Positions 1 to 64,000 of a DNA stretch of 64,000 bases are shown here, in pieces. A program made the translations under genes and the position numbers. The notes beneath the pieces were generated by a model, which worked only from the letters and a program-made list of their open reading frames with translations, was not told the DNA's origin and ran no database searches. This stretch comes from an uncultured Gemmatimonadaceae bacterium. GTDB lineage: Bacteria > Gemmatimonadota > Gemmatimonadetes > Gemmatimonadales > Gemmatimonadaceae. Location of the stretch: assembly GCA_963817955.1 (NCBI GenBank), contig CAWFQK010000002.1:288001-352000 (forward strand), in the 5' to 3' direction. Positions within the stretch are counted from its first letter, which is position 1; each line of letters starts with the position of its first letter.

Positions 1-2
1 TG

Positions 3-1508
3 CACGATCGATGCGTCGCGCACCCCATCCTCAGAACGGAGCCGCGTCAGCAATTCGTCGTAGGCGCGACGACCCGCGTCGGGAGTCGGGAAGCGACGGC
101 TGACGTCGACCGTCGCGAACAGCACATGGTCGGCGACGAAGCCGGCGTCCATCGCACGCGCTGCGGCAAGGCTGCGCACGAAGAGACCCGCCGTCACGAG
201 CAGCACAGTCGTGATCGCGACCTGCACCGCGACGAGCCAGCGGCGATTGCGGATCTGCCCGATCGTGATCCCTGAGCCGGCACCAGAGTCCTTGAGCCCA
301 CTCACGAGATCGTAGCGCGTCGCGCTCAACGCCGGGCCCAAACTGAAGAGGAGGGTGGCGATGCCCGCGAACAGCGTGGCCGCGGGAATGATGCGCGCGT
401 CGGGTGTCACATCGACGAGCAGCCCCGACGGTGCCGAGGGGAGCAGCGCGAGCAGTCCGACCGTTGCGGCATTCGCAAGGAGGACGGCAGCCGCCGCGGC
501 AGCCGCCGTAAGCACAAGCGACTCGAGGACGAGCTGCCGGACGATCCGGGCCTGCGATGCGCCGAGCGCCGCCCGCACCGCAAGCTCGCGCCGGCGGGCC
601 GAGGCCCGCGACAGCAATAGATTCGCGAGATTGGTGCATGCGAGCAACAGCACCAGCCCAGTCACGACGAACATCAGCACTGCGACCACGGTGAGCGGCG
701 TGCGCGCACCGGGCGCGAGCGCGCTCGCCGGCGCGACGCGAATGCGGCGTTGTTGTGCGGTCCGTCCGGATCGTGGCGTGATGGCGTCGAGCCGCGTGGC
801 GATCAGGTTGAGCTCCTGCTCCGCCACGCCCGCTCCGTCAGGCGCCACGCGAGCCAGCGCCTGAATTCCGGTCGCCAGAACATCGTCGAGCCGAGGCGCC
901 GCGGGTTCGAGCTGTGGGCGCGATCGCAGCGGCACGAAGAGATCCATGGACAGTCCGAAGACCGGCTGAAACCGGGCGGCGACGACGCCGCCCACGGTCA
1001 TCGCGCGTCCGTTGACCGTGACCAGGCTTCCCACGGCGTGATCGACGGCGCCGAACAGCTCGAGCGCCAGCCGGGTGCTAATGACCGCCTGCGTCGCGTC
1101 ACCGATGCTCGAGACGTCGCGGCCCGCGACCGGCGCCACGCCGAGCAACGCGAAGTAATTGCTGTCGACGAATACGCCGGCGTGTAGCTCCGTGGCGGCT
1201 CCGCTGCCGACCGCGAAGTTCGAGATCGCATATCCTGCGAGGCCACGCAGCGAGTGCGCGGTGCGATACTGCGCCAGGTCGGGGTATGAGAGCGGACGAT
1301 AGTCGCTGCCAGTGGTCTCATAGATCTCGATGACGGTTGCCGGATCGCGTGCCGGCAACGGCCGCAACAACAGACCGTTGGCCAACGAGAACACCGTGAG
1401 GTTGGCCCCGATCCCGATGGCCAGCGAAAAAATGGCAACGAGGCTGAATCCCGGCGATTTCATCATCACCCGGATCGCGAGGCGCAAGTCGTCATAACAG
1501 CTACGCAT
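3..1508 (-). CDS. ABC transporter permease, ADOP/MacB-FtsX family; 3' end runs off the window start
   Basis: Not in the ORF track because no stop codon lies in the window. Manual translation from ATG 1508 gives MRSCYDDLRLAIRVMMKSPGFSLVAIFSLAIGIGANLTVFSLANGLLLRPLP..., the typical ADOP N-terminus. Later motifs LLLACTNLANLLL..RRRELAVRAALGA and QVAITTVLLVTAGLFVRS also match. Confidence 0.9.
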   Translation of the reverse strand, partial: MRSCYDDLRLAIRVMMKSPGFSLVAIFSLAIGIGANLTVFSLANGLLLRPLPARDPATVIEIYETTGSDYRPLSYPDLAQYRTAHSLRGLAGYAISNFAVGSGAATELHAGVFVDSNYFALLGVAPVAGRDVSSIGDATQAVISTRLALELFGAVDHAVGSLVTVNGRAMTVGGVVAARFQPVFGLSMDLFVPLRSRPQLEPAAPRLDDVLATGIQALARVAPDGAGVAEQELNLIATRLDAITPRSGRTAQQRRIRVAPASALAPGARTPLTVVAVLMFVVTGLVLLLACTNLANLLLSRASARRRELAVRAALGASQARIVRQLVLESLVLTAAAAAAAVLLANAATVGLLALLPSAPSGLLVDVTPDARIIPAATLFAGIATLLFSLGPALSATRYDLVSGLKDSGAGSGITIGQIRNRRWLVAVQVAITTVLLVTAGLFVRSLAAARAMDAGFVADHVLFATVDVSRRFPTPDAGRRAYDELLTRLRSEDGVRDASIV

Positions 1509-1521
1509 GATGTCCTGCCGG

Positions 1522-1782
1522 CTACGGGTTCGCGATGGCTCGGTTCCGGCGAGATGCCGCCGCGGACGAAACAGCCGACACACGCTTGGGCGCAGGCACT
1601 TCAGCCGCCATCATTTTCTCGAGCGTCTCGAGGGTCGGCGCTGCCCTGAGCATCTGACCCTGGACAACGATCGTCGGTGTGCCACTCACACCGATGCGCT
1701 GGCCACGCAGTACTTGCGAATGCGCGCGAAATGTATGAACGCTGTTCACACTCGTCAAGAGTGAAGAGCCGTACAGGGTCAT
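1522..1782 (-). pseudogene. Probable C-terminal remnant of a DsbA/thioredoxin-fold protein
   Basis: GQRIGVSGTPTIVVQGQML...LETLEKMM resembles the DsbA-family cis-Pro loop (GV.GTPT.VV.G). No CxxC-containing N-terminal part is present. Confidence 0.45.
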
Positions 1783-1874
1783 CAGAGTTTGTGGCAGGCC
1801 AGAGCGATTAGACGCCTCTCATAATCGGCGATCGACGTTCAAGCCGCCACCGTGGGCATAGAACGGCAGCTTGA

Positions 1875-2183
1875 ATCGTTCGCGGTGTCGAGCGCGCACG
1901 GACCTACATCACCGAGCGCCGCAAGCGCGCGTCCGCTGGCGAGATGCATGAATTGGCGGAATGGGACGAGATTCTCGCATCAATGTCGGTTCATCGGCTC
2001 CGGCGCTTTCTCGTTGACGAGGGTGAGCGCGCGACGCGACTGAGACAGTCGATTCCCTTTCTTGGCGTTCTGTCGGAGGCAGAGCGGCATCAGCGTACTC
2101 GCAGCGCGAGCCGCAACGTGCAGGCGTCGTCGAAGCGTCACTCGAAACCGTCGCGCGAACCGTCTCGACGAAATGGGCGCTGA
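1875..2183 (+). pseudogene. 5'-truncated remnant of a small helical protein (W..LL...ERA..LRQS.PF.GVL..ER motif)
   Basis: The frame reads IVRGVERARTYITERRKRASAGEMHELAEWDEILASMSVHRLRRFLVDEGERATRLRQSIPFLGVLSEAER directly after an in-frame TGA, then decays into low-information sequence. Confidence 0.4.
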
Positions 2184-2431
2184 CCGGCGCGTGCACTCGA
2201 CGCCCGGTGGTAGCGGCCGCATTATTCTGTTGCCGTGCGCCTCGGCAGTTGCGCAATGCACGGGATGACCGCATTCGGCCGATCTACGCGATCGTCGATG
2301 AGCGAAGCAATCTCTGCAGCTACCGCCGAGCCACGACATCATAAGGATTTGGATCAGGCCGCGCGGTGCACCCTACCGCTCGCGACGAGCGTGGAGCATG
2401 GATCGAGCGCGCTCGGTGGTAGACGTCGCAA

Positions 2432-4249
2432 TCAGAATCCGTACGGGCGAATGCTAGTTTTGAGTCTGAGCCGCACGCTTCCGGCTGGCGCATGCGCCCG
2501 CTCAGCGCTGTCGGCGACAGCGGCGAGCCCCGTAGCAACGCTGGCGGACAAGCCGCGCGCGACCGCGTCCTGTGCCTCGCGCTTCGCGTCGTCGTACCGG
2601 CCGAGGGCGATCAAGTCAGCGATCAACCCCGCTTTGGCGACAGGCTGATTCGGATCGCGGCGCAGACTTGCCTCGAACTGTAACAGCGCGAGCGAATCGT
2701 TCCCGTGATCTCGAAATTGATTGGCGAGATCGTTCCGGATCCATTCAGGATTGGGCGATTCATCAATCGCGCGTTGATACGCCTCGATCGCCTCCGGCGT
2801 GCGCCCGATCTGAAACAGCATGAAGCCAACGGCGTGCTGTGCCCGATAGCTCCGCGGAGCATCCTGTGCGGTGCGGAGCCAGAGGATTGCGTTATTCCGC
2901 CAATCAAACTCGCGCCGCACGCTCCGCCACGCCCACAGAACGACAATTACCAGCACCGCCAGCTCAGCATATCGCGGAACGTCATCCCGCGTCTTAGCGA
3001 GCTGCGTCACCGCTGCACCGCCGAGCGCAATCACAGCGATCAAGAATCCGACGCTTGGCAGAAAGAGCGTGCGCTCGGCGAGTACAATACCCGTTGGTAT
3101 GACCACGTTGCTCACGGGCGCGAGTGCAATGGCACACCACAACAAACCGAACGACACCGCGGGGAGCTTACGCCACGACAGCACGATCAGAGCAATAACC
3201 GCGATTACGATTCCTAGACCGACAAGCTCCGTAGACCCAAGGTGCGTTGACTTGACGATTTCGCCCGGCGAATAGTCAGCTTGCAGGTGCACGGGCCATA
3301 CGAACAATCGTAGCCAGCGCGGCACAACTTGCAGCATCGTCAGGGCACGCTCCCGAGCACTGGCACCCACCAGCGCCTCGGCGGTGAAGCTCCCCGCGAT
3401 TCCCTTATGAAGGACGAGCCGCCGAACGACTAGGATCGCCGCGGCCACGACTGCCAAGACCCCGAATCCCGCAAGGGGCGACTTGGAATCGGCGCGAGGC
3501 TGTGCGCGCCGCACGATGAGCAGTTCCGCGATCGCGAGCAGCGCGATTATAACGAAGCCTGTCTCTTTGATCAAACAGGCCGCTGCGTACATGAGCACGA
3601 GCGCGCCCCAGCGCCCCAGCGCCCCCCCCAGCGCCCCAGCGCCCCAGCGCCCCAGCGCCCCAGCGCCCAGCGCCCCAGCGCCCCAGCGCCCCAGCGCCCC
3701 AGCGCCCCAGCGCCCCAGCGCCCCAGCGGAATGTGGGCCGGGGTTGCGAGCTCGCAAGTAGACGAGCACTGAGCCGACCGCAAGAATGGTGACGAGCAAC
3801 TCGCTTTGATTGACTGCGAGTGCAAGCGCCTCCGTGTGGATCGGGGCCGCCGCGAACAGGAGGCCGACCGCCAGTGCCGGTCGCTCGTCCATGAATTGGC
3901 GCACCAGATGGACGACAGCGAAGCTCACCGCGATGTACAGTAGGATGCTGACCAGCCGGAAAACAACCGGCGTTCCTCCACCGAGCCCGTATTCCAACGC
4001 GAAGAGCGTCGTCGAGAAAGGCCGGTAAAGATCGGGAGAGAACGGCGGTGGCCAGTACGGCTTCGTGAAGTACAGCTTCCACATTCCGAGTGCATGCACG
4101 CGGTCATCGCCCACAATGAGTGGCAAGTCGTCGACCGCGTAATCGTTCACCAAGATATTCGCGGACGTGATCAGCGCGACGAGTGCGACGAGCCCGGCGT
4201 CCAGCCATTCCGCGCGTGGCAATCGCGCCTGAGTCCGATGAGAGGTCAT
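2432..4249 (-). CDS. TMTC-like (GT-C fold) membrane glycosyltransferase with C-terminal TPR repeats
   Basis: Motifs DDLPLI, YRPFS, PIHTEA, KETG, WPVHLQADYS and LAERTLFLPSVG, many TM segments and a TPR-like tail. Start chosen at ATG 4249. Confidence 0.85.
   Translation of the reverse strand: MTSHRTQARLPRAEWLDAGLVALVALITSANILVNDYAVDDLPLIVGDDRVHALGMWKLYFTKPYWPPPFSPDLYRPFSTTLFALEYGLGGGTPVVFRLVSILLYIAVSFAVVHLVRQFMDERPALAVGLLFAAAPIHTEALALAVNQSELLVTILAVGSVLVYLRARNPGPHSAGALGRWGAGALGRWGAGALGAGALGRWGAGALGGALGRWGALVLMYAAACLIKETGFVIIALLAIAELLIVRRAQPRADSKSPLAGFGVLAVVAAAILVVRRLVLHKGIAGSFTAEALVGASARERALTMLQVVPRWLRLFVWPVHLQADYSPGEIVKSTHLGSTELVGLGIVIAVIALIVLSWRKLPAVSFGLLWCAIALAPVSNVVIPTGIVLAERTLFLPSVGFLIAVIALGGAAVTQLAKTRDDVPRYAELAVLVIVVLWAWRSVRREFDWRNNAILWLRTAQDAPRSYRAQHAVGFMLFQIGRTPEAIEAYQRAIDESPNPEWIRNDLANQFRDHGNDSLALLQFEASLRRDPNQPVAKAGLIADLIALGRYDDAKREAQDAVARGLSASVATGLAAVADSAERAHAPAGSVRLRLKTSIRPYGF
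3603..3725. repeat. Octamer tandem repeat (GCGCCCCA)n, 15 units, inside the TMTC-like gene
   Basis: 13 perfect 8-mers plus one 12-nt and one 7-nt variant total 123 nt (41 codons). The tract encodes GALGRWGA-type repeats. Confidence 0.95.
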
Positions 4250-4548
4250 GAAGTGAATATGATGCGTCGACGCCCCTACGAACATCAACAGCGGCAATTG
4301 GCATCCTCACGCGGCGTCGACCCGGAGCATCCGATACGGTAATTCGCCCCCTGCGTGGGATAGGCACGAGGCGCCATCGCGGCACGCCTGCGCTGAACCT
4401 CTGACAAAGCAGTACTAACGACTGGCCCAAACAACGCGATCTCTCCGCGTTGGGCCGGATATGGGAATAGAAGAGTGCTCAGTCTGAGCTTCGCGGAAGA
4501 GCGAATGGCCCGCTGCCTCATCAGAACATGCGTGCAGGGTCGAGATCG

Positions 4549-5310
4549 CTATTTCGGAATCGTGAGGTCGAGCCACTTTCCAAACAGCGGGTCCTCGACA
4601 TAGTGCCGGAGATTCGCCCGGTCCCCTTCCCGGCGCGTCAGGCCACGGGCGTCGAGTACAGAGAGCGCCTTCTGCATGGTGGGGACGGGCATCGAGTAGC
4701 GTGCCACGACTTCGCTCGACTTCAAGCCTTGCCCGTGCTCGCGACGAACGGCGAGTAAGGCTCGCTGCTGCGCCGACGAGCGCTCGTTCCAAAGTTGCGT
4801 GTAGAGTGGATCGTTCCGCCGCGCCAGGACTTCGTGCATGCGCCGGACGAGTTCGGGCGTGAGTGATTTCGCGCCGCGTCCCGTCTTCTCGCTCACGGTT
4901 TCCCGACACGCCTCCCAACAGCCGTGAGCCAGGAGTTGCACGTTGTACGGCACGTCCTCCGCTTCGTCGAGGATCGCGGTGATCGCGCCGGCGTCGAGCT
5001 TGATATGACCGCGACTAAATGAGCGCACCAGAAACTCGGCGAAATCCGGGCGCGGAATCGGCCCGATGAATAGGGTTTCGCCAAGCCGATAGAAGGGTTG
5101 CTTCTCCTTCGTGGTCATGTCCGTGAGCAAGCGAGTGGCCGAACCCGCGAAGATGTAACCAATGTGGCGATGCGTTTGCACAGCGGCCCGGAACTCCTGT
5201 TGCGCCGTTTCGCTCGTGCTGACGACGCGCTGGAACTCATCAATGATGAGCGCCACGGGCTTGCCCGTGTGCGCGGCGGCCCGGTCAACGCCCTTGAGCA
5301 CGTCGGTCAG
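4549..5310 (-). pseudogene. 3' half of an IS-interrupted ATP-binding protein (P-loop ATPase with probable C-terminal winged helix)
   Basis: Walker B LIIDEFQ, then FAGS..LL, PFYRLG and Y.VEDPLF..WL. Joins in frame with 6596-7000 once the IS is removed. Confidence 0.85.
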
Positions 5311-5313
5311 TAA

Positions 5314-6595
5314 GGACCCGTCAAGTAATAAACTTTACACTAGGGCGTGAGGCCGAATCGCGTAGTTCCACTCTCCGTGGAAGGCGTGCGGGAACAGGTT
5401 CACCGTCGCGATCTCCGCGTCCGACACCTTATGCCCCACCGGATACCGATGCCGATCGAGGCGACAGGTCACCGTGAGCCCCTTGGCGGTCGTGGTCTTC
5501 GCAATCAGGCGCACGATGGTTTCGTAGTCCCGCAACGGCTCGCCGCGCCAGTTCGAGCTGATGAACGAGAACAAGCGATGCTCCACCTTGTTCCATTTGC
5601 TCGTGCCAGGTGGGAAATGGCACACCCGGAGCGTGAGGCCCGTCTCATCGGCCAACGCTTGCAGTTGCAGTTTCCATTGCCGCAGCCGGTAGCCGTTGCT
5701 GCCGCCCGCATCCGCCGTGATCAGCAGACTGCGCGCGGCGGGATAGAGGCGGCGGCCTTCCGCACGCCACCACCCGCGAACCGACGCCACCGCAAACGCG
5801 CCGGTGTCGTGGTCGGTCCCAACGTTCACGAATCCCCGGTTGCGGGCAAGGTCGTAGATGCCGTACGGGAAGGCGCGCGGCACCTCGGGGCTGGGAAAAT
5901 CATGCACGGCCACCCGCTCCGGGGTCTTCCCTTTCCGCCACTGCTGGCCCGCGTTCTGGTAGTTGCCGAGCAGTTCCTTCTTCTTGGTATCGACGGAAAT
6001 GACCGGTCGCTTCGCCCGCAGCGCGCAGCGCACGGCATCGTTGATGAACGCGAATTGCGCGTTGCGGTCGGGATGATCGGCCCCTTCCTCCGTCTTTCGA
6101 TTGGCTTGCAGACTGTAGTCCATGCTCCGCAACACCTGCGCAACCGTCTCATGACTGATCGGGTGCCCCTCCGCGGTCAATTCCGCCGCGAGCACGCGCG
6201 TGCTCTTGATGGTCCACCGCAGGGGGGATTCCGGATCGCCGCGCGTCAGCGGGTCCACCAGCGCCTCCAGTCGATCCGGCAGCTCCGGATCGTCTAGCTC
6301 GAGCATCGGGCGCCCGCCGCCCGCGCGGCGCACGCGCCCGGCCGGGAGGGGAGCCTCGTCCAGTTCGTGCAAGCCCTTCGTGATCGTGACGCGCGATAAC
6401 CCACAGGCGCGACTCACCGCGGAGATACCGCCCCGACCGAGGCGCCGCGCTTCGCTCGCGGCAAACAACCGCCGCGCCCGCTCATCCAAATGCGGCCACA
6501 ACTGGTTCACCCGCTGCTGCAATGCGCGCACGTCGGCCATGCGCACAAGATATCACTGTGCTCATTCCATGTAAATGTTATTGTCTGACGCCTCC
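5314..6595 (-). mobile_element. ISAzo13-family insertion sequence, 1282 bp
   Basis: Imperfect terminal IRs: left GGACCCGTCAAGTAATAAACTTTACA, right (reverse complement) GGAGGCGTCAGACAATAACATTTACA. Flanked by a duplicated TAA (5311-5313 and 6596-6598). Contains a single transposase ORF. Confidence 0.92.
5335..6546 (-). CDS. ISAzo13-family DDE transposase
   Basis: Motifs TRGDPESPLRWT.KS, SVDTKKKEL.GN, LITAD.GGSN, PPGTSKWNK.EHRLFS and FHGEWNY. Confidence 0.95.
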   Translation of the reverse strand: MRMADVRALQQRVNQLWPHLDERARRLFAASEARRLGRGGISAVSRACGLSRVTITKGLHELDEAPLPAGRVRRAGGGRPMLELDDPELPDRLEALVDPLTRGDPESPLRWTIKSTRVLAAELTAEGHPISHETVAQVLRSMDYSLQANRKTEEGADHPDRNAQFAFINDAVRCALRAKRPVISVDTKKKELLGNYQNAGQQWRKGKTPERVAVHDFPSPEVPRAFPYGIYDLARNRGFVNVGTDHDTGAFAVASVRGWWRAEGRRLYPAARSLLITADAGGSNGYRLRQWKLQLQALADETGLTLRVCHFPPGTSKWNKVEHRLFSFISSNWRGEPLRDYETIVRLIAKTTTAKGLTVTCRLDRHRYPVGHKVSDAEIATVNLFPHAFHGEWNYAIRPHALV

Positions 6596-7000
6596 TAACG
6601 GAATGCCTCCGCTCCGCCCCGCCTTGCCGGTGAGCCGCACGGCGATCGAGCCATCGCTCTCTGCGCGCACCTCGGGGCGTACGCTCGCGAAGAAGGTGAG
6701 TGCGGCCTGCCTGGTCTTCTCGAATGTCGTGGCCACCCGCTTTGCCGTATCCGTGAGGATGCGCTCGGCAAGGTGCTCGATCGTCGGGAACGCTTCGGCG
6801 TCATACCGCAGCACGATCGCGCCCTTTCCGGCACGCTCTTCGGCTGATGCGAGGAGACTCGACTTCCCGAGCCGGCGACGCCCAATCACCCACAACACGG
6901 AGCCATTGCGAATGGCCGCGAGCACCGTTCGCAGCTCATCGGTGCGATCCACCAACTCATCTGCACCAAGTTCGCGTCCGAACTCAAACGGGTTCTTCAT
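6596..7000 (-). pseudogene. 5' half of the IS-interrupted ATP-binding protein
   Basis: MKNPFEFG....LVDR..EL and Walker A GRRRLGKSSL. The ORF runs into the IS right end. Confidence 0.85.
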
Positions 7001-7193
7001 AACATGGCGGCCAAAGTGGCAGTGAATACTGGACTATGCCAAAAGGAATAATGCCGAACGGTGTAATTCTACATGTCCCTGTGGCGGCGGCAAGCCCTTC
7101 AGCGAGATCCGGGTAGCGCGGCGGGGGGAAGAAGCCCACATCGTCGTGTCGCGCCGCGATTACCACGATGAACTCTTTCAGAAGCAGGACTCG

Positions 7194-7757
7194 CTAGGAC
7201 TGAGGATACTCCACCCTGGTTGTGACGCTCGCCGGCTCGCCCGTTCCACTTTTCTCACGCGTCGTCACCTCGATCCGCAGCGGCGTGCCTTTGAGAAGCG
7301 AGATGGCGTTCCGCCCGGTCGCGTGAAGTTCCTGGCGCGCGTGTCCCCCGACCAGCGCGACAGCTCCGCGATGTCCACGTCCGGCGCGATCCACGCGTCG
7401 GCTGTGAACCCGATGTTGCGACGGCAGGTCCGCGCGCCCTGTAGCTCGAGCACGACCGTTCCATGCACCCGTGCGTGCCGCGTTGCATGTCCGAGTATCG
7501 ACGGCCGGCGCCCAGATCGTCTACCGTTTGTGTCTCGGCGTGCGGCAGCACCATTCCGGCGGTGGCGCGCGGTCCGGGTCCCGCGTCGCTACTCGTCACG
7601 ATCGCGCTCTGCTGCGCTGGCACGACGATGGTCATCGTCGAATCGGCGGCACCTGCGCTGACACGCGCGGCGACAGGTGGGGCGATACGCACGGCAATGC
7701 GCACAACAGTACGCACGCGACCGCGATCATCCTTGCTCTCGTCCATTGCCGGTTCAT
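7194..7757 (-). pseudogene. Frameshifted secreted protein (DUF4412-like remnant)
   Basis: ATG 7757 overlaps the upstream stop and gives a signal peptide (MNRQWTRARMIAVACVLLCALP...). Plausible coding segments then continue in different frames: ..TVDDLGAG / ILGHATRHARVHG...ADAWIAPD / ..KGTPLRIEVTT... Confidence 0.5.
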
Positions 7758-8377
7758 GGCACCATCCTCAGCGTCGCACGGCGCGCTTCGCGATTGAGGC
7801 GCGCCCGGTGCGCCAGTATCGCATCAGGCATGACATGGAGCGGCTCCTCTCGCAGGGCCACGGCAATCGTTGCGGTCATGATCACAGTGGCAGCGAGTAC
7901 GAGCACGCCGCCGTGTGCCAGGGGAACCGCGGCCACGGCGAGCGTCTGGCCAACGAGCCAGCCTGTTGCGCCATACACCAGGTCGCGGCGGTACCCCTCG
8001 ACGCCCGGCCCGCGCAAGCCCAGCCTGTATGCGGTAAGCGCCGCCGCGACGTAGAGAATTCCCGTCCAGCTCTGCCCGCTCGACCCGGGCGTGAACTGCA
8101 ACAGGACCGCGCCGAGCACCGCAACGAGCGGAAGGGAGCGACCAGGGATGATCCACCAGAACTTCACGAATCGAGCCGGTAGACGATCGTCGCGCCGCCG
8201 CTCAACGCCCAGCCGGTATATGCCGGTCACGCCGAGGATCACCGCCCAGGGATAGCTCACTATTCCGCCGGGGCGCACGATGGCCAACACGAGCCACGCC
8301 AGCAGAAGCATGCGGCCCAGTGTTGGACGAAAGGCCCAGCGGAGCGCACGCATCAGGTCACGCAGAATGTCACGCAT
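7754..8377 (-). CDS. Hypothetical integral membrane protein (about 6 TM)
   Basis: Alternating hydrophobic segments; overlaps both neighbouring ORFs. Confidence 0.65.
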   Translation of the reverse strand: MRDILRDLMRALRWAFRPTLGRMLLLAWLVLAIVRPGGIVSYPWAVILGVTGIYRLGVERRRDDRLPARFVKFWWIIPGRSLPLVAVLGAVLLQFTPGSSGQSWTGILYVAAALTAYRLGLRGPGVEGYRRDLVYGATGWLVGQTLAVAAVPLAHGGVLVLAATVIMTATIAVALREEPLHVMPDAILAHRARLNREARRATLRMVP

Positions 8378-8729
8378 AGTTCCTCCGTGGTGGTACTCCG
8401 AGATGCACCCGCAGCCGGTGGCTGCCGCCGAGTGCGAGATGCTCGAGCTTGCGAACAGCCTGCATGCGTTTGATCAACGCGCCGCGGACGTAGCTGTCGC
8501 TGCACGACTCCGCGAAATCGGTTCCCCATTCCCAGAGGAGCAGCCGTCCATGTTGCCTGAGGTCCTGGGCAAGTAACCGGTCGCCCTCGGCCAGAAAACG
8601 TGCCCACCGTTTGATGAACGGCGCATACCGTCTGATGAGCTGCGCCACGGCGCGCTCCGCCTCCGGGCCGAGCACCTCGTGCGGCCAGCGGCAGTTGCGC
8701 CAACGCTGTTCTCGTGTGCGTATGCGCAT
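8370..8729 (-). CDS. Small protein resembling sigma-70 region 2 only
   Basis: LIRRYAPFIKRWARFLAEGDRLLAQDLRQHGRLLLWE resembles ECF region 2 (L..RY....A......A.DL.QE....LW). No region 4 HTH is present. Confidence 0.55.
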   Translation of the reverse strand: MRIRTREQRWRNCRWPHEVLGPEAERAVAQLIRRYAPFIKRWARFLAEGDRLLAQDLRQHGRLLLWEWGTDFAESCSDSYVRGALIKRMQAVRKLEHLALGGSHRLRVHLGVPPRRNYA

Positions 8730-8732
8730 GGG

Positions 8733-9338
8733 TCACGCTGCCGCTTTCCAGACCATCCGCCCCATGCACACCTCGACGGCCGCGCGCGGTTCGCCAGCCA
8801 CGGCATGCGTGTCCAGATCCACCCATCGGACAAACCGGTCGCCGTCGTCCGGACAGAGCTGCCGTATGTTCCGATGAATGCCATGCTCGGCGAGGCGGCC
8901 GGACTCGTCGATGCTCGCTTCGATGGTCCGGCACTCGAAGCAGGGCTTCTCCTCTGCCGTGACGGTCGTGCCCTCCACGTGCACGACGATGCCCGTGTGG
9001 AGATAGCGGCGCCGCAACCTGGACCACTGGAGAAAGACGTCGCCGCGAATCGGCATGCCCACCCGTCCGATCCCGCGCTCGCTGGCAAAGCGCCACAGGT
9101 CGTCGCCGTCGGCGGTCGCGGGGAGCGGCCAGGCCGACCAGCCCGTCAGGTGATCGAAGTGCGACCAGTAGCCCACATGGTACACGAACGCCGCATGCCA
9201 CGGCGCGTCGATCGGTGCATGCACCTCGTGGAGCATGTACTCGATCAACTGTCCTCGGCCCGTCGGCCGCTCTTCATGGACGCCAATGAAGCCGTTGGCG
9301 CATGCCACGAACGCATCAGGAGACAGTGGACGAATCAT
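8733..9338 (-). CDS. CHAP-like amidase homologue with the catalytic Cys replaced by His
   Basis: IGVHEE...RGQLIE...PWHAAFV...GDVF...HTGIV...TIEAS, versus the canonical PWCAAFV...HTGIV...TIEGN. Confidence 0.7.
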   Translation of the reverse strand: MIRPLSPDAFVACANGFIGVHEERPTGRGQLIEYMLHEVHAPIDAPWHAAFVYHVGYWSHFDHLTGWSAWPLPATADGDDLWRFASERGIGRVGMPIRGDVFLQWSRLRRRYLHTGIVVHVEGTTVTAEEKPCFECRTIEASIDESGRLAEHGIHRNIRQLCPDDGDRFVRWVDLDTHAVAGEPRAAVEVCMGRMVWKAAA

Positions 9339-9388
9339 ATGTTAGACTATTGAGTAGATGAATGTTGGTATTGGTGGCCATCCCGTTG

Positions 9389-10261
9389 CTACTGCACGTC
9401 GAGCCGGTTCCCATGAATGCAGGCGGTTTCCCCCGCGTGTAACGCGCGTCCCGCTCCGTAGCTCGCCGACTCACTCTCGATGATCGCACTGCCCTGGTGC
9501 ACCTCGATCACCGTCGCCTCCCGCCCACCGCGGATGGTGTACCGTCCTGGCAACAGATCGACATGCACGCGGGTCGTGGAGATCCCAAAGAGCGAGTGGC
9601 GCGCCCCGTTCACGGCAATCTCGATGTCGCCCTGCAGGAACCCGGCGCGCGTGAACGCCGCACCCCGCGCGATGGGGGCATAGATGAATGTGCTTCCCGG
9701 CATGAGCATGAGATTCGAGCTGTCCGGAAGGATCAGACGCTGCGCGGCGCCACCGGCGGGAACACACCACTCCGTGGTGCCCCACCGTTGCCGCTCGCAC
9801 GACGTCTGCGGCAGTGGCCGCGACGCGATCGCCCGCGCCAGGGCATAGCTCCCACTGCCCACGCCGCCGACACGCAGCACGAGCGCCGCGAGGCCAACCG
9901 TCTGCGGTAGGTACCGCCAATACCGCAGCCGGTCCCACGCGCTGTGGTCGCCCAACAGTCGATGCGAGAACACGTCGGTACGCGCCAGCCCCGCCGCTTC
10001 AGTGATCTGGTCCCAGCCCGCCTGTGCCGCCGCACGTTGGCGTGCCGATTCGTCGAGCGGCACGGTGCTCTTGATGAACGTGATGGTCTCTATCCATTCG
10101 CCGACCCGCGCGTCGAAGACCGCTTCACGTTGCATTCTGGCCTCTACGCCATGTGCCGCTTCCGCGTCAAGCATGCCCCGCGCGTATTCCATCGCCAGGA
10201 TGTCGTCGTGAGTCACGACGCCTTCGCCATCAGTGTGGATGATATCCATACGATTATGCAT
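9389..10261 (-). CDS. FecR-like anti-sigma factor (N-terminal anti-sigma helix, TM segment, FecR-like beta domain)
   Basis: Y..G.L...EA..VE.R, then LILPDSS.L.L.PGS, ..L.G.I.. and T.IEVHQGSA.I. Lies directly downstream of, and overlaps, the sigma gene. Confidence 0.7.
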   Translation of the reverse strand: MHNRMDIIHTDGEGVVTHDDILAMEYARGMLDAEAAHGVEARMQREAVFDARVGEWIETITFIKSTVPLDESARQRAAAQAGWDQITEAAGLARTDVFSHRLLGDHSAWDRLRYWRYLPQTVGLAALVLRVGGVGSGSYALARAIASRPLPQTSCERQRWGTTEWCVPAGGAAQRLILPDSSNLMLMPGSTFIYAPIARGAAFTRAGFLQGDIEIAVNGARHSLFGISTTRVHVDLLPGRYTIRGGREATVIEVHQGSAIIESESASYGAGRALHAGETACIHGNRLDVQ

Positions 10262-10967
10262 GATCGCTCCTCCGCATGCTCGTCGTCCGCGGCGCGCCCG
10301 CCGAGATGAGCGATTGCTGACCCAGGGGCAAGCGGCCCGCCTGGTATTCGTTTCGGACGGCCAGAAGCTCGGCGCGCAGCTCGCACACGATGTGCGTCAC
10401 CCGGCCCGGCGTGATGCCGAGAGCGGCGGCGGCGTCCCGATGTGGCATCTCGCGATGAAAGACCAACTCATAGACTCTGCGTTGCTGCTTGGTCAGGTTC
10501 CCGACGCCTGCCTGGATGGCCGTCCAATACTCGGCGTCCACCAACGCGGCATCTGGCCCATCGACCAGGACCGCATCGGGGTATGTCGTCAGGCTCACGG
10601 TGCGCCATCCACCCTGCCGTGCGTTGTCCCGACGTGCATCCTTCAGCTGGTTGCCGGTCGCCTGTTTGACGTAGGAGAAGAACTCTGCCTTGTGCTCGAA
10701 GCACGCGCCCTCGTCGCACCTCTTCAGGACCTTCAGAATGACCTTCACGGCGATATCCCACGCCTCGTCTTCCAGGGCGCCTGCCTTGCGGGCCGTGCGA
10801 AACGCCGCGTCGTACGCCTCTTTGAGGCGAGCGTCGAACAGTGGATCCAGCTTTGCGGTCGATGGTACCGGCAGGAGCGGTGGCTCCTCGACGTTGACAT
10901 CGTGCATACAGTACTCGTCCGGGTGGACCGGTGGACGGTAGAGAGGCAAGGTCGGGGTCGGCGGCAT
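10254..10967 (-). CDS. ECF-type RNA polymerase sigma-70 factor
   Basis: Region 2 (AWDIAVKVILKVL...FFSYV....NQLKD..R) and region 4 (LTKQQRRVYEL.F....HRDAAAALGITPGRV). Confidence 0.85.
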   Translation of the reverse strand: MPPTPTLPLYRPPVHPDEYCMHDVNVEEPPLLPVPSTAKLDPLFDARLKEAYDAAFRTARKAGALEDEAWDIAVKVILKVLKRCDEGACFEHKAEFFSYVKQATGNQLKDARRDNARQGGWRTVSLTTYPDAVLVDGPDAALVDAEYWTAIQAGVGNLTKQQRRVYELVFHREMPHRDAAAALGITPGRVTHIVCELRAELLAVRNEYQAGRLPLGQQSLISAGAPRTTSMRRSDHA

Positions 10968-11121
10968 CGCGTCTGATGTGCCTCTCTACTTGTACTAACG
11001 CCGAAATCGGCAAAACATGTCGGTTTTGGTCAATCGGTCATATTGGCCCTTGCGCCGACCCCCCATTTTCGGAACTAATATATAGAGGCATGTTCATCAC
11101 AGAACGCTCAGGCGCCGCGAT

Positions 11122-11940
11122 GGAGTCGATCGCGCCGAGATCGAATGCGTGCCTGTCGAGATGGGATCGATCGTTGTCTAGCTCGAATGCACGCTTGTGT
11201 AGCTGGAATCGATCATCGTTCAGACCGAATGGACGCGTGTCCAGGTGGGATCGATCGGTGTTGAGATCGAATGCAATCCTGCCCCGAGGGAATTGATCGC
11301 GGTCGAGACCGAATTCCCGCGACTTTACCTGGAATACATTCCTGCTCATAGGGAATCCCTCGCTGTCTCACTCCAACTCACGCCTGCGCAGGTGGAACTC
11401 CCGCCCGTCACGATCGAACGAGCGCCGATCGAGGAGTGACTCCGGCGCATCCAGCTCGCACCAACGACGGATCAGGGCGGAGGCATTCCGGTTCCGATCG
11501 AACACACCGGTGTCGACCGATAATGCCGCCCGCGCCAGTGACAATGCCCCTCGCGCTCCATGGAACCTCTGCTCGCCAAGGCGCCTCTGATGCGCGTACA
11601 CACACATCTCGCGCGCGTCCACCCGCAATCTCCGCTCGGTTCGCTGGAATGATCTGACGTCGACGTGGAATGGTGTCCCGGTCAGGTCGGATTCCTTCCT
11701 GTCGAGAGCGAATCCACGCGCATCCAGGTGTGATTGGTCTGTGGTGAGACGGAACGGCGCCGGCGCAAACACGAACCCGTCGCGTGCAAGAACGAATCGG
11801 TCGCGTGCAAGCATGAACCGCTCGCGACCGACAGCGGACTCACGGCCGTGCAGGATGGAGTAGCGGGCATCCCGCGAGGAGTAGTCCCGGTCAACAGCAA
11901 ACCCTCGCTCATCACCATCGGAGCCTCGGCCCTCGAAGCC
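11122..11940. repeat. Degenerate 21-nt tandem array, about 39 units in strict phase
   Basis: A GAA/GGA-type anchor recurs every 21 nt in most units (11122, 11143, 11164, 11185, 11206 ... 11773, 11794, 11815, 11836, 11857, 11878, 11920) with no shift of register. Confidence 0.85.
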
Positions 11941-12138
11941 TCTCCCGCTCGATCCACGCGGGACTCGTCCGCGCCGACATGGAACAGATCCCTGTCGACA
12001 GGTAATCGATTGTTCTGTAGGACCCAGTCGCGCGGACGCACGAGGGATGGCTGGCGCGGCACGTAGACACGACCAATGCACGCGGCACGTCGCGCTGTCC
12101 CTCGGCGACTCCGACAGGTCTGAAGGCAGCTCCCGCTC

Positions 12139-12262
12139 TTCCGACGACCATTCCGTCATTCCCGACTGCGCTTCCGTCGGTTCCGACGACCATTCCGTCA
12201 TTCCCGACTGCGCTTCCGTCGGTTCCGACGACCATTCCGTCATTCCCGCCGCGCTTCCGTCA
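12139..12262. repeat. Near-perfect 42-bp tandem repeat (2x21-nt sub-units), about 2.9 copies
   Basis: TTCCGACGACCATTCCGTCATTCCCGACTGCGCTTCCGTCGG at 12139 and 12181, with a partial third copy at 12223. Confidence 0.95.
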
Positions 12263-12379
12263 CTTCCGACGGCGATCGCGACACATCTCACGTCTGTTGC
12301 TCTCTCTTCACGCCGGCGCGTCGGGCGCCCGCCGGCGTGCAGTTTTCTTTTGGCGCCCCCATGGCCACTTGGAGGCCAT

Positions 12380-13153
12380 ATGAAATACAGTGAAGGCAGT
12401 ACCCTGGAGACGCTCCGCCGCAGCGACGCATTCATCGCGGCGAATCCCGGCCCGTTCGCCACACTGAGCGGCTCGACGACGCTACGAGAGTTCAGCGACA
12501 CGATCGCGCAACTCACGGCCCACGCGGCGACGCAGGAGGATGGCAGCCGCGCGAGTCGGGGCGAGACGACGCGCCAGCAGGCGCTCCGGGTCGCGCTCCG
12601 CAAGCATCACATGCAGGGCATCGCGGCAGTCGCGAAGATCCGGCTCAAGGCAGTCCCGGACTTCAGCTCGCTGACGATGCCGCGGGCCAATGTCTCGACG
12701 GAGCGGTTGCTCGCTGCGGCGGCGGCCATGGCCGAGGCGTCGCGGCGGCACGAGGCCGTGCTGATCGACGGCGGGCTGTCGACCAATTTCATTGCACGTC
12801 TCGAGGCAGCGGCGGAGACGATGAAGGAATCGCTCGATGGTCGAGCGACATTCGGCGTCCGTCGACGGGGCGCCACGGCAGGACTGTCGATCGAGGAGCA
12901 GCGCGGACGCAACATGATCAAGCTGCTCGATTCGGAACTCCTGCCGCTCATCGGCGCCGACCAGGCCTTGCTCGCCGCCTGGCAGACCGCCAAGCGCATT
13001 CCGCGCAAACCGGGCGTCAAGATCGGGTCTACGACTGCGGCGACGACGCCGCCAGTCACCACCCAACCGGTCACCACATCACCCGTCACCACGCCACCCG
13101 TCACCACGCCACCGGTGACTCCTCCGCCGGCCAGTGAGGTGTCGGCCGCGTAG
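12380..13153 (+). CDS. All-helical hypothetical protein (DUF6261-like architecture) with a Pro/Thr-rich (PVTT)n tail
   Basis: GGAGG RBS at 12371 and ATG at 12380. Amphipathic helices end in ...LLAAWQTAKRI, followed by about five 15-bp PVTTx repeats. Confidence 0.75.
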   Translation: MKYSEGSTLETLRRSDAFIAANPGPFATLSGSTTLREFSDTIAQLTAHAATQEDGSRASRGETTRQQALRVALRKHHMQGIAAVAKIRLKAVPDFSSLTMPRANVSTERLLAAAAAMAEASRRHEAVLIDGGLSTNFIARLEAAAETMKESLDGRATFGVRRRGATAGLSIEEQRGRNMIKLLDSELLPLIGADQALLAAWQTAKRIPRKPGVKIGSTTAATTPPVTTQPVTTSPVTTPPVTTPPVTPPPASEVSAA

Positions 13154-13186
13154 TTCGTCGCACCAGGAGGTCACAATCCGCAGTAC

Positions 13187-13220
13187 ACGCGAACGGCCGC
13201 CCTCGGGCGGCCGTTCGCGT
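13187..13220 (+). terminator. Strong GC hairpin (terminator or processing stem)
   Basis: ACGCGAACGGCCGCCC-TC-GGGCGGCCGTTCGCGT, a 16-bp inverted repeat with only a weak U-tail. Confidence 0.6.
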
Positions 13221-13269
13221 TCCTGGGCCTCTCACTCGCCCATTCCCATTCCCCTATAAAGGATCTCCC

Positions 13270-13560
13270 ATGTTCACCCAGTTCTCCCCTCCCCTGGTCA
13301 CTACCACTGTTGGTCTCGCCGCCGTCGCCACCGCGGCCTTTCGCTTTGGCGTCCACCACGAACGCGGCAACAGTATCAGCCGCCGCGTCAGCCTCGAGCT
13401 CAATCGCTTCCGCGATGAACTGACCAATGGCCTGGCCGCCGTCGAACGCCGCATGCGCAGGTTCGACGACGTCATTGCCTTCGTCTACGACCACAACCGC
13501 CGCCTCGCGCTCCTCGAGCATGGCGTGCGGGTGCATGGCACCCAGGTCGCCGCCACATGA
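13270..13560 (+). CDS. Small membrane-anchored coiled-coil protein (phage lysis-module-like)
   Basis: AAGGA RBS, an N-terminal hydrophobic segment, a heptad-rich C-terminal half and an ATGA overlap with the next gene. Confidence 0.6.
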   Translation: MFTQFSPPLVTTTVGLAAVATAAFRFGVHHERGNSISRRVSLELNRFRDELTNGLAAVERRMRRFDDVIAFVYDHNRRLALLEHGVRVHGTQVAAT

Positions 13561-13856
13561 GCCCGCGCATGACGTTCTCCATTCGACACGGCGTTGCCCT
13601 TGCCCTCAGCTTCGTCCGCGAGCACACGGCCGAGAGCTGCACGCGGCTCTGCGCCATTCTGTGCTGCCTCACCGGCTGCGGGGCCGCGGTCGCGACGCTC
13701 TGGTTCGCCTTCATCAACCCCAGCGCGGCGGCCACGGTCGCCGCGCTGGTGGGAGTGACCTCGGCGCTCATTGCTGCCGGGTGTGTCGCCCTTCTCACCC
13801 GTACCAGAAACCCTGACTGCGCCCTCACCCCTGCTGGCGCCGGAGGTGTGGCATGA
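13557..13856 (+). CDS. Putative holin (small 2-TM protein)
   Basis: 99 aa with two hydrophobic helices, directly upstream of and overlapping a peptidoglycan hydrolase gene. Confidence 0.5.
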   Translation: MSPRMTFSIRHGVALALSFVREHTAESCTRLCAILCCLTGCGAAVATLWFAFINPSAAATVAALVGVTSALIAAGCVALLTRTRNPDCALTPAGAGGVA

Positions 13857-14374
13857 TGCCCGAGAGTCTATATAAGGAAGTGAGCGACGGCGTCCGCCGC
13901 GCCCTGGACTTCGCCCTCACCAACGTGGGGGTGTGCGAAGAGCCCCCTGGCTCGAACCGCGGGCCCGAAATTGACGCCTGGGCCCGCGAGTTCGGCTCTC
14001 CACCAGGGTCCTTCTGGTGTGCACTCGCCGTAGCCAAGGCCCGCAAGATGGGGAATCTTTGGATTCCGCAGGGTAGCGCCGGCTCGTGCGACGAATGGAT
14101 ATACCAGGGGCGTCATGCTGGCGTCATGTCGAACCTGCCACAGCCCGGCGCGGCCGTCGTCTACACGAACAACAAGCGCCTCACCCAAGGCCGCTACGCC
14201 GGCCAGCTCGACGCGGTCCACATTGGGCTCGTCCTCCGCCTCACCCCCAAGCTCCTGTCCATCGAGGGCAACACCACACTCGGCAAGTATGATCGCGAGG
14301 GCTACGTGCAGACGCTCAAGGAGGTAGACCCCACCCGGGTGCTCGGCTTCATCCTGCCGGAGAAACCAGCATGA
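13853..14374 (+). CDS. CHAP-domain peptidoglycan hydrolase (endolysin-like, no signal peptide)
   Basis: VGVCEEPPGSNRGPEID...FWCALAV...PQPG..V...HIGLV......SIEGNT, with the Cys/His/Glu-Asn motifs intact. Confidence 0.85.
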   Translation: MMPESLYKEVSDGVRRALDFALTNVGVCEEPPGSNRGPEIDAWAREFGSPPGSFWCALAVAKARKMGNLWIPQGSAGSCDEWIYQGRHAGVMSNLPQPGAAVVYTNNKRLTQGRYAGQLDAVHIGLVLRLTPKLLSIEGNTTLGKYDREGYVQTLKEVDPTRVLGFILPEKPA

Positions 14375-14973
14375 AGCCAACACTTCTCATCATGACAACG
14401 ACCAACCGCCGGTGGCTCCCCGCCACCGGCGGTGTGGTCCTGGTGCTCGTCGCACTCGCATCGTGGATGCATCGAGCCAACCGCTCGTCGCTGGACGCCA
14501 CGCTTGCAGCACATGAAGAGCGCGCTCGGAACGCCGCGGCGGCAATCCGCGACGCGAAGTCCGCCGCGGAATCGGCAGGCAAGCAGGAGTCGGCCTACGT
14601 GCAGACCGTATCAATAGAACGGGCCCACGCCGGCGCAGTGCGCGTCCGCGCGGACTCGGTGTTCGCTGTCGCGCAAGTGCTGGATACGGCGTTCCGTGAG
14701 GCCTACGTGCTGCGTGACAGCGAAGCCATTGCGTTGCGCGTCCTCGCGGCGGCGCAGGACAGCGCACTGACGTGGGCCGACACGCGTGCAGTCTCGCTCT
14801 CGACGGCGCTCGACATCAGCGAAGTGCGGGCGGCGGACGCCGAGTCGCTGTTAGTGGTGGTCCAACGCAACGCCAGCGAGCAGTGCCGCATCGTGCGAGT
14901 GGTTCCGTGTCCGTCACGACGGGTGATCGCGGTATTGAGTGGGGCAGCGGTGTGGTTGGCGTTGAAGCGGTGA
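14371..14973 (+). CDS. Spanin (Rz)-like protein: N-terminal TM, long Ala-rich coiled coil, Cys pair and hydrophobic C-terminus
   Basis: Position after the endolysin with ATGA overlap, together with the domain architecture. No lipobox seen. Confidence 0.5.
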   Translation: MKPTLLIMTTTNRRWLPATGGVVLVLVALASWMHRANRSSLDATLAAHEERARNAAAAIRDAKSAAESAGKQESAYVQTVSIERAHAGAVRVRADSVFAVAQVLDTAFREAYVLRDSEAIALRVLAAAQDSALTWADTRAVSLSTALDISEVRAADAESLLVVVQRNASEQCRIVRVVPCPSRRVIAVLSGAAVWLALKR

Positions 14974-14978
14974 TAACA

Positions 14979-15081
14979 GGACACGGGACACGGGACACGA
15001 GAAACTCACAACGCACAACTCACAACTGGAAACTCGAAACTCGCCGACCGGTGGGCCGCCCGTTACCGAGCAACAAGCGAC
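14979..15081 (+). repeat. Heptamer-built intergenic element, copy A
   Basis: (GGACACG)3-AGAAACT-(CACAACN)3-GGAAACT-CGAAACT-CGCCGACCGGTGGGCC...; starts 6 nt after the stop at 14973. Confidence 0.9.
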
Positions 15082-15091
15082 CCTCCTCATA

Positions 15092-16744
15092 CTATCTCGG
15101 CTCCGCCGCGCGAAGCTCCAGAACGGTCATTCGCGTATTCATGTGCACGCTCGCCATGGCGGCATCCACGTACGAGCCGCTGCGGTACGCCTGCACGGTG
15201 ATCTGCCCCTCGAAATGCTTAACGCACATCTGGAACTCGCCGTTGCTCCCGGTGATGTATGCCGCGGCCGGATCCAGCGAGAGGCCGCGAAGGACGCTCA
15301 CGACGACAGCCCGCATCGGCGCGCCGCCACGATCGAGCACTCTCCCGGCGACCAGCTGGTAATTCCGTCGCGCGTTCTCGCGTGACATAAGGCATGCGTC
15401 GGCCATGTAGTCGTCGATCGACGGCAATGGCATGGACACGCGCACGAGCGAGTCCCGCACGATCCTAACCACGGTGGTGCTGTCTCGGATCATGCCGAAC
15501 GCGCGAAACGGAGCATCCGTCAGCGCGACGCGATAGGAGCCGGGAAAGATCCCCGTGAGATCGACCGTGCCCAGGGAATCGGTCGTCGCACCGTATGGCG
15601 TACCGAGAAGCCTCATATGGATGCCGGCGCGTGCGTCACCCGAATCACTCGGGATTATCACCGCGTGGAGTTCCCCAAGCGGACCCTTCCACGTGCCACC
15701 GTCGGGCCAATCGGCGCGGGCGAGCTCGCCGCCCACTTCGCGTGCGACGAGCGCTGGGCGGACGACGGGACCGCGCGGCTGGTGGACGGTATCCTCGACG
15801 ACGTCGGGCATCCTCAACGTCCACTGTGTCACGAGGACCGTCCCATTCGGCATGTCGCGAAGAGCGACGCTGCCACCGGGGGCGATTTGCCGCAGTGCGG
15901 GAGCGAGCCCGTCGTAGGAGAAGTCGATCCGATCCAGTCGGCGATGGACCGTGTCCACCCAGAAGGTGCCCTGAATCGCGACCACGTTGCGGCGGTGTTC
16001 CGCGGGCGCGAAGGCCAAGCCGAGCTCGCGCACATCACGATCCGTCGAGCGAACCACGCGAAAGCAGTAACCACGCGCGAAGGCATCGTCGGCCAGGACG
16101 CCGGCGTCAGGCCCGAAGAAGAGCACCTGGTCTCCGCTTCGGCCGGTGAAGCCGGAGTCCACGAGCTGCGATGGCGTACGTGGCGCCGCGAAGGGATTGG
16201 CGGTGGCCGTAGTCGAGTCGAGCGTGACGGCCTGATCCTGGATCGAGCCGTCGCGAAGCCGGCGCTCGAAATGGATGCGGAGCAGGCGGGGACGCGCATC
16301 GTGTCCCGCCACGTCCGCGGCGAGGAGCGCCGCGCGCACCTGCTCCCAGAGCGCCACAGCATCGTGGTCTCCCTCTCTCCGTGCACAGCGGGCGTTGGTG
16401 CGCGACTGCACCGGCGCGAGAAGGGTCGGCAGGCGGAGTAGCGACACGCGTACGACTGTGCCGGAGTCGGCCACACGTGCGATCTCGCGGGGCGCGTAAC
16501 CGATACGCAGCACGCGGAGCTTGGCGACGGCGGCGTGCGAGACCACGAACTCGCCGGTCGTCGCCGTGAGCACTCGTTCGAGTGGCGTCCGCAACGAGTC
16601 GAGTGCGACCACGACGGCGCCGGCCAGGGGCGCGCCGCTCACGCTATCGACGACACGGCCACGGAATTGCTGGGCCGGTGCATTGGCGGACGCGAGGACG
16701 AGGATCATCGCGGCAGCACGTACGATACGGCGGCTGGGCGGCAC
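15092..16744 (-). CDS. Secreted protein with carboxypeptidase-regulatory-like domains
   Basis: Signal peptide, then GRVVDS.SG.PL.GA.V....T...G.F......LR..RIGY.P. Further prealbumin-like repeats lie near the C-terminus. Confidence 0.8.
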   Translation of the reverse strand: MPPSRRIVRAAAMILVLASANAPAQQFRGRVVDSVSGAPLAGAVVVALDSLRTPLERVLTATTGEFVVSHAAVAKLRVLRIGYAPREIARVADSGTVVRVSLLRLPTLLAPVQSRTNARCARREGDHDAVALWEQVRAALLAADVAGHDARPRLLRIHFERRLRDGSIQDQAVTLDSTTATANPFAAPRTPSQLVDSGFTGRSGDQVLFFGPDAGVLADDAFARGYCFRVVRSTDRDVRELGLAFAPAEHRRNVVAIQGTFWVDTVHRRLDRIDFSYDGLAPALRQIAPGGSVALRDMPNGTVLVTQWTLRMPDVVEDTVHQPRGPVVRPALVAREVGGELARADWPDGGTWKGPLGELHAVIIPSDSGDARAGIHMRLLGTPYGATTDSLGTVDLTGIFPGSYRVALTDAPFRAFGMIRDSTTVVRIVRDSLVRVSMPLPSIDDYMADACLMSRENARRNYQLVAGRVLDRGGAPMRAVVVSVLRGLSLDPAAAYITGSNGEFQMCVKHFEGQITVQAYRSGSYVDAAMASVHMNTRMTVLELRAAEPR

Positions 16745-16864
16745 TGGTCGTCGCTTAGTGGTTTGTAAATGAAATGTCGATAGTATGCATGTTACTGCCG
16801 GTCAAGAACTCACAACGTCAGGATGAAGCTGAGCATGTCGGCCGGTCCCCCCCCGTCCAACCCC

Positions 16865-17815
16865 TCAGAAGTGATACATGAAGTCGAGATACGGAAGCCC
16901 AATTCCGACGCTGGACGTTCCGCTTCCAATCGGTCGAAAGACGGCCAGGTCCACCGTTATCTTCTCGCCGAAAAATCGAACCCCTCCGGACAAGAGCTGC
17001 ACGCTGCTCACGGCCACCAGATAATTCTCACTCACAATGCCGATGTGCTTCGACAACCGTCGCTCGCCGCCCAGCATCAGCACCGGCTGGCTGGCGACGT
17101 GGCTGCCGGCGAAACCGTAGCCGAGTCCCGCGGTGACGCTCGCGTCAGCCGATCCGTATGTGCCGGCAGCGTAATAGAGGCCGAACGTGTTCAGCGATTC
17201 CGTGTCCGAGCAGCAGCCAGGAACTCGCACCGCCAACACGCCGGCGGCAACGTCCACGTTGTTGTGCGAATAGAGCCGAACCTTCGGCGTCAAGTAGAAG
17301 AGTTCCTTGTCGAGCCCGATTCCGGGGACCGCCGACAGGCCCCCGCCAATGCTGAACCAGTCGGTGACCCCCACCGCGAATCCGGGAAAAAAGATGTAGT
17401 AGTCGGCGAAGTAGGTCTCGCCGCGCTTCAACATCTTGGCCGTGGGCGCGAAGAGGAGCCGCGTCGCGTTCGGATTCACCGGCCAGTATTCGCCGCCGTG
17501 CATGTCGCCCGAGACGAACCGGACGTCCGCGATGTTCGCGACAGGAATGTCGAGCGTCCCCACGGTCGCTTCCACATGCACGCTGCCTGGTCCAGTGCCG
17601 ACGATGCGGCCGAAGAGCACGGTACCGTCGCGGAGGGTGATCTGCTGGGTCTGCCCGGGCAGTGCAATTGGAAAGCGGTCTCGCGTTGCGGTCGCCACGG
17701 TGTCCTGCGCCTGGACCGTGACCGGTGCGGCACCGAAAGACACGGCGATGAGCAGCACGGCAACGACCCATGAGGTCCTGCATCGACACGAGATTCTGCA
17801 CATGTACGAAGTCAT
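16865..17815 (-). CDS. Hypothetical outer-membrane/secreted protein
   Basis: Signal peptide, alternating beta-strand pattern and C-terminal Phe (YLDFMYHF). GAGAGG RBS before ATG 17815. Confidence 0.7.
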   Translation of the reverse strand: MTSYMCRISCRCRTSWVVAVLLIAVSFGAAPVTVQAQDTVATATRDRFPIALPGQTQQITLRDGTVLFGRIVGTGPGSVHVEATVGTLDIPVANIADVRFVSGDMHGGEYWPVNPNATRLLFAPTAKMLKRGETYFADYYIFFPGFAVGVTDWFSIGGGLSAVPGIGLDKELFYLTPKVRLYSHNNVDVAAGVLAVRVPGCCSDTESLNTFGLYYAAGTYGSADASVTAGLGYGFAGSHVASQPVLMLGGERRLSKHIGIVSENYLVAVSSVQLLSGGVRFFGEKITVDLAVFRPIGSGTSSVGIGLPYLDFMYHF

Positions 17816-17999
17816 GAGACCTCTCTGCGTAGTCGCGAAGAGCCGGCATGGCTTCCTCACCAGTCCGCTTTCACTCGACCGTATCATAGACCGCGCTGTC
17901 CGGTAGCGCCAGCATGGGTGTACGCCGGCTTTTCGCTACCGGCGCGCGCGTCGGTCCAAACCGTGCGTGTCGCGCACATCGGTACCAACTGGAGAGCCT

Positions 18000-18551
18000 A
18001 TGATTCGCCGAATGTTTCTTGCCGCTACGATGGTCGCGCTCGCCGCATGCTCACATAACGTCAGCGTGCGCACACAGGCGGCGCCCGGTTTCAGCGTTGC
18101 CGGCCGTACGACGTTCCGTGTGCTGCAGGCGCCGTCGCCAGTAGGAATCGTGAATAGCAGCGCGTACGATCCCATGCTGGCAAACTCGATCACGAACCAG
18201 GCGCTGCGCCGCGACATCGTTCGCGCCATGGAGGATCGTGGCTATCAACTCGCCACCGACGCCCCTGCGGACCTCGATGTTGCGTTCTACGCTGCGGCGC
18301 AGGAGGCATTGGACATTCATACATACGACTATGGCTACACGTGGCACGGATGGCCGCGCGAATATACAGAGGTCACGAACTACGAAAAGGGAACCGTGAT
18401 CGTAGATCTCGTCGACCCGAGGACCCGCCAGTTGCTATGGCGTGGTCAGGGTGTGGCGGCCGTGTCGACGGATCCGAACAAGTACGTCAACGAGCTCGAC
18501 AAAGTCGTCAACTCCATCGCCAAGCAAATCCCAACGGCAGGATCACGCTGA
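18000..18551 (+). CDS. DUF4136-family lipoprotein
   Basis: Lipobox LAAC and motif Y..GT..VD.VD..T.QL.WRG. Confidence 0.85.
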   Translation: MIRRMFLAATMVALAACSHNVSVRTQAAPGFSVAGRTTFRVLQAPSPVGIVNSSAYDPMLANSITNQALRRDIVRAMEDRGYQLATDAPADLDVAFYAAAQEALDIHTYDYGYTWHGWPREYTEVTNYEKGTVIVDLVDPRTRQLLWRGQGVAAVSTDPNKYVNELDKVVNSIAKQIPTAGSR

Positions 18552-19256
18552 GTGAGCGTCTGCCGGCCGGGTGCGCGACGCTGAACCGCTCCCGGCCGGC
18601 GCTTCCTCAGTGCCGGCACGGACGATCGGCCTGCTGTCGCCAAGACTGGTCGCGGTAAAGTCGCGGAGGTCCGTCAACATCTGGTTCACGCGGCGGCCGG
18701 AGTTCACTACTCCGGTGACGAGCACGAGTTGGTTCTCGCTGAGCCCCCCGGTCTCCAGCAGGAACTGCCCCGACGTGATGACCGCACTCAGCGTCGATCG
18801 CAGATCATGACCGAGCATCGTGAGCAAATGCTGCCTGGTCTGATCGATATCGTGTGTGTAGCGCGAGAACGACTCGACGATCGCTTGATCGATGGCTTCG
18901 TTGAACCGGATCATCTCGTCGAATTCTGCTTCCCCGACAGTCCGCCACTGCCTGGCCCATAGTCGCATCACGCTCGTACGCAGGGCCAGAAACTCGGACA
19001 CCGTTTGCCTGACGGAAGAGCTGCCTTCTTGCCTGACGGAAGAGCTGCCTTCGGTCCGCAGCGATACATGATCCGATGCTGCCCCTGCCTGCGGCCTCTC
19101 CAGGTCGCCCGCGATGCCTTCGAGGGTCGCCTTTGCGTGATCGCGGGGCGCCGAAACATCCGGCAATTCCCCCGCTGGAAGCCCGCGGGCGAGCGTTTCC
19201 CACTCGGCAGCGATCTCTTCGATGTGTTCGCGGATGAAGTGCGAGAGCCTGGGCAT
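18543..19256 (-). pseudogene. Truncated sensor histidine kinase (RsbRD_N-like domain + HisKA, no HATPase)
   Basis: LSHFIREHIEEIAAEWE...EF.ALR.SV.RLW...RFNEAIDQAI.ES...LGHDLRS.L. The ORF ends before any N/G1/F/G2 boxes. Contains an internal 24-bp duplication at 19005-19052. Confidence 0.7.
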
Positions 19257-19389
19257 GAGTGCCGGTGTGTTGGGGGGGACGACGGGAACGCCATCTATTT
19301 CCGCGAATCGCGCGCCGGGTTTCCCGAAATTCCGCAACGCGCCTATGTTCACTCCAACGACACCGAGCGCCGCCACACGGAACCAGGTT

Positions 19390-22068
19390 ATGACAACACT
19401 CACACCGCCAAGCCCTGCTGGTCCTGCGGCTGCCGCGTCCGCTGCCGATTCGAAGCTCGGCAACCTCGCGTACCTCGACGCCGCGGACGTGCTGGCAGCG
19501 CTCCAGACGACGCGCGAAGGCTTGACGGATAGCGAAGTCGAAGCGCGTCGCGCGCGGTACGGCAGGAATGTCGTGGCCCACGAGAAGCCGCCGACCTGGT
19601 ATGCCGCGCTCGCGCATGCGTTCGCCAACCCCTTCAACTTTCTCCTCACCATACTTGCCGTGGTCTCCGGTGTCACCGGAGGCCTCGAAGCGACGACCGT
19701 GATCGGTGTCATGGTGGTGTTCAGTACCGGGCTCCGCTTCGCCCAGGAATTCCGCTCGAGCAAGTCGGCGCAGGCGCTTCGGGCCATGGTGCGCACGAGT
19801 ACGGCAGTCGAACGCGCCGGGGACGAATTTCCCGCGGACAGCACACCGGCCATGCGCCGGCGGGAAGTTCCAATGGACGACCTGGTGCCTGGAGACATCG
19901 TGTACCTGTCCGCCGGCGACATGATGCCGGCGGACGTTCGGCTCATTGCGGCAAAGGACCTTTTCGTGGGTCAGTCGTCGCTCACTGGCGAGGCGATTCC
20001 AGTCGAGAAGCTCGATCGCGCTCAGCGCCCGGATGTCGTTCCGCCCCTCACGGATCTTCCGACGATCTGCTTCATGGGCACGAGCGTCGTGAGCGGCACG
20101 GCGACGGCGGTCGTCGTCGCCACGGGCGGATCCACGAGCTTCGGACGGCTCGCGAAGAGCCTCACCGGACGCCGTGCCGAGACCGCCTTCGACGCGGGCG
20201 TGCGCAAGGTGAGCTGGCTGTTCATTCGGTTCATTGTCGTGATGGTGCCGATCGTGTTTCTGCTCAATGGCCTGAGCAAAGGCAATTGGGTGGAGGCGTT
20301 GCTGTTCGGGCTCGCCGTGGCCGTGGGGCTCACGCCCGAGATGCTGCCGATGATCGTGACGACCAACCTTGCAAAGGGGGCCGTCACGATGGCGCGGCAC
20401 AAGACGGTCGTGAAACGGCTCAATGCCATTCAGAACTTCGGCGCCATGGACGTGCTCTGCACGGACAAGACCGGAACGCTCACGCAGGACAAGGTCGTCC
20501 TCGAGCAGCACGTCAACGTCGTGGGCGAAGAAGACGAGGCCGTGCTGGCGCTCGCTTACCTCAACAGCTTCTATCAGACAGGACTCAAGAACCTGCTCGA
20601 CGTCGCGGTGCTCGACCATGCCGAGCTTCAGACCGAGCTCGCGGTGGACCGCGCCTACGGAAAGGTTGACGAGATCCCCTTCGACTTCACTCGACGGCGC
20701 ATGTCCGTGGTGGTCGATCACGAACACCGTGACCACCAGCTCATCTGCAAGGGAGCCGCGGAAGAGATCCTGGCCATCTGCAAATTCGTGCGCGATGAGG
20801 GCGCGCAGTTGAGTGACACCGAGTGCGTCGTCGAACTGACCGGCGACCGCCGGGACGACGCCAAGGAACTCGTGGCCGATATGAACGAAGACGGGTTTCG
20901 CGTCGTTGCGGTGGCGTACCGCGAATACCCCACGACTCATGGGGCGTACACGATCGCCGACGAGACCGACCTCACCCTGGCGGGCTTCATCGGCTTCCTC
21001 GATCCGCCGAAGGAGTCTGCCGCGCCGGCGCTCAAGGCGCTCGGGGCCCATGGCGTGGCCGTCAAGATTCTCACCGGCGACAACGATCTCGTCACGCGGA
21101 AGATCTGCCGCGACGTCGGCCTCGACGTCGGCCGTATCGTGCTGGGCAGCGAGCTTCAACACCTCGACGACGCGGCCCTGGGCGCTCTGGCGAGCGAGCA
21201 CACCATCTTCGCCAAGCTGACCCCCGATGACAAGACTCGCATCGTCCGCTCCCTGCGGAATCGCGGCCACACGGTGGGATTCATGGGCGACGGCATCAAT
21301 GACGCCGGCGCACTCCGGGAAGCCGACGTCGGCGTGTCCGTCGATTCCGCGGTGGACATCGCCAAGGAATCAGCCGACATCATTCTCCTCGAGAAGAGTC
21401 TGATGGTGCTCGAGGAAGGGATCATCGAGGGACGACGCACGTTCGGCAACACGGTCAAGTACATCAAGATGACCGCCAGCTCGAACTTCGGAAACGTGTT
21501 CAGCGTGCTCGCGGCCAGCGCGTTCCTGCCGTTTCTGCCCATGCTACCGATTCAACTTTTGACGAACAATCTGCTATACGATATCTCGCAAACGTCTATC
21601 CCGTGGGACGACATGGATCCGGAATACCTGTCCGTGCCGCGCCAATGGCGCGCCGACGACATCGGCCGGTTCATGATGTACATTGGTCCCATCAGCTCCA
21701 TCTTCGACATCGCGACGTTCGTGCTGATGTGGTACGTGTTCAGGGCCAACGTTCCCGCCCGGCAATCGCTCTTCCAATCGGGCTGGTTCATCGAGTCGCT
21801 GCTCACGCAGACGTTGATCGTGCACATGATTCGCACGGCGCGCGTTCCATTTCTCCAGAGCCGCGCGGCCACCCCCGTGCTGCTCCTGACGAGCGCCATC
21901 ATGGCGTGCGGTCTCGCACTCCCCTTCTTGCCCCTGGGCCGGAGTCTCGGACTCACTGCCTTGCCGGCGAGCTACTTCGCCTGGCTCGTCGTGATTCTGC
22001 TCACCTACTCGGCGCTGACCCAACTCGTGAAAGGGTGGTACATTCGGCGGTTCAGCACGTGGCTGTGA
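19390..22068 (+). CDS. mgtA: Magnesium-translocating P-type ATPase
   Basis: TGE, PEMLP, DKTGTLT, GDGINDA, YIKMTASSNFGN and FQSGWFIESL.TQTLIVHMIRT. Confidence 0.95.
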   Translation: MTTLTPPSPAGPAAAASAADSKLGNLAYLDAADVLAALQTTREGLTDSEVEARRARYGRNVVAHEKPPTWYAALAHAFANPFNFLLTILAVVSGVTGGLEATTVIGVMVVFSTGLRFAQEFRSSKSAQALRAMVRTSTAVERAGDEFPADSTPAMRRREVPMDDLVPGDIVYLSAGDMMPADVRLIAAKDLFVGQSSLTGEAIPVEKLDRAQRPDVVPPLTDLPTICFMGTSVVSGTATAVVVATGGSTSFGRLAKSLTGRRAETAFDAGVRKVSWLFIRFIVVMVPIVFLLNGLSKGNWVEALLFGLAVAVGLTPEMLPMIVTTNLAKGAVTMARHKTVVKRLNAIQNFGAMDVLCTDKTGTLTQDKVVLEQHVNVVGEEDEAVLALAYLNSFYQTGLKNLLDVAVLDHAELQTELAVDRAYGKVDEIPFDFTRRRMSVVVDHEHRDHQLICKGAAEEILAICKFVRDEGAQLSDTECVVELTGDRRDDAKELVADMNEDGFRVVAVAYREYPTTHGAYTIADETDLTLAGFIGFLDPPKESAAPALKALGAHGVAVKILTGDNDLVTRKICRDVGLDVGRIVLGSELQHLDDAALGALASEHTIFAKLTPDDKTRIVRSLRNRGHTVGFMGDGINDAGALREADVGVSVDSAVDIAKESADIILLEKSLMVLEEGIIEGRRTFGNTVKYIKMTASSNFGNVFSVLAASAFLPFLPMLPIQLLTNNLLYDISQTSIPWDDMDPEYLSVPRQWRADDIGRFMMYIGPISSIFDIATFVLMWYVFRANVPARQSLFQSGWFIESLLTQTLIVHMIRTARVPFLQSRAATPVLLLTSAIMACGLALPFLPLGRSLGLTALPASYFAWLVVILLTYSALTQLVKGWYIRRFSTWL

Positions 22069-22134
22069 CGAGAGGATGACGGCGGACGCGGGGGCCCCTA
22101 TTGGCGTGGGCTCACCGCGGTAGATTGCGAGGCG

Positions 22135-24156
22135 ATGCCTCGCCAGTGGTTGATCCCTCTCGTGATTTCCTCGCTGGCCGCGCCCCCCCTCGCGGCGCAG
22201 CAGCCCGCCCGTCGCGATTCCGTGCGCGCCGACTCCTCCCGCCACACCGCGGCGCTCAAGGCAGTCCAGATCGTCGCCGCGCCCGCGGACCGTGCCGAAC
22301 CGGTGAGCGCGACGCACGTCTCGGAACTCACCATCCGACTGACCCCGGCCCAGAACACCTGGGACCTCCTCCGGCAGACCGCCGGCGTCGAGGTGCACGA
22401 GCAGAGCCAGGGGCCCGGCTTTGCCTCCGACGCCTCGGTGCGCGGCTTCAGCTCGGACCACTCCACCGATCTCGCCCTCTGGGTAGACGGCGTGCCGATC
22501 AACGAGCCGATCAACGGCCACGCCGAGGGCTACAACGACTGGAACGTCATCTTCCCTGGGGGCATTCAGGACATCGACGTAATAAAGGGGCCGACAAGCG
22601 CCCTGTTCGGCAACTTCGCCCTGGCCGGCGTCGTCAACGTGCGCACCCTCGAGCGCATGACGGGCACCGAGCTCACGGCCACCGCCGGCTCGTTCGGCCG
22701 GGCCGACGCAATGCTCATGACCGGCTTCGACCACGGTGCAGTGGGCGGCGGCGTCTTTGGCGTGCACGTGCAACGGGAAGACGGCTGGCGGCCGAACTCC
22801 GCCTACGACCTCGGCCACATGCACGCGCGCGTGGTGCACGACCTCTCGCCGGCCGCGCGCATCGACTTGGCGGTCGAGGGCTACGCCTCAGGCTGGAACT
22901 CGCCGGGATATCTGAGCGAAAATGAATTCGCCGCCCGCGAGTACGACATCGTCTCCAACCCCAGCGATGGCGGCTTCCGCCGCCGCGCCCAGGAGCGGGC
23001 GAGCCTGCGAGCGCTCTCCGGCACCACGCTCTGGCGCACGACGGTCTATTCCACTCACAGCCTCTGGCAGCTCTTCCTCACCATTCCGCCGGCCGGCGGG
23101 CGATTCGAGGGCACCGGCAGCCAGACCGAGGAAGACGACAGTCGGTACGCCTACGGTGTCACCAGCGCGATGACGAGGCTGCTGCCGAATGGGGATTGGA
23201 CGATCGGCGCCGAGGGACGCTTCGACCACAGCCACTACCAGAACTGGTTCACGACCGCGCGGGCGCGTGACTCAGTGGCTGAGCGCCTGTTCGCGGGACA
23301 GCTTGCGGGCGCCCTGTTCGTGCAGGCGCACAGCGACGTCCTCCCGCGCCTTCGCCTCGATGCCGGCGCCCGAGTCGACGCAATTGGCACCCGGAGCTTG
23401 CCGGACAGCACTGGCGCCGTCTGGAACAACGGAAGCCATGCAGTGGTCACGCCAAAACTCGGCGCGCTTCTCCGCCTGACCAGCGAGCTCGGGTTGTTCG
23501 CGAACGGCTCGCGCGGCTTCCGCTCCACCGACGGCGTGATCGCGAATCCCGCGCTGCCGTTCATCACGGAGTGGGCGTACGAGTCCGGGCTCAAGTTCGA
23601 TCGTGGCCCAGCGAACGCGACCGCGACGCTCTTCCGCATGAACGTGAGCAACGAGCAGACATTCAACCCCGTGACACTGCAGTCCACCAACGGCGGCCGG
23701 AGCCGGCGGCAGGGGCTCGAGATCGAGTGGCACACGCCGCTCGCGTCGCGGCTCGCGCTGTCGGGCAACTGGACGTTCCTCGACGCGAGATATACGCAGC
23801 AGACGCTCGCGTCAGAGGACCCGAGCGCGCCGCCGATCGTGCTCAATGGGGTCCGCGTCTACAACACGGCACAGTACGTCGGCGACGTGGCGATGGAATT
23901 CGTTCCGGCGCACGCGTGGCGACTCCGCGTGAGCGGGAACTTCGTGGGCCCGTACTCGCCCTTTGACGAGCCTGGTGTCGTGCTCGCGCCGTACGGATTG
24001 CTGCACGTTGGCGGCTCGGTGATGCTGCGCGGGACGGAGCTCGACTTCGGGATCCGGAACATGCTCGATCGCGCCTATCCGGAGCTCGTGGCGGGCCACA
24101 TCGTCGCGCCGGGGCAGCCCCGCTCGATCTTCCTCAGCGCACGGCACACACTCTGA
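22135..24156 (+). CDS. TonB-dependent receptor
   Basis: Signal peptide, plug motifs (SVRGF, VDGVPIN, IDVIKGP.SALFG.FA..GVVN) and a C-terminal N.LD..Y......PG.PR motif. Confidence 0.9.
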   Translation: MPRQWLIPLVISSLAAPPLAAQQPARRDSVRADSSRHTAALKAVQIVAAPADRAEPVSATHVSELTIRLTPAQNTWDLLRQTAGVEVHEQSQGPGFASDASVRGFSSDHSTDLALWVDGVPINEPINGHAEGYNDWNVIFPGGIQDIDVIKGPTSALFGNFALAGVVNVRTLERMTGTELTATAGSFGRADAMLMTGFDHGAVGGGVFGVHVQREDGWRPNSAYDLGHMHARVVHDLSPAARIDLAVEGYASGWNSPGYLSENEFAAREYDIVSNPSDGGFRRRAQERASLRALSGTTLWRTTVYSTHSLWQLFLTIPPAGGRFEGTGSQTEEDDSRYAYGVTSAMTRLLPNGDWTIGAEGRFDHSHYQNWFTTARARDSVAERLFAGQLAGALFVQAHSDVLPRLRLDAGARVDAIGTRSLPDSTGAVWNNGSHAVVTPKLGALLRLTSELGLFANGSRGFRSTDGVIANPALPFITEWAYESGLKFDRGPANATATLFRMNVSNEQTFNPVTLQSTNGGRSRRQGLEIEWHTPLASRLALSGNWTFLDARYTQQTLASEDPSAPPIVLNGVRVYNTAQYVGDVAMEFVPAHAWRLRVSGNFVGPYSPFDEPGVVLAPYGLLHVGGSVMLRGTELDFGIRNMLDRAYPELVAGHIVAPGQPRSIFLSARHTL

Positions 24157-24202
24157 GGGCGCGCACGCTGGTGGAGGGTGCGGGGATTGGAATTGCCGCC
24201 AG

Positions 24203-24670
24203 CTACCGCGCCAGCCTGAAGTTGGCGTAACTCTTTTCGGCAGTCACCTCGCGAACCAGCACCGATTCTATGAAATCGGGCAACTCGACGTGCTGGTTTA
24301 CGTGCTCGAGCTCCAGCTCGGCAAGCACCAGATCGCGATCAAGGAACTCGTCAACTTCCCAAACGCCGTCGGCCACCGGCATCAGGTAGCGCCGCTTGCG
24401 GACGCGTTTGCCGAGCGTGAGCGGCCAGACGGTGTCGAAGAACACGCGCGTCGTCTCTTCCTCGATCTCGATGCGCTCGAGGCCCGCCCCCATCTTGATC
24501 GTGCGGTAGTATCGAACGGCGCTCCCCTCCACCGTCCGCCTGATGCGCTCGCGAATGCGCGTTCCCGGCAGATAGCCCTGGTCCACCTCGAGCCGGCGCG
24601 CGCCCACGACGGCGGCCGGCAGGCCGGACAACAGATACTTGCGCTCGATCTCGCGGTCGTTGTGAGCCAC
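24203..24670 (-). CDS. CYTH-domain (adenylate cyclase/triphosphatase-like) protein
   Basis: EIERKYL, QGYL, R.E.E, K.RY, WEVDEF and LAELE. Confidence 0.9.
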   Translation of the reverse strand: MAHNDREIERKYLLSGLPAAVVGARRLEVDQGYLPGTRIRERIRRTVEGSAVRYYRTIKMGAGLERIEIEEETTRVFFDTVWPLTLGKRVRKRRYLMPVADGVWEVDEFLDRDLVLAELELEHVNQHVELPDFIESVLVREVTAEKSYANFRLAR

Positions 24671-24749
24671 AGCGGATACTACGCCACTGTCCGAACGGAC
24701 TCAACGGGCTGAACGTCCGGCACTCCCCTTGCCACCGAAGTGTCCGCCC

Positions 24750-25637
24750 ATGCCCACCCACGTGATTCAATACACCGAAGCACGGTACGCCGCGGCGCTC
24801 GATGCCCTGCACGTGCGTTTCGACAGCCTCGAGCGCAAATCCGGCGCGCGCGCGCTGTCCGTGGCCGTATACGACACCGAGACGTGCGCCTGCTTTCGCC
24901 GGCACGCCGACCGCTGGTTCCACGCGGCCAGCACGATCAAAGTGGCCATTCTGCTCGGCGTCTACGCGTCCATTCACCACGGCTGGCTGCTGCCCCATTC
25001 GCGGCTGCACGTACGCAACCGGTTTCTCAGCGCTGCGGACGGGCGGCCATTCCGCGTCCTGGCGGATCGCGACGCGAACGCGGCCGTGCACGATGCTGTT
25101 GGCAAGATGCTACGAATTTCCGATCTGGCGCTGCACATGATCACGACGAGCAGCAATCTGGCAACGAACCTGTTGCTGGATCTCATCGGATTGGATTCGG
25201 TCCAGCGCGGTCTCGACGAACTGCACGTGGACGGGATCGACATTCGGCGCGGCGTGGAGGACGAACGCGCCTTCGAGCAGGGCATCAACAACCGAGTCAC
25301 CGCCGACGGACTGGTGCAGCTGCTACGGCTCATCGCGGAGGAGCGCGCGTTCTCTCCGGATCTGTCGCGCGAGATGCTCGACATCTTGCATCGCCAGGAG
25401 TTTCGCAACGGCATTCCGGCCCGGTTGCCGCCAGCCGTGCGCGTGGCTCACAAAACAGGCGATATCTCGACGGTCGCCCACGATGCCGGTGTCGTGTATC
25501 CACCCGGACGCAAACCCTACGTCATCGCGATCCTCACTGAATGGTCGCCCGATGCGGCTGGACGTTCGGCGACGATCGCCGAGGTCTCGCACGCAGTGTA
25601 TGAAGCGCTCACGGCGACGGCGGCGACTGATGGGTGA
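24750..25637 (+). CDS. Serine hydrolase, class A beta-lactamase-like fold, no signal peptide
   Basis: F.AASTIK (SxxK), MI..SSN.ATN (SxN) and VAHKTG.....HDAG.V. Confidence 0.88.
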   Translation: MPTHVIQYTEARYAAALDALHVRFDSLERKSGARALSVAVYDTETCACFRRHADRWFHAASTIKVAILLGVYASIHHGWLLPHSRLHVRNRFLSAADGRPFRVLADRDANAAVHDAVGKMLRISDLALHMITTSSNLATNLLLDLIGLDSVQRGLDELHVDGIDIRRGVEDERAFEQGINNRVTADGLVQLLRLIAEERAFSPDLSREMLDILHRQEFRNGIPARLPPAVRVAHKTGDISTVAHDAGVVYPPGRKPYVIAILTEWSPDAAGRSATIAEVSHAVYEALTATAATDG

Positions 25638-26262
25638 ATCCTACCGGTTTCCGCTGCGTCTCATCGATGGACTGCGGCTCGAGAAGCCGCTGCGCGACGC
25701 ACTGCTCCCCGGTCGTGTGGTCCACGACGATAATGGAAATCCGCGCCAGCTCCCGCGCTACTTCTACGAGGTGCCGTCCTGGGAGCATGCCATGGCCACG
25801 CAGCTCGCTCCCAGCTTCTCGCTCTGGGAATTCATCCAGACAGATGTACGTGAGGCAGCGCCGCTTCGGGCGTTTCCGCGATATGTGCCCTGTGCCATCA
25901 CGCTGCTCGCCCTGTCGCTGGAACGCTTTCGCGAGTCCGTGGGCACGTTCGTACACATTGCGGCGAACGGCGGCTACCGTTCACCGCAGCATGCGCAAAG
26001 CATCAACGCGTCGACGCATTGCTGGGGCACGGCGGTAAACATTTACCGGATCGGCGACGTGTTCCTCGACGATCGTGAGGCCATCGAGCGCTACGCCGCA
26101 CTCGCACGCCAGGCATTGCCGGGAGTGTGGACACGGCCGTACGGCACGAGCCGCGGCGAAACGGACGATCATCTGCATCTCGACTTCGGCTACGTGCTGT
26201 CGCTGCCGCACGATGCGCCGAACCAGATGCTCACGGTCGACGCCGAGTGGCGGGCATCATGA
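25630..26262 (+). CDS. Peptidase M15 (LAS fold)-like protein
   Basis: F.L.EF, GGYRSP.H, STHCWGTAVNI and HLHLD. Confidence 0.65.
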   Translation: MGESYRFPLRLIDGLRLEKPLRDALLPGRVVHDDNGNPRQLPRYFYEVPSWEHAMATQLAPSFSLWEFIQTDVREAAPLRAFPRYVPCAITLLALSLERFRESVGTFVHIAANGGYRSPQHAQSINASTHCWGTAVNIYRIGDVFLDDREAIERYAALARQALPGVWTRPYGTSRGETDDHLHLDFGYVLSLPHDAPNQMLTVDAEWRAS

Positions 26263-27542
26263 CCACCATGCACCACGCCGCCAAAGCGAAATCGGACGAC
26301 GCGCGCGTGCGCCGCTCGACCACCGCGCGTGCCGCCATGGGGCTCGAGGCGGAATTCGCCGTCATGATGGACGGACGCCAGGTGAGGCCGGAAGACATCT
26401 TTGGCAGTCCCACGAACATCGTGCGTGTGCCGATGATGCATCGCACCGGTCGGTCGTATCATTTGCCGACCGGGGGAGCCGTGTACTTCGATACAGGCGT
26501 GATCGAGATCGCCACGCCGGTCATCGAGTTGGAATCGGGCTGCGCGGCACGCGCCGGCCGTTCGCTGTGGGAGAGCATTCGCTTCTTGCGCGACGAGCTC
26601 GACGCATGGGAGCAACGAGAGCTCCACAGCATCCACCTGGCCGGCTTCAGTACGCACTACAATGTTTCATTCGAGTTACCGGAGTCGGAGCGCGGCACAA
26701 GCCGAACCGTAGAGAAGCTGGCACTCCTGCTGACGCACATTCTGCCGATGCCCGTCATGCTGCTCGCCGCTAATCGCCGGTCCACGGGCATTGGGGTACG
26801 GCCGCGCGTGAATCGCATCGAGGTGACCGCCGACTTCACTCCCGACGCCGCGCTGATGATCGCCACGGCGACGCTCATCGTTGGCGTCGCTCGTGCCGTG
26901 ATGACATGGCCGTCGTTCGAGCTGAGCGGGCTCGACGAACATGATCTTCCGCTCGTGCGCGACTTTGCGCCGCTGCCGCACGGCTCGCGCACTGGCTGGG
27001 TGGCAAAGGACTCGTCGTTCCTCGAGAATCCGTTCGCCGCGGACGTGGACGAATCCATCTGGCCGACGCGTACGGGCGAGACGTTGACGCTGCGCGACAT
27101 CGCCGCACGCATCACCCGCTACTTCTGGTCGTCGATCACGAACATTGGCGACGCCCGCACCCTGCAACTCATCGCCGGCGTCATGAGCGGTCGTTCGCCG
27201 TCGCTGCTCGAGTTGGACGATCGCCCCCCGGCGTACGAGAGCGTGGGACGTCTGTGCACCTGGACCGATCTCTTCCCCGTGCACGCCCTGCCCCGCTCGC
27301 GCTACGAGCGCGTGTTCATCCGCGCCATCTCCCGTCGCAAGCTGCGTATCGGCCAGGACTGGTACACGCCCATCAGCATGCGCGGCTGGGCGCACGTGGT
27401 CTTCCGCCGCGATCGCGACCAAACGCGGCACGTCTTCTCACTCGACGCGCTGCTCGGCCATCTGGATGACTGGGATCTCGGGCCGGCAACCGAACGGAAG
27501 ATCAGGACGAGGCTACGGAGGGTAGTAGAGCAGCACCGGTAG
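26259..27542 (+). CDS. PafA/Dop-like carboxylate-amine ligase superfamily protein
   Basis: MGLEAEF, TGGAVYFDTG..EIATP and GFSTHYNVS resemble the PafA/Dop GhExE, NG.R.Y.D...PEY and G.H.NY motifs. Confidence 0.6.
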   Translation: MTTMHHAAKAKSDDARVRRSTTARAAMGLEAEFAVMMDGRQVRPEDIFGSPTNIVRVPMMHRTGRSYHLPTGGAVYFDTGVIEIATPVIELESGCAARAGRSLWESIRFLRDELDAWEQRELHSIHLAGFSTHYNVSFELPESERGTSRTVEKLALLLTHILPMPVMLLAANRRSTGIGVRPRVNRIEVTADFTPDAALMIATATLIVGVARAVMTWPSFELSGLDEHDLPLVRDFAPLPHGSRTGWVAKDSSFLENPFAADVDESIWPTRTGETLTLRDIAARITRYFWSSITNIGDARTLQLIAGVMSGRSPSLLELDDRPPAYESVGRLCTWTDLFPVHALPRSRYERVFIRAISRRKLRIGQDWYTPISMRGWAHVVFRRDRDQTRHVFSLDALLGHLDDWDLGPATERKIRTRLRRVVEQHR

Positions 27543-27564
27543 TGCTACGGGACACGGGATGCCT

Positions 27565-27680
27565 GTCATCCTGAGCGGGGCGAAGGATCTCGGTGAACGG
27601 CGCAACAGCTCTTGAACGCAGAGGGCGCAGAGAACTGCAAAAGAGAACTGCAAAAGAGAACTGCAAAAGAGACGCTAGAG
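27565..27680 (+). repeat. Left arm of a ~115-bp inverted repeat (REP-like GTCATCCTGAGCGGGGCGAAGGATCT plus (AGAGAACTGCAAA)3)
   Basis: Reverse complement of 28125-28239 with few mismatches. Confidence 0.92.
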
Positions 27681-28052
27681 GCGATTCGCCACGCGGATGA
27701 TCCCATCTTTCAACTGCGCAACCTGGAAGTTGATCAACAGGCCAACCTGCCGATTGCTCAGTTTGAGTTGGGACAGCAGTTGGGCTTTGTGGACCGGCAG
27801 AATCTTCGCGGCCGCCTTGACCTCGACAATGACACATTCCTCGACCAGCAGATCTATCCGATAGGCCAGGTCGAGCTCGACACCCTCGTACACGAGGGGC
27901 ATCGGAACCTCGCTGCGCACGCTCAGCCCGCGTTTCCGCAGCTCGTGCGCGAGGCAGACGTGGTACGCGCGCTCCAGCAATCCAGGACCCAATGCGGAAT
28001 GAACCTTGATTGCCGAGTCCACAATCATTCCGCTCACCTCGTTGATGATCAC
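27675..28052 (-). CDS. GxxExxY protein (PD-(D/E)xK nuclease superfamily)
   Basis: VHSALGPGLLERAY, RIDLLVE..VIVEVK, AQLLS.LK and GLLINF. Confidence 0.92.
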   Translation of the reverse strand: MIINEVSGMIVDSAIKVHSALGPGLLERAYHVCLAHELRKRGLSVRSEVPMPLVYEGVELDLAYRIDLLVEECVIVEVKAAAKILPVHKAQLLSQLKLSNRQVGLLINFQVAQLKDGIIRVANRL

Positions 28053-28124
28053 GACATAGGCGATACCATCCGAGCGTCACGTGGGCGTCATCCAAGGCTT
28101 CCAGGCGAGACGATACTTCATGGT

Positions 28125-28239
28125 CCTCTGCGTTTCTCTTTGCAGTCTCTTTGCAGTTCTCTTTTGCAGTTCTCTGCGTCCTCTGCGTTCAAAAGCTGTT
28201 GCGCCGTTCACAGAGATCCTTCGCTCCGCTCAGGATGAC
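28125..28239 (-). repeat. Right arm of the ~115-bp inverted repeat
   Basis: Mirror of 27565-27680; followed by a run of (CGTGTCC) heptamers at 28258-28284. Confidence 0.92.
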
Positions 28240-28298
28240 GGGCGCTTCGCTCAGAATGTCCCGTGTCCCGTGTCCCGTGTCCCGCCTCCCCCAATACC

Positions 28299-28901
28299 AT
28301 GTCCCATCTCCTCACCCCCGGCATCGGCATCGACGAGAAGCTGCTGCGTACCGTCGTGGTCTACGGCTTCCTGCTCGCCGGCTTGCGCCTGGCCGGCAAG
28401 CGGGAGCTGTCGCAGCTCAACCCATTCGATCTCGTCGTGCTGCTCTTGCTGTCGAACACTGTGCAGAATGCCATCATCGGCGATGACAATTCTCTCACGG
28501 GTGGACTGGTCGGCGCCGGCGCGCTGCTGGTGCTCAACGCCGTGGTCGTGCGCCTGCTCTACCATTACCACAAGCTCGATGCCATCGAGGGCAAGCCGGA
28601 CACGCTCATTCGCAATGGCCGGCTGCTCCGTCATCACCTGGAGCGCGAGCTCATCACGGTGGCCGAGCTCGAGTCAGCGGCGCGGCGTCAGGGCATCTCG
28701 TCGCTCGCGCACGTGCAGGAATGCCGGCTCGAGACGGGGGGCGCGTTGACGTTCATTCAGCACGAGCCGACCGACGAACAACTCCGACATCACGAAACGA
28801 TTGGCCTGCTCGGCCAGATCGACGCGCGTCAGCGCGCCATCACCGAGCAGCTCGCCGCGCTCGAGCGGAAGATCGCCGGCACAACAGGCACCACCCCCTG
28901 A
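28299..28901 (+). CDS. DUF421/YetF-family membrane protein
   Basis: LRLAGKRELSQLNPFDLVVLLLLSN.VQ, IEG.P..LI.NG and LET.G. Confidence 0.9.
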   Translation: MSHLLTPGIGIDEKLLRTVVVYGFLLAGLRLAGKRELSQLNPFDLVVLLLLSNTVQNAIIGDDNSLTGGLVGAGALLVLNAVVVRLLYHYHKLDAIEGKPDTLIRNGRLLRHHLERELITVAELESAARRQGISSLAHVQECRLETGGALTFIQHEPTDEQLRHHETIGLLGQIDARQRAITEQLAALERKIAGTTGTTP

Positions 28902-31030
28902 TCGGAGAGTGCCGTCGCCAGCGCGCCGGCGATCGCGGCGCGGAATGCGTGGACCATGCGCGCCCCAGGCTCGGGGGCAAATGGCACCGCGCCCAGGACA
29001 CTATTGGCCCAGTCGGAGCGCATGCCGGCGGGACGGAAGCGTGCACGTCGGGCCGCAATGCCCTCGGCTCGCGCGTCCACTGCGAGCAGCAGGAGCCGCT
29101 CCCGTGCGCGCATCGCCGGGGAGTCACCGGTCATGCACAGTGTGGCCGGCAGTTCCGCGTTCGCCCATCGCGCACCGGGGCCCTCCCATGTGCCCCGCGT
29201 CGAAATCGGCGTCTCGATCACGCGGCGCACGAGCAACATGGGGTCGACCATTGCCGGGTCTGCCCACTGCGACACGAAGCCCTGTCTCGCCGAGTCGGGC
29301 ACGAACGTCATCTCGGCGATTGCCGACAATAACGACTGTGTGCCCGCCGATCCCACCACCGTTGCCGCGCCGGCTGCGTAGCCTCCGAGCACCGCATCCT
29401 GCACCGCCGTGAGGAATCCGTTGGAGCGGCCACTCGCCGCGAGGGTCGTGGCCACGAACCAGTCCACCCCGCGCGCGAACAGCTCGGCCGGCCGGTCGCC
29501 CTCCGGCAACGGGCGCGTGGCGCTGAACGGCCGCAGCAACCGGGCTTCCGCCAATCCGGTCACCGAGCTGGCGAGCAAGCCGCGTCCATCGCGCATTGCC
29601 CAATCGGTGCTATAGCCGCCCGCGGCCGGATACAGCCAGCGCGCCGCCTGCCAATCGAGATCATGCGACAACTCATGCGCAATCGTCCCTCCCGACGTCG
29701 CGATCGACAGCTGCAGGGTGCGCGTGGACGGGTCGTGCATGGCCAACGCGGAATCGCGTAGCCGATCCGCCGTGTACCGCACTCGCAAGCCGTTCACGGA
29801 CAATCCAGGGAACACCTGCCGCATGTCGCCCAGCGCTGTCTCGAGCTCTCGGAGGTAATAGGGACGCCAGGCCAACGGCGTCGATCGGGCGAAGGTCACA
29901 CTCGCCAGGCCGAACTCCGCCGACAGGTCGCTCGCCGTTGGCCCTACGTCGCCCACGAACCACGGTTCCTGCTGCGCCAGGGAGCGGAGCGCCACGGCAG
30001 TCGAGAGCACGGCGAGCGCGCTCGCGCGGTGCGCGGAGTCCGTCGGCTGTGCCGTGATCACATTCGCCGCGGCCAGCGTCTCGTCATTCGTGGCGACGAG
30101 AGGCGCCGCGGCGCGGGCGGCGAGCGTCACGACTACCGGTGCCACGGGGGGCTGGTTGGCACCCAGCGTGGCGAGGCGCAGAGCGAAGTACGGACCCATG
30201 ACTGGCCGGTCCGCCCGGACCGGCACGGCCGGGATGGTCACCCGGTCGAGCGTGTCCAGCGCTCGGAGCAGCGCGGGGACAGCGTCAATGGCTTGCGTCT
30301 GTAACTCAGCGGAGAGCGGCAACAGCGGCGGCTGTTCCACGCGCAGGCTGCGGCTGGAACGCCGCGCGGTGGCCAACTGCAAGACATCAGCGTGTTGCTC
30401 GTTCGCGTCGACCAACAAGTCTCTGACATCTGCTTCTGCCTCGACGCGGTCGCGTACGAGCGCCGCCGTCTGCGTGGCGGCGGAGACCGCCGACGTCGCG
30501 AGCTTGCCTTTGCTCGCTTCTAGAGTGTACGCCAGACGCACCGCGAGCTCGCCGGCGCGTGGATCGGACGCGCTGCGCACTGCCTGCTCGATCAGCGCGA
30601 GGTGCGCGGCTCCCACCGAACCATGTCCGTCAGCAGACCACGGTCCGGCGCCGTCGAGCACAACCGGATCGATGACGTACGCATCGCCGCGGCGGGTGCG
30701 CGCCAGGAGCGCCCAGGCGACGCGTGCGCGGGTCGGTGCGTCGAGTCGCGGATCACGCAGCGCTTCATCGGCCAGCGCAAACGGGTCGCGAAGACCCAGG
30801 CGGAGTCGCTCGAGATATCCAAGCGCAATCGTCAGCGCGTCGCCGCGAGCGCCACGCGGACGCGCCGCGCGGGCCAGGACAATGGTGGAGTCGAAGTACG
30901 CGGCCGCGTCGACCAGCTCGCGCACCGCCACCGGACTCACCGCCGGACGCGCCCTCGCCCAGCCGAGCAGCACGGAAATGCCCAGCAGTGCGGCCGTAGT
31001 CAGCATCGAGATCCGACGTACGACATCCAT
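28829..31030 (-). CDS. Large secreted hypothetical protein with an HExxH zinc-metallopeptidase-like motif
   Basis: N-terminal hydrophobic signal, TIAHELSHDLD, and a downstream ELFAR. Confidence 0.65.
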   Translation of the reverse strand: MDVVRRISMLTTAALLGISVLLGWARARPAVSPVAVRELVDAAAYFDSTIVLARAARPRGARGDALTIALGYLERLRLGLRDPFALADEALRDPRLDAPTRARVAWALLARTRRGDAYVIDPVVLDGAGPWSADGHGSVGAAHLALIEQAVRSASDPRAGELAVRLAYTLEASKGKLATSAVSAATQTAALVRDRVEAEADVRDLLVDANEQHADVLQLATARRSSRSLRVEQPPLLPLSAELQTQAIDAVPALLRALDTLDRVTIPAVPVRADRPVMGPYFALRLATLGANQPPVAPVVVTLAARAAAPLVATNDETLAAANVITAQPTDSAHRASALAVLSTAVALRSLAQQEPWFVGDVGPTASDLSAEFGLASVTFARSTPLAWRPYYLRELETALGDMRQVFPGLSVNGLRVRYTADRLRDSALAMHDPSTRTLQLSIATSGGTIAHELSHDLDWQAARWLYPAAGGYSTDWAMRDGRGLLASSVTGLAEARLLRPFSATRPLPEGDRPAELFARGVDWFVATTLAASGRSNGFLTAVQDAVLGGYAAGAATVVGSAGTQSLLSAIAEMTFVPDSARQGFVSQWADPAMVDPMLLVRRVIETPISTRGTWEGPGARWANAELPATLCMTGDSPAMRARERLLLLAVDARAEGIAARRARFRPAGMRSDWANSVLGAVPFAPEPGARMVHAFRAAIAGALATALSDQGVVPVVPAIFRSSAASCSVMAR

Positions 31031-31098
31031 AGATGCCTCGTACCCCGCGTCACTTGGGCGGTTGCGGCCACCGCCCAAACGCGGCAATCTTGACTACC

Positions 31099-32067
31099 AT
31101 GCGATCCCGCCGCCCGTTGGCCCTCGCGACGCTTGCGTCGCTCAGTCTCAGTCTCAGTTTCGGCATGCGCACGGCACTCGCGCAGCAAACGCGCCTGACC
31201 ATGCAACCCCGCAAGCCGTCCGGTGGATCGCTCGTACGGTTGACGATCGATCATGGCATGGGGCACGGCGACCTGGCGCGCGCCAACGGCACCATGGCCG
31301 GAGAACCCCTGCATTTTATCGCTGCCGCTGGCGGAAAGCTCCAGGCGCTCGCAGCCATTCCGTTGGATGCATCGGACTCCGTCGTCGCCAACGTAACTGT
31401 GGAGCGCGATGCCGGCGTGGTGGACACGCTGCGGATATTCCTCCGGTTCCCCCACAGGGCCGCTCCCCAAGGCACTACCGGCGGCCGCGTGGCCGGCGCG
31501 CGACGGCTGCGCGTGGACCCACAGTTCACGCGCCGCATGGACTTGGCGACCACGACACGGATAGAGGACGAGAACGAGCTCGCGCGGCAGGTGGGACGCC
31601 GCGCGCAACTGACGCCTCAGCTCTGGACGCTGCCCTTCCTTCGTCCGCGCTCGGCCCGGGTCACGAGTCGGTTCGGGAGCGGCCGGTTATTCAATGGGCG
31701 CGTGTCCAGCAGCCACCTTGGCATTGACTACCGGGGATCTGTTGGGGAGCCGATATATGCGGCGAACAGGGGAGTGGTCGCTCTCGTCGCCAGTTTCTTT
31801 CTCGCCGGCAACGTGGTCTATGTGGATCACGGCGATGGCGTGGTCACTGGCTACTTCCATATGAGCCGCCCCGAAGTCGCCGTGGGCGACACGGTACAGC
31901 GCGGCCAGGAAATAGGCCTCGTTGGTGCGACGGGACGCGTCACCGGCCCGCATCTGCACTGGAGCGCGCGGTTCGGCGCGTTGACGATCGACCCGGCGGA
32001 TCTGCTGTCGCTGGACTCCCCATTCGTGGCGAGCACAGCCACCGGCGTCGCCGGCAATCACCGGTAA
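31099..32067 (+). CDS. M23-family metallopeptidase
   Basis: Signal peptide, HLGIDY, HGDG..T.Y.HMS and TGPHLHW. Confidence 0.92.
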   Translation: MRSRRPLALATLASLSLSLSFGMRTALAQQTRLTMQPRKPSGGSLVRLTIDHGMGHGDLARANGTMAGEPLHFIAAAGGKLQALAAIPLDASDSVVANVTVERDAGVVDTLRIFLRFPHRAAPQGTTGGRVAGARRLRVDPQFTRRMDLATTTRIEDENELARQVGRRAQLTPQLWTLPFLRPRSARVTSRFGSGRLFNGRVSSSHLGIDYRGSVGEPIYAANRGVVALVASFFLAGNVVYVDHGDGVVTGYFHMSRPEVAVGDTVQRGQEIGLVGATGRVTGPHLHWSARFGALTIDPADLLSLDSPFVASTATGVAGNHR

Positions 32068-32435
32068 TGGCCTGCTCGTCACGGGTGGCAACAAAGCCCT
32101 GACAACCGTAATCAAATAGTTAACGCGTCAAGCATGTGACGTATTTGGAGTTGGGTGGATTTAAGTCACTGCGTGGGGCCTCTGTTGACTACGGTTTAGC
32201 CCACTGATTAGTTAAGCGGTCGCGAGTGATGCCCGGGTTATCCCACGCCAAGTCAAACCACGGTTTGGTCGGCGCAGCAGTGAGAGGCTCCGCCGGGCTA
32301 GTTCGCGATGCAGTTCCGTCGGTTGCAGCATGCGGGATTGTTCGGGCCCTCACTGGATCACGTTCGTCGCACGCCGCGGTGCGCGCGTCAGAGGCGAACA
32401 GCAGGCCAGTCACTCACACGAGGTAGACACACGTC

Positions 32436-35400
32436 ATGACGAGACACCTCCACCGCGTAGTCGCGGTCGCGGGAACGTTGCTGGGATTGCTCCCTGCAGC
32501 GGCACTCGCGCAAGGAACCACCATCAGCGGCCGCGTCACGAGCGACGCGCAAGCGCCCCTACAGGGCGTGAGCGTCAGCATCGCGACGCTCGGCGCCGGC
32601 GCGTACACCGACGACGCCGGACGTTATTCCTTCACCGTGCCCGCGGCGCGGGCCACGGGACAGACCGTTGCCCTGAGTGCTCGGCGAATCGGTTTCGTTC
32701 CCAAGACGGTGTCGATCACACTGTCCGGCGCCTCCATCACCCAGGACTTCGCGCTGACGGCGAGCGCGACACAGCTCACCGGCGTCGTGGTCACGGCCCT
32801 CGGTCTGACGCGCGAAAAGAGCCAGCTTGGCACGGCACAGCAGCAGATCACGTCCACCGACCTGAACGTCACCAAGGCGCTCAGTATCGTTGATCAGATG
32901 CAGGGCAAGGTATCCGGCGTCCAGATCACTGGCGCGGGGACGCAGGGTGGTTCCACGAACATCATCATTCGCGGCTCCAACTCGATCACCGGCGTCAACA
33001 CTCCGTTGTTCGTGGTGGACGGCGTGCCGGTGTCCAATATGGACCGGGGCGGCAGCGCGAACGGCGCGTTCGATTACGGCAGCGCGATCAGCGACCTCAA
33101 TCCGGAAGACGTCGAGTCGATGTCGGTCCTCAAGGGACCGAACGCGGCGGCGCTCTACGGTTCGCGCGCGGCGAACGGCGTCATCGTCATCACCACCAAG
33201 AAGGGTCACAGCACCGGCGGCCGCGGCCGCGTGGACGGCACCACGACCTTCACGCTCGACAGCCCGTCGCGGCTGTGGGATTACCAGAACTTGTACGGCC
33301 AGGGAGCTGCGGGTGAGTTCCAGTACGTAGACGGCGCCGGCGGCGGCGTGCACGACGATCTGGACCAGAGCTTTGGCCCCAAGCTCGACGGCCGCACCAC
33401 CGGCTGCACGCACATCGGCAACGACCCGACAAAGGCGTACGACACATCCGCGCCCTGTCTGCAGTTCACGAGCCCGAATGCGGCATCCCCCTGGATCGCG
33501 CATCCGGACAACGTGAAGGATTTCTTCAACACCGGGCACACCTCGTCCACGAACATTGCCGCCACCGGCGGAACGGACCGCGCCAATGCGCGCTTGTCGG
33601 TCGGCTCCGACAACACCTTGGGCATCGTCCCGAACAACTTCTTCCAGAAGACCTCGGGCCTGCTCAGCGGCAACCTGCAGGTGACCGACAAGTTCAGCAC
33701 CAGCGGCACGCTCCAGTACGTTCGGAACTCGGCACGCAACCGTCCCGGCACCGGCTACACCGTCGGCATCATGGAGAGCATGATCTGGTTCGGCCGTCAG
33801 GTGGACATGAACGCGCTGAAGGCAAACGTCAATCTGCCGGGGAGCACGAACGGTGGTCCGGCGGACCGCGAGTACAACTGGAACTACAACTTCCACAACA
33901 ATCCGTTCTGGCTGCAGAACGACAATCCACTGTACGACGCCCGCGACCGCTTCATTGCGTCCGCCTCGGCCACGTACAAGATCCTGGATTGGGTGAACGC
34001 TACGTTCAGCTCCGGTTCGGACATCTACAACTACAACATCAATCAGGATTTCGCGCACGGGAACCTCGCGTATGCAGACGCGGCATTCGCCGGCGGGTTC
34101 AACGATCGCAACCAGTATCGCAACGAGAACAACACCCAGATGCTGCTCACGGCGAGCCGCGGCATCGGGTCGCATTTCGCGTTCAACGGCACCGCGGGTG
34201 GCAATATGCGCGCCGAGCAGCAATCCACGAGCTCCGTGAACACGGCCGGCATTTCGGCCCCGGGGATCTACAATGTTGCCAACGCGGCGATCGCCCCGAC
34301 CCTCGCGCAGGAGGAATTGCGCCGGCAAGTGAACAGTGTGTTTGGTTCGGCGGCGTTCACCTGGAACAATTGGTGGACCGTGGAAGGCACGGCGCGTAAC
34401 GACTGGTCGTCGACGCTGCCGCAGGGCTCCAACTCGTACTTCTACCCGTCGGTGAACACGTCGATCGTGCTGTCCGACGCGTTCCCGTCGCTCAAGGACC
34501 ACGGCATCTCGTACCTCAAACTGCGCGGCGCCGTCGCGCAGGTGGGTAATGACGCAGACCCGTACAAACTGCGCGCGACCTACACCGGCAACTCGAACAA
34601 GTTCGGCGGTCTCCCGCAGTTCTCGTTCGGCGACGTGCTCGCCAACCCGATCCTGAAGCCGGAGATCACCAACTCGAGCGAGGGTGGTGCCGAACTTGGC
34701 CTGCTCGATGGTCGCATCACACTCGACGCGAGCCTGTACTCCAAGTTGACGAAGAACCAGATCTTCAACGTGACGATCTCGCCGGCAACCGGCTTCACGT
34801 CGAAGGCAATCAACGCCGGCCGCATCGACAACAAGGGTTTCGAAGCACTCCTCACGCTCATCCCGCTGCGACTGGGGAATGGCGCCGAGTGGACGACGAC
34901 CTTCAACTATTCGCACAACGTGAGCAAGGTGGCTGAGCTGTCCCCGGGCATCCAGACCATCGTACTCGGCAGCACGTGGGGCACGAATACCGAAGCGCGC
35001 CTGGGCGACCCCTACGGCGACATCTACGGGTATGCGTTCCTGCGCGACAGCGCAACGCATCAGCTCATCCTGAATCCGTCGTCGCGCCCCGACGGGGTGG
35101 CGGAAGCCATCACGCAGCGCGGACCGCTCCAGGTGCTGGGCAACATTCAGCCGAAGTGGATCGGGAGCTGGGGCAACACGTTCACGTACAAGAACTACTC
35201 ACTGACCGCGCTCATCGATGTGCGCCGCGGTGGTCAGTTCTTCAGCGTCTCCAACTTCTGGGGCGACTACGCCGGCATTACGCAGGCAAGCCTCCAGGGC
35301 CGCGAAGTGGACTGGAACAATCCCGGAGTCGTCGTGAAGGGAGTCCTCAAGTCAAGCTGCGGCGCGGGTTCGCGCGCGTCCACCGACGGCCAATACGTCT

Positions 35401-35732
35401 GCGTCGGCGGCGGTACCGCGAACACGCTGACGTCGACGTCGGAAGACTACTTCCAGAACATCTACCCGGTGGTCGAGTCGTCCATCTATACGGACAACTG
35501 GGTCAAGCTCCGCGAACTGCGCTTCGGCATCGATCTGCCGTCGAGTCTGGCGAGCCGCCTCAAGGTCTCGTCGGCGAACATCGCTTTCGTGGGCAGAAAT
35601 CTTTGGACATCGACGAACGTGCCGAATATCGATCCTGAGTTCTCGTATTCCACGGGCAACTATCAAGGTTCGGAATTCGCCGCGCTGCCGAACCCGCGGT
35701 CGGTCGGATTCAGTGTCCGACTGACGCCGTGA
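32436..35732 (+). CDS. SusC/RagA-family TonB-linked outer-membrane transporter
   Basis: N-terminal carboxypeptidase-like domain, DLNPEDVES.SVLKGPNAAALYGSRAANGVIVITTKKG and a barrel. Confidence 0.95.
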   Translation: MTRHLHRVVAVAGTLLGLLPAAALAQGTTISGRVTSDAQAPLQGVSVSIATLGAGAYTDDAGRYSFTVPAARATGQTVALSARRIGFVPKTVSITLSGASITQDFALTASATQLTGVVVTALGLTREKSQLGTAQQQITSTDLNVTKALSIVDQMQGKVSGVQITGAGTQGGSTNIIIRGSNSITGVNTPLFVVDGVPVSNMDRGGSANGAFDYGSAISDLNPEDVESMSVLKGPNAAALYGSRAANGVIVITTKKGHSTGGRGRVDGTTTFTLDSPSRLWDYQNLYGQGAAGEFQYVDGAGGGVHDDLDQSFGPKLDGRTTGCTHIGNDPTKAYDTSAPCLQFTSPNAASPWIAHPDNVKDFFNTGHTSSTNIAATGGTDRANARLSVGSDNTLGIVPNNFFQKTSGLLSGNLQVTDKFSTSGTLQYVRNSARNRPGTGYTVGIMESMIWFGRQVDMNALKANVNLPGSTNGGPADREYNWNYNFHNNPFWLQNDNPLYDARDRFIASASATYKILDWVNATFSSGSDIYNYNINQDFAHGNLAYADAAFAGGFNDRNQYRNENNTQMLLTASRGIGSHFAFNGTAGGNMRAEQQSTSSVNTAGISAPGIYNVANAAIAPTLAQEELRRQVNSVFGSAAFTWNNWWTVEGTARNDWSSTLPQGSNSYFYPSVNTSIVLSDAFPSLKDHGISYLKLRGAVAQVGNDADPYKLRATYTGNSNKFGGLPQFSFGDVLANPILKPEITNSSEGGAELGLLDGRITLDASLYSKLTKNQIFNVTISPATGFTSKAINAGRIDNKGFEALLTLIPLRLGNGAEWTTTFNYSHNVSKVAELSPGIQTIVLGSTWGTNTEARLGDPYGDIYGYAFLRDSATHQLILNPSSRPDGVAEAITQRGPLQVLGNIQPKWIGSWGNTFTYKNYSLTALIDVRRGGQFFSVSNFWGDYAGITQASLQGREVDWNNPGVVVKGVLKSSCGAGSRASTDGQYVCVGGGTANTLTSTSEDYFQNIYPVVESSIYTDNWVKLRELRFGIDLPSSLASRLKVSSANIAFVGRNLWTSTNVPNIDPEFSYSTGNYQGSEFAALPNPRSVGFSVRLTP

Positions 35733-35752
35733 TCACACAGGGAGAACTCTCA

Positions 35753-37312
35753 ATGATGATCCATAGAGCACGTTTGCTGACCGCAGGCGCCGGACTGGCG
35801 CTCGCCCTCGGCGCCATGGCGTGCAACAACGATACGATCACCAACATCAACAAGAACCCGAACAACCCGGAAGACGTTCCGGTCACGACGATCTTCACGA
35901 GCGCGGCCCAGAACGCCACGAGCCGTTGGCTCGGGCAGAGCTACAACATGCGCGAGGTGTCATTCGTCGCGCAGCACATGGCGGAGCAGCAGTACCCGGA
36001 CGAGGATCGCTATTCTCGTCTCGGTTCCTCGAACACCGCGTTCAACTTCAACACGTACACGAACGAGCTCGAGGATCTCCAGAAGGTCATTCAGAAGGGA
36101 ACGGCGGCGAGTGACGCCGGCACCTGGGCGCCCGCCCAAGTGCTCAAGATCTGGGATTTCAGCTACCTGACGAATACCTTCGGCGACATTCCTTATTTCC
36201 AGGCACTCGCCGGAGATAGCGTGGGTTCCACCACCACGCCGGCGTACGACGCGCAGAAGACCATCTACCCGGATCTTTTCGCAAAGTTGGACGCCGCCAC
36301 CAAGGCGCTCGCGAGCGCCAGCAACTCGCTCGGCAAGGCGGATCCGATCCTCGCCGGCGATCCGGCAGGTTGGCAGCGTTTCGCCAACTCGCTTCGTGCC
36401 CGTCTGGCGATCACGATCGTCAACGCGGACCCGGCGCAGGCCAGTGCTCAGCTTTCGGCTGCGTTCGGCGCAGCAGGTGGCGTGGTCACCACGACCGCGC
36501 AGAACGTGAAGCTCGTCTGGCCAGGCGATGGTGTGTACAACAACGGGTGGTCGGACTTCTTCAAGACCCGTGATGACAATCGCATGTCGCAGACGTTGAT
36601 CAACATCATGAACGCGTACGGCGATCCGAGGGTAGGCGTCTACGCCCAGCCCCTCCCCGGGACGACGGCTACCTACGCCGGCATGCCGAACGGATTGTCG
36701 GCGGCGGCGGCGAGCAAGTATGCCAATACCGCATCTCGCGTCGGTGCGGTGCTCTTCCCGGGCGCCACGGCCTTCGGCACCTTCGGCGGCAGCGGCGCCA
36801 CGTTCCCTTCGTTCCTCATCACGGCAGCCGAGGTGAACTTCATCATGGCTGAAGCCGCCGAGCGCGGTCTTGGCGGAAAGACTGCTGGTCAGGCGGCCGG
36901 TTTCTACAATGCAGCCATTACGGCCTCCATGCAGCAGTGGGGCGTGACGGACGCGACGGCCATCGCTACGTACCTTGCCGGCCCGAGTGTGGCCTACGCT
37001 GGTGGCACAGCAGGTTTGACGCAGATTGCCATTCAGAAGTGGATCGCCCTGTTCACCGACGGTGGTCAGGCATGGACCGAATGGCGTCGCACCTGCCAGC
37101 CGAACACGATCAAGCCTGGCGCGGCCGCGACGAACGCAACGGTGCCGCGTCGGTTCATGTACTCGCCGACTGAGTACGCTGTGAACCTTGCCGCGGTGAC
37201 CGCGGCTGCAACGGCGCTCGGAACCAATGGCGACAGCTTCAATGGCCGGATGTGGTGGGACACGGCGCCGACGGCTGCGCCGACGTACCCCGGTGCGGGT
37301 TCGTGCTTCTGA
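35753..37312 (+). CDS. SusD/RagB-family lipoprotein
   Basis: Lipobox AMAC, N.NPN, FGDIPY, W..FANSL..R and I..QKWIA.F....AW.E.RRT. Confidence 0.93.
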   Translation: MMIHRARLLTAGAGLALALGAMACNNDTITNINKNPNNPEDVPVTTIFTSAAQNATSRWLGQSYNMREVSFVAQHMAEQQYPDEDRYSRLGSSNTAFNFNTYTNELEDLQKVIQKGTAASDAGTWAPAQVLKIWDFSYLTNTFGDIPYFQALAGDSVGSTTTPAYDAQKTIYPDLFAKLDAATKALASASNSLGKADPILAGDPAGWQRFANSLRARLAITIVNADPAQASAQLSAAFGAAGGVVTTTAQNVKLVWPGDGVYNNGWSDFFKTRDDNRMSQTLINIMNAYGDPRVGVYAQPLPGTTATYAGMPNGLSAAAASKYANTASRVGAVLFPGATAFGTFGGSGATFPSFLITAAEVNFIMAEAAERGLGGKTAGQAAGFYNAAITASMQQWGVTDATAIATYLAGPSVAYAGGTAGLTQIAIQKWIALFTDGGQAWTEWRRTCQPNTIKPGAAATNATVPRRFMYSPTEYAVNLAAVTAAATALGTNGDSFNGRMWWDTAPTAAPTYPGAGSCF

Positions 37313-37344
37313 TGGTGTAGTGGTAGGGTTTGTGAATGAAGAAG

Positions 37345-37375
37345 GCGGCCGGGCAATTGCCCGGCCGCTTTTTTT
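37345..37375 (+). terminator. Rho-independent terminator of susCD
   Basis: GCGGCCGGGC-AATT-GCCCGGCCGC followed by T7. Confidence 0.9.
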
Positions 37376-37385
37376 CAGGAGCGAA

Positions 37386-37456
37386 GGCGTGTCATCCGGA
37401 GAGACGGCGTGTCATCCGGAGCGACGGCCTGTCATCCTGAGCGGAGCGAAGGATCT
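37386..37456 (+). repeat. Three ~20-nt degenerate repeats ending in a REP-like GTCATCCTGAGCGGAGCGAAGGATCT
   Basis: GGCGTGTCATCCGGAGAGAC, GGCGTGTCATCCGGAGCGAC and GGCCTGTCATCCTGAGCGGAGCGAAGGATCT. Confidence 0.85.
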
Positions 37457-37462
37457 CTTTTG

Positions 37463-37585
37463 ACCGGCTGGATGTCGCTGGCTGCTCCGTACCGGTCGGC
37501 CCACCGGTCGGCGAGTTCCGAGTTTCCAGTTCTGAGTTGTGCGTTGTGAGTTTCTCGTGTCTCGTGTCTCGTGTCCCGTGTCTCG
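37463..37585 (-). repeat. Heptamer-built intergenic element, copy B
   Basis: Reverse complement of copies A and C; abuts the stop codon at 37586. Confidence 0.9.
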
Positions 37586-38386
37586 TCAGCGGCTCTTCGT
37601 CCAGACGAGAATGGTTCCGCAGACCGCGGAGCGATCGAAGTACTGCGCCGGAATGCCGGCGAAGGAGCTGTAGACCTCGATTGCCGCGATATCGCTCCCC
37701 TGGACCGCTTCATCGAGCTCGGCATCCGTCATCCGTACACCGTCCACCCAGATGAGCGGACCAATGGTGTCATTCGATTCTCCGGGCACGCCGCACCCAC
37801 GGATGCGCACGAGATTACCGATTCGACGGGACGGCCGGAGGTCAATTCCAGGAATGGTACGCAGCGCCTGACTCGGGTACTGGACATTCATCTGCGCCAG
37901 TGCGTCCGGCGTGATGTAATGTCCAAAGCTGTTGGCCTGTTGTCGTTCGAAAAAACCTCGTAACCGCAGGTCGTTCACGTTCGGCGTGTCATCTTCATCA
38001 TCATCGACGTGGACCGTTCCGAGCTTGGCGGCCATCGGCTCGAGCGTGACAAACACACTGGACGTCCGGTCGGCGCGACTCGATGGCACCGGCACCACGG
38101 CGGGCCGGAACCCCAGGCGGCGTACGCGGACCTTCTCCGGCACGGCGGGAAGCTCCATCACACGAAACTTGCCGTTCGCGTCCGACCGAACGTACATGCT
38201 GGCGGTATCGTGGCGCATGAGGGCGACCTCGGCATCCGGAATGGGATTGCCTTCGCGATCGGCGACGGTACCGCTCAACGTGTAGCCGCTTACCGCGACG
38301 AGCCGTGCCGGGCCCGGGCTCTGAGCGGCTGCGTGCGCGACGCCCAGGCAGAGTGCCAGGCTGAGCCCCTCGTGGATCATTCGCAT
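37586..38386 (-). CDS. Carboxypeptidase-regulatory-like domain + TonB plug-like domain protein
   Basis: GTV.D..G.PI..AEV, RRLGF.P, GF.ER....G.YI, ..VDG and IAAIEVY......P....CG.I..WT. Confidence 0.85.
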   Translation of the reverse strand: MRMIHEGLSLALCLGVAHAAAQSPGPARLVAVSGYTLSGTVADREGNPIPDAEVALMRHDTASMYVRSDANGKFRVMELPAVPEKVRVRRLGFRPAVVPVPSSRADRTSSVFVTLEPMAAKLGTVHVDDDEDDTPNVNDLRLRGFFERQQANSFGHYITPDALAQMNVQYPSQALRTIPGIDLRPSRRIGNLVRIRGCGVPGESNDTIGPLIWVDGVRMTDAELDEAVQGSDIAAIEVYSSFAGIPAQYFDRSAVCGTILVWTKSR

Positions 38387-38425
38387 CCTCACGGCCGCCT
38401 CCAACTTTGGCTGTTTGATGCTGCC

Positions 38426-38477
38426 GCTTGTTGCAGCGTCTGTCAACACAGCTTGTTGCAGCGTCTGTCAACACAGC
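38426..38477. repeat. 25-bp perfect tandem duplication in an upstream region
   Basis: GCTTGTTGCAGCGTCTGTCAACACA x2. Confidence 0.9.
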
Positions 38478-38584
38478 ATTGAAACGTATACTCAGTACAC
38501 GACGCCTATTGCCTAAAGCGTTCCACGGATTGGCGCGCTCCCCGTCGATCGCGATTCCGCGGCGGGAGACTTCGCAAACTCGAC

Positions 38585-38617
38585 AAAACAGAGCGGGCCC
38601 CACGTCGGGGGCCCGCT
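38585..38617 (-). terminator. Probable terminator of the ffh-rnhB operon
   Basis: AGCGGGCCCC/GGGGCCCGCT stem, followed on the minus strand by CTGTTTT. Confidence 0.65.
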
Positions 38618-38693
38618 TCCACTCCTGCACGCCAATGAGACGCCGTAGGCCGCCCAACCGCTTACCGCTTTGCTGATCCCGACCTGGATCCGC

Positions 38694-39413
38694 TCAATCC
38701 CCGGCGAAATCAGGATCGTCAGCCGCGAGTTGCTGGCTCGCCACCATCTCCGCCAATGTTGCTAGCTGTTCCGTGCCCAGCAGCTCACCCGCCAGATCGA
38801 GCGAGAGCTGCCGGACCGGCACAAAGGACCGGCGATGGTGCGGCGTCACACCGTGCGCCGCGAGCCCCTTCAGATGCGCCACTGTCGCATAACCAACGTT
38901 GCGCTCCCAGAGATAATTGGGATACCGGAGGGCCAAGCGCTGCATGAGCCGGTCGCGCGTCACCTTGGCGAGAATCGACGCGCAGGCGATCGTATAGCAC
39001 GCATCGTCCCCACCCACGATCGCGGTGTGTGGAACGGCGAGCGTCCGAATGGGATTGCCGTCCACGAGCACGTGGCTCGGCGCCACCGTGAGCCGCGACA
39101 GCGCGCGGCGCATGGCGATGACGGTGGCATGGTAGATGTTCACGCGGTCGATCTCGCGCACCGAGGCGGCGCCAATGCCATAGGCGACGGCGCGTTCGCG
39201 AATCTTCACGGCGAGGCGCATCCGCTCGGCTGCCGACAACTGCTTGGAATCGTCCACGCCCGCAATGGCGCGTACGTCGGGCGGCATGATCACAGCACAT
39301 GCGACAACGGGGCCCGCCAGGGGGCCCCGTCCGACTTCGTCAATCCCGGCGATCAGCGAACCGACGGTTCTGCGAAGATCTCGCTCGATCGGTTTCCACC
39401 GATCCCGCGCCAC
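38694..39413 (-). CDS. rnhB: Ribonuclease HII
   Basis: GIDEVGRGPLAGPV, DSKQL, DGN, GD....IA.ASILAKV.RD and HRRSF. Confidence 0.95.
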   Translation of the reverse strand: MARDRWKPIERDLRRTVGSLIAGIDEVGRGPLAGPVVACAVIMPPDVRAIAGVDDSKQLSAAERMRLAVKIRERAVAYGIGAASVREIDRVNIYHATVIAMRRALSRLTVAPSHVLVDGNPIRTLAVPHTAIVGGDDACYTIACASILAKVTRDRLMQRLALRYPNYLWERNVGYATVAHLKGLAAHGVTPHHRRSFVPVRQLSLDLAGELLGTEQLATLAEMVASQQLAADDPDFAGD

Positions 39414-39420
39414 CGCCCAG

Positions 39421-39798
39421 TTACCTGGATGAGGCGCCGCTCTCCGGAACAGCCACGCGAACCTTTCTTTCGCGAATGCGCGTCGCCTTGCCGGTGAGAT
39501 TGCGCAGGTAGTACAGCTTGGCCCGGCGCACGCGACCCCGACGCACGACATTGATCTCGGCGAGCATGGGGCTGTGCACCGGGAAGATGCGCTCCACACC
39601 AACGCCATTCGAGATCTTGCGAACGGTGAAGGTTTCGCTGACGCCGCTGCCGCGCCGCGCAATACAGACGCCTTCGAAGGCCTGGATGCGCTCCTTCTCA
39701 CCTTCCTTCACACGAACGTTGACACGAACGGTGTCGCCCGCCCGGAAGGGGGGAACGTTGCGGAGCCACTCTTTCTGGGTTTCGATAAAGGCATGCAT
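39421..39798 (-). CDS. rplS: 50S ribosomal protein L19
   Basis: [33 protein letters not shown] and [10 protein letters not shown]. Confidence 0.98.
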
Positions 39799-39915
39799 AT
39801 GACGCTCGGGGCAAAGGCCCGGGTAACGGTTCTGGTGGAGACCTGAGATACTAAGGACTGAGGCGGTGGAAGTCTAGGGTTGGGAGAGAGTTAGGCGCGA
39901 TTGGTCGCGGTCCGG

Positions 39916-40611
39916 TCAGGAATTGTCGCGCTCCCCACGCTCCCGGCTCAGGCGCCTGCCCTCTTCCTCCCGCCACTCGGCGATCTTCTTATGGTCGCCG
40001 GATAGCAGGATCTCGGGCACCGCATGGCCGCGGAACACCGGCGGACGCGTATAACTGGGCGCGCTCAAGTGCCGGTCATAAAATGAATCGCCGCGGGCGC
40101 TGTCCAGATCGGACATTGCCCCCGGCAACAGACGCACGGTGGCGTCGATGACGGCCAGCGCGGCCGGCTCGCCGCCGCTCAGCACGAAGTCGCCCAGCGA
40201 GATCTCCTCGGTGGCGAGGTGGTCGGCGACACGCTGGTCCACGTCCTTGTAGTGGCCGCACAACAGCGTGAGCTCGCTCCCCTGCGAGAACCGCACGGCG
40301 TCCTGGTGCGTGAACTGCCGTCCGCGCGCCGACATGAGAACAATGGGCGCCTGTGCGCCAATAGCCTCAATGGCCTCGAAGAACGGTCCCGGCTTCATGA
40401 CCATGCCGGCGCCTCCCCCGTACGGGGCGTCGTCGACCGTGCGATGCCGGTCGTGCGTATACTCGCGCAGATCCAGCACGTGGTACTCGACACTCCCCGC
40501 CTCCCGCGCCCTTGCCGGAATGCTCAACCCCAGCGGTGCGGTGAAGAATTCTGGAAAGATGGTGATGACGTTGATCTTGAGCGGCGATCCGCCCATCACG
40601 CCGTCAGTCAT
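39916..40611 (-). CDS. trmD: tRNA (guanine-37-N1)-methyltransferase
   Basis: VDD.PYGGG.GMV.K, LLCG.Y..VD.R, EISLGDFVLSGGE and YTRP. Confidence 0.97.
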   Translation of the reverse strand: MTDGVMGGSPLKINVITIFPEFFTAPLGLSIPARAREAGSVEYHVLDLREYTHDRHRTVDDAPYGGGAGMVMKPGPFFEAIEAIGAQAPIVLMSARGRQFTHQDAVRFSQGSELTLLCGHYKDVDQRVADHLATEEISLGDFVLSGGEPAALAVIDATVRLLPGAMSDLDSARGDSFYDRHLSAPSYTRPPVFRGHAVPEILLSGDHKKIAEWREEEGRRLSRERGERDNS

Positions 40612-41146
40612 CGAGGAGGCCCACCGGCGGATCGATGGTGATCACCCGCGTCTCGCGATCGACGTTGGTCACGATGCGATCGAACGGAACGAGAATCGTC
40701 TGCCCGCCCTTCGCCGGCGCGACCTCGAGCGTGAGGCCTTGCGGCAGCTCGTACGATCCGGCGACGACACCGTAGATCTCCCCGGATTGCAGCACCACCC
40801 GCATCCCGGGCAACTCGTGCACGTAGATCTGGTCGTCCGCCACAGGAGTGAGCTCATCGGCCGGCACGAGCAAAAAGCGGTCGCGCCACGTTTCGGCGAT
40901 CGTGCGATCGGCGATCTCGTTGAAGTGCACAATGAAGCCGCCCTTGAAGGGGCTGCAGGACGCGACGTGCAGCTCGCGCCGGTCCTTGGCGATGTCGCCC
41001 GACGGGGTGCCCGCAAAGACACGACGGCCGGGCGCGAAGACCGCGTCCGGCTCGTCGGTGATCGGTTCCACGACGAGGTCGCCGTGAATGCCGTGTGCCT
41101 TGCGAACCCGCCCGACGATGATCATCTCGGGGGGAACGGTGGACAT
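40604..41146 (-). CDS. rimM: 16S rRNA processing factor RimM
   Basis: VGRV.K.HG..G, Y..EL.G..V and LVPF; conserved operon position. Confidence 0.92.
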   Translation of the reverse strand: MSTVPPEMIIVGRVRKAHGIHGDLVVEPITDEPDAVFAPGRRVFAGTPSGDIAKDRRELHVASCSPFKGGFIVHFNEIADRTIAETWRDRFLLVPADELTPVADDQIYVHELPGMRVVLQSGEIYGVVAGSYELPQGLTLEVAPAKGGQTILVPFDRIVTNVDRETRVITIDPPVGLLDD

Positions 41147-41148
41147 CG

Positions 41149-41499
41149 CTACGCCGAGGCTTCCCCGGTCTGGTCCGCTGGCGCGGGTTCTGCATGCTCG
41201 GCGACCGGGACGGCTGACGCGTTCAGCTTGCGCGCCAGGCGCTGCTCGTGGCGGGCCTTGAGCACGCCAGCCTTGCGCAGCAGCGAGCGGACGGTGTCCG
41301 TGGGCTGCGCGCCGTTGTCGAGCCAGTAGTTCACGCGGTCGCTCTTGAGATTGAGCGCCAGCTCACCCGTACGCGGAGCGTATTGGCCAACGACCTCGAT
41401 GAACTTGCCATCACGCGGGCTGCGCGAGTCGGCGACGATGATACGGTACATCGCCTGCTTCTTGCGGCCGGTGCGGCGGAGACGGATCTTGACTGCCAT
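41149..41499 (-). CDS. rpsP: 30S ribosomal protein S16
   Basis: [10 protein letters not shown]....[19 protein letters not shown] and W...GAQPT.TV. Confidence 0.98.
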
Positions 41500-41584
41500 T
41501 ATTGAATCCTCATTACGGGTTACTGAACTACACCGGGCTCCTCGCGTACTGGCCAATCAGCCAGCCGCACCCGGGGACTACCCC

Positions 41585-42922
41585 TCATCGCATGAACATG
41601 TTCGGCGAAAATTTTCCCGGCTTGCCGCCGGAGCCCGCCGCTTTCTTCATCATCTTCTGCATCTCGCGGAACTGCTCGAGCAGCCGGTTGACCTCGCTGA
41701 TCGGACGGCCGGATCCCTTGGCGACGCGCGCGCGGCGCGACCCGTTCATGAGATCGGGCTTCTTGCGCTCCTGGAGAGTCATCGACAGCACGATCGCCTC
41801 GAGGTGCTTGATCCGCTTGGGATCGGCTGCCTTCACCTGTTTGAGCATCTTCGTATTGACGCCCGGGAGCATCTTGAGCAGCCCCTCGAGGGGACCGAGC
41901 CGCTCGATCTGCTTCATTGCCGACAGGAAGTCGGTGAGGTCCATGCCTTCCTTCCGGACCTTCTTCTCCAGGCGCTTCGATTCGTCGGCATCGAACGCGG
42001 TCTGCGCCTTTTCGACGAGCGAGACGATGTCGCCCTGCTGGAGAATGCGGCCCGCCATGCGCTCGGGATAGAACTCCTCGAGGGCATCAGACTTCTCGCC
42101 GACACCGATGTACTTGATCGGCTTCTTGGTGACGCCATAGATGGACAACGCGGCGCCGCCCCGGGCGTCGCCATCCATCTTCGTGAGCACGACGCCGGTA
42201 ACGTGCAGGCGGTCGTCGAAGCCCTGCGCGATCTTCACGGCATCCTGACCGGTCATGCCGTCGGCGACGAGCAGAATCTCGTCGGGCCGGATTGCCTCCT
42301 TGAGGCGCTCCAACTCCCGCATCATCTCGTCGTCGATCTGCAATCGGCCGGCGGTGTCGACGATGACGACGCGGTCGCGCGCGCGCCTCGCGTCGTCAAT
42401 GCCGGCCTTGGCGATCTTCACGACGTCCTGCGTGCTCCGATCGGCATACACCGGCACGTCGAGTTGCTGTCCAAGCGCCTCGAGCTGATCGATGGCTGCC
42501 GGCCGATACACGTCCGCAGCGATGAGGCGGGTCGGACGATTCTCCGCTTTGAGCTTGCGAGCGAGCTTGGCCGCGGTGGTGGTCTTACCCGAGCCCTGCA
42601 GGCCAACCATCATGATGACGGTGGGCGGCACGGAGCTCATCTTGAGCCCTTCGCGGCGCTCGCCGAGCATGGCGGTGAGCTCGTCGTAGACGATCTTGAC
42701 GAGCTGCTGCCCCGGGGAGATAGTGCGAAGCTGCGCGACTCCTACGGCCTTCTTCTCGACGCGCTCCAGGAACTCGCGCGTGAGCTGGAAATTGACGTCC
42801 GCCTCGAGCAAGACGCGGCGGACCTCCCGGAGGCCTTCCTTGATGTCGGCTTCGGTGAGGACACCGCGCCCGCGGAGGCGGGAGAAGGTCGCTTCGAGTT
42901 TCTCGGAAAGCTCGTCGAACAT
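41585..42922 (-). CDS. ffh: Signal recognition particle protein
   Basis: ALLEADV-like motif, GLQGSGKTT, DTAGR, TK.DGD.RGGAALS and M-domain MT..ER..P...SR..R.A.GSG. Confidence 0.98.
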   Translation of the reverse strand: MFDELSEKLEATFSRLRGRGVLTEADIKEGLREVRRVLLEADVNFQLTREFLERVEKKAVGVAQLRTISPGQQLVKIVYDELTAMLGERREGLKMSSVPPTVIMMVGLQGSGKTTTAAKLARKLKAENRPTRLIAADVYRPAAIDQLEALGQQLDVPVYADRSTQDVVKIAKAGIDDARRARDRVVIVDTAGRLQIDDEMMRELERLKEAIRPDEILLVADGMTGQDAVKIAQGFDDRLHVTGVVLTKMDGDARGGAALSIYGVTKKPIKYIGVGEKSDALEEFYPERMAGRILQQGDIVSLVEKAQTAFDADESKRLEKKVRKEGMDLTDFLSAMKQIERLGPLEGLLKMLPGVNTKMLKQVKAADPKRIKHLEAIVLSMTLQERKKPDLMNGSRRARVAKGSGRPISEVNRLLEQFREMQKMMKKAAGSGGKPGKFSPNMFMR

Positions 42923-43049
42923 AGACCGGGAAAGGTAGCCGTTCGGGTGGACGGATTCAAGCGCCGGGTACCACCTAAGAATCACCGGGTGTTATACTTA
43001 CGAGACTCCCCAGGCTCAATGACTGGCGGCTCGTCTTCAGTAGAGGTCT

Positions 43050-45515
43050 ATGGCCAAGCCACAGCGTAAGGACGAAATCCTCAAGTCGGAGCTTCCTCCG
43101 ACGCTTCCGCTCATGGCCCTGCGATCGACGATCGTGTACCCATTGGGTACGATCGCGGTTCAAATGGGTGCCCCCGAAAATCTCGCGCTCCTGCGCGGTC
43201 ACGAAGAGCCTGGGCTGATCGTGGCGCTTGTCGTCGCGAGCGGAGACCACGACGAACCAATCGACTCGCAGCGTTTCATTGGGCGCGTCGGCGTGGCCGC
43301 ACGCGTGCACGAGCGAATCAATCTGCCGGGTGATACGGTGCAGATCACGCTGCAGGGGCTGCGGCGCATCGTTGTCGATGAGATGTATCAGACGGAGCCC
43401 TACCCGGTCGCCGTCGTGCATGCGGCGCGTGAGTTGCCGGCCGATCCAAAGGAAATCGAGGACCTGGTCGCCCGCGTGGTATCGGCGGCAGAGACGCTGG
43501 CCGAGATGGTGGATCGCATTCCCGACGAGGTTCCGGCAATCCTCAAGATGAACGTCTCCGATCCGGGCCGGTTCGCCGACCTGGCAGCGACGAATATGAA
43601 TTTTCGGATCGCTGACAAGGATGAAGTGCTGCAGCGCCTGGAAGTGGGTCAGCGATTGAGCTTCATTCTCACGCGGCTCGAGCGCGAAGTCGCCCGGGCG
43701 CGCGTGATGGAAGACGTGAAGCGTCAGACCGAGATCAAGATCGAGCAGCACCAGCGCGAGTTCTATCTGCGGCAGCAACTGCGCGCCATTCAGTCGGAGC
43801 TGGGCGAAGCAGATCCCGGCGAGAAAGAAGCGATCGACCTCCTCAAGCGGATCGAGGACGCCAAGTTGCCGGACAAGGTCGCGCAGGAAGCGCGTCGAGA
43901 GACCGAGCGCATGCGCATGTTGTCGCCGGCGTCCAGCGAGTACCAGGTCGTGCGCACGTATCTCGACTGGGTGCTGTCGTTGCCGTGGAACAGGCGGACG
44001 GGCGAGGACGAGATCGATCTCAAGAAGGTCGAGGCGGCGCTCGACGAGCGGCATTACGGCTTGGACGAAGCAAAGGAGCGCATCATCGAATACCTCGCCG
44101 TGCGCAAGCTGCGCGGCGGCGATCCACACGGTCCCGTGCTGTGCTTCGTTGGGCCGCCGGGCACGGGCAAGACGTCGCTCGGCGAAGCAATCGGCAAATC
44201 GATCGGGCGCGAGTTCTATCGCATCTCGGTGGGCGGCGTCCGCGATGAGGCGGAGATCCGCGGCCACCGGCGCACGTACGTGGGCGCCATGCCGGGCCTC
44301 ATCATCCAAGCGCTGCGGCGCGTGGCAGTGAAGGACCCCGTGCTCATGATCGACGAGATCGACAAGATGTCCGGCGGGGGCCCATCAGGAGATCCAACGG
44401 CGGCGATGCTCGAGGTGCTCGACCCCCGCCAGAACAACATGTTCGTCGATCACTACCTCAACCTGCCGTTCGATCTGTCGCAGTCGTTGTTCATCTGCAC
44501 GGCGAACAATCTGTTCGACATTCCTGCGCCGCTCCGCGACCGCATGGAAGTCATCAAGATCGCGGGGTACACCGTCGAGGAGAAAGTCGAGATTGCGTGG
44601 CGTTACTTGTTGCCGCGCCTACTCGAGGAGCATGGGATCAGCGACAAGGACATGCAATTCACCGACGAATCGCTGTCGTTCATCTCCAACCGCTACTCGC
44701 GCGAAGCAGGGCTCCGCAATTTCGAGCGCAATCTCGCCGCGATCATGCGCAAGCGTGCGCGTGCCAAGGCGGAAGGCGAAGAAGGCGCGTGGGTCGTGGA
44801 CCTCGATAAAGTGGAGGAGGTGCTCGGCATTCCGCGCTACGCCGTCGAGGAAGCGGAGCGGGTGCCGGAGGTAGGCGTCGTGACCGGTCTGGCGTGGACG
44901 TCCAATGGTGGCGACATCATGCTCATCGAGGCGCTACGCATGCCGGGCCAGGGACGGCTCACCGTGACCGGTCAGCTTGGCGACGTGATGCGCGAGTCCG
45001 TGGACGCGGCTTTCTCGTACGTCCGGTCGCGCGCCCATCAGCTCGGGATCGACGACTCGGTGTTTCGCGAGAGCGACCTGCACGTCCATCTCCCCGCCGG
45101 CGCCATTCCGAAGGATGGTCCAAGCGCCGGCATCACGCTCACGTTGGCGATCGCCAGCGCGCTCGGCGGCCGTCCCGTGCGCCGCGACGTCGCGATGACC
45201 GGCGAAGTCACGCTGCGCGGCAAGGTGCTGGAGATTGGCGGAGTGAAGGAGAAAATACTCGCCGCCTATCGCGCGGGGCTGCGCGAAGTGATCATGCCCA
45301 AGTCGAACGAAAAAGACTTGCGCGAAGTGCCCGAGGAGGTGCGCAAGAACATGGCGTTCACCTTCGTCGAGAAGATGGACGAAGTCCTGCACCTCGCCCT
45401 CCTGCCTCCGGTATCGGAGGCGCTCGCCGATCGGGTGCAGCCTGAGGTCTCACCCGGCATCGCCGGCGCCACGACGACAGCCGACCGGGAAGAATCGGTT
45501 TCCGCGGACCGGTAG
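43050..45515 (+). CDS. lon: ATP-dependent protease La
   Basis: N domain, [24 protein letters not shown] and PKDGPSAG (catalytic Ser). Confidence 0.97.
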
Positions 45516-45520
45516 GGGAG

Positions 45521-45644
45521 GAGACACGGGACACGGGACACGGGACACGAGAAACTCACAACGCACAACTCACAACTGGCAACTCGAAACTCGCCGACCG
45601 GTGGGCCGACCGGTACGGAGCAGCCAGTGACATCCAGCCGGTCA
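45521..45644 (+). repeat. Heptamer-built intergenic element, copy C
   Basis: Starts 6 nt after the lon stop; near-identical to A and to the reverse complement of B and D. Confidence 0.9.
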
Positions 45645-45784
45645 ACACCCGGAGCCCAATCCGATCTCCCAGGTCCTTCGCTCAGGAGGACAGGCCGTCG
45701 CGGGTACTGTAATCAGTGGTGAGTTGTCAGTTGTCAGTATACGGGTCATGCGCACCAGGGCGCCTGGTTAGCAGGCCACTATCG

Positions 45785-45835
45785 CCGGTCGGCGAGGTTC
45801 GGGTGTCCAGTTGTGAGTCGTGAGTCGTGAGTTGT
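45785..45835 (-). repeat. Degenerate inverted partial copy (E) of the heptamer element
   Basis: CCGGTCGGCGAGGTTCGGGTGTCCAGTTGTGAGTCGTGAGTCGTGAGTTGT aligns with copy B. Confidence 0.65.
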
Positions 45836-46140
45836 AAAAACGGACCCCGCGCGACCACCCTGCACAATTCTATTTCGCTGTGAACGTGACGCCCGACTCA
45901 ATGTCACCGAACCTTCGCGAAGGTCATTAGGGCTGCCGGATCAATTCCTTCCCTTTCGCTCGGAATTGTCGCATCACGATGCAGTCTGGCGAGGTGGACG
46001 TCTCGGAATGTGGGCGATTGGTAAGCGGAATGAAGCCACCGCGCCCCGATCCTGGCCCGCCGCGGGTGGCGTTACTCGGCCGCGGCCAAGAGTAACGCTG
46101 CCGCGCCCGGTTCCCGAACGTGCCGCGGCCATGATCCGCC

Positions 46141-46230
46141 ATGCCGCGCTATCGATCTGCGTACCGCGCTATCGGTCCGCCATGCCGCGCTATCGATCTG
46201 CGTGCCGCGCTGTCGATCCGCATGCCGCGC
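46141..46230. repeat. ~20-bp tandem repeat, about 4.5 copies
   Basis: Consensus RTGCCGCGCTATCGATCYGC. Confidence 0.85.
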
Positions 46231-46596
46231 GCAGGGCGCAGAACTCCGCAAGATGAAGTCGGCGTACCGCGCGAGCGGCGGCCGTGCCATTCCAAGTCGG
46301 TGGGGTAGGCGCAAGGACAGCCGGTGTTGCCGCGCGCGCCGGTCGGATGCCGCCGAAATTTGAGCCGTACCGCGCATGGCCCCCCACGCGCAACCGCTTT
46401 CCGCCGGCGCCCCGCGCCGGATGCGACTACGGCGCGAGTTGCATCCGTCGCGCCGCGGTCGGAGACCAGAAGCCGCGGCGAGAGCACGTTGCGCCGCGCC
46501 CGGGAGCCTGACGCCACTGCCGGCCGGTGAGGCGTGGATTGGGCTCTGGGTGCTGACTGGACGGTGAGGCGTGGATTGGCATCCAAGCTCTATTCT

Positions 46597-46709
46597 GGCT
46601 GGATGTCGCTGGCTGCTCCGTACCGGTCGGCCCACCGGTCGGCGAGTTTCGAGTTTCCAGTCGTGTGTTGTGCGTGGTGCGTTTCTCGTGTCCCGTGTCC
46701 CGTGTCCCG
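46597..46709 (-). repeat. Heptamer-built intergenic element, copy D
   Basis: Begins about 8 nt after the minus-strand stop at 46717. Confidence 0.9.
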
Positions 46710-46716
46710 ACTCGCG

Positions 46717-47055
46717 TCAGTCCGGCACCCGCTCCTTCGTCGCTCCGCATGCAATGCACGTGCGGAACGCGGCGTCGATCACCACCTGACTCGTAGGCCG
46801 GCCGCAATTCGCACAGTCCTCCACGACGATCGGTTGAACGATGGTGTGCAGACCGTTGCGCACGAGCCGCGCGGCCATCACAACGGGCGCGGTGGCCCCA
46901 ATGGGGCACATGCTACCCGTGCAGAGATGGCCCACCTCGAGGCAGACGATCTCCGTGTCGTGCACGTTCGCTTGGCCATCCTGGGACGGCTCGTCCGTGA
47001 CGACGATGTGCACGTCCTTGTCACAGGCAGAGCAATAGGCGACTTGCGTTTTCAT
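46717..47055 (-). CDS. Cys-rich hypothetical protein (probable Zn/Fe binding)
   Basis: CSAC, C..C....C, CANC and CIAC; GGAGG RBS. Confidence 0.7.
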   Translation of the reverse strand: MKTQVAYCSACDKDVHIVVTDEPSQDGQANVHDTEIVCLEVGHLCTGSMCPIGATAPVVMAARLVRNGLHTIVQPIVVEDCANCGRPTSQVVIDAAFRTCIACGATKERVPD

Positions 47056-47068
47056 GCGTGACCTCCGA

Positions 47069-47644
47069 TCAGGCAGAGCCCATCCCCGCGAACCCCATGA
47101 ACGCGAGTGACAGCGTGGCGGCAATGATGAACACCAGCGCCGGACCGCGGGCGATGGCGGGGATGGGCGCGAACTCCATCCGCTCGCGGATCCCGCCCAC
47201 GAGCGACAGCACGGCGGTGATTCCCAGCCCGCCGCCAATCGCGAACATGAGCCCTTCGAGCAGCGTGTAGCCGCGGTTCGTCTGGAAGATCGCCATGCCC
47301 AGCACCTGGCTGTTGCTGGCGATCAGGGGCAGGAAGATGCCGAGCTCCCGGTAGAGCGAGGGGCTGGTCTTCTTCACGAACAGCTCGACGATCTGGACGA
47401 TCGACGCAATCGCGACGACGAAGGAGATCACTCGCAGGAACGGGGCGGTGGCGAGCACATACGTGTTGAGCACCCAGGCGGCGAGGCTTGCCAGCGCCAT
47501 CACGAACGTGGTCGCGAGGCCGAGCCGCAGCCCCGTCTCGCTCTGGTTCGTCACGCCGATGAGCGGGCACAGTCCCAGGAAATAGACCAGGACGAAATTC
47601 GTGACGATCGCGGCCGAGATGAAGATCCAGAAGAGATTGCTCAT
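47069..47644 (-). CDS. rnfA: Rnf electron transport complex subunit A
   Basis: N.VL..FLGLCP, FVVAIA..VQ.VE and LY..LGIFLPLI. Confidence 0.9.
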   Translation of the reverse strand: MSNLFWIFISAAIVTNFVLVYFLGLCPLIGVTNQSETGLRLGLATTFVMALASLAAWVLNTYVLATAPFLRVISFVVAIASIVQIVELFVKKTSPSLYRELGIFLPLIASNSQVLGMAIFQTNRGYTLLEGLMFAIGGGLGITAVLSLVGGIRERMEFAPIPAIARGPALVFIIAATLSLAFMGFAGMGSA

Positions 47645-48351
47645 ACCAGTACCGCCTCGGGTTCCTTCGTTTGTCCAATCGGCACCGCAACCGGAACCGC
47701 TGCCGCCCGCGCGGCGCGCGTGCGCGCCTGCTTCCTGAGATCTCGCCAGTTCGCGGTGAGCAGCAGCACGCCAATCATGAAGAAGCCGCCCGGGGGCAGC
47801 ATCATCACCACCCAGGGTTCGAACCCCTTCGGCATGACGTGGACGCCGAGGAAGGTGCCGTTGCCGAGCACCTCGCGCGGAATGCCCATCATCAACAGGG
47901 CGATGGTGAACCCGACTCCATTCCCCAGCGCATCGAGAATCGAAAGCCCCACCGGTTGCCGCGACGCGAATGCCTCCTGCCGGCCGAGCACGATGCAGTT
48001 CGTGACGATGAGCGCGATGTAGGGCCCCATCGCCTTGTGCACGTCCGGCACGATCGCCTCGAGCAGCATGTCGGCGATCGCGAGGAAGGTGGCGATGATG
48101 AGGATGTACGTCGTGATGCGGATCTGATGAGGAATGAACTTCCGCAGCGTCGAGACGATGATGCTGGAGCCCACCAACACGAACATCGTGGCCAAACCCA
48201 TCGCGAGGCTGTTGGCCACCGCGTTGGTGACGGCGAGCGCGGAACAGAGCCCCAGCGTTTGCACCAGCACGGGGTTCTCGTTCCACAGCCCCCGCGTGAG
48301 TACGGCACCCGCGGTCTTCGGCGAGGACGTCTCCGCTTTGATCATACTCAT
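47641..48351 (-). CDS. rnfE: Rnf electron transport complex subunit E
   Basis: GLW.ENP.LV..LGLC..LAVT, IPxxIR, LIVTNC..LGR.EAFA and LPPG.F; has its own RBS (GAGGA) before ATG 48351. Confidence 0.9.
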   Translation of the reverse strand: MSMIKAETSSPKTAGAVLTRGLWNENPVLVQTLGLCSALAVTNAVANSLAMGLATMFVLVGSSIIVSTLRKFIPHQIRITTYILIIATFLAIADMLLEAIVPDVHKAMGPYIALIVTNCIVLGRQEAFASRQPVGLSILDALGNGVGFTIALLMMGIPREVLGNGTFLGVHVMPKGFEPWVVMMLPPGGFFMIGVLLLTANWRDLRKQARTRAARAAAVPVAVPIGQTKEPEAVLV

Positions 48352-48368
48352 GGGAGAATCCTCATCGG

Positions 48369-49368
48369 TTAGATGATCCGGGCGAGCTGCGCGCCCGGGA
48401 GATGGGTGCGCCAGGTCACGCGTGATCTCGGATTCGGTCATGCCGAACAGCGCCGTGGTCGCCGCGTCGGCGTGCATCACCGAGTCCGCGATGATGGACA
48501 GGCTCTGCATGTCGGTCGCCCGCGGCTGGGCCGTGGCCGGATCCATGATGTGGTGATACGTGTGTCCCCGATACCGGAAGAACTGCCGGTACGTGCCAGA
48601 CGTTGCCACGGCGCGGTCGGCGAGGCGGAGCGTCCCGACGATGGCCCGTTCGTCCGTCGGCGACTGGATGCCGATCGACCACGCCTCGCCATCGGGCGCG
48701 GTACCCAGCGCGTAGAGGTCACCGCCTGCAACGACGACGGCCTTCTCGATGCCGCGGCGCCGTAGCGCTGTGATCGCGCGATCGACACCGTAGCCCTTGG
48801 CGACGCTGCCCAGATCCAGCCGCGCGCCGCTGCCATGGTAGCGCAGCACCGGAGCGCCGTGCTGCATTCCGACCTCGACGCTGCGGTAGAACTGACGGTT
48901 GGCCAGCTCCGCCACGCGATCCGCTGGCGGCGGCTCGTGCCGGTGCTTCACGTCCCAGAGGCGCACCACCGCGCCCGCCGCCGGATCATACCGGCCGTCG
49001 AGCGCGCTCGCCCAGCGCAGTCCCTCGGCGGTCACATGCGCCGTTTCCGGCGTCACCACCACTGCATCGTGCGCCGCGAACAGGTTGGCACGGCCGATAT
49101 CCGAGGTATCGGTGAAGCGCGTCATCGAGCGCTCCACCCACTCCAGTTCGGCGATTGCGGCGTCGATCGCCGCGTGTGCCTGCTGTGGGTCGCGATGCAC
49201 CACCGCGAATTGCGCAATCGTACCCATGACAGGCTTCGTCCGGTGCACGACGCCGGCCGGCCGATGCCTGGCCAGCGGGATGGCCGCGACGACGAACGCG
49301 CCGAGCCCAAGGCCAACGAACTCGCGGCGCCCAATCTGCTGCTGGATGCCGTCCGATATGATGGTCAT
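48369..49368 (-). CDS. apbE: FAD:protein FMN transferase (ApbE) with Tat signal; apparent frameshift near the 3' end
   Basis: RREF Tat motif, MGT, DLG.VAKGY.VD, GGD, ATSG.Y, HHI.DP and ADA.TT. A shifted frame ends ...HLPGAQLARII* at 48369. Confidence 0.85.
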
Positions 49369-49511
49369 CGTTTCTTCTCTCCATCAGTGTCACACGCCCC
49401 ATCGCCAGTGCAACCGCCGCAGTGGCCGGTGCAAGCGCTGTTTCTGGGACGCAGCATGGTGAACAACCCGAACAGGAACGCCGCGCCAATCACGCCCACG
49501 ATCACTGTCAT
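49365..49511 (-). CDS. 48-aa Cys-rich membrane microprotein (not in the ORF track)
   Basis: MTVIVGVIGAAFLFGLFTMLRPRNSACTGHCGGCTGDGACDTDGEKKR; ATGA overlaps with both rnfG and apbE. Confidence 0.75.
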   Translation of the reverse strand: MTVIVGVIGAAFLFGLFTMLRPRNSACTGHCGGCTGDGACDTDGEKKR

Positions 49512-50173
49512 GGCTTCGTCTCCTCATGATATGCGTCCATCAGCGGCTGCCAGCGCGCGATCGCGTTGTTCATGATCCGGATGACCGCGCGCGACGAGAT
49601 GGTGGCGCCGGTGATCATCACCACATCGTTGGGCCCGCTCTTGCCTCTGTCCTTCTTCACGCCATTCAGCGGCGCGACGGCGTTCACGAAACCGTTCACG
49701 AACGCACTATCCGTCTCGATCTTGTTGCCAAGACCCGGTGTCTCTTTGTTGCCGATCACTTTCATTGCGATCAGCTTGTGCGCCGACGCATCGTAGCCGA
49801 ACATTAGCGTTACGAGATCCTGAAATCCGTTCTCCGCTGCGTTGATCGCGAACCCGACGCGCTTCCCCGCCGCATCGTGACCGAGGTACACCTTCTCGAT
49901 GCCCTTTGGACTCGTTCCCGCCGGCAAGGTCTTCGACAGCTTGCCCCCGAGGAGATAGAGCGTGTCGTATGTTGGCGGCGCCTTGAGCACTTCCTTGATC
50001 GCCGCTTCCATGACTTCGCCCTGATGCTGCTCGATCTTCGGCAGCGTCGTCTGGTACGCGGTGGCGATCAGCAGACCTGCCATCGCGCCGGCTGTCGTCA
50101 TCATTGCCAACAGCTTCCACGAGCGAACATCCTTCGCCACGACGGGCGGGCCGCCACTCATCCCCATGCTCAT
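49508..50173 (-). CDS. rnfG: Rnf subunit G (FMN-binding)
   Basis: N-terminal TM, ETPGLG and the FMN attachment motif ITGATISS. Confidence 0.92.
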   Translation of the reverse strand: MSMGMSGGPPVVAKDVRSWKLLAMMTTAGAMAGLLIATAYQTTLPKIEQHQGEVMEAAIKEVLKAPPTYDTLYLLGGKLSKTLPAGTSPKGIEKVYLGHDAAGKRVGFAINAAENGFQDLVTLMFGYDASAHKLIAMKVIGNKETPGLGNKIETDSAFVNGFVNAVAPLNGVKKDRGKSGPNDVVMITGATISSRAVIRIMNNAIARWQPLMDAYHEETKP

Positions 50174-51189
50174 GCGGTCACCGCCTTCGCGGTACTCGTC
50201 CCGAACACCCGTGGCTGCGTTGCCTTGTTGATGAACGGCACGAGCGCGTTCATGAGCAGAATGGCGTACATCACGCCTTCAGGCAGACCGCCCCAGACGC
50301 GGATGATGACGACCAGCAGGCCAATGCCGAACCCGAACAGCCATTGTCCGGCGTTCGTCACGGGGCTCGTGACCATATCTGTGGCCATGAACACCGCGCC
50401 GAGCATCAGCCCGCCCGAGAACAGCATGAACGCCGGCGTCGGATACTTCGGGTTCGCCAGGTGCAGAATCGTCGCAAACACCGCCACGGTGGCGAAGATG
50501 CTCACCGGAGCCCGCCAGTTGAGATACCGCCGCCAGGCCAGATAGCCGCCGCAGAGCAGGATCAGAAGCGCCGACGTCTCGCCCAATGAGCCGCCGGTGT
50601 TGCCAACGAACATGTTGAAAATTGCCGTGCCCTTCGCCTCGAACTTCATGAGGCCGAGCGGTGTGGCGGCGGTGATGGCATCCGTGTGGGCGCTGATGAA
50701 CGGTAGCGCCAGGTTGTCGCCGCGCAGCGACCACCACTTCATGGCCCCACCCGCTGCTGGCCACGTCGTGATCGCCACCGGGAACGCTGCCTGAAGGAAC
50801 GCCCGCCCGAACAGCGCCGGGTTGAAGATGTTGTATCCCAGGCCGCCGAACAGCAGCTTGCCGAACCCGATGCCGAGCGCCCCGCCCATGAATGCCATCC
50901 ACATTGGCATCCCAGCGGGAAGCGTGAGCCCGAGCAGCATGCCGGTGATCGCCGCGGAACCGTCGCCCAGGGAGCCGCGGTTCCCCAGCAGTCGCTCGGC
51001 GACCACCGCGCCCGCCACGCCAGCACCGACGACGAGGAGCGCGCTCGGTCCAAAGAAATACGTCGCGATCGCCACCAGCGGCAGGAGACTGGCAACCACA
51101 TTCCACATGATGACCGGCGTGCTCACCGGTCCGCGAATGTGCGGCGATGCCGCAATGACGAGCCGCCGAGACGAAGGCACGATGCTCAT
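50170..51189 (-). CDS. rnfD: Rnf subunit D
   Basis: SPH, DGSA.ITG.LL.L.LP, FGGLG.N.FNPA, D.ITAATPL, GSLGETS and FMATD.VTSP. Confidence 0.93.
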   Translation of the reverse strand: MSIVPSSRRLVIAASPHIRGPVSTPVIMWNVVASLLPLVAIATYFFGPSALLVVGAGVAGAVVAERLLGNRGSLGDGSAAITGMLLGLTLPAGMPMWMAFMGGALGIGFGKLLFGGLGYNIFNPALFGRAFLQAAFPVAITTWPAAGGAMKWWSLRGDNLALPFISAHTDAITAATPLGLMKFEAKGTAIFNMFVGNTGGSLGETSALLILLCGGYLAWRRYLNWRAPVSIFATVAVFATILHLANPKYPTPAFMLFSGGLMLGAVFMATDMVTSPVTNAGQWLFGFGIGLLVVIIRVWGGLPEGVMYAILLMNALVPFINKATQPRVFGTSTAKAVTA

Positions 51190-52526
51190 ACCGCCGCCGC
51201 CTTGCGCTTGCGCAGCGCGGTCTTGCTCGCCTGGAACAGTTGCGCCAGCGGAATCTTCGATGGGCAGACGTACGAGCAGGATCCGCACAACATGCAATCG
51301 AGGAGATGCATCTTCTCCATCTCTTCATAACGCGACATTCGCGCGAGCTCCGCGAGCGCCGACGGATTGAGAAAAATTGGACAGGCGTCCATGCAACTGC
51401 CACAGCGAATGCATGGATACGACGCCGGCGGGATGGTCTGCGATTTCGTGAGCACCACCACGCCGGTCGTGCCTTTCACGATCGGAACGTCCACGTTGCT
51501 CTGCGCCAGGCCCATCATCGGCCCGCCAAAGACAATCTCCTCCGCGTCCTCGGTGAGTCCGCCACAAGCACGCAGCACATCGCCCAGCTTGGTGCCTACG
51601 GGAACCATGAGGTTCGCTGGACGCCGGATGCCGGGGCCAGTGACCGTCACGATGCGCTCGACAAGGGGGAGCCCCGTGTCGAAAATTTCGGCAATCGATG
51701 CGGCCGACCCGACGTTCTGGACCACGACGCCCAACGAGATCGGTAGCTTGCCCGACGCGACCTCGCGGCCGGTGACCGTCTTGATCAGCATCTTCTCGGC
51801 GCCCTGCGGATACTTCACCGTCAGCGGCAGCACGGTCACATCGATATCCGTGGGTCGCGTGCGCTCCAACGCCTCGATCGCGTCCGGTTTGTTTCGCTCC
51901 ACGCCAATGACTACGCGCTTGGCGCCCAGCACCCGCATCATGATGCGTGCACCGAGGTGCACGCGTTCCGGGTACTCCACCATGGTGCGGTGATCGGTGG
52001 TCAGATATGGCTCGCACTCGGCGCCGTTGAGAATGATCGTCTCAACGGTGAACTCACGCGGAGGCGCGAGCTTCACGTGTGTGGGAAACGCGGCACCACC
52101 AAGTCCCACCACGCCGCCGCTCTGCACGGCACGCACGATGTCCTCGTTGCCGAGGTCCTCCCAGTGCGGAACCATGCGCGGCCGTGGCACCTGCGCCGAG
52201 AAGGGCGCAACGGCAATGCGAACGGCCGTGTCGACGCTGCCGTCGGGATGCGGCCACAATCCAACGCTCACCACACGGCCAGTGGCCGACGCGTGCACCG
52301 GCGCGGAAACGAAACCATCGGCTTCACCGATGACGTCGCCGCGCACCACGTAATCGCCGACGCGCACGACGAGTTTCGCCGGCTTGCCGGCGTGCTGCCG
52401 CAGCGGCAGCACGACTTCGCTCGGGAACGGCATCCGACGAATCGGAAGCGACGCCGTGGCGTCCTTCGTTGCCGGCGGATGAACGCCGTGTGAGAATCCG
52501 AGCGAGCGGAGACTAAAAACACTCAT
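51186..52526 (-). CDS. rnfC: Rnf subunit C
   Basis: GVHP, QH.G.PA, G.VGLGGA.FPT.VK, NGAECEPYLT.D, YPQG.EK, CIRCG.C..ACP and C..CGSC.YVCPS. Confidence 0.95.
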   Translation of the reverse strand: MSVFSLRSLGFSHGVHPPATKDATASLPIRRMPFPSEVVLPLRQHAGKPAKLVVRVGDYVVRGDVIGEADGFVSAPVHASATGRVVSVGLWPHPDGSVDTAVRIAVAPFSAQVPRPRMVPHWEDLGNEDIVRAVQSGGVVGLGGAAFPTHVKLAPPREFTVETIILNGAECEPYLTTDHRTMVEYPERVHLGARIMMRVLGAKRVVIGVERNKPDAIEALERTRPTDIDVTVLPLTVKYPQGAEKMLIKTVTGREVASGKLPISLGVVVQNVGSAASIAEIFDTGLPLVERIVTVTGPGIRRPANLMVPVGTKLGDVLRACGGLTEDAEEIVFGGPMMGLAQSNVDVPIVKGTTGVVVLTKSQTIPPASYPCIRCGSCMDACPIFLNPSALAELARMSRYEEMEKMHLLDCMLCGSCSYVCPSKIPLAQLFQASKTALRKRKAAAV

Positions 52527-52533
52527 TGATCGC

Positions 52534-55500
52534 TCAGTTGAAGGGCTCGGCGCGCTTGACCCACTTGGCGAGGTCTTTCTCCTTGGGGTTTCGCGGCGTA
52601 CCCGGGTGAATGATGCTCACAGGGCACCGTTCGGCGGCAGTGACCAACTGCTGGAACGTGCCGGCGGTTGGATCCTTCACCATGGCCTGTTTGCTGGCAT
52701 TGTAGCCGAACAGTTTTCCGTTCAGGTTGGTGCACTCGTTGCACGACGTGCAGCGATCTGACTCGATGTACGGATCCATCGAAAGTCCATCGGCCTCAGC
52801 GGCAGCGCTCGTCGGGGCGGCGACCACGACGGGTACTGGCGCCGTCATAACGGCGGCAGGCTTGGGCGCAACGAGCGTGGCCACCGGTGCCAGTGCCTCA
52901 ACGGCGAGGTCTGGCACGTGCGCCGCCGACTTACCGTTGCCGGTTGGTGACGCCGGCGCATGCACCGACGGCTCCTTCAGCAGCTCGTCGAACGACTTGC
53001 CTGCCCCGCGAGTCAGGAGCACATCTGCCATGCGCTTGGCCAACGCACGCGGATACGACACTCGCATGTCGGCAAGCTTGGCTTCGTAGTCGGCCTTGAG
53101 TGCGGCGATCTTCAGTTCGAATTGTGCTTCCACGTCACTGACGAGGCGATCGCGCACGGTCTTGGACGGCTCCAATCCCGCCAACTCCTTGAGCTGACCA
53201 AAGAACTGCTGCCGCTCCTCGGCGAGACGCGCGATTTCGATCGATACGGAGAGGCGAGCGAGATGCTTGCCGGCATCGATCGTGAGGATGTACGCCGTTT
53301 TGCCATCGCGGTCCTCGGTCGACAAGTCCAGGAACTCATGGAACGGGACCATGTCCTCATTCCATTGCTCGGCCGGTACGGGCTTGAAGTGCTTCTTGAA
53401 CCGTGCCTCGGTGGCTGCCCAGTCCGCGATCGTCAACGGCAGCGTCATCTGCTGCGGCTGCTCGGCCTCGTCGAGATAGTGGAGCGCGTATTCCGGCCAG
53501 CGCTGATCGAGCGCCGGATTGCCGTCGAGGGTCAATGAGTCGGAGAGCAGCGGCCCGGCATCGGGGTCGAACGTCATGAACGGGAAGGCACGCGATTCGA
53601 GCGCCAACCGTGCAGCCCGCACCGCCGAGTCGTCGGCGAGTCCGTGTTCCACCGGACAGGGCGTGTAGATGTTGAAGATGGCTGGCCGGCGTTTCTGCAG
53701 CCCGCGGAGCACCCCGCTCACGAGATGCGACGCGGAGGCTTGCGAGGATTGGTGCACGTATACACCGCGGTGCGCAATGGCGATGAGCGCCATCTCCTTG
53801 CGCACTTCGGTCTTGCCGTGCTGCGCGCGGCCGTAGGCCGCCATGTCCGACACCTGGCCGGTGAACCCGCTCGTGCAAGCTTGACCACCGGTGTTCGAAT
53901 ACACCTGCGTGTCGAGCACGATCACACGAATCGGCTTTCCAGAGGCCATCAGTCGAGAGAGGTTCTGGAATCCGATGTCGAGCATGGCACCATCGCCGCC
54001 CATTGCGACGATCGGCGGACAGAGGTCGAACTCGTCGTCAGTGAAGTGTTTCCAGTCGAGCGCAGCCAGCTCGGCCTCGTGCTGCGCCGCATCGTACTCG
54101 CCCGATGCCAGCAGCGCTGCACGACGCACAGCAATGAAGTTGTCCTCCATCTTGCGCATGTGGCCTTCGAACAGGCCAATCGCGAGCGACGGGGAGTCCT
54201 GGAAGAGGTGGTTCGCCCACGGGAAGGGATACGGGTTGTACGGGTACGTGCTCGCCCACACCGATGAGCAGCCCGTGCTGTTCGCCATTCCCATCAGGGC
54301 CCGGCCATTTCCACTCGGGCCTTCGGTGTAGCGCCACCGCAGGTCCTCCATCGCCCGCAAACTCTTGGTCAGACGCTCCACACTTTCTCGCTTGGCGGCG
54401 TCGATCGGGACCGGCATGGACCCGTTCCGTGCCGATGACGCGGCATCGAGATCGGCGTTCGAGGCCACGAGCACGCGCGCTTTTGCATCGAGCGTCGAGA
54501 TCAATTCGTCCAGGCGCGCAACGAACCGCTGGACCCGCGGACCCATCAGTCCATGGATGGCGGAGATCACGAGATGCACCGCGGTCTTCTCGCCGCAGCC
54601 CATACAGGCGCCATCGCCACCGACCATGGAGCGATAGGCCTCCTTCTTGAGCAGCAGCGTGGACAACACGCCAACGCCTTCGTCAATGTCGCGCACCGCC
54701 AGGAACCGGTCAGGCGTGTCCGGCAGCTTCTGCCAGAGCGCCCAATTGTGGCGCAGGCGCTTCACCACTGCGGGCTCCTGCTTCACCGTCACCAGGGCGC
54801 CGTCGGGACACACGGCGACGCAGAGGTTGCATCCTTTGCAGGCCTCGGGGTCGATCGTAATCGACAGCAATCCGCCGGTTCCAGCCTGCTTCGCTTCTGG
54901 GTTGCCGAAGAAAGCGGCGGTCTTGGCGACGGGGAAATCGGCGATCGTCGCTCGCAGCCGCGCAAAGTCGTCGGCCAGCGCGCTGCGCTTGTCGGCGTCC
55001 CAATTCAACTTCGCGACAACGTTTTGGTACGCCGTATCGAGCGTCGCGTCGAACGAGACGAAGGGTTCCATCTTCATCAGGCGACGCACTTCGGTAGCGA
55101 GATGCTTGGAGACCTGCTTCGCGCGATCGAGCGGACGCCCGTTCGCCGCAACCGCGAGTCCCACCTCGATGAGCTGATCGATCTCGGTCACGAGACCCGG
55201 AATCGCTGAATCCGGACACTGTGTCCAGCACTGGCTGCATCCCGTGCAGTTGCTCGCGATGAACTGCGGCACCTCGAGACGAACATCGGTCATGTCGCGC
55301 ACGACGCCGGTAACGGCGGGAATGGCGCTGATCGCGGCGAACGGGTCGGCAATGCCGTCGCTGCCGGTCTTATTGAGGAAGCAGACTTGTTCCCAGAAAC
55401 GTCCCTGGTTCGCGACTCCCTGGGCGGCATCCCGACAATCGAGCAGATCGGGAATGGTGGGGACGTCCGACTGTTCCGCTTCACCCAACGGCATCTTGGA

Positions 55501-57616
55501 GCAGTCCACGGCGCGTACTTCGTGGTAGCCGCGTTCGATCACGCGCAAATTGTCGGCGACGACACGATCGCCCAGTTTACTGAACTTCTTCGCGAGCTGC
55601 ACCTTGATACCCGCGAACAGCTTTGCTTCGTCGAAGCCTTCGCGCTCGGCGAGCGGAGAGACAGCGAAGAATGCGCCCATGAACGCCGCGCCCTGCATGC
55701 GATAGCGCAGCTCGACATCCGACGCCTCGGCGCCGGCAATGGCAAATCCATCGAGCAGGACAAGGCGAATCTTGCGATCGCGCAGCTCACGCCGCGCCCA
55801 TTGCGGGATCGACGTCCAGAACGCCTCGGCCGATGCGTCGCTCTGAATCACGAAAGCACCACCGTCGGCGAGTCCGGCGAGCGGATTCGAATGCCGGAAC
55901 ACGTTGGGATCGGGCGACAACGAAACGTCCACGTGCGTCAACTCGCAGTTGAGCCGATTCGGCTCGTGCGAGAAGGTGGCGTAGAACGTCGTCGGCTGGC
56001 CCTTCTTCTCCGAGCCGTACTTGGGATTCGCCTTCACGCTCAGGTGCATCAGGTCGAATACCGTACCAGCCAGATTCTTTCCCATCGTGATCGCGCCCCA
56101 TCCACCAACGGAATGGATGCGCACGGCGACGGAGTCCTTTGGCAGCAAGTTGACGTCGCCCGCCCTGGGCAGCGACAGCTCGGCGAGGTGCGGATAGCCG
56201 TCCTGCAGTTGCTGCTGGAGGATCTCGAGCTTTGGGAGCTTGGTGTTCGGACGGATGAAGTCGATGCCCAGGTAGAACTGCCGGCGGCGGTCACCGGCCT
56301 CCAGCATGTTGTTGACGGCAGCGATGATGTCGCCAGGCTGAAGATCGCGGCTGCCAAGTCCGAAACAGCCGGAGTAGAACTCTGGCATTTCCTGCGGCTG
56401 CACCGCGGCAAGGCCGGCATGCGGTACGGCGGCCTTCGCTCCAGCGCGTCCGTTCTCCATGCCCTGCGTCATGGCGGCGCGCATCTCCCGCAGTAACGGC
56501 GGGTCGATGGCGAGCGGCTGATCGAGGCGTTCGAGCACGGTGACCCCGCGCTTGCCGCGCAGCAGTCGTGTCACGAGATCGGCAGGGAACGGCCGGAACA
56601 TCGTGAAGTTGAGCACGCCAATGCGCAGACCCTTCGTCTCGCGCAGGTAATCGGCAACCGCTTCGGCGTTGCTGATCACTGAGCCCTGTCCGGCGAGCAC
56701 GTATTCCGCGTCGTCCAGACGATAGCCCTCGACGCGCGCGTAGTGACGGCCGGTGAGACGCTCGAATTCCTCGAAGGCCTGATCGGCGAGCCCAGCGATG
56801 TGGTCGAAATAGAATGGACGCTGCGCGGCGACGCCTTGCGCATAGCTGTCCTGATTCTGCACCACGCCCAGCATGGCGGGGTAGTCAAAGTCGAACATCT
56901 CGGGGATCGCGGCGCCGCTGCTCGCCGAACACCAGGCGTTGCGCAGCGGTGGGAGATTGAATGATGTCCGCCGGATCCCCCAGAAATGCCTTCACGAGTT
57001 CGCGCTCAGGCAACAGCAGCGACTCGATGACGTGGCTCGTCAGAAATCCATCTTGCGCACAGATGCCAGGGTTGAGCGACAGTTCGGCAACGCGATGCGC
57101 AATGAGATTGAGGTCGGCGCCCTGCTGGACGTCCTTGGCGAAGAGCTGGAAGAACCCCGTGTCATCGACGGCGTGATAATCGTCGTGGCCGGCATGCACG
57201 TTCAGCGCATGCTTCGTCATGGCACGCGCCGCAACGTTCAACACATAGGTCAACCGCTTGCCGACGGCCGCGTACAGCGACTCGTGCATGTAGGCGATTC
57301 CCTGCCCACTCGAGAAGTTCGCGGCACGCAGGCCCATCATGCTCATACCCGTGGTGACCGCGGCAGCAGCGTGTTCACCCTCGGGTTCGAAAAACAACAA
57401 CCGCCGGCCGTTCACGTTCGTTCGCCCTTCGGCTACCGCTTGTGCCCATCCCTCGCCCATTTGCGTAGACGGCGTGATGGGATAGGCACCGGCAGCTTCA
57501 CTCGCCGCGGTCTCCATCGCGACGACGGCAGTGCTGCCGTCCATCGCCTGACGGACACCGGGGAACGGAGGAGGCGTCTCGATCTTCGGCGCGGCGGATT
57601 TCGACCAGAACTTCAT
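52534..57616 (-). CDS. Homodimeric-type pyruvate:ferredoxin/flavodoxin oxidoreductase (NifJ-like) with an extra C-terminal ferredoxin domain; split by one frameshift at ~56905-56915
   Basis: YPITPS in the 5' part. The 3' part has CTGCSQC..QCP, CKGCNLC..VCP, GACMGCGE, NSTGCSSVW, GGDG..LDIGF and LDTQVYSNTGGQ. The join should read ...QRRRIPEMFDFDYP. Confidence 0.88.
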
Positions 57617-58479
57617 GCGCGTGCACTCCCGGTTAACGCCGGCACGCCAGGCACTGCCGGGCGGCTGGCAAACTGCGCTCCGTCGACCCAAACGATCGCG
57701 CCCGTGGGGCAGCGCCGAATAGCCGACGAGTTGGCGGATTCATTCATTTCGTAATGCACCTTGGCCGCGCCACGCTCGATGGTGATGAGCCCCGGCGCAG
57801 CGTCGAGCACACACCTGCCGCACGCCGTACAGGCCACCGCACAGGACGCGAGCGCGTCATCTCCCTCGATCTGGCTGCGGCACTGCACGAGCAGCCGTTG
57901 ATCGAGCGGAATGATCTCGAACAGGTTCTTGGGACAGGCGTCGACGCAATCACCACACGCCGTGCAGAGATTGACGTCCACCACCGGAAGCCCAACCGCG
58001 CTCATGGTGATGGCGCCGAACGAGCACGAGGCGCCGCAATCAGCCAAACCGAGGCACCCCCACGCACATCCCTTCCCACCGCCGGCGACCGAGGCCGCCG
58101 CACTGCAGGTCTGCAATCCGCGATACTCCGCCTGTACGGTGGTGACATTGCTGCCACCGGCGCAGAGCAATCGCGCCACTCGCTTATTCGCTGCGCCCTT
58201 GTCGACGCCGAGGTATTCGGCGATCGCCGTCGCCCCTTCGTCGTTCAGGACGTTGCACCCTGCCGGATTCACGACGCCGGCTACGGCCTGTTCGGCGAAC
58301 CCGCGGCAGCCGGGGAAACCGCATGCGCCGCAGTTCGCACCCGGCAGCATCGACACGACCATGTCGATGCGCGGGTCTTCGTTCACGCGCAGCTTCCAGT
58401 ACGCCAGCGCGATAATGACGGCGAACACCAACCCGACCCCGCCAAGGATCTCGACCGACCCAATGAGTTGCTGCAACAT
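57613..58479 (-). CDS. rnfB: Rnf subunit B
   Basis: N-terminal TM, LPGANCGACGFPGC..FA and multiple ferredoxin CxxCxxC motifs. Confidence 0.93.
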   Translation of the reverse strand: MLQQLIGSVEILGGVGLVFAVIIALAYWKLRVNEDPRIDMVVSMLPGANCGACGFPGCRGFAEQAVAGVVNPAGCNVLNDEGATAIAEYLGVDKGAANKRVARLLCAGGSNVTTVQAEYRGLQTCSAAASVAGGGKGCAWGCLGLADCGASCSFGAITMSAVGLPVVDVNLCTACGDCVDACPKNLFEIIPLDQRLLVQCRSQIEGDDALASCAVACTACGRCVLDAAPGLITIERGAAKVHYEMNESANSSAIRRCPTGAIVWVDGAQFASRPAVPGVPALTGSARA

Positions 58480-58483
58480 TGGA

Positions 58484-59470
58484 TCAGTTCACGCCATCAA
58501 TGCCACTCTGAGCGAGCAGCCAGGAGGCGAGGCGATCCGCTGGATCGCCGCTTCCTGCGGGAACGAACCCGTCCACTGGCGTCGAGTTGATTGACGGCCG
58601 TTCGGCCAATGCTTCGAGCTGCCGCAGCTCATCACGCAGCTGCGCAGGGCTGCACCCGGCGATCGAACGACGTGGATCCGCCGCCGGCCGGTGCCAGACA
58701 TTCAGGCGCTGCCATGGTGCGCGGCCGCGCTCGGGATCGTGGAGGAAACACGCTGCGTCGTCGGAAACCAGGGCAGCGATCGCGGGGCCACTGTACGCTG
58801 CAAACCGGTCGAGTCCGGTGGCGTCGTTCGTCTGCAGCACGAGGGTGTTCGGCGTAATCAACCGCACCAGTGACGCCGGCGGACAGGCGCCGCGGACGAC
58901 GAGCACGATATGCATGTCGCCATCGAGCAGGTGGGCGAGGGTGCCGGCGTGCAGATCGGCGCCATCGAGCGTAACGACGATCGGCGGCGCCTGCCGCCGT
59001 TCCTCTGTCGTCCAGCGATCAAACCCCCAAGCTTCCGCGAGGGAATCGTGCTGGGCGGCACGATAGCGCTCGGTGCGCACCAGATCCGCTGCCGTCACCG
59101 CACCGAATGCCCGGCCGAAACTGGACAGCGTGCTCTGAACAACTCTATCGAGCGCTTCGCCGGAGCGCAGCTCCGTCACGAAGCTCTCATCCGGTGTCGC
59201 GGTGATCTCGCGCAGGACGTCGGCCGCTTTGGCCAACCGTGCGCGCGCCGCAGCGTCAAAGGCCACACCGCGCGACAGGGTCGCGAAGCGCACCCCATCA
59301 ATGCGTCCGCTGGCGAATGCACCCAGCTCCAACGCCGCGCGCTCAGAGGTGGACGCCGAGGACATGACGCCCTCGACGCGCGCGAGAGAGCGGACGGCCG
59401 CTGACCGAAATACCGCCAGCGGCGTCTTGATGGACGCGAGTGCCCGCTGAACGCGTTCGTCAGACGGCAT
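58484..59470 (-). CDS. Hypothetical protein embedded in the oxidoreductase/rnf operon
   Basis: Coupled to both neighbours; no recognisable motif. Confidence 0.7.
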   Translation of the reverse strand: MPSDERVQRALASIKTPLAVFRSAAVRSLARVEGVMSSASTSERAALELGAFASGRIDGVRFATLSRGVAFDAAARARLAKAADVLREITATPDESFVTELRSGEALDRVVQSTLSSFGRAFGAVTAADLVRTERYRAAQHDSLAEAWGFDRWTTEERRQAPPIVVTLDGADLHAGTLAHLLDGDMHIVLVVRGACPPASLVRLITPNTLVLQTNDATGLDRFAAYSGPAIAALVSDDAACFLHDPERGRAPWQRLNVWHRPAADPRRSIAGCSPAQLRDELRQLEALAERPSINSTPVDGFVPAGSGDPADRLASWLLAQSGIDGVN

Positions 59471-60416
59471 ATTTGTCGAGCTCCGCGTTGAGAAGGGCCA
59501 TGCGCTCGGAGGAGGAAATCTTTCGCGGCCGACGGATTTCGTCGTACCGCGGACGGTTTTCGTCGCGGAAGAAGACGCCGAGCCGAATCTGGTCACTGGT
59601 TTCCGCCAGGCGACGCGCCGCGTCGATATCCGACGGATCGTGGGTGAGTCGGTGGCGATACACCTTGTCGAGATCGGGGACCGTAATCCCATCGTCGTGC
59701 ACGAGCAGCTCGGTGAGATTCGGATCCTTCACCGCCCGCTCATAGAGCGACGACGTGAACATGGGGCAGCGTTGCAGGACCCGCACGAAGCTCAATCCCT
59801 TGTGCTGGTACGCCGCCCGCAGCGTGGCGTAAAGATGTGCCGGAATCCACTCCGCCGTCTGCGCGACAAACGAGACGTTGGTTACCCCGAGCGTGGTCAC
59901 GAGCGGGTTGATCGGCGGCAAGTAACTGCCGGTGGGCTGCGTATTGGTCTTGAACCCCCGCGGCGTGGTAGGCGAGGTCTGTTTCTTGGTCAGCCCGTAG
60001 ATGCTGTTGTCGAGCAGCATCGCGACCATGTTCATGTTGTACCGGATGGCATGCACCCAGTGCGCTGCGCCGATCGACGTGCAGTCGCCGTCGCCCATGA
60101 CGACGAACACCTTGAGATCGGGGCGGTTCAGCTTGATGCCGGTGGCGACTGGGAATGCGCGGCCGTGAATGCCGTGAAAACCGTAGGTCTTCAGATAGTG
60201 CGGAAAACGACTCGAGCACCCGATGCCGGACACGAACATCGTCTGCTCGGGCTTGAGTTGTTCGGAAACAAGCAGCCGCTGTACGGCGGTGAGCACAGAA
60301 TGATCTCCGCACCCTGGGCACCAGCGCGCGGTGGGGCCTTCATAATCGCCGAGCGCAAATACCCGTTCGTCCTCGTCGAGCGGGCCGGCTGGCAAGAAGC
60401 TACAGCATTCGCTCAT
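59460..60416 (-). CDS. 2-oxoacid:ferredoxin oxidoreductase beta subunit (TPP-binding)
   Basis: WCPGCG, SGIGCS, HGRA, GDGD and NSIYGLTK.Q.SPT. Confidence 0.93.
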   Translation of the reverse strand: MSECCSFLPAGPLDEDERVFALGDYEGPTARWCPGCGDHSVLTAVQRLLVSEQLKPEQTMFVSGIGCSSRFPHYLKTYGFHGIHGRAFPVATGIKLNRPDLKVFVVMGDGDCTSIGAAHWVHAIRYNMNMVAMLLDNSIYGLTKKQTSPTTPRGFKTNTQPTGSYLPPINPLVTTLGVTNVSFVAQTAEWIPAHLYATLRAAYQHKGLSFVRVLQRCPMFTSSLYERAVKDPNLTELLVHDDGITVPDLDKVYRHRLTHDPSDIDAARRLAETSDQIRLGVFFRDENRPRYDEIRRPRKISSSERMALLNAELDKYAV

Positions 60417-62344
60417 AGCACATCTCCTTCGGTGGTCGCGCGCGCGGCGGGAGTGGCGAGGGTGGCGCGGATCACGTCGGCAAGGACTCCCGGGCGCAAC
60501 GGCTCGCCGGGCACGCGGGTCCAACAGTCCACATCGACCAGTGTTTGGGCGCGCAACAGCCACGCAAGCTGACCGCGGCGGCGATTTTCATCGGTGATGA
60601 ACGGATCCGACGGGTCATCGCTGTAGTTGAGCTCCACAGTCATGACCTTGGCGAAGCGCTTGAAGATTGCCTTGAGTCCGGGCTCGAGCGGCGACAGGAA
60701 GGTGAGGTGGAGAGACGAAACGCTGAGTCCTTCGGCGCGTGAGCGCTCCACGGCTTCCTCGATCGCGCCGCGGGTACTGCCCCATCCCACGATCAGCAGG
60801 TCGCCGGTATCGTCCCCGTTCACGGTTGGTGGCAGCATCATCTGCTGCAAGACTGCGAACTTGCGGCTGCGCATCGTCGAGCTGTGTTGGTGGACGCCGG
60901 AGCTGTATGCCACCTTGCTCCGTTCGTCGTGCGCCAGGCCCGTCACGGTGTGCATCCCCCCCGGCTGTCCCGGGAGAATCCGTGTGGAGAGTCCGAGCCG
61001 TGCGTCCCAGTCGTACGGGAGCGCGCCGTTGGCGACCGGCACCATGTCCGGCTCCGGGGCCTGCCACTCCGCGAGCAGCGTCGGCCGTGGGAACGGCTGG
61101 ACGCCGGTCGCAAGGTTCGCGTCGCTCAGCACCATCACGACCGCGCGGAATGTCTCCGCAAGCCGGCGTGCCGTGACGACGGCGTGGAAACATTCCTCGA
61201 TGGTGGATGGCGCGATCACGATGCGCGGCGCATCACCCGTTTGCGCGAACAACGCCGCGAAGAGGTCGGATTGCTCGACCTTCGTCGGCAGGCCCGTGCT
61301 CGGGCCGCCGCGCTGTACTTCGATCACGACGAGCGGGATCTCGGTCATGATGGCAAGACCAATGAACTCGGTCTTGAGCGCCAATCCGGGGCCCGATGTA
61401 ACGGTAAAGGCCACCTTTCCGGAGTACGACGCGCCAATCGCCACGCCAGCCGCGGCGATCTCGTCCTCGGCCTGGTGGAGGATGCCGCCGAACTTCTCGA
61501 ACACGTCGGCCAGGAAGTGCGACACGGAAGTGGCCGGCGTGATCGGATACATGGCGCACAGCTCCATGCCCGACGCCAGCGCGCCCATTGCCAACGCCTC
61601 GTTGCCATTCATGACGACGAGCGGCACATCGGACGTCCGCGTGGCAACGTCAATGCGGAAATCAAGGTGCGTCGATGCCCATTCATAGCCGAGACGCATC
61701 AATGCAACGCAGCGCTGATAGACCTCCTCCGACTTCTTGCGGAAGGCGTAGGCGATCTGTTCATCGATACGCACCAGATCACGATCGTAGATCCAGGCCA
61801 GCATACCGAGGGCAAACATGTTCTTGCCCTTCTTGGGATTCTCGTCGATGGTGAGGCATTGCTCCTCCATCGGGACTTCGATGATCCGGTACTGGCTGGT
61901 CGCCAGTTCGGCCATCACGGCTTCCCAAGCAGCCCGCACGTCCGGATTGGAGTGCGACGCCCAGAGGTTCTCGACGAGAATGATGGCGTCGGGTGCCAGC
62001 GCGCCTAGTCGATGCCGCGATAGTAGCACCTGCTCATTGAAGGCAACCAGCAGTTGGACGGCGTCACCCCAATTTGTGACGGGCCCAGAGCCGATGCGGA
62101 TGCGGTTTCCGCTGGCGCCCTCCGGAGTTCGTGGCGGTGGTTGGATTTCGGCCGGAATGATCTCGACCGTCCAGACGCCATTGCCCATCTTGGCGGATAC
62201 TGCACCAAAGATTTGGCCGCACTTTTGTGCCCCTTCACCAGAATCCGAGACTATTTCGACGGTGTGTTCGGGCAGGTGCAGCGTTGTATGGTGCAACGAG
62301 TTAGCCAACGCAGAGTCGGCTATCGTGGTAATCGACTGTGCCAT
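60413..62344 (-). CDS. 2-oxoacid:ferredoxin oxidoreductase alpha subunit (gamma-alpha fusion)
   Basis: SG.G.Q..G, GNEA, YPITPA, QAEDEI, TSGPG..LK.E, VQRGGPSTGLPT and GWGST. Confidence 0.93.
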   Translation of the reverse strand: MAQSITTIADSALANSLHHTTLHLPEHTVEIVSDSGEGAQKCGQIFGAVSAKMGNGVWTVEIIPAEIQPPPRTPEGASGNRIRIGSGPVTNWGDAVQLLVAFNEQVLLSRHRLGALAPDAIILVENLWASHSNPDVRAAWEAVMAELATSQYRIIEVPMEEQCLTIDENPKKGKNMFALGMLAWIYDRDLVRIDEQIAYAFRKKSEEVYQRCVALMRLGYEWASTHLDFRIDVATRTSDVPLVVMNGNEALAMGALASGMELCAMYPITPATSVSHFLADVFEKFGGILHQAEDEIAAAGVAIGASYSGKVAFTVTSGPGLALKTEFIGLAIMTEIPLVVIEVQRGGPSTGLPTKVEQSDLFAALFAQTGDAPRIVIAPSTIEECFHAVVTARRLAETFRAVVMVLSDANLATGVQPFPRPTLLAEWQAPEPDMVPVANGALPYDWDARLGLSTRILPGQPGGMHTVTGLAHDERSKVAYSSGVHQHSSTMRSRKFAVLQQMMLPPTVNGDDTGDLLIVGWGSTRGAIEEAVERSRAEGLSVSSLHLTFLSPLEPGLKAIFKRFAKVMTVELNYSDDPSDPFITDENRRRGQLAWLLRAQTLVDVDCWTRVPGEPLRPGVLADVIRATLATPAARATTEGDVL

Positions 62345-62390
62345 GTGCGGTTCACTTCCCCGAGTGATGGATCGCAATGCGTTTAGTGTT

Positions 62391-62422
62391 AGTCAGGACG
62401 TACCCTAGCTTCAGTCAGGACG
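62391..62422. promoter_or_regulatory. 10-bp direct repeat with 22-bp period upstream of the oxidoreductase/rnf operon
   Basis: AGTCAGGACG at 62391 and 62413. Confidence 0.4.
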
Positions 62423-62460
62423 CGCCCACTTTTCTGTAAGGGATTCGCTGATGGCGAATC

Positions 62461-63768
62461 TCAAGGGAAGAGCTTGGATAGCAAATATATCAGCGTGCCC
62501 GCCAATCCGCCGACAATCGTGCCGTTGATACGGATGAACTGCAAATCGCGGCCGATCGCCAGCTCGACGCGGCGCGAGGTGATATCCGGATCCCATGCGG
62601 CGACAGTCGATGCGATCAGCTCCGCGACCTCGTCCTGGTAACGCGCCACGAGGAAAGAAGCCACATCGACGACGAACTCGTCGAGCTTCGCCAACAAGGC
62701 AGGGTCGTCAACCGCCTTCTGCGCAAACGTCGTCACGGCGTTCTCGAACGCGCCGGGAGCTGCGGACTCCGGATTCGCTGCGTAGCGGCCCAACGCCGCC
62801 TTGCCGTCCTGCCAGAGCGATGCCGAAAAACGCCGCGCCGCTTCGTTCTCCAGGAAGTCCTCTTTCCATGCGTCCACCCGCGCCGCGAACTCCGGCGACG
62901 TATTCAACCGATCAATGAAGCCATGCAGTGACTCGTCAAACCGCTGACGCAACGCGTGATGCCGATCAGCGCTGAGCTCGGCAAGCAGCCGCTGAATGGA
63001 GTCGAGCACGCGCTGGAAGATCTTCTCGTCCACCGCCGACGGCACCCACCAGGGGGTTTCCTGCTCGATCCGCGCGCGAATCAGCTCGCTATTGTCGATC
63101 ACCGTACGCGACGCCAGGTGGATGACTTCGTCGAGTACTTCCTGGTGGCGATCGTCCTCCGTCATCACGCTGAGCACGCGGCCAAGAAGCGGAGCGAGAT
63201 GCATGGCGCGCACGCGTGCCGACAGGCTGCGATCGATCACCTCCTGCACGTCCTCATCCTTCAGCATTTGCGCTGCCGAGCTCATGGCCATCGCCGCGTT
63301 GTGCGCGATGCGGTGAGCGTTCTCAGGGTCGGCCAGCCACTCCGCGAGCCGCTTCCCCACCTCCACGGAACGCAGCCGATACTCGATGACCTCGCGCGTC
63401 AGAAAATTGCGCTGCACAAACGCGCCCAGTGTCCGGCCAACACGATCCTTCTTCGCCGGCACGATCGCAGTGTGCGGAATGGGAATTCCGAGCGGGTGAC
63501 GAAATAGCGCCGTCACGGCAAACCAATCCGCGAGACCGCCGACCATCGCGGCCTCCATGGTGGCGCGGATGATTCCGAGCCACCCGTAGCGAGCTTCGAG
63601 CGCCCGTGTGACGACGAACAACACCGTCGCGGCCACCAGCAGTAGCGTGGCTCGCCGTTTCATCGTATCGAGGGCCGCCTGCCTCGCCGCTTCGTCGTGC
63701 AGAACCTGCATGGCCCGCGGTCCCGTGACCGGCGGCAAGGGCGGGAGCCCGCCGGCGGCCATCGTCAC
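62461..63768 (-). CDS. DUF445-family membrane protein
   Basis: EAAMVGGLADWFAVTALFRHPLG.PIPHTAI and GRDLQFIRINGT.VGG. Confidence 0.93.
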   Translation of the reverse strand: MTMAAGGLPPLPPVTGPRAMQVLHDEAARQAALDTMKRRATLLLVAATVLFVVTRALEARYGWLGIIRATMEAAMVGGLADWFAVTALFRHPLGIPIPHTAIVPAKKDRVGRTLGAFVQRNFLTREVIEYRLRSVEVGKRLAEWLADPENAHRIAHNAAMAMSSAAQMLKDEDVQEVIDRSLSARVRAMHLAPLLGRVLSVMTEDDRHQEVLDEVIHLASRTVIDNSELIRARIEQETPWWVPSAVDEKIFQRVLDSIQRLLAELSADRHHALRQRFDESLHGFIDRLNTSPEFAARVDAWKEDFLENEAARRFSASLWQDGKAALGRYAANPESAAPGAFENAVTTFAQKAVDDPALLAKLDEFVVDVASFLVARYQDEVAELIASTVAAWDPDITSRRVELAIGRDLQFIRINGTIVGGLAGTLIYLLSKLFP

Positions 63769-64000
63769 CGCGCGGTGACCCTCACCTTGGAGAAGTCCAC
63801 GAGTGCCGTACTCGCACCCGAGGGCACGTCGATATACAGCACCACAGGGCGGCCGTCGATCTCGCGAACGTCGATATCGATCGTTCGCGTCGCGGTTGCA
63901 TAGTGGCGTTTCTCACCCGCGACGGTCGGTTTTACGACGAAGCGCTTCGCGATCACCGCGTCCATCGCCGACATGAACTCGGCCGCGTCGCCCGGCGTGG
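63765..64000 (-). CDS. Hypothetical protein, 3' end only; 5' end probably lies beyond the window
   Basis: The frame is open to the window edge and its stop overlaps the DUF445 start. Confidence 0.5.
   Translation of the reverse strand, partial: TPGDAAEFMSAMDAVIAKRFVVKPTVAGEKRHYATATRTIDIDVREIDGRPVVLYIDVPSGASTALVDFSKVRVTAR

Follow-up and report, generated by a model that had tools for sequence, protein, structure and literature searches.

The window analysed here, a 64,000-nucleotide stretch of a contig from an uncultured Gemmatimonadaceae bacterium, holds one copy of a module of ~2.3 kb that is present at least 14 times in this genome. In order, the module comprises a head, 51–65 phased units, a 5'-UTR hairpin with loop–tail pairing, the p257 gene and a terminator (Table 1). 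Its ends are sharp and common to the copies, the right homology boundary lying at about 13224–13234, and there is no transposase-like frame inside; p257 is the only protein encoded, with no gene for Rep, ParA, ParM or a ribbon-helix-helix protein. In the head, for which sixteen copies were aligned, the motif CTTGCGC-N18-ACTAR occupies 11049–11078; it occurs 23 times genome-wide, as against 4 times for a reversed control, always at an array's distal end, and was not found in the p257-like loci of other genomes. The head also contains the module's sole AT-rich box, at about 11074–11088; a sigma-70 promoter scan gave no sites. Counted over 46 loci, AT-rich 8-mers lay distal to the array (18), proximal to it (21) or inside it (15).

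Table 1. Features of the module copy, in window coordinates
Feature	Position	Strand	Basis
Conserved head of module, left homology boundary	10955..11100	+	Homology between copies begins at 10953-10957
Distal array of 39 in-register 21-nt units, G-R-A anchor	11122..11940	+	Lag identity and unit stack
Sole in-frame TGA of the heptad frame; CGA/Arg-like codon in sister copies	11368..11370	-	Translation and comparison with sister copies
Array continuation, register shifted by 1 nt, units more degenerate	11941..12138	+	Unit stack and PWM phases
Proximal repeats, 42-nt period x3.2, 95% match (21-nt x6.3), TTCC anchors on gene strand	12139..12271	+	Tandem Repeats Finder
5'-UTR hairpin, terminator-like	12309..12358	+	Conserved in 14 copies
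p257 gene, 257-aa basic protein	12380..13153	+	Conserved frame
Perfect 14-bp palindromic hairpin after the p257 stop codon	13188..13219	+	Sequence

p257 is a real, conserved protein, and its gene is preceded by a GGAGG ribosome-binding site at 12371–12375. The structure model (pLDDT 85) is helical: residues 1–212 are predicted to form an elongated helical bundle, followed by a disordered, P/T-rich tail, and residues 1–214 include 31 Arg/Lys as against 22 Asp/Glu. No Pfam or PHROG family was matched by p257, fold and family searches returned nothing significant, and none of the fold matches was to a DNA-binding protein, the lowest E-values being 0.18 (PDB) and 0.049 (viral). Clusters of look-alike proteins were placed in Acidobacteriota and Bacteroidota by a search of the ESM Atlas.

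The initial annotation described some 39 units of 21 nt in unbroken register, and 39 units do indeed stack from 11122 without an indel. The autocorrelation peak is present: at lag 21 the identity reaches 0.460 (z = 13.1 and 12.2 relative to mononucleotide and triplet shuffles, respectively), and it stands at 0.476 for lag 42 and 0.419 for lag 63, the remaining lags from 1 to 70 all falling within about |z| < 5; the genome-wide mean at lag 21, in 252-nt windows, is 0.296 ± 0.040. The 42-nt super-period reported for the first units was recovered by Tandem Repeats Finder (42 nt x3.3 at 11138–11275). Within the array the conserved positions are G1, R2, A3, T14, C15, A17 and G18: the anchor reads G (30/39), then A (26/39) or G (11/39), then A (37/39), and the second cluster T14 (24/39), C15 (26/39), A17 (31/39) and G18 (26/39), interrupted by a free column 16 (0.01 bit). 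The register proposed for 11122–11940 thus stands, but its end does not; a 1-nt shift falls at about 11941–11961, after which the array runs on to the proximal 42-nt repeats. Of the position-weight-matrix (PWM) matches in the window array, 28 share a phase and 3 take the following one. On the gene strand the anchor flips within the module, from GAA distally to TTCC proximally, as it does in the copy at C1:142486.

Several familiar identities were considered for the units and rejected. There is no constant block in the unit stack or column counts, which rules out a CRISPR array, as the initial annotation had held. The anchor is mostly GAA rather than GGA, unlike CsrA sites; RNase E sites (RN|WUU) would need a U at +2 that only 20 of the 39 units have; SARP-type TCGAG heptamers are incompatible with the free column 16 and with a spacing of 21 rather than 11 nt; GATC, as in Dam/SeqA phasing, is found only in some units; and the adenine that DGR-type mutagenesis would alter is invariant. 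The array matched nothing in phage and plasmid collections, which speaks against an origin of the units in captured mobile DNA. Neither array strand folds better than its shuffles (z = +0.67 and +1.00), and the pairing of the distal GAA array with the proximal TTCC array into one giant hairpin was discarded, the two sharing only two inverted pairs of 14–15 nt. The covariance models of Rfam 15 gave no match at E ≤ 1 between 10500 and 13000 of the window.

One minus-strand frame of the window array reads as xLDxxxF/S heptads, in which Pro, Gly, Asp and Arg abound, with a single break, the TGA at 11368–11370; both had been noted in the initial annotation, whereas the plus-strand frames that it took to be open contain 4–7 stops within the 39 units. 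Of the options that it raised, a 7-residue repeat protein would here be the product of a fast-evolving or decaying gene, divergent from p257, and the TGA would mark the window copy as a pseudogene. There are features that would suit such a gene. The heptad strand has one wholly stop-free frame in 11 of 22 sister arrays, as against 2 of 22 for the other strand, the best intact heptad frame spanning 386 aa from a TTG start (array L007); two copies are called as proteins in a public collection; GC by codon phase in the window array is gene-like (0.685/0.469/0.685; real genes here, 0.69/0.46–0.51/0.79); and heptad-frame stops summed over eight related arrays are about 3-fold under expectation from column shuffles (6 versus about 19), although taken array by array the deficit is never significant (P 0.10–0.51). 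Moreover, column 16 would be the fourfold-degenerate site of the Leu codon, and its freedom means that an origin from, or a residual use as, heptad-coding sequence may still be entertained.

The pattern of substitution speaks otherwise. For unit-level alignment we took 8 of the 22 arrays, those whose chosen span came to a whole number of units, with the window array cut at 11940, which gave 28 pairwise comparisons and 1068 aligned unit pairs. The concentration of variation at wobble positions that had been suggested as a sign of coding is absent, the three codon positions carrying 0.144, 0.166 and 0.170 substitutions, respectively. In the heptad frame dN/dS is 0.90, within the spread of the other five frames (0.79–1.23), whereas p257 genes from these modules show 0.15–0.34 and a third-position excess. 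Within the anchor codon the first base is unchanged in all 1068 comparisons, the second varies at 0.158 (F<->S) and the third at 0.087; a codon that swaps its second base and keeps its first and third points to constraint on nucleotides rather than on residues. The period-3 index of the eight arrays ranges from -0.009 to +0.022, as compared with 0.026–0.043 for neighbouring genes and 0.039 ± 0.018 for 909 windows of the genome, of which 1.2% lie at or below 0.

The integrity of the frame gives a mixed picture. Set against the 11 arrays with a stop-free frame, register shifts occur in 15 of the 22 arrays (38 in all, or 36 without one stray +10/-10 pair); none of the 36 is a multiple of three, such that every one breaks the heptad frame. 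Two sister arrays carry recent tandem amplifications with periods of 41 nt (16 and 14 copies) and 83 nt, which still amount to 20.5–20.75 nt per unit. Six in-frame stops are spread over five of the eight arrays at differing places. No conserved start was seen, the first start in L007 being a TTG deep within the open frame, and a single-nucleotide difference in the AT box alters the end of the frame, leaving its C-terminus unconserved. A protein search of the array frames (candidates of 212–676 aa) against 5.77 × 10^9 clusters found only two relatives and no homologue beyond this genome, and no Pfam family matched the heptad frame. At other p257 loci there is no preferred coding strand: among 57 arrays, the strand with an open frame is that of p257 in 33, the opposite one in 31 and neither in 14. 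Heptad-repeat proteins of the coiled-coil or solenoid kind do offer a parallel, in that 21 nt make seven codons and one of the frames is mostly open; unlike their genes, however, the array has no purifying selection, period-3 signal or homologues, and has frame-breaking shifts. As far as these alignments go, the array evolves without protein-level constraint; the heptad reading on the minus strand probably does not represent a gene, a fast-evolving or decaying one seems to us very unlikely, and the 21-base rhythm most likely marks a non-coding array.

What the copies do preserve is length. Among nine of them the distance from head to gene varies from 1078 to 1371 nt, yet is always 3–7 modulo 21, and in sister arrays all PWM matches (33/33 to 37/37) are in phase; these copies hold the 21-nt register mainly by gaining or losing whole units. 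In a MAFFT alignment of 14 whole arrays, which is unreliable in repeats, gaps of 21, 42, 63 and 84 nt are enriched (90, 28, 5 and 10, respectively), and 1-nt gaps, with the flanks included, are commonest (105). Sister copies and paralogues are non-independent samples. Slippage-prone repeats riding on a proliferating module, as a selfish or neutral satellite, would also produce many copies, and many of the p257 copies are in fact broken. Additionally, arrays might act as recombination tracts that give homology for gene conversion among p257 paralogues and pseudogene copies, in the manner of the repeats upstream of trypanosome variant surface-protein genes: the copies are mosaic, those in the window and at C2:716–718 being 93–98% identical in the gene and 68–82% in the array, and there are recent local amplifications. 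The assemblies of relatives, too, frequently end at array loci. We nevertheless consider a satellite or recombination tract highly improbable, as a neutral process would not be expected to hold 21 nt, and nothing else, across two bacterial families, to keep the head-to-gene length at 3–7 modulo 21 while it changes by 300 nt, or to leave one base per unit unchanged in 1068 comparisons.

Beyond this genome, homologues of the p257 gene were found to adjoin 21-nt arrays, as the initial annotation had asked of them. A lag-21 array is present in 42 of 57 regions upstream of p257-like genes in other genomes (43 of 57 at lag 42), as against 0–3 of 57 at nine other lags (15, 18, 20, 22, 24, 27, 30, 33 and 36), which strengthens the earlier suggestion of selection on spacing with sequence left free; lag-21 signal was seen in 6 of 52 downstream flanks and in 169 of 3000 random 1.5-kb pieces of this genome. 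The 57 arrays, which lie 5' of 48 of the 64 p257-like genes, have no unit motif in common; they range from 0.2 to 1.3 kb, and the period is their only common property. In the genomes compared, then, a 21-nt array precedes most genes of the p257 family, in two families of the order, with unrelated unit sequences. The carriers are many soil Gemmatimonadota. Since conservation is confined to the period, and 21 bp make two turns of B-DNA, the array most likely acts as double-stranded DNA.

The 5' UTR of p257 supplies an argument for RNA. The arms of its hairpin (12309–12318 and 12330–12339) enclose a loop at 12319–12329 and are followed by a T-rich run (12343–12351) and a tail, GGCGCCC (12352–12358), complementary to loop bases 12323–12329, which could form a pseudoknot. 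Counted without alignment, as alignment of 18 5' UTRs put unequal stems out of register, this loop–tail design occurs at 18 of 41 loci compared with 40 of 2050 shuffles (2%), and the loop and tail sequences covary; the 10 nt after the stem average 4.0 T, as against 1.8 A before it. In the 5' UTRs of eight related loci, Rfam gave only sub-threshold matches, positioned elsewhere.

The main rival to double-stranded DNA is a phased leader RNA, in which the array would be transcribed from a promoter in the head as an unstructured 5' leader of 0.3–1.4 kb. Its 21-nt units would be registers for an RNA-binding protein, either p257 or a host factor, and occupancy would choose between termination at the hairpin and T-run and read-through or p257 translation; alternatively, the RNA would be the scaffold of a ribonucleoprotein filament. 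Besides the terminator-like hairpin and T-run on the gene strand directly 5' of the ribosome-binding site, the covarying loop and tail and the excess of T over A around the stem, it would explain why the motif of the head and the module's sole AT-rich box sit at the end of the array remote from the gene, why several arrays reach to about 1–40 nt from the start codon, and the mild skew of C over G on the gene strand in 41 of 57 arrays; an array without structure would also suit a protein-coated RNA. On the other hand, RNA offers no geometric reason to hold exactly 21 nt through a complete change of unit sequence, the anchor switches between GAA and UUC inside one module, arrays persist without the gene (22 of 43 periodic loci have no p257-like frame within 1.5 kb), no Rfam family matches, and Rho would be expected to terminate transcription readily in a long leader that is not translated. 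On balance, we regard a leader RNA as unlikely. The further option of the initial annotation, an RNA cut into pieces of 21 or 42 nt, gained no support.

We incline instead, tentatively and short of calling it probable, to reading the array as a DNA lattice with a repeat of two helical turns, to which protein would bind cooperatively. Each unit would present the same face or bend, giving a one-faced, phase-coherent lattice that some protein would bind or wrap cooperatively; the bound lattice would then set the expression of the downstream gene, or build a nucleoprotein filament. Our guess for the protein is p257, the Arg-rich, helical product of the module itself, whose binding is putative; in the model its 55-residue helices (about 80 Å) would roughly fit one 21-bp unit (about 71 Å). 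DNA is favoured over RNA by the lack of folding, the strand flip of the anchor, the arrays without a p257-like frame and the units of 20.5–20.75 nt; against it count the RNA element downstream, the C over G skew and the arrays near the start codon, all of which fit transcription through the array, and a p257 fold that matches no DNA-binding protein.

Plasmid centromere arrays (R1 parC/ParR and pSK41 parC), which are bound by the product of their own operon, and the iterons of P1, R6K and RK2 are comparable: they too are fixed-length direct repeats in helical phase, 5' of a gene whose product could bind, and cooperative, one-faced binding is the natural reading for both. However, the arrays described here are 10–20 times longer (39–65 or more units), conserve about 4–6 of 21 positions within an array and nothing between arrays, are chromosomal with dozens of loci per genome, and belong to a module that lacks the plasmid Rep, ParA, ParM and ribbon-helix-helix proteins and whose p257 has no known DNA-binding fold. 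Regulatory RNAs with repeated motifs, namely, the TRAP-binding trp leader, the HutP-binding hut leader and the CsrB/RsmZ sponges, likewise have many evenly spaced short motifs in otherwise unstructured sequence beside a terminator-like hairpin. Here, in contrast, the spacing is 21 rather than 2–5 nt over as much as 1.3 kb, the anchor is mostly GAA rather than GGA or UAG, the motif varies by array, there is no Rfam match, and transcription of the array is putative. In the accessible portions of the literature on Gemmatimonadetes intergenic repeats and on 21-bp repeats or periodicity in bacteria, nothing on such arrays was found, and no known system accounts for them.

A more far-reaching reading, which we think distinctly unlikely, is that the arrays and p257 proteins constitute dozens of cognate pairs per genome, in which the array, as nucleic acid, is the length-setting template, or ruler, along which p257 polymerises into a nucleoprotein filament of defined length. 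One protein or dimer would occupy each 21-nt unit, and the array would be read by its spacing, not by its sequence; if true, it would be a cellular, chromosomal counterpart of the viral nucleocapsid or the plasmid segrosome.

For annotation, the arrays carry a warning, as their open heptad frame tempts gene callers toward repeat proteins that are probably not made; arrays at these loci also explain why assemblies of the soil bacteria that carry them break there. The 5'-UTR element is a new conserved RNA element in its own right. To our knowledge, sequence is the conserved property of almost all known cis-elements; the arrays offer a specific example, open to experiment, in which spacing or helical phase alone would be under selection, with the period linked to one uncharacterised protein family and p257 named as the candidate partner protein.

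Across the array at 11122–11940, identity at a lag of 21 nt reaches 0.460 (mononucleotide shuffles, z = 13.1; triplet shuffles, z = 12.2), with 0.476 and 0.419 at lags 42 and 63, respectively, and no other standout lag up to 70. Stacked from 11122, all 39 units keep a single register; the unbroken register and the lag-21 peak over shuffled controls that the initial annotation anticipated are thus borne out, as is its 42-nt super-period in the first units, called by Tandem Repeats Finder (TRF). The plus-strand anchor of the unit reads G (30/39), then A (26/39) or G (11/39), then A (37/39), and a second conserved patch comprises T14, C15, a free N16, A17 and G18. The array does not, however, end at 11940 as first described: after a 1-nt shift, the units continue as far as the proximal 42-nt repeats.

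The array belongs to a module of ~2.3 kb (head, array, hairpin, p257 and terminator), p257 denoting both the gene and its 257-residue basic helical protein; homology between copies is limited to the stretch from ~10955 to ~13230. The array gives 75 BLAST matches within its own genome, and scanning with a position weight matrix (PWM) derived from its 39 units found 25 clusters (at least six unit hits each); the 22 that reach 14 hits or more are arrays of the same unit type, and in several PWM-found arrays all hits share one phase (27/27 to 37/37). A scan blind to sequence gave 83 windows with excess lag-21 identity genome-wide, and the 43 longest and strongest were taken as periodic loci. Genome-wide, the head motif CTTGCGC-N18-ACTAR has 23 occurrences, versus 4 for a reversed control. 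Many of the p257 copies are broken. A p257-like frame lies within 1.5 kb of 21 of the 43 periodic loci and is absent from the other 22; where p257 is missing, unrelated genes come next.

Features of the module and its surroundings (window coordinates)
Feature	Position	Strand	Remarks
CHAP-domain-like frames (two, weak)	8733–9338; 13853–14374	−; +	one on either side of the module; both below Pfam cut-offs (E 0.007 and 0.005)
ECF-type sigma/FecR-like pair	9389–10967	−	directly left of the head
Head	~10955–11100		left end of module; strongly conserved; 16 copies aligned
Array, 39 units	11122–11940
42-nt super-period	11138–11275		TRF call
TGA in heptad frame	11368–11370	−
1-nt shift	near 11941–11961
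Proximal 42-nt repeats	12139–12271		TTCC on gene strand
Hairpin and T-run	12309–12351		conserved in 14 copies
5'-UTR hairpin element	12309–12358		tail just upstream of ribosome-binding site
p257 gene	12380–13153	+	preceded by ribosome-binding site GGAGG
15-nt tandem repeats	13046–13113		4.5 copies; encode P/T-rich C-terminal tail of p257
14-bp palindromic hairpin	13188–13219
Probable dispersed small repeat	~14900–15100		short sequence; as many as ~97 blastn copies genome-wide

Individual copies vary in layout. At C1:440910-442532, one array is followed by two tandem p257-like genes; two long arrays (C4:1120267-1121946 and C4:765640-767361) show recent tandem amplification near the head, with amplified units of 41 nt (16 and 14 copies; 21+20) and 83 nt (21+21+21+20). 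Runs of (GGGACAC)n with at least two copies occur at 113 places genome-wide and abut several module heads (e.g. C8:40886-40906, C4:1408330-1408350 and C4:1542971-1542998); translated frames suggest that heptamer runs are included in the probable dispersed repeat. Compared with the copy at C2:716110-718392, the window module (10940–13240) is a mosaic, in which the gene and proximal region are 93–98% identical and the array 68–82%, reflecting either faster evolution of the array or exchange of genes among modules. This mosaic would hint at a selfish satellite or recombination tract, a reading to which we give little credence.

Each distant p257 paralogue in the same genome (28–36% identical) is preceded by a 21-nt array of its own, built of a different unit. 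In other genomes, a fixed criterion detected a lag-21 array in 42 of 57 p257 upstream regions (43/57 for lag 42), versus 0–3/57 for control lags of 15, 18, 20, 22, 24, 27, 30, 33 and 36; at lag 21, downstream flanks gave 6/52, and 1.5-kb pieces drawn at random from this genome gave 169/3000. Looser earlier looks agree with this count. Arrays were found upstream of 48 of 64 p257-like genes (57 arrays). No common unit motif emerged across these 57, nor any preference for an open strand (same 33, opposite 31, neither 14), and the gene strand is mildly C-rich in 41. In nine copies of the window's module, the head-to-gene length ranges from 1078 to 1371 nt, leaving 3, 3, 6, 6, 5, 6, 7, 6 and 7 modulo 21. 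Given the lag-21 counts, the unshared motifs and these remainders, what is conserved is the period and not the sequence; this period is linked to the p257 gene family, the array being phase-locked and specific to that family. The earlier suggestions of selection on spacing with free sequence, and of 21-nt arrays beside homologues of p257, accordingly hold.

The p257 proteins form a real family: an alignment of 21 sequences (A1) has 13 invariant columns, and the homologues start, at a common position, with good ribosome-binding sites. AlphaFold2 on A1 gave two 55-residue helices in an elongated helical bundle (pLDDT 85.3), plus a disordered P/T-rich tail, whose length differs among copies through 15-nt indels; residues 1–214 contain 31 Arg/Lys versus 22 Asp/Glu. 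Nothing significant was found for the fold in the PDB (best E 0.18) or a viral fold library (best E 0.049), nor for p257 in Pfam or PHROGs, and its look-alikes in the ESM Atlas are unnamed clusters. The gene is present in 13/24 genomes of the same genus and 18/150 others of the family (13/77 genera, the window's own counted); in a phylum-wide draw, it occurred in 6/69 genomes of the window's family, 39/125 of a second family of the same order and 0/106 of ten further families. Several copies often occur in one genome (up to 13 matches), frequently at contig ends, relatives' genes often beginning within dozens to a few hundred bases of the end (e.g. G186:C15:44-754, G186:C44:4-738, G086:C76:351-1100 and G224:C24:50-733). 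This suggests that the upstream arrays break short-read assemblies and are therefore under-counted.

The minus-strand heptads first noted over the array (xLDxxxF/S units, broken by a single TGA) are present; the several open plus-strand frames are not, with 4–7 stops across the 39 units. That the array is a gene for a 7-residue repeat protein, one of the original options, is now improbable. Eight of the 22 sister arrays, those whose chosen span falls in whole units (the window array being cut at 11940), were aligned unit by unit, giving 28 pairs of 71–95% identity. Over 1068 unit pairs in the heptad frame, the three codon positions are substituted at similar rates (0.144/0.166/0.170), with no wobble concentration, and dN/dS is 0.90 (0.79–1.23 in the other five frames); as a control, p257 genes from these modules give 0.15–0.34 and a clear third-position excess. 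Because the first base of the anchor codon is fixed (0/1068) and the second (0.158, Phe to Ser or the reverse) changes more than the third (0.087), constraint on the anchor acts on nucleotides, not residues. The eight arrays have a period-3 index of −0.009 to +0.022, compared with 0.026–0.043 in neighbouring genes and 0.039 ± 0.018 in 909 genome windows, only 1.2% of which are at or below 0. In-frame stops interrupt 5/8 arrays (five TGA and one TAG, at differing sites), and 15/22 arrays contain register shifts (−1, +1, −2, +2, −4, −7 and one stray +10/−10 pair), none divisible by 3. The recent 41- and 83-nt amplifications in two arrays likewise count against a gene. The best intact heptad frame, of 386 residues with a TTG start well inside the open frame, has no Pfam family and only two relatives among 5.77 × 10⁹ protein clusters, both apparently on this genome's own contigs. 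In favour of coding, GC by phase is gene-like (0.685/0.469/0.685), a stop-free frame occurs on the heptad strand in 11/22 arrays and on the other strand in 2/22, and heptad-frame stops, summed over the eight arrays, which are kin, are about one-third of the column-shuffle expectation, the depletion being significant in none singly. By present-day constraint the array is non-coding; it may have arisen from a heptad-coding repeat, or imitate one, and is now not kept as protein.

The p257 start is closely preceded by a hairpin and then a T-rich run (4.0 T after the stem versus 1.8 A before it), the loop being complementary to a tail 4–20 nt further on. Equivalent elements occur at loci L019, L028, L029, L031, L032, L034, L037, L045-L048, L050 and L076-L080, and the loop/tail pairs covary: GGACGCG/CGCGTCC, GGGCGCC/GGCGCCC, GGGTGCC/GGCACCC, GGATGCG/CGCATCC and TGGCGCG/CGCGCCA. 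With geometry fixed, the design is found in 18/41 p257 loci versus 40/2050 dinucleotide shuffles (2%), and it matches no Rfam family. The element indicates that transcription of the gene strand takes in at least the ~75 nt ahead of the start codon. It also provides the module with a likely attenuator or translational operator, and is a candidate for a new cis-regulatory RNA, whether pseudoknot or attenuator. The main rival for the array itself, a long phased leader RNA working through this hairpin, finds support in the position of the head, the extension of some arrays to the start region and the strand skew of the arrays. We consider it rather unlikely. No RNA structure was found on folding, the anchor changes strand within a module, units of 20.5–20.75 nt are tolerated and arrays remain where the p257 gene is absent, all of which fit DNA.

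Among known systems, plasmid centromere or iteron arrays and regulatory RNAs with repeated motifs come closest. Phased direct repeats are common to the former and this array. Conserved unit positions are seen within this array and not between arrays of different modules; p257, the module's one gene product, has no known family or fold, and the loci are chromosomal. In the part of the literature consulted, nothing was found on such phased 21-nt arrays, and the module would fall outside known kinds. Because the period is kept through complete sequence turnover, the geometry of double-stranded DNA would be its simplest account: 21 bp is two turns, and any repeated pattern would show the same face or bend in each unit. 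Tentatively, we propose that some protein, p257 being the obvious choice, binds or wraps this one-faced lattice cooperatively, and that the bound lattice would set expression of the downstream gene.
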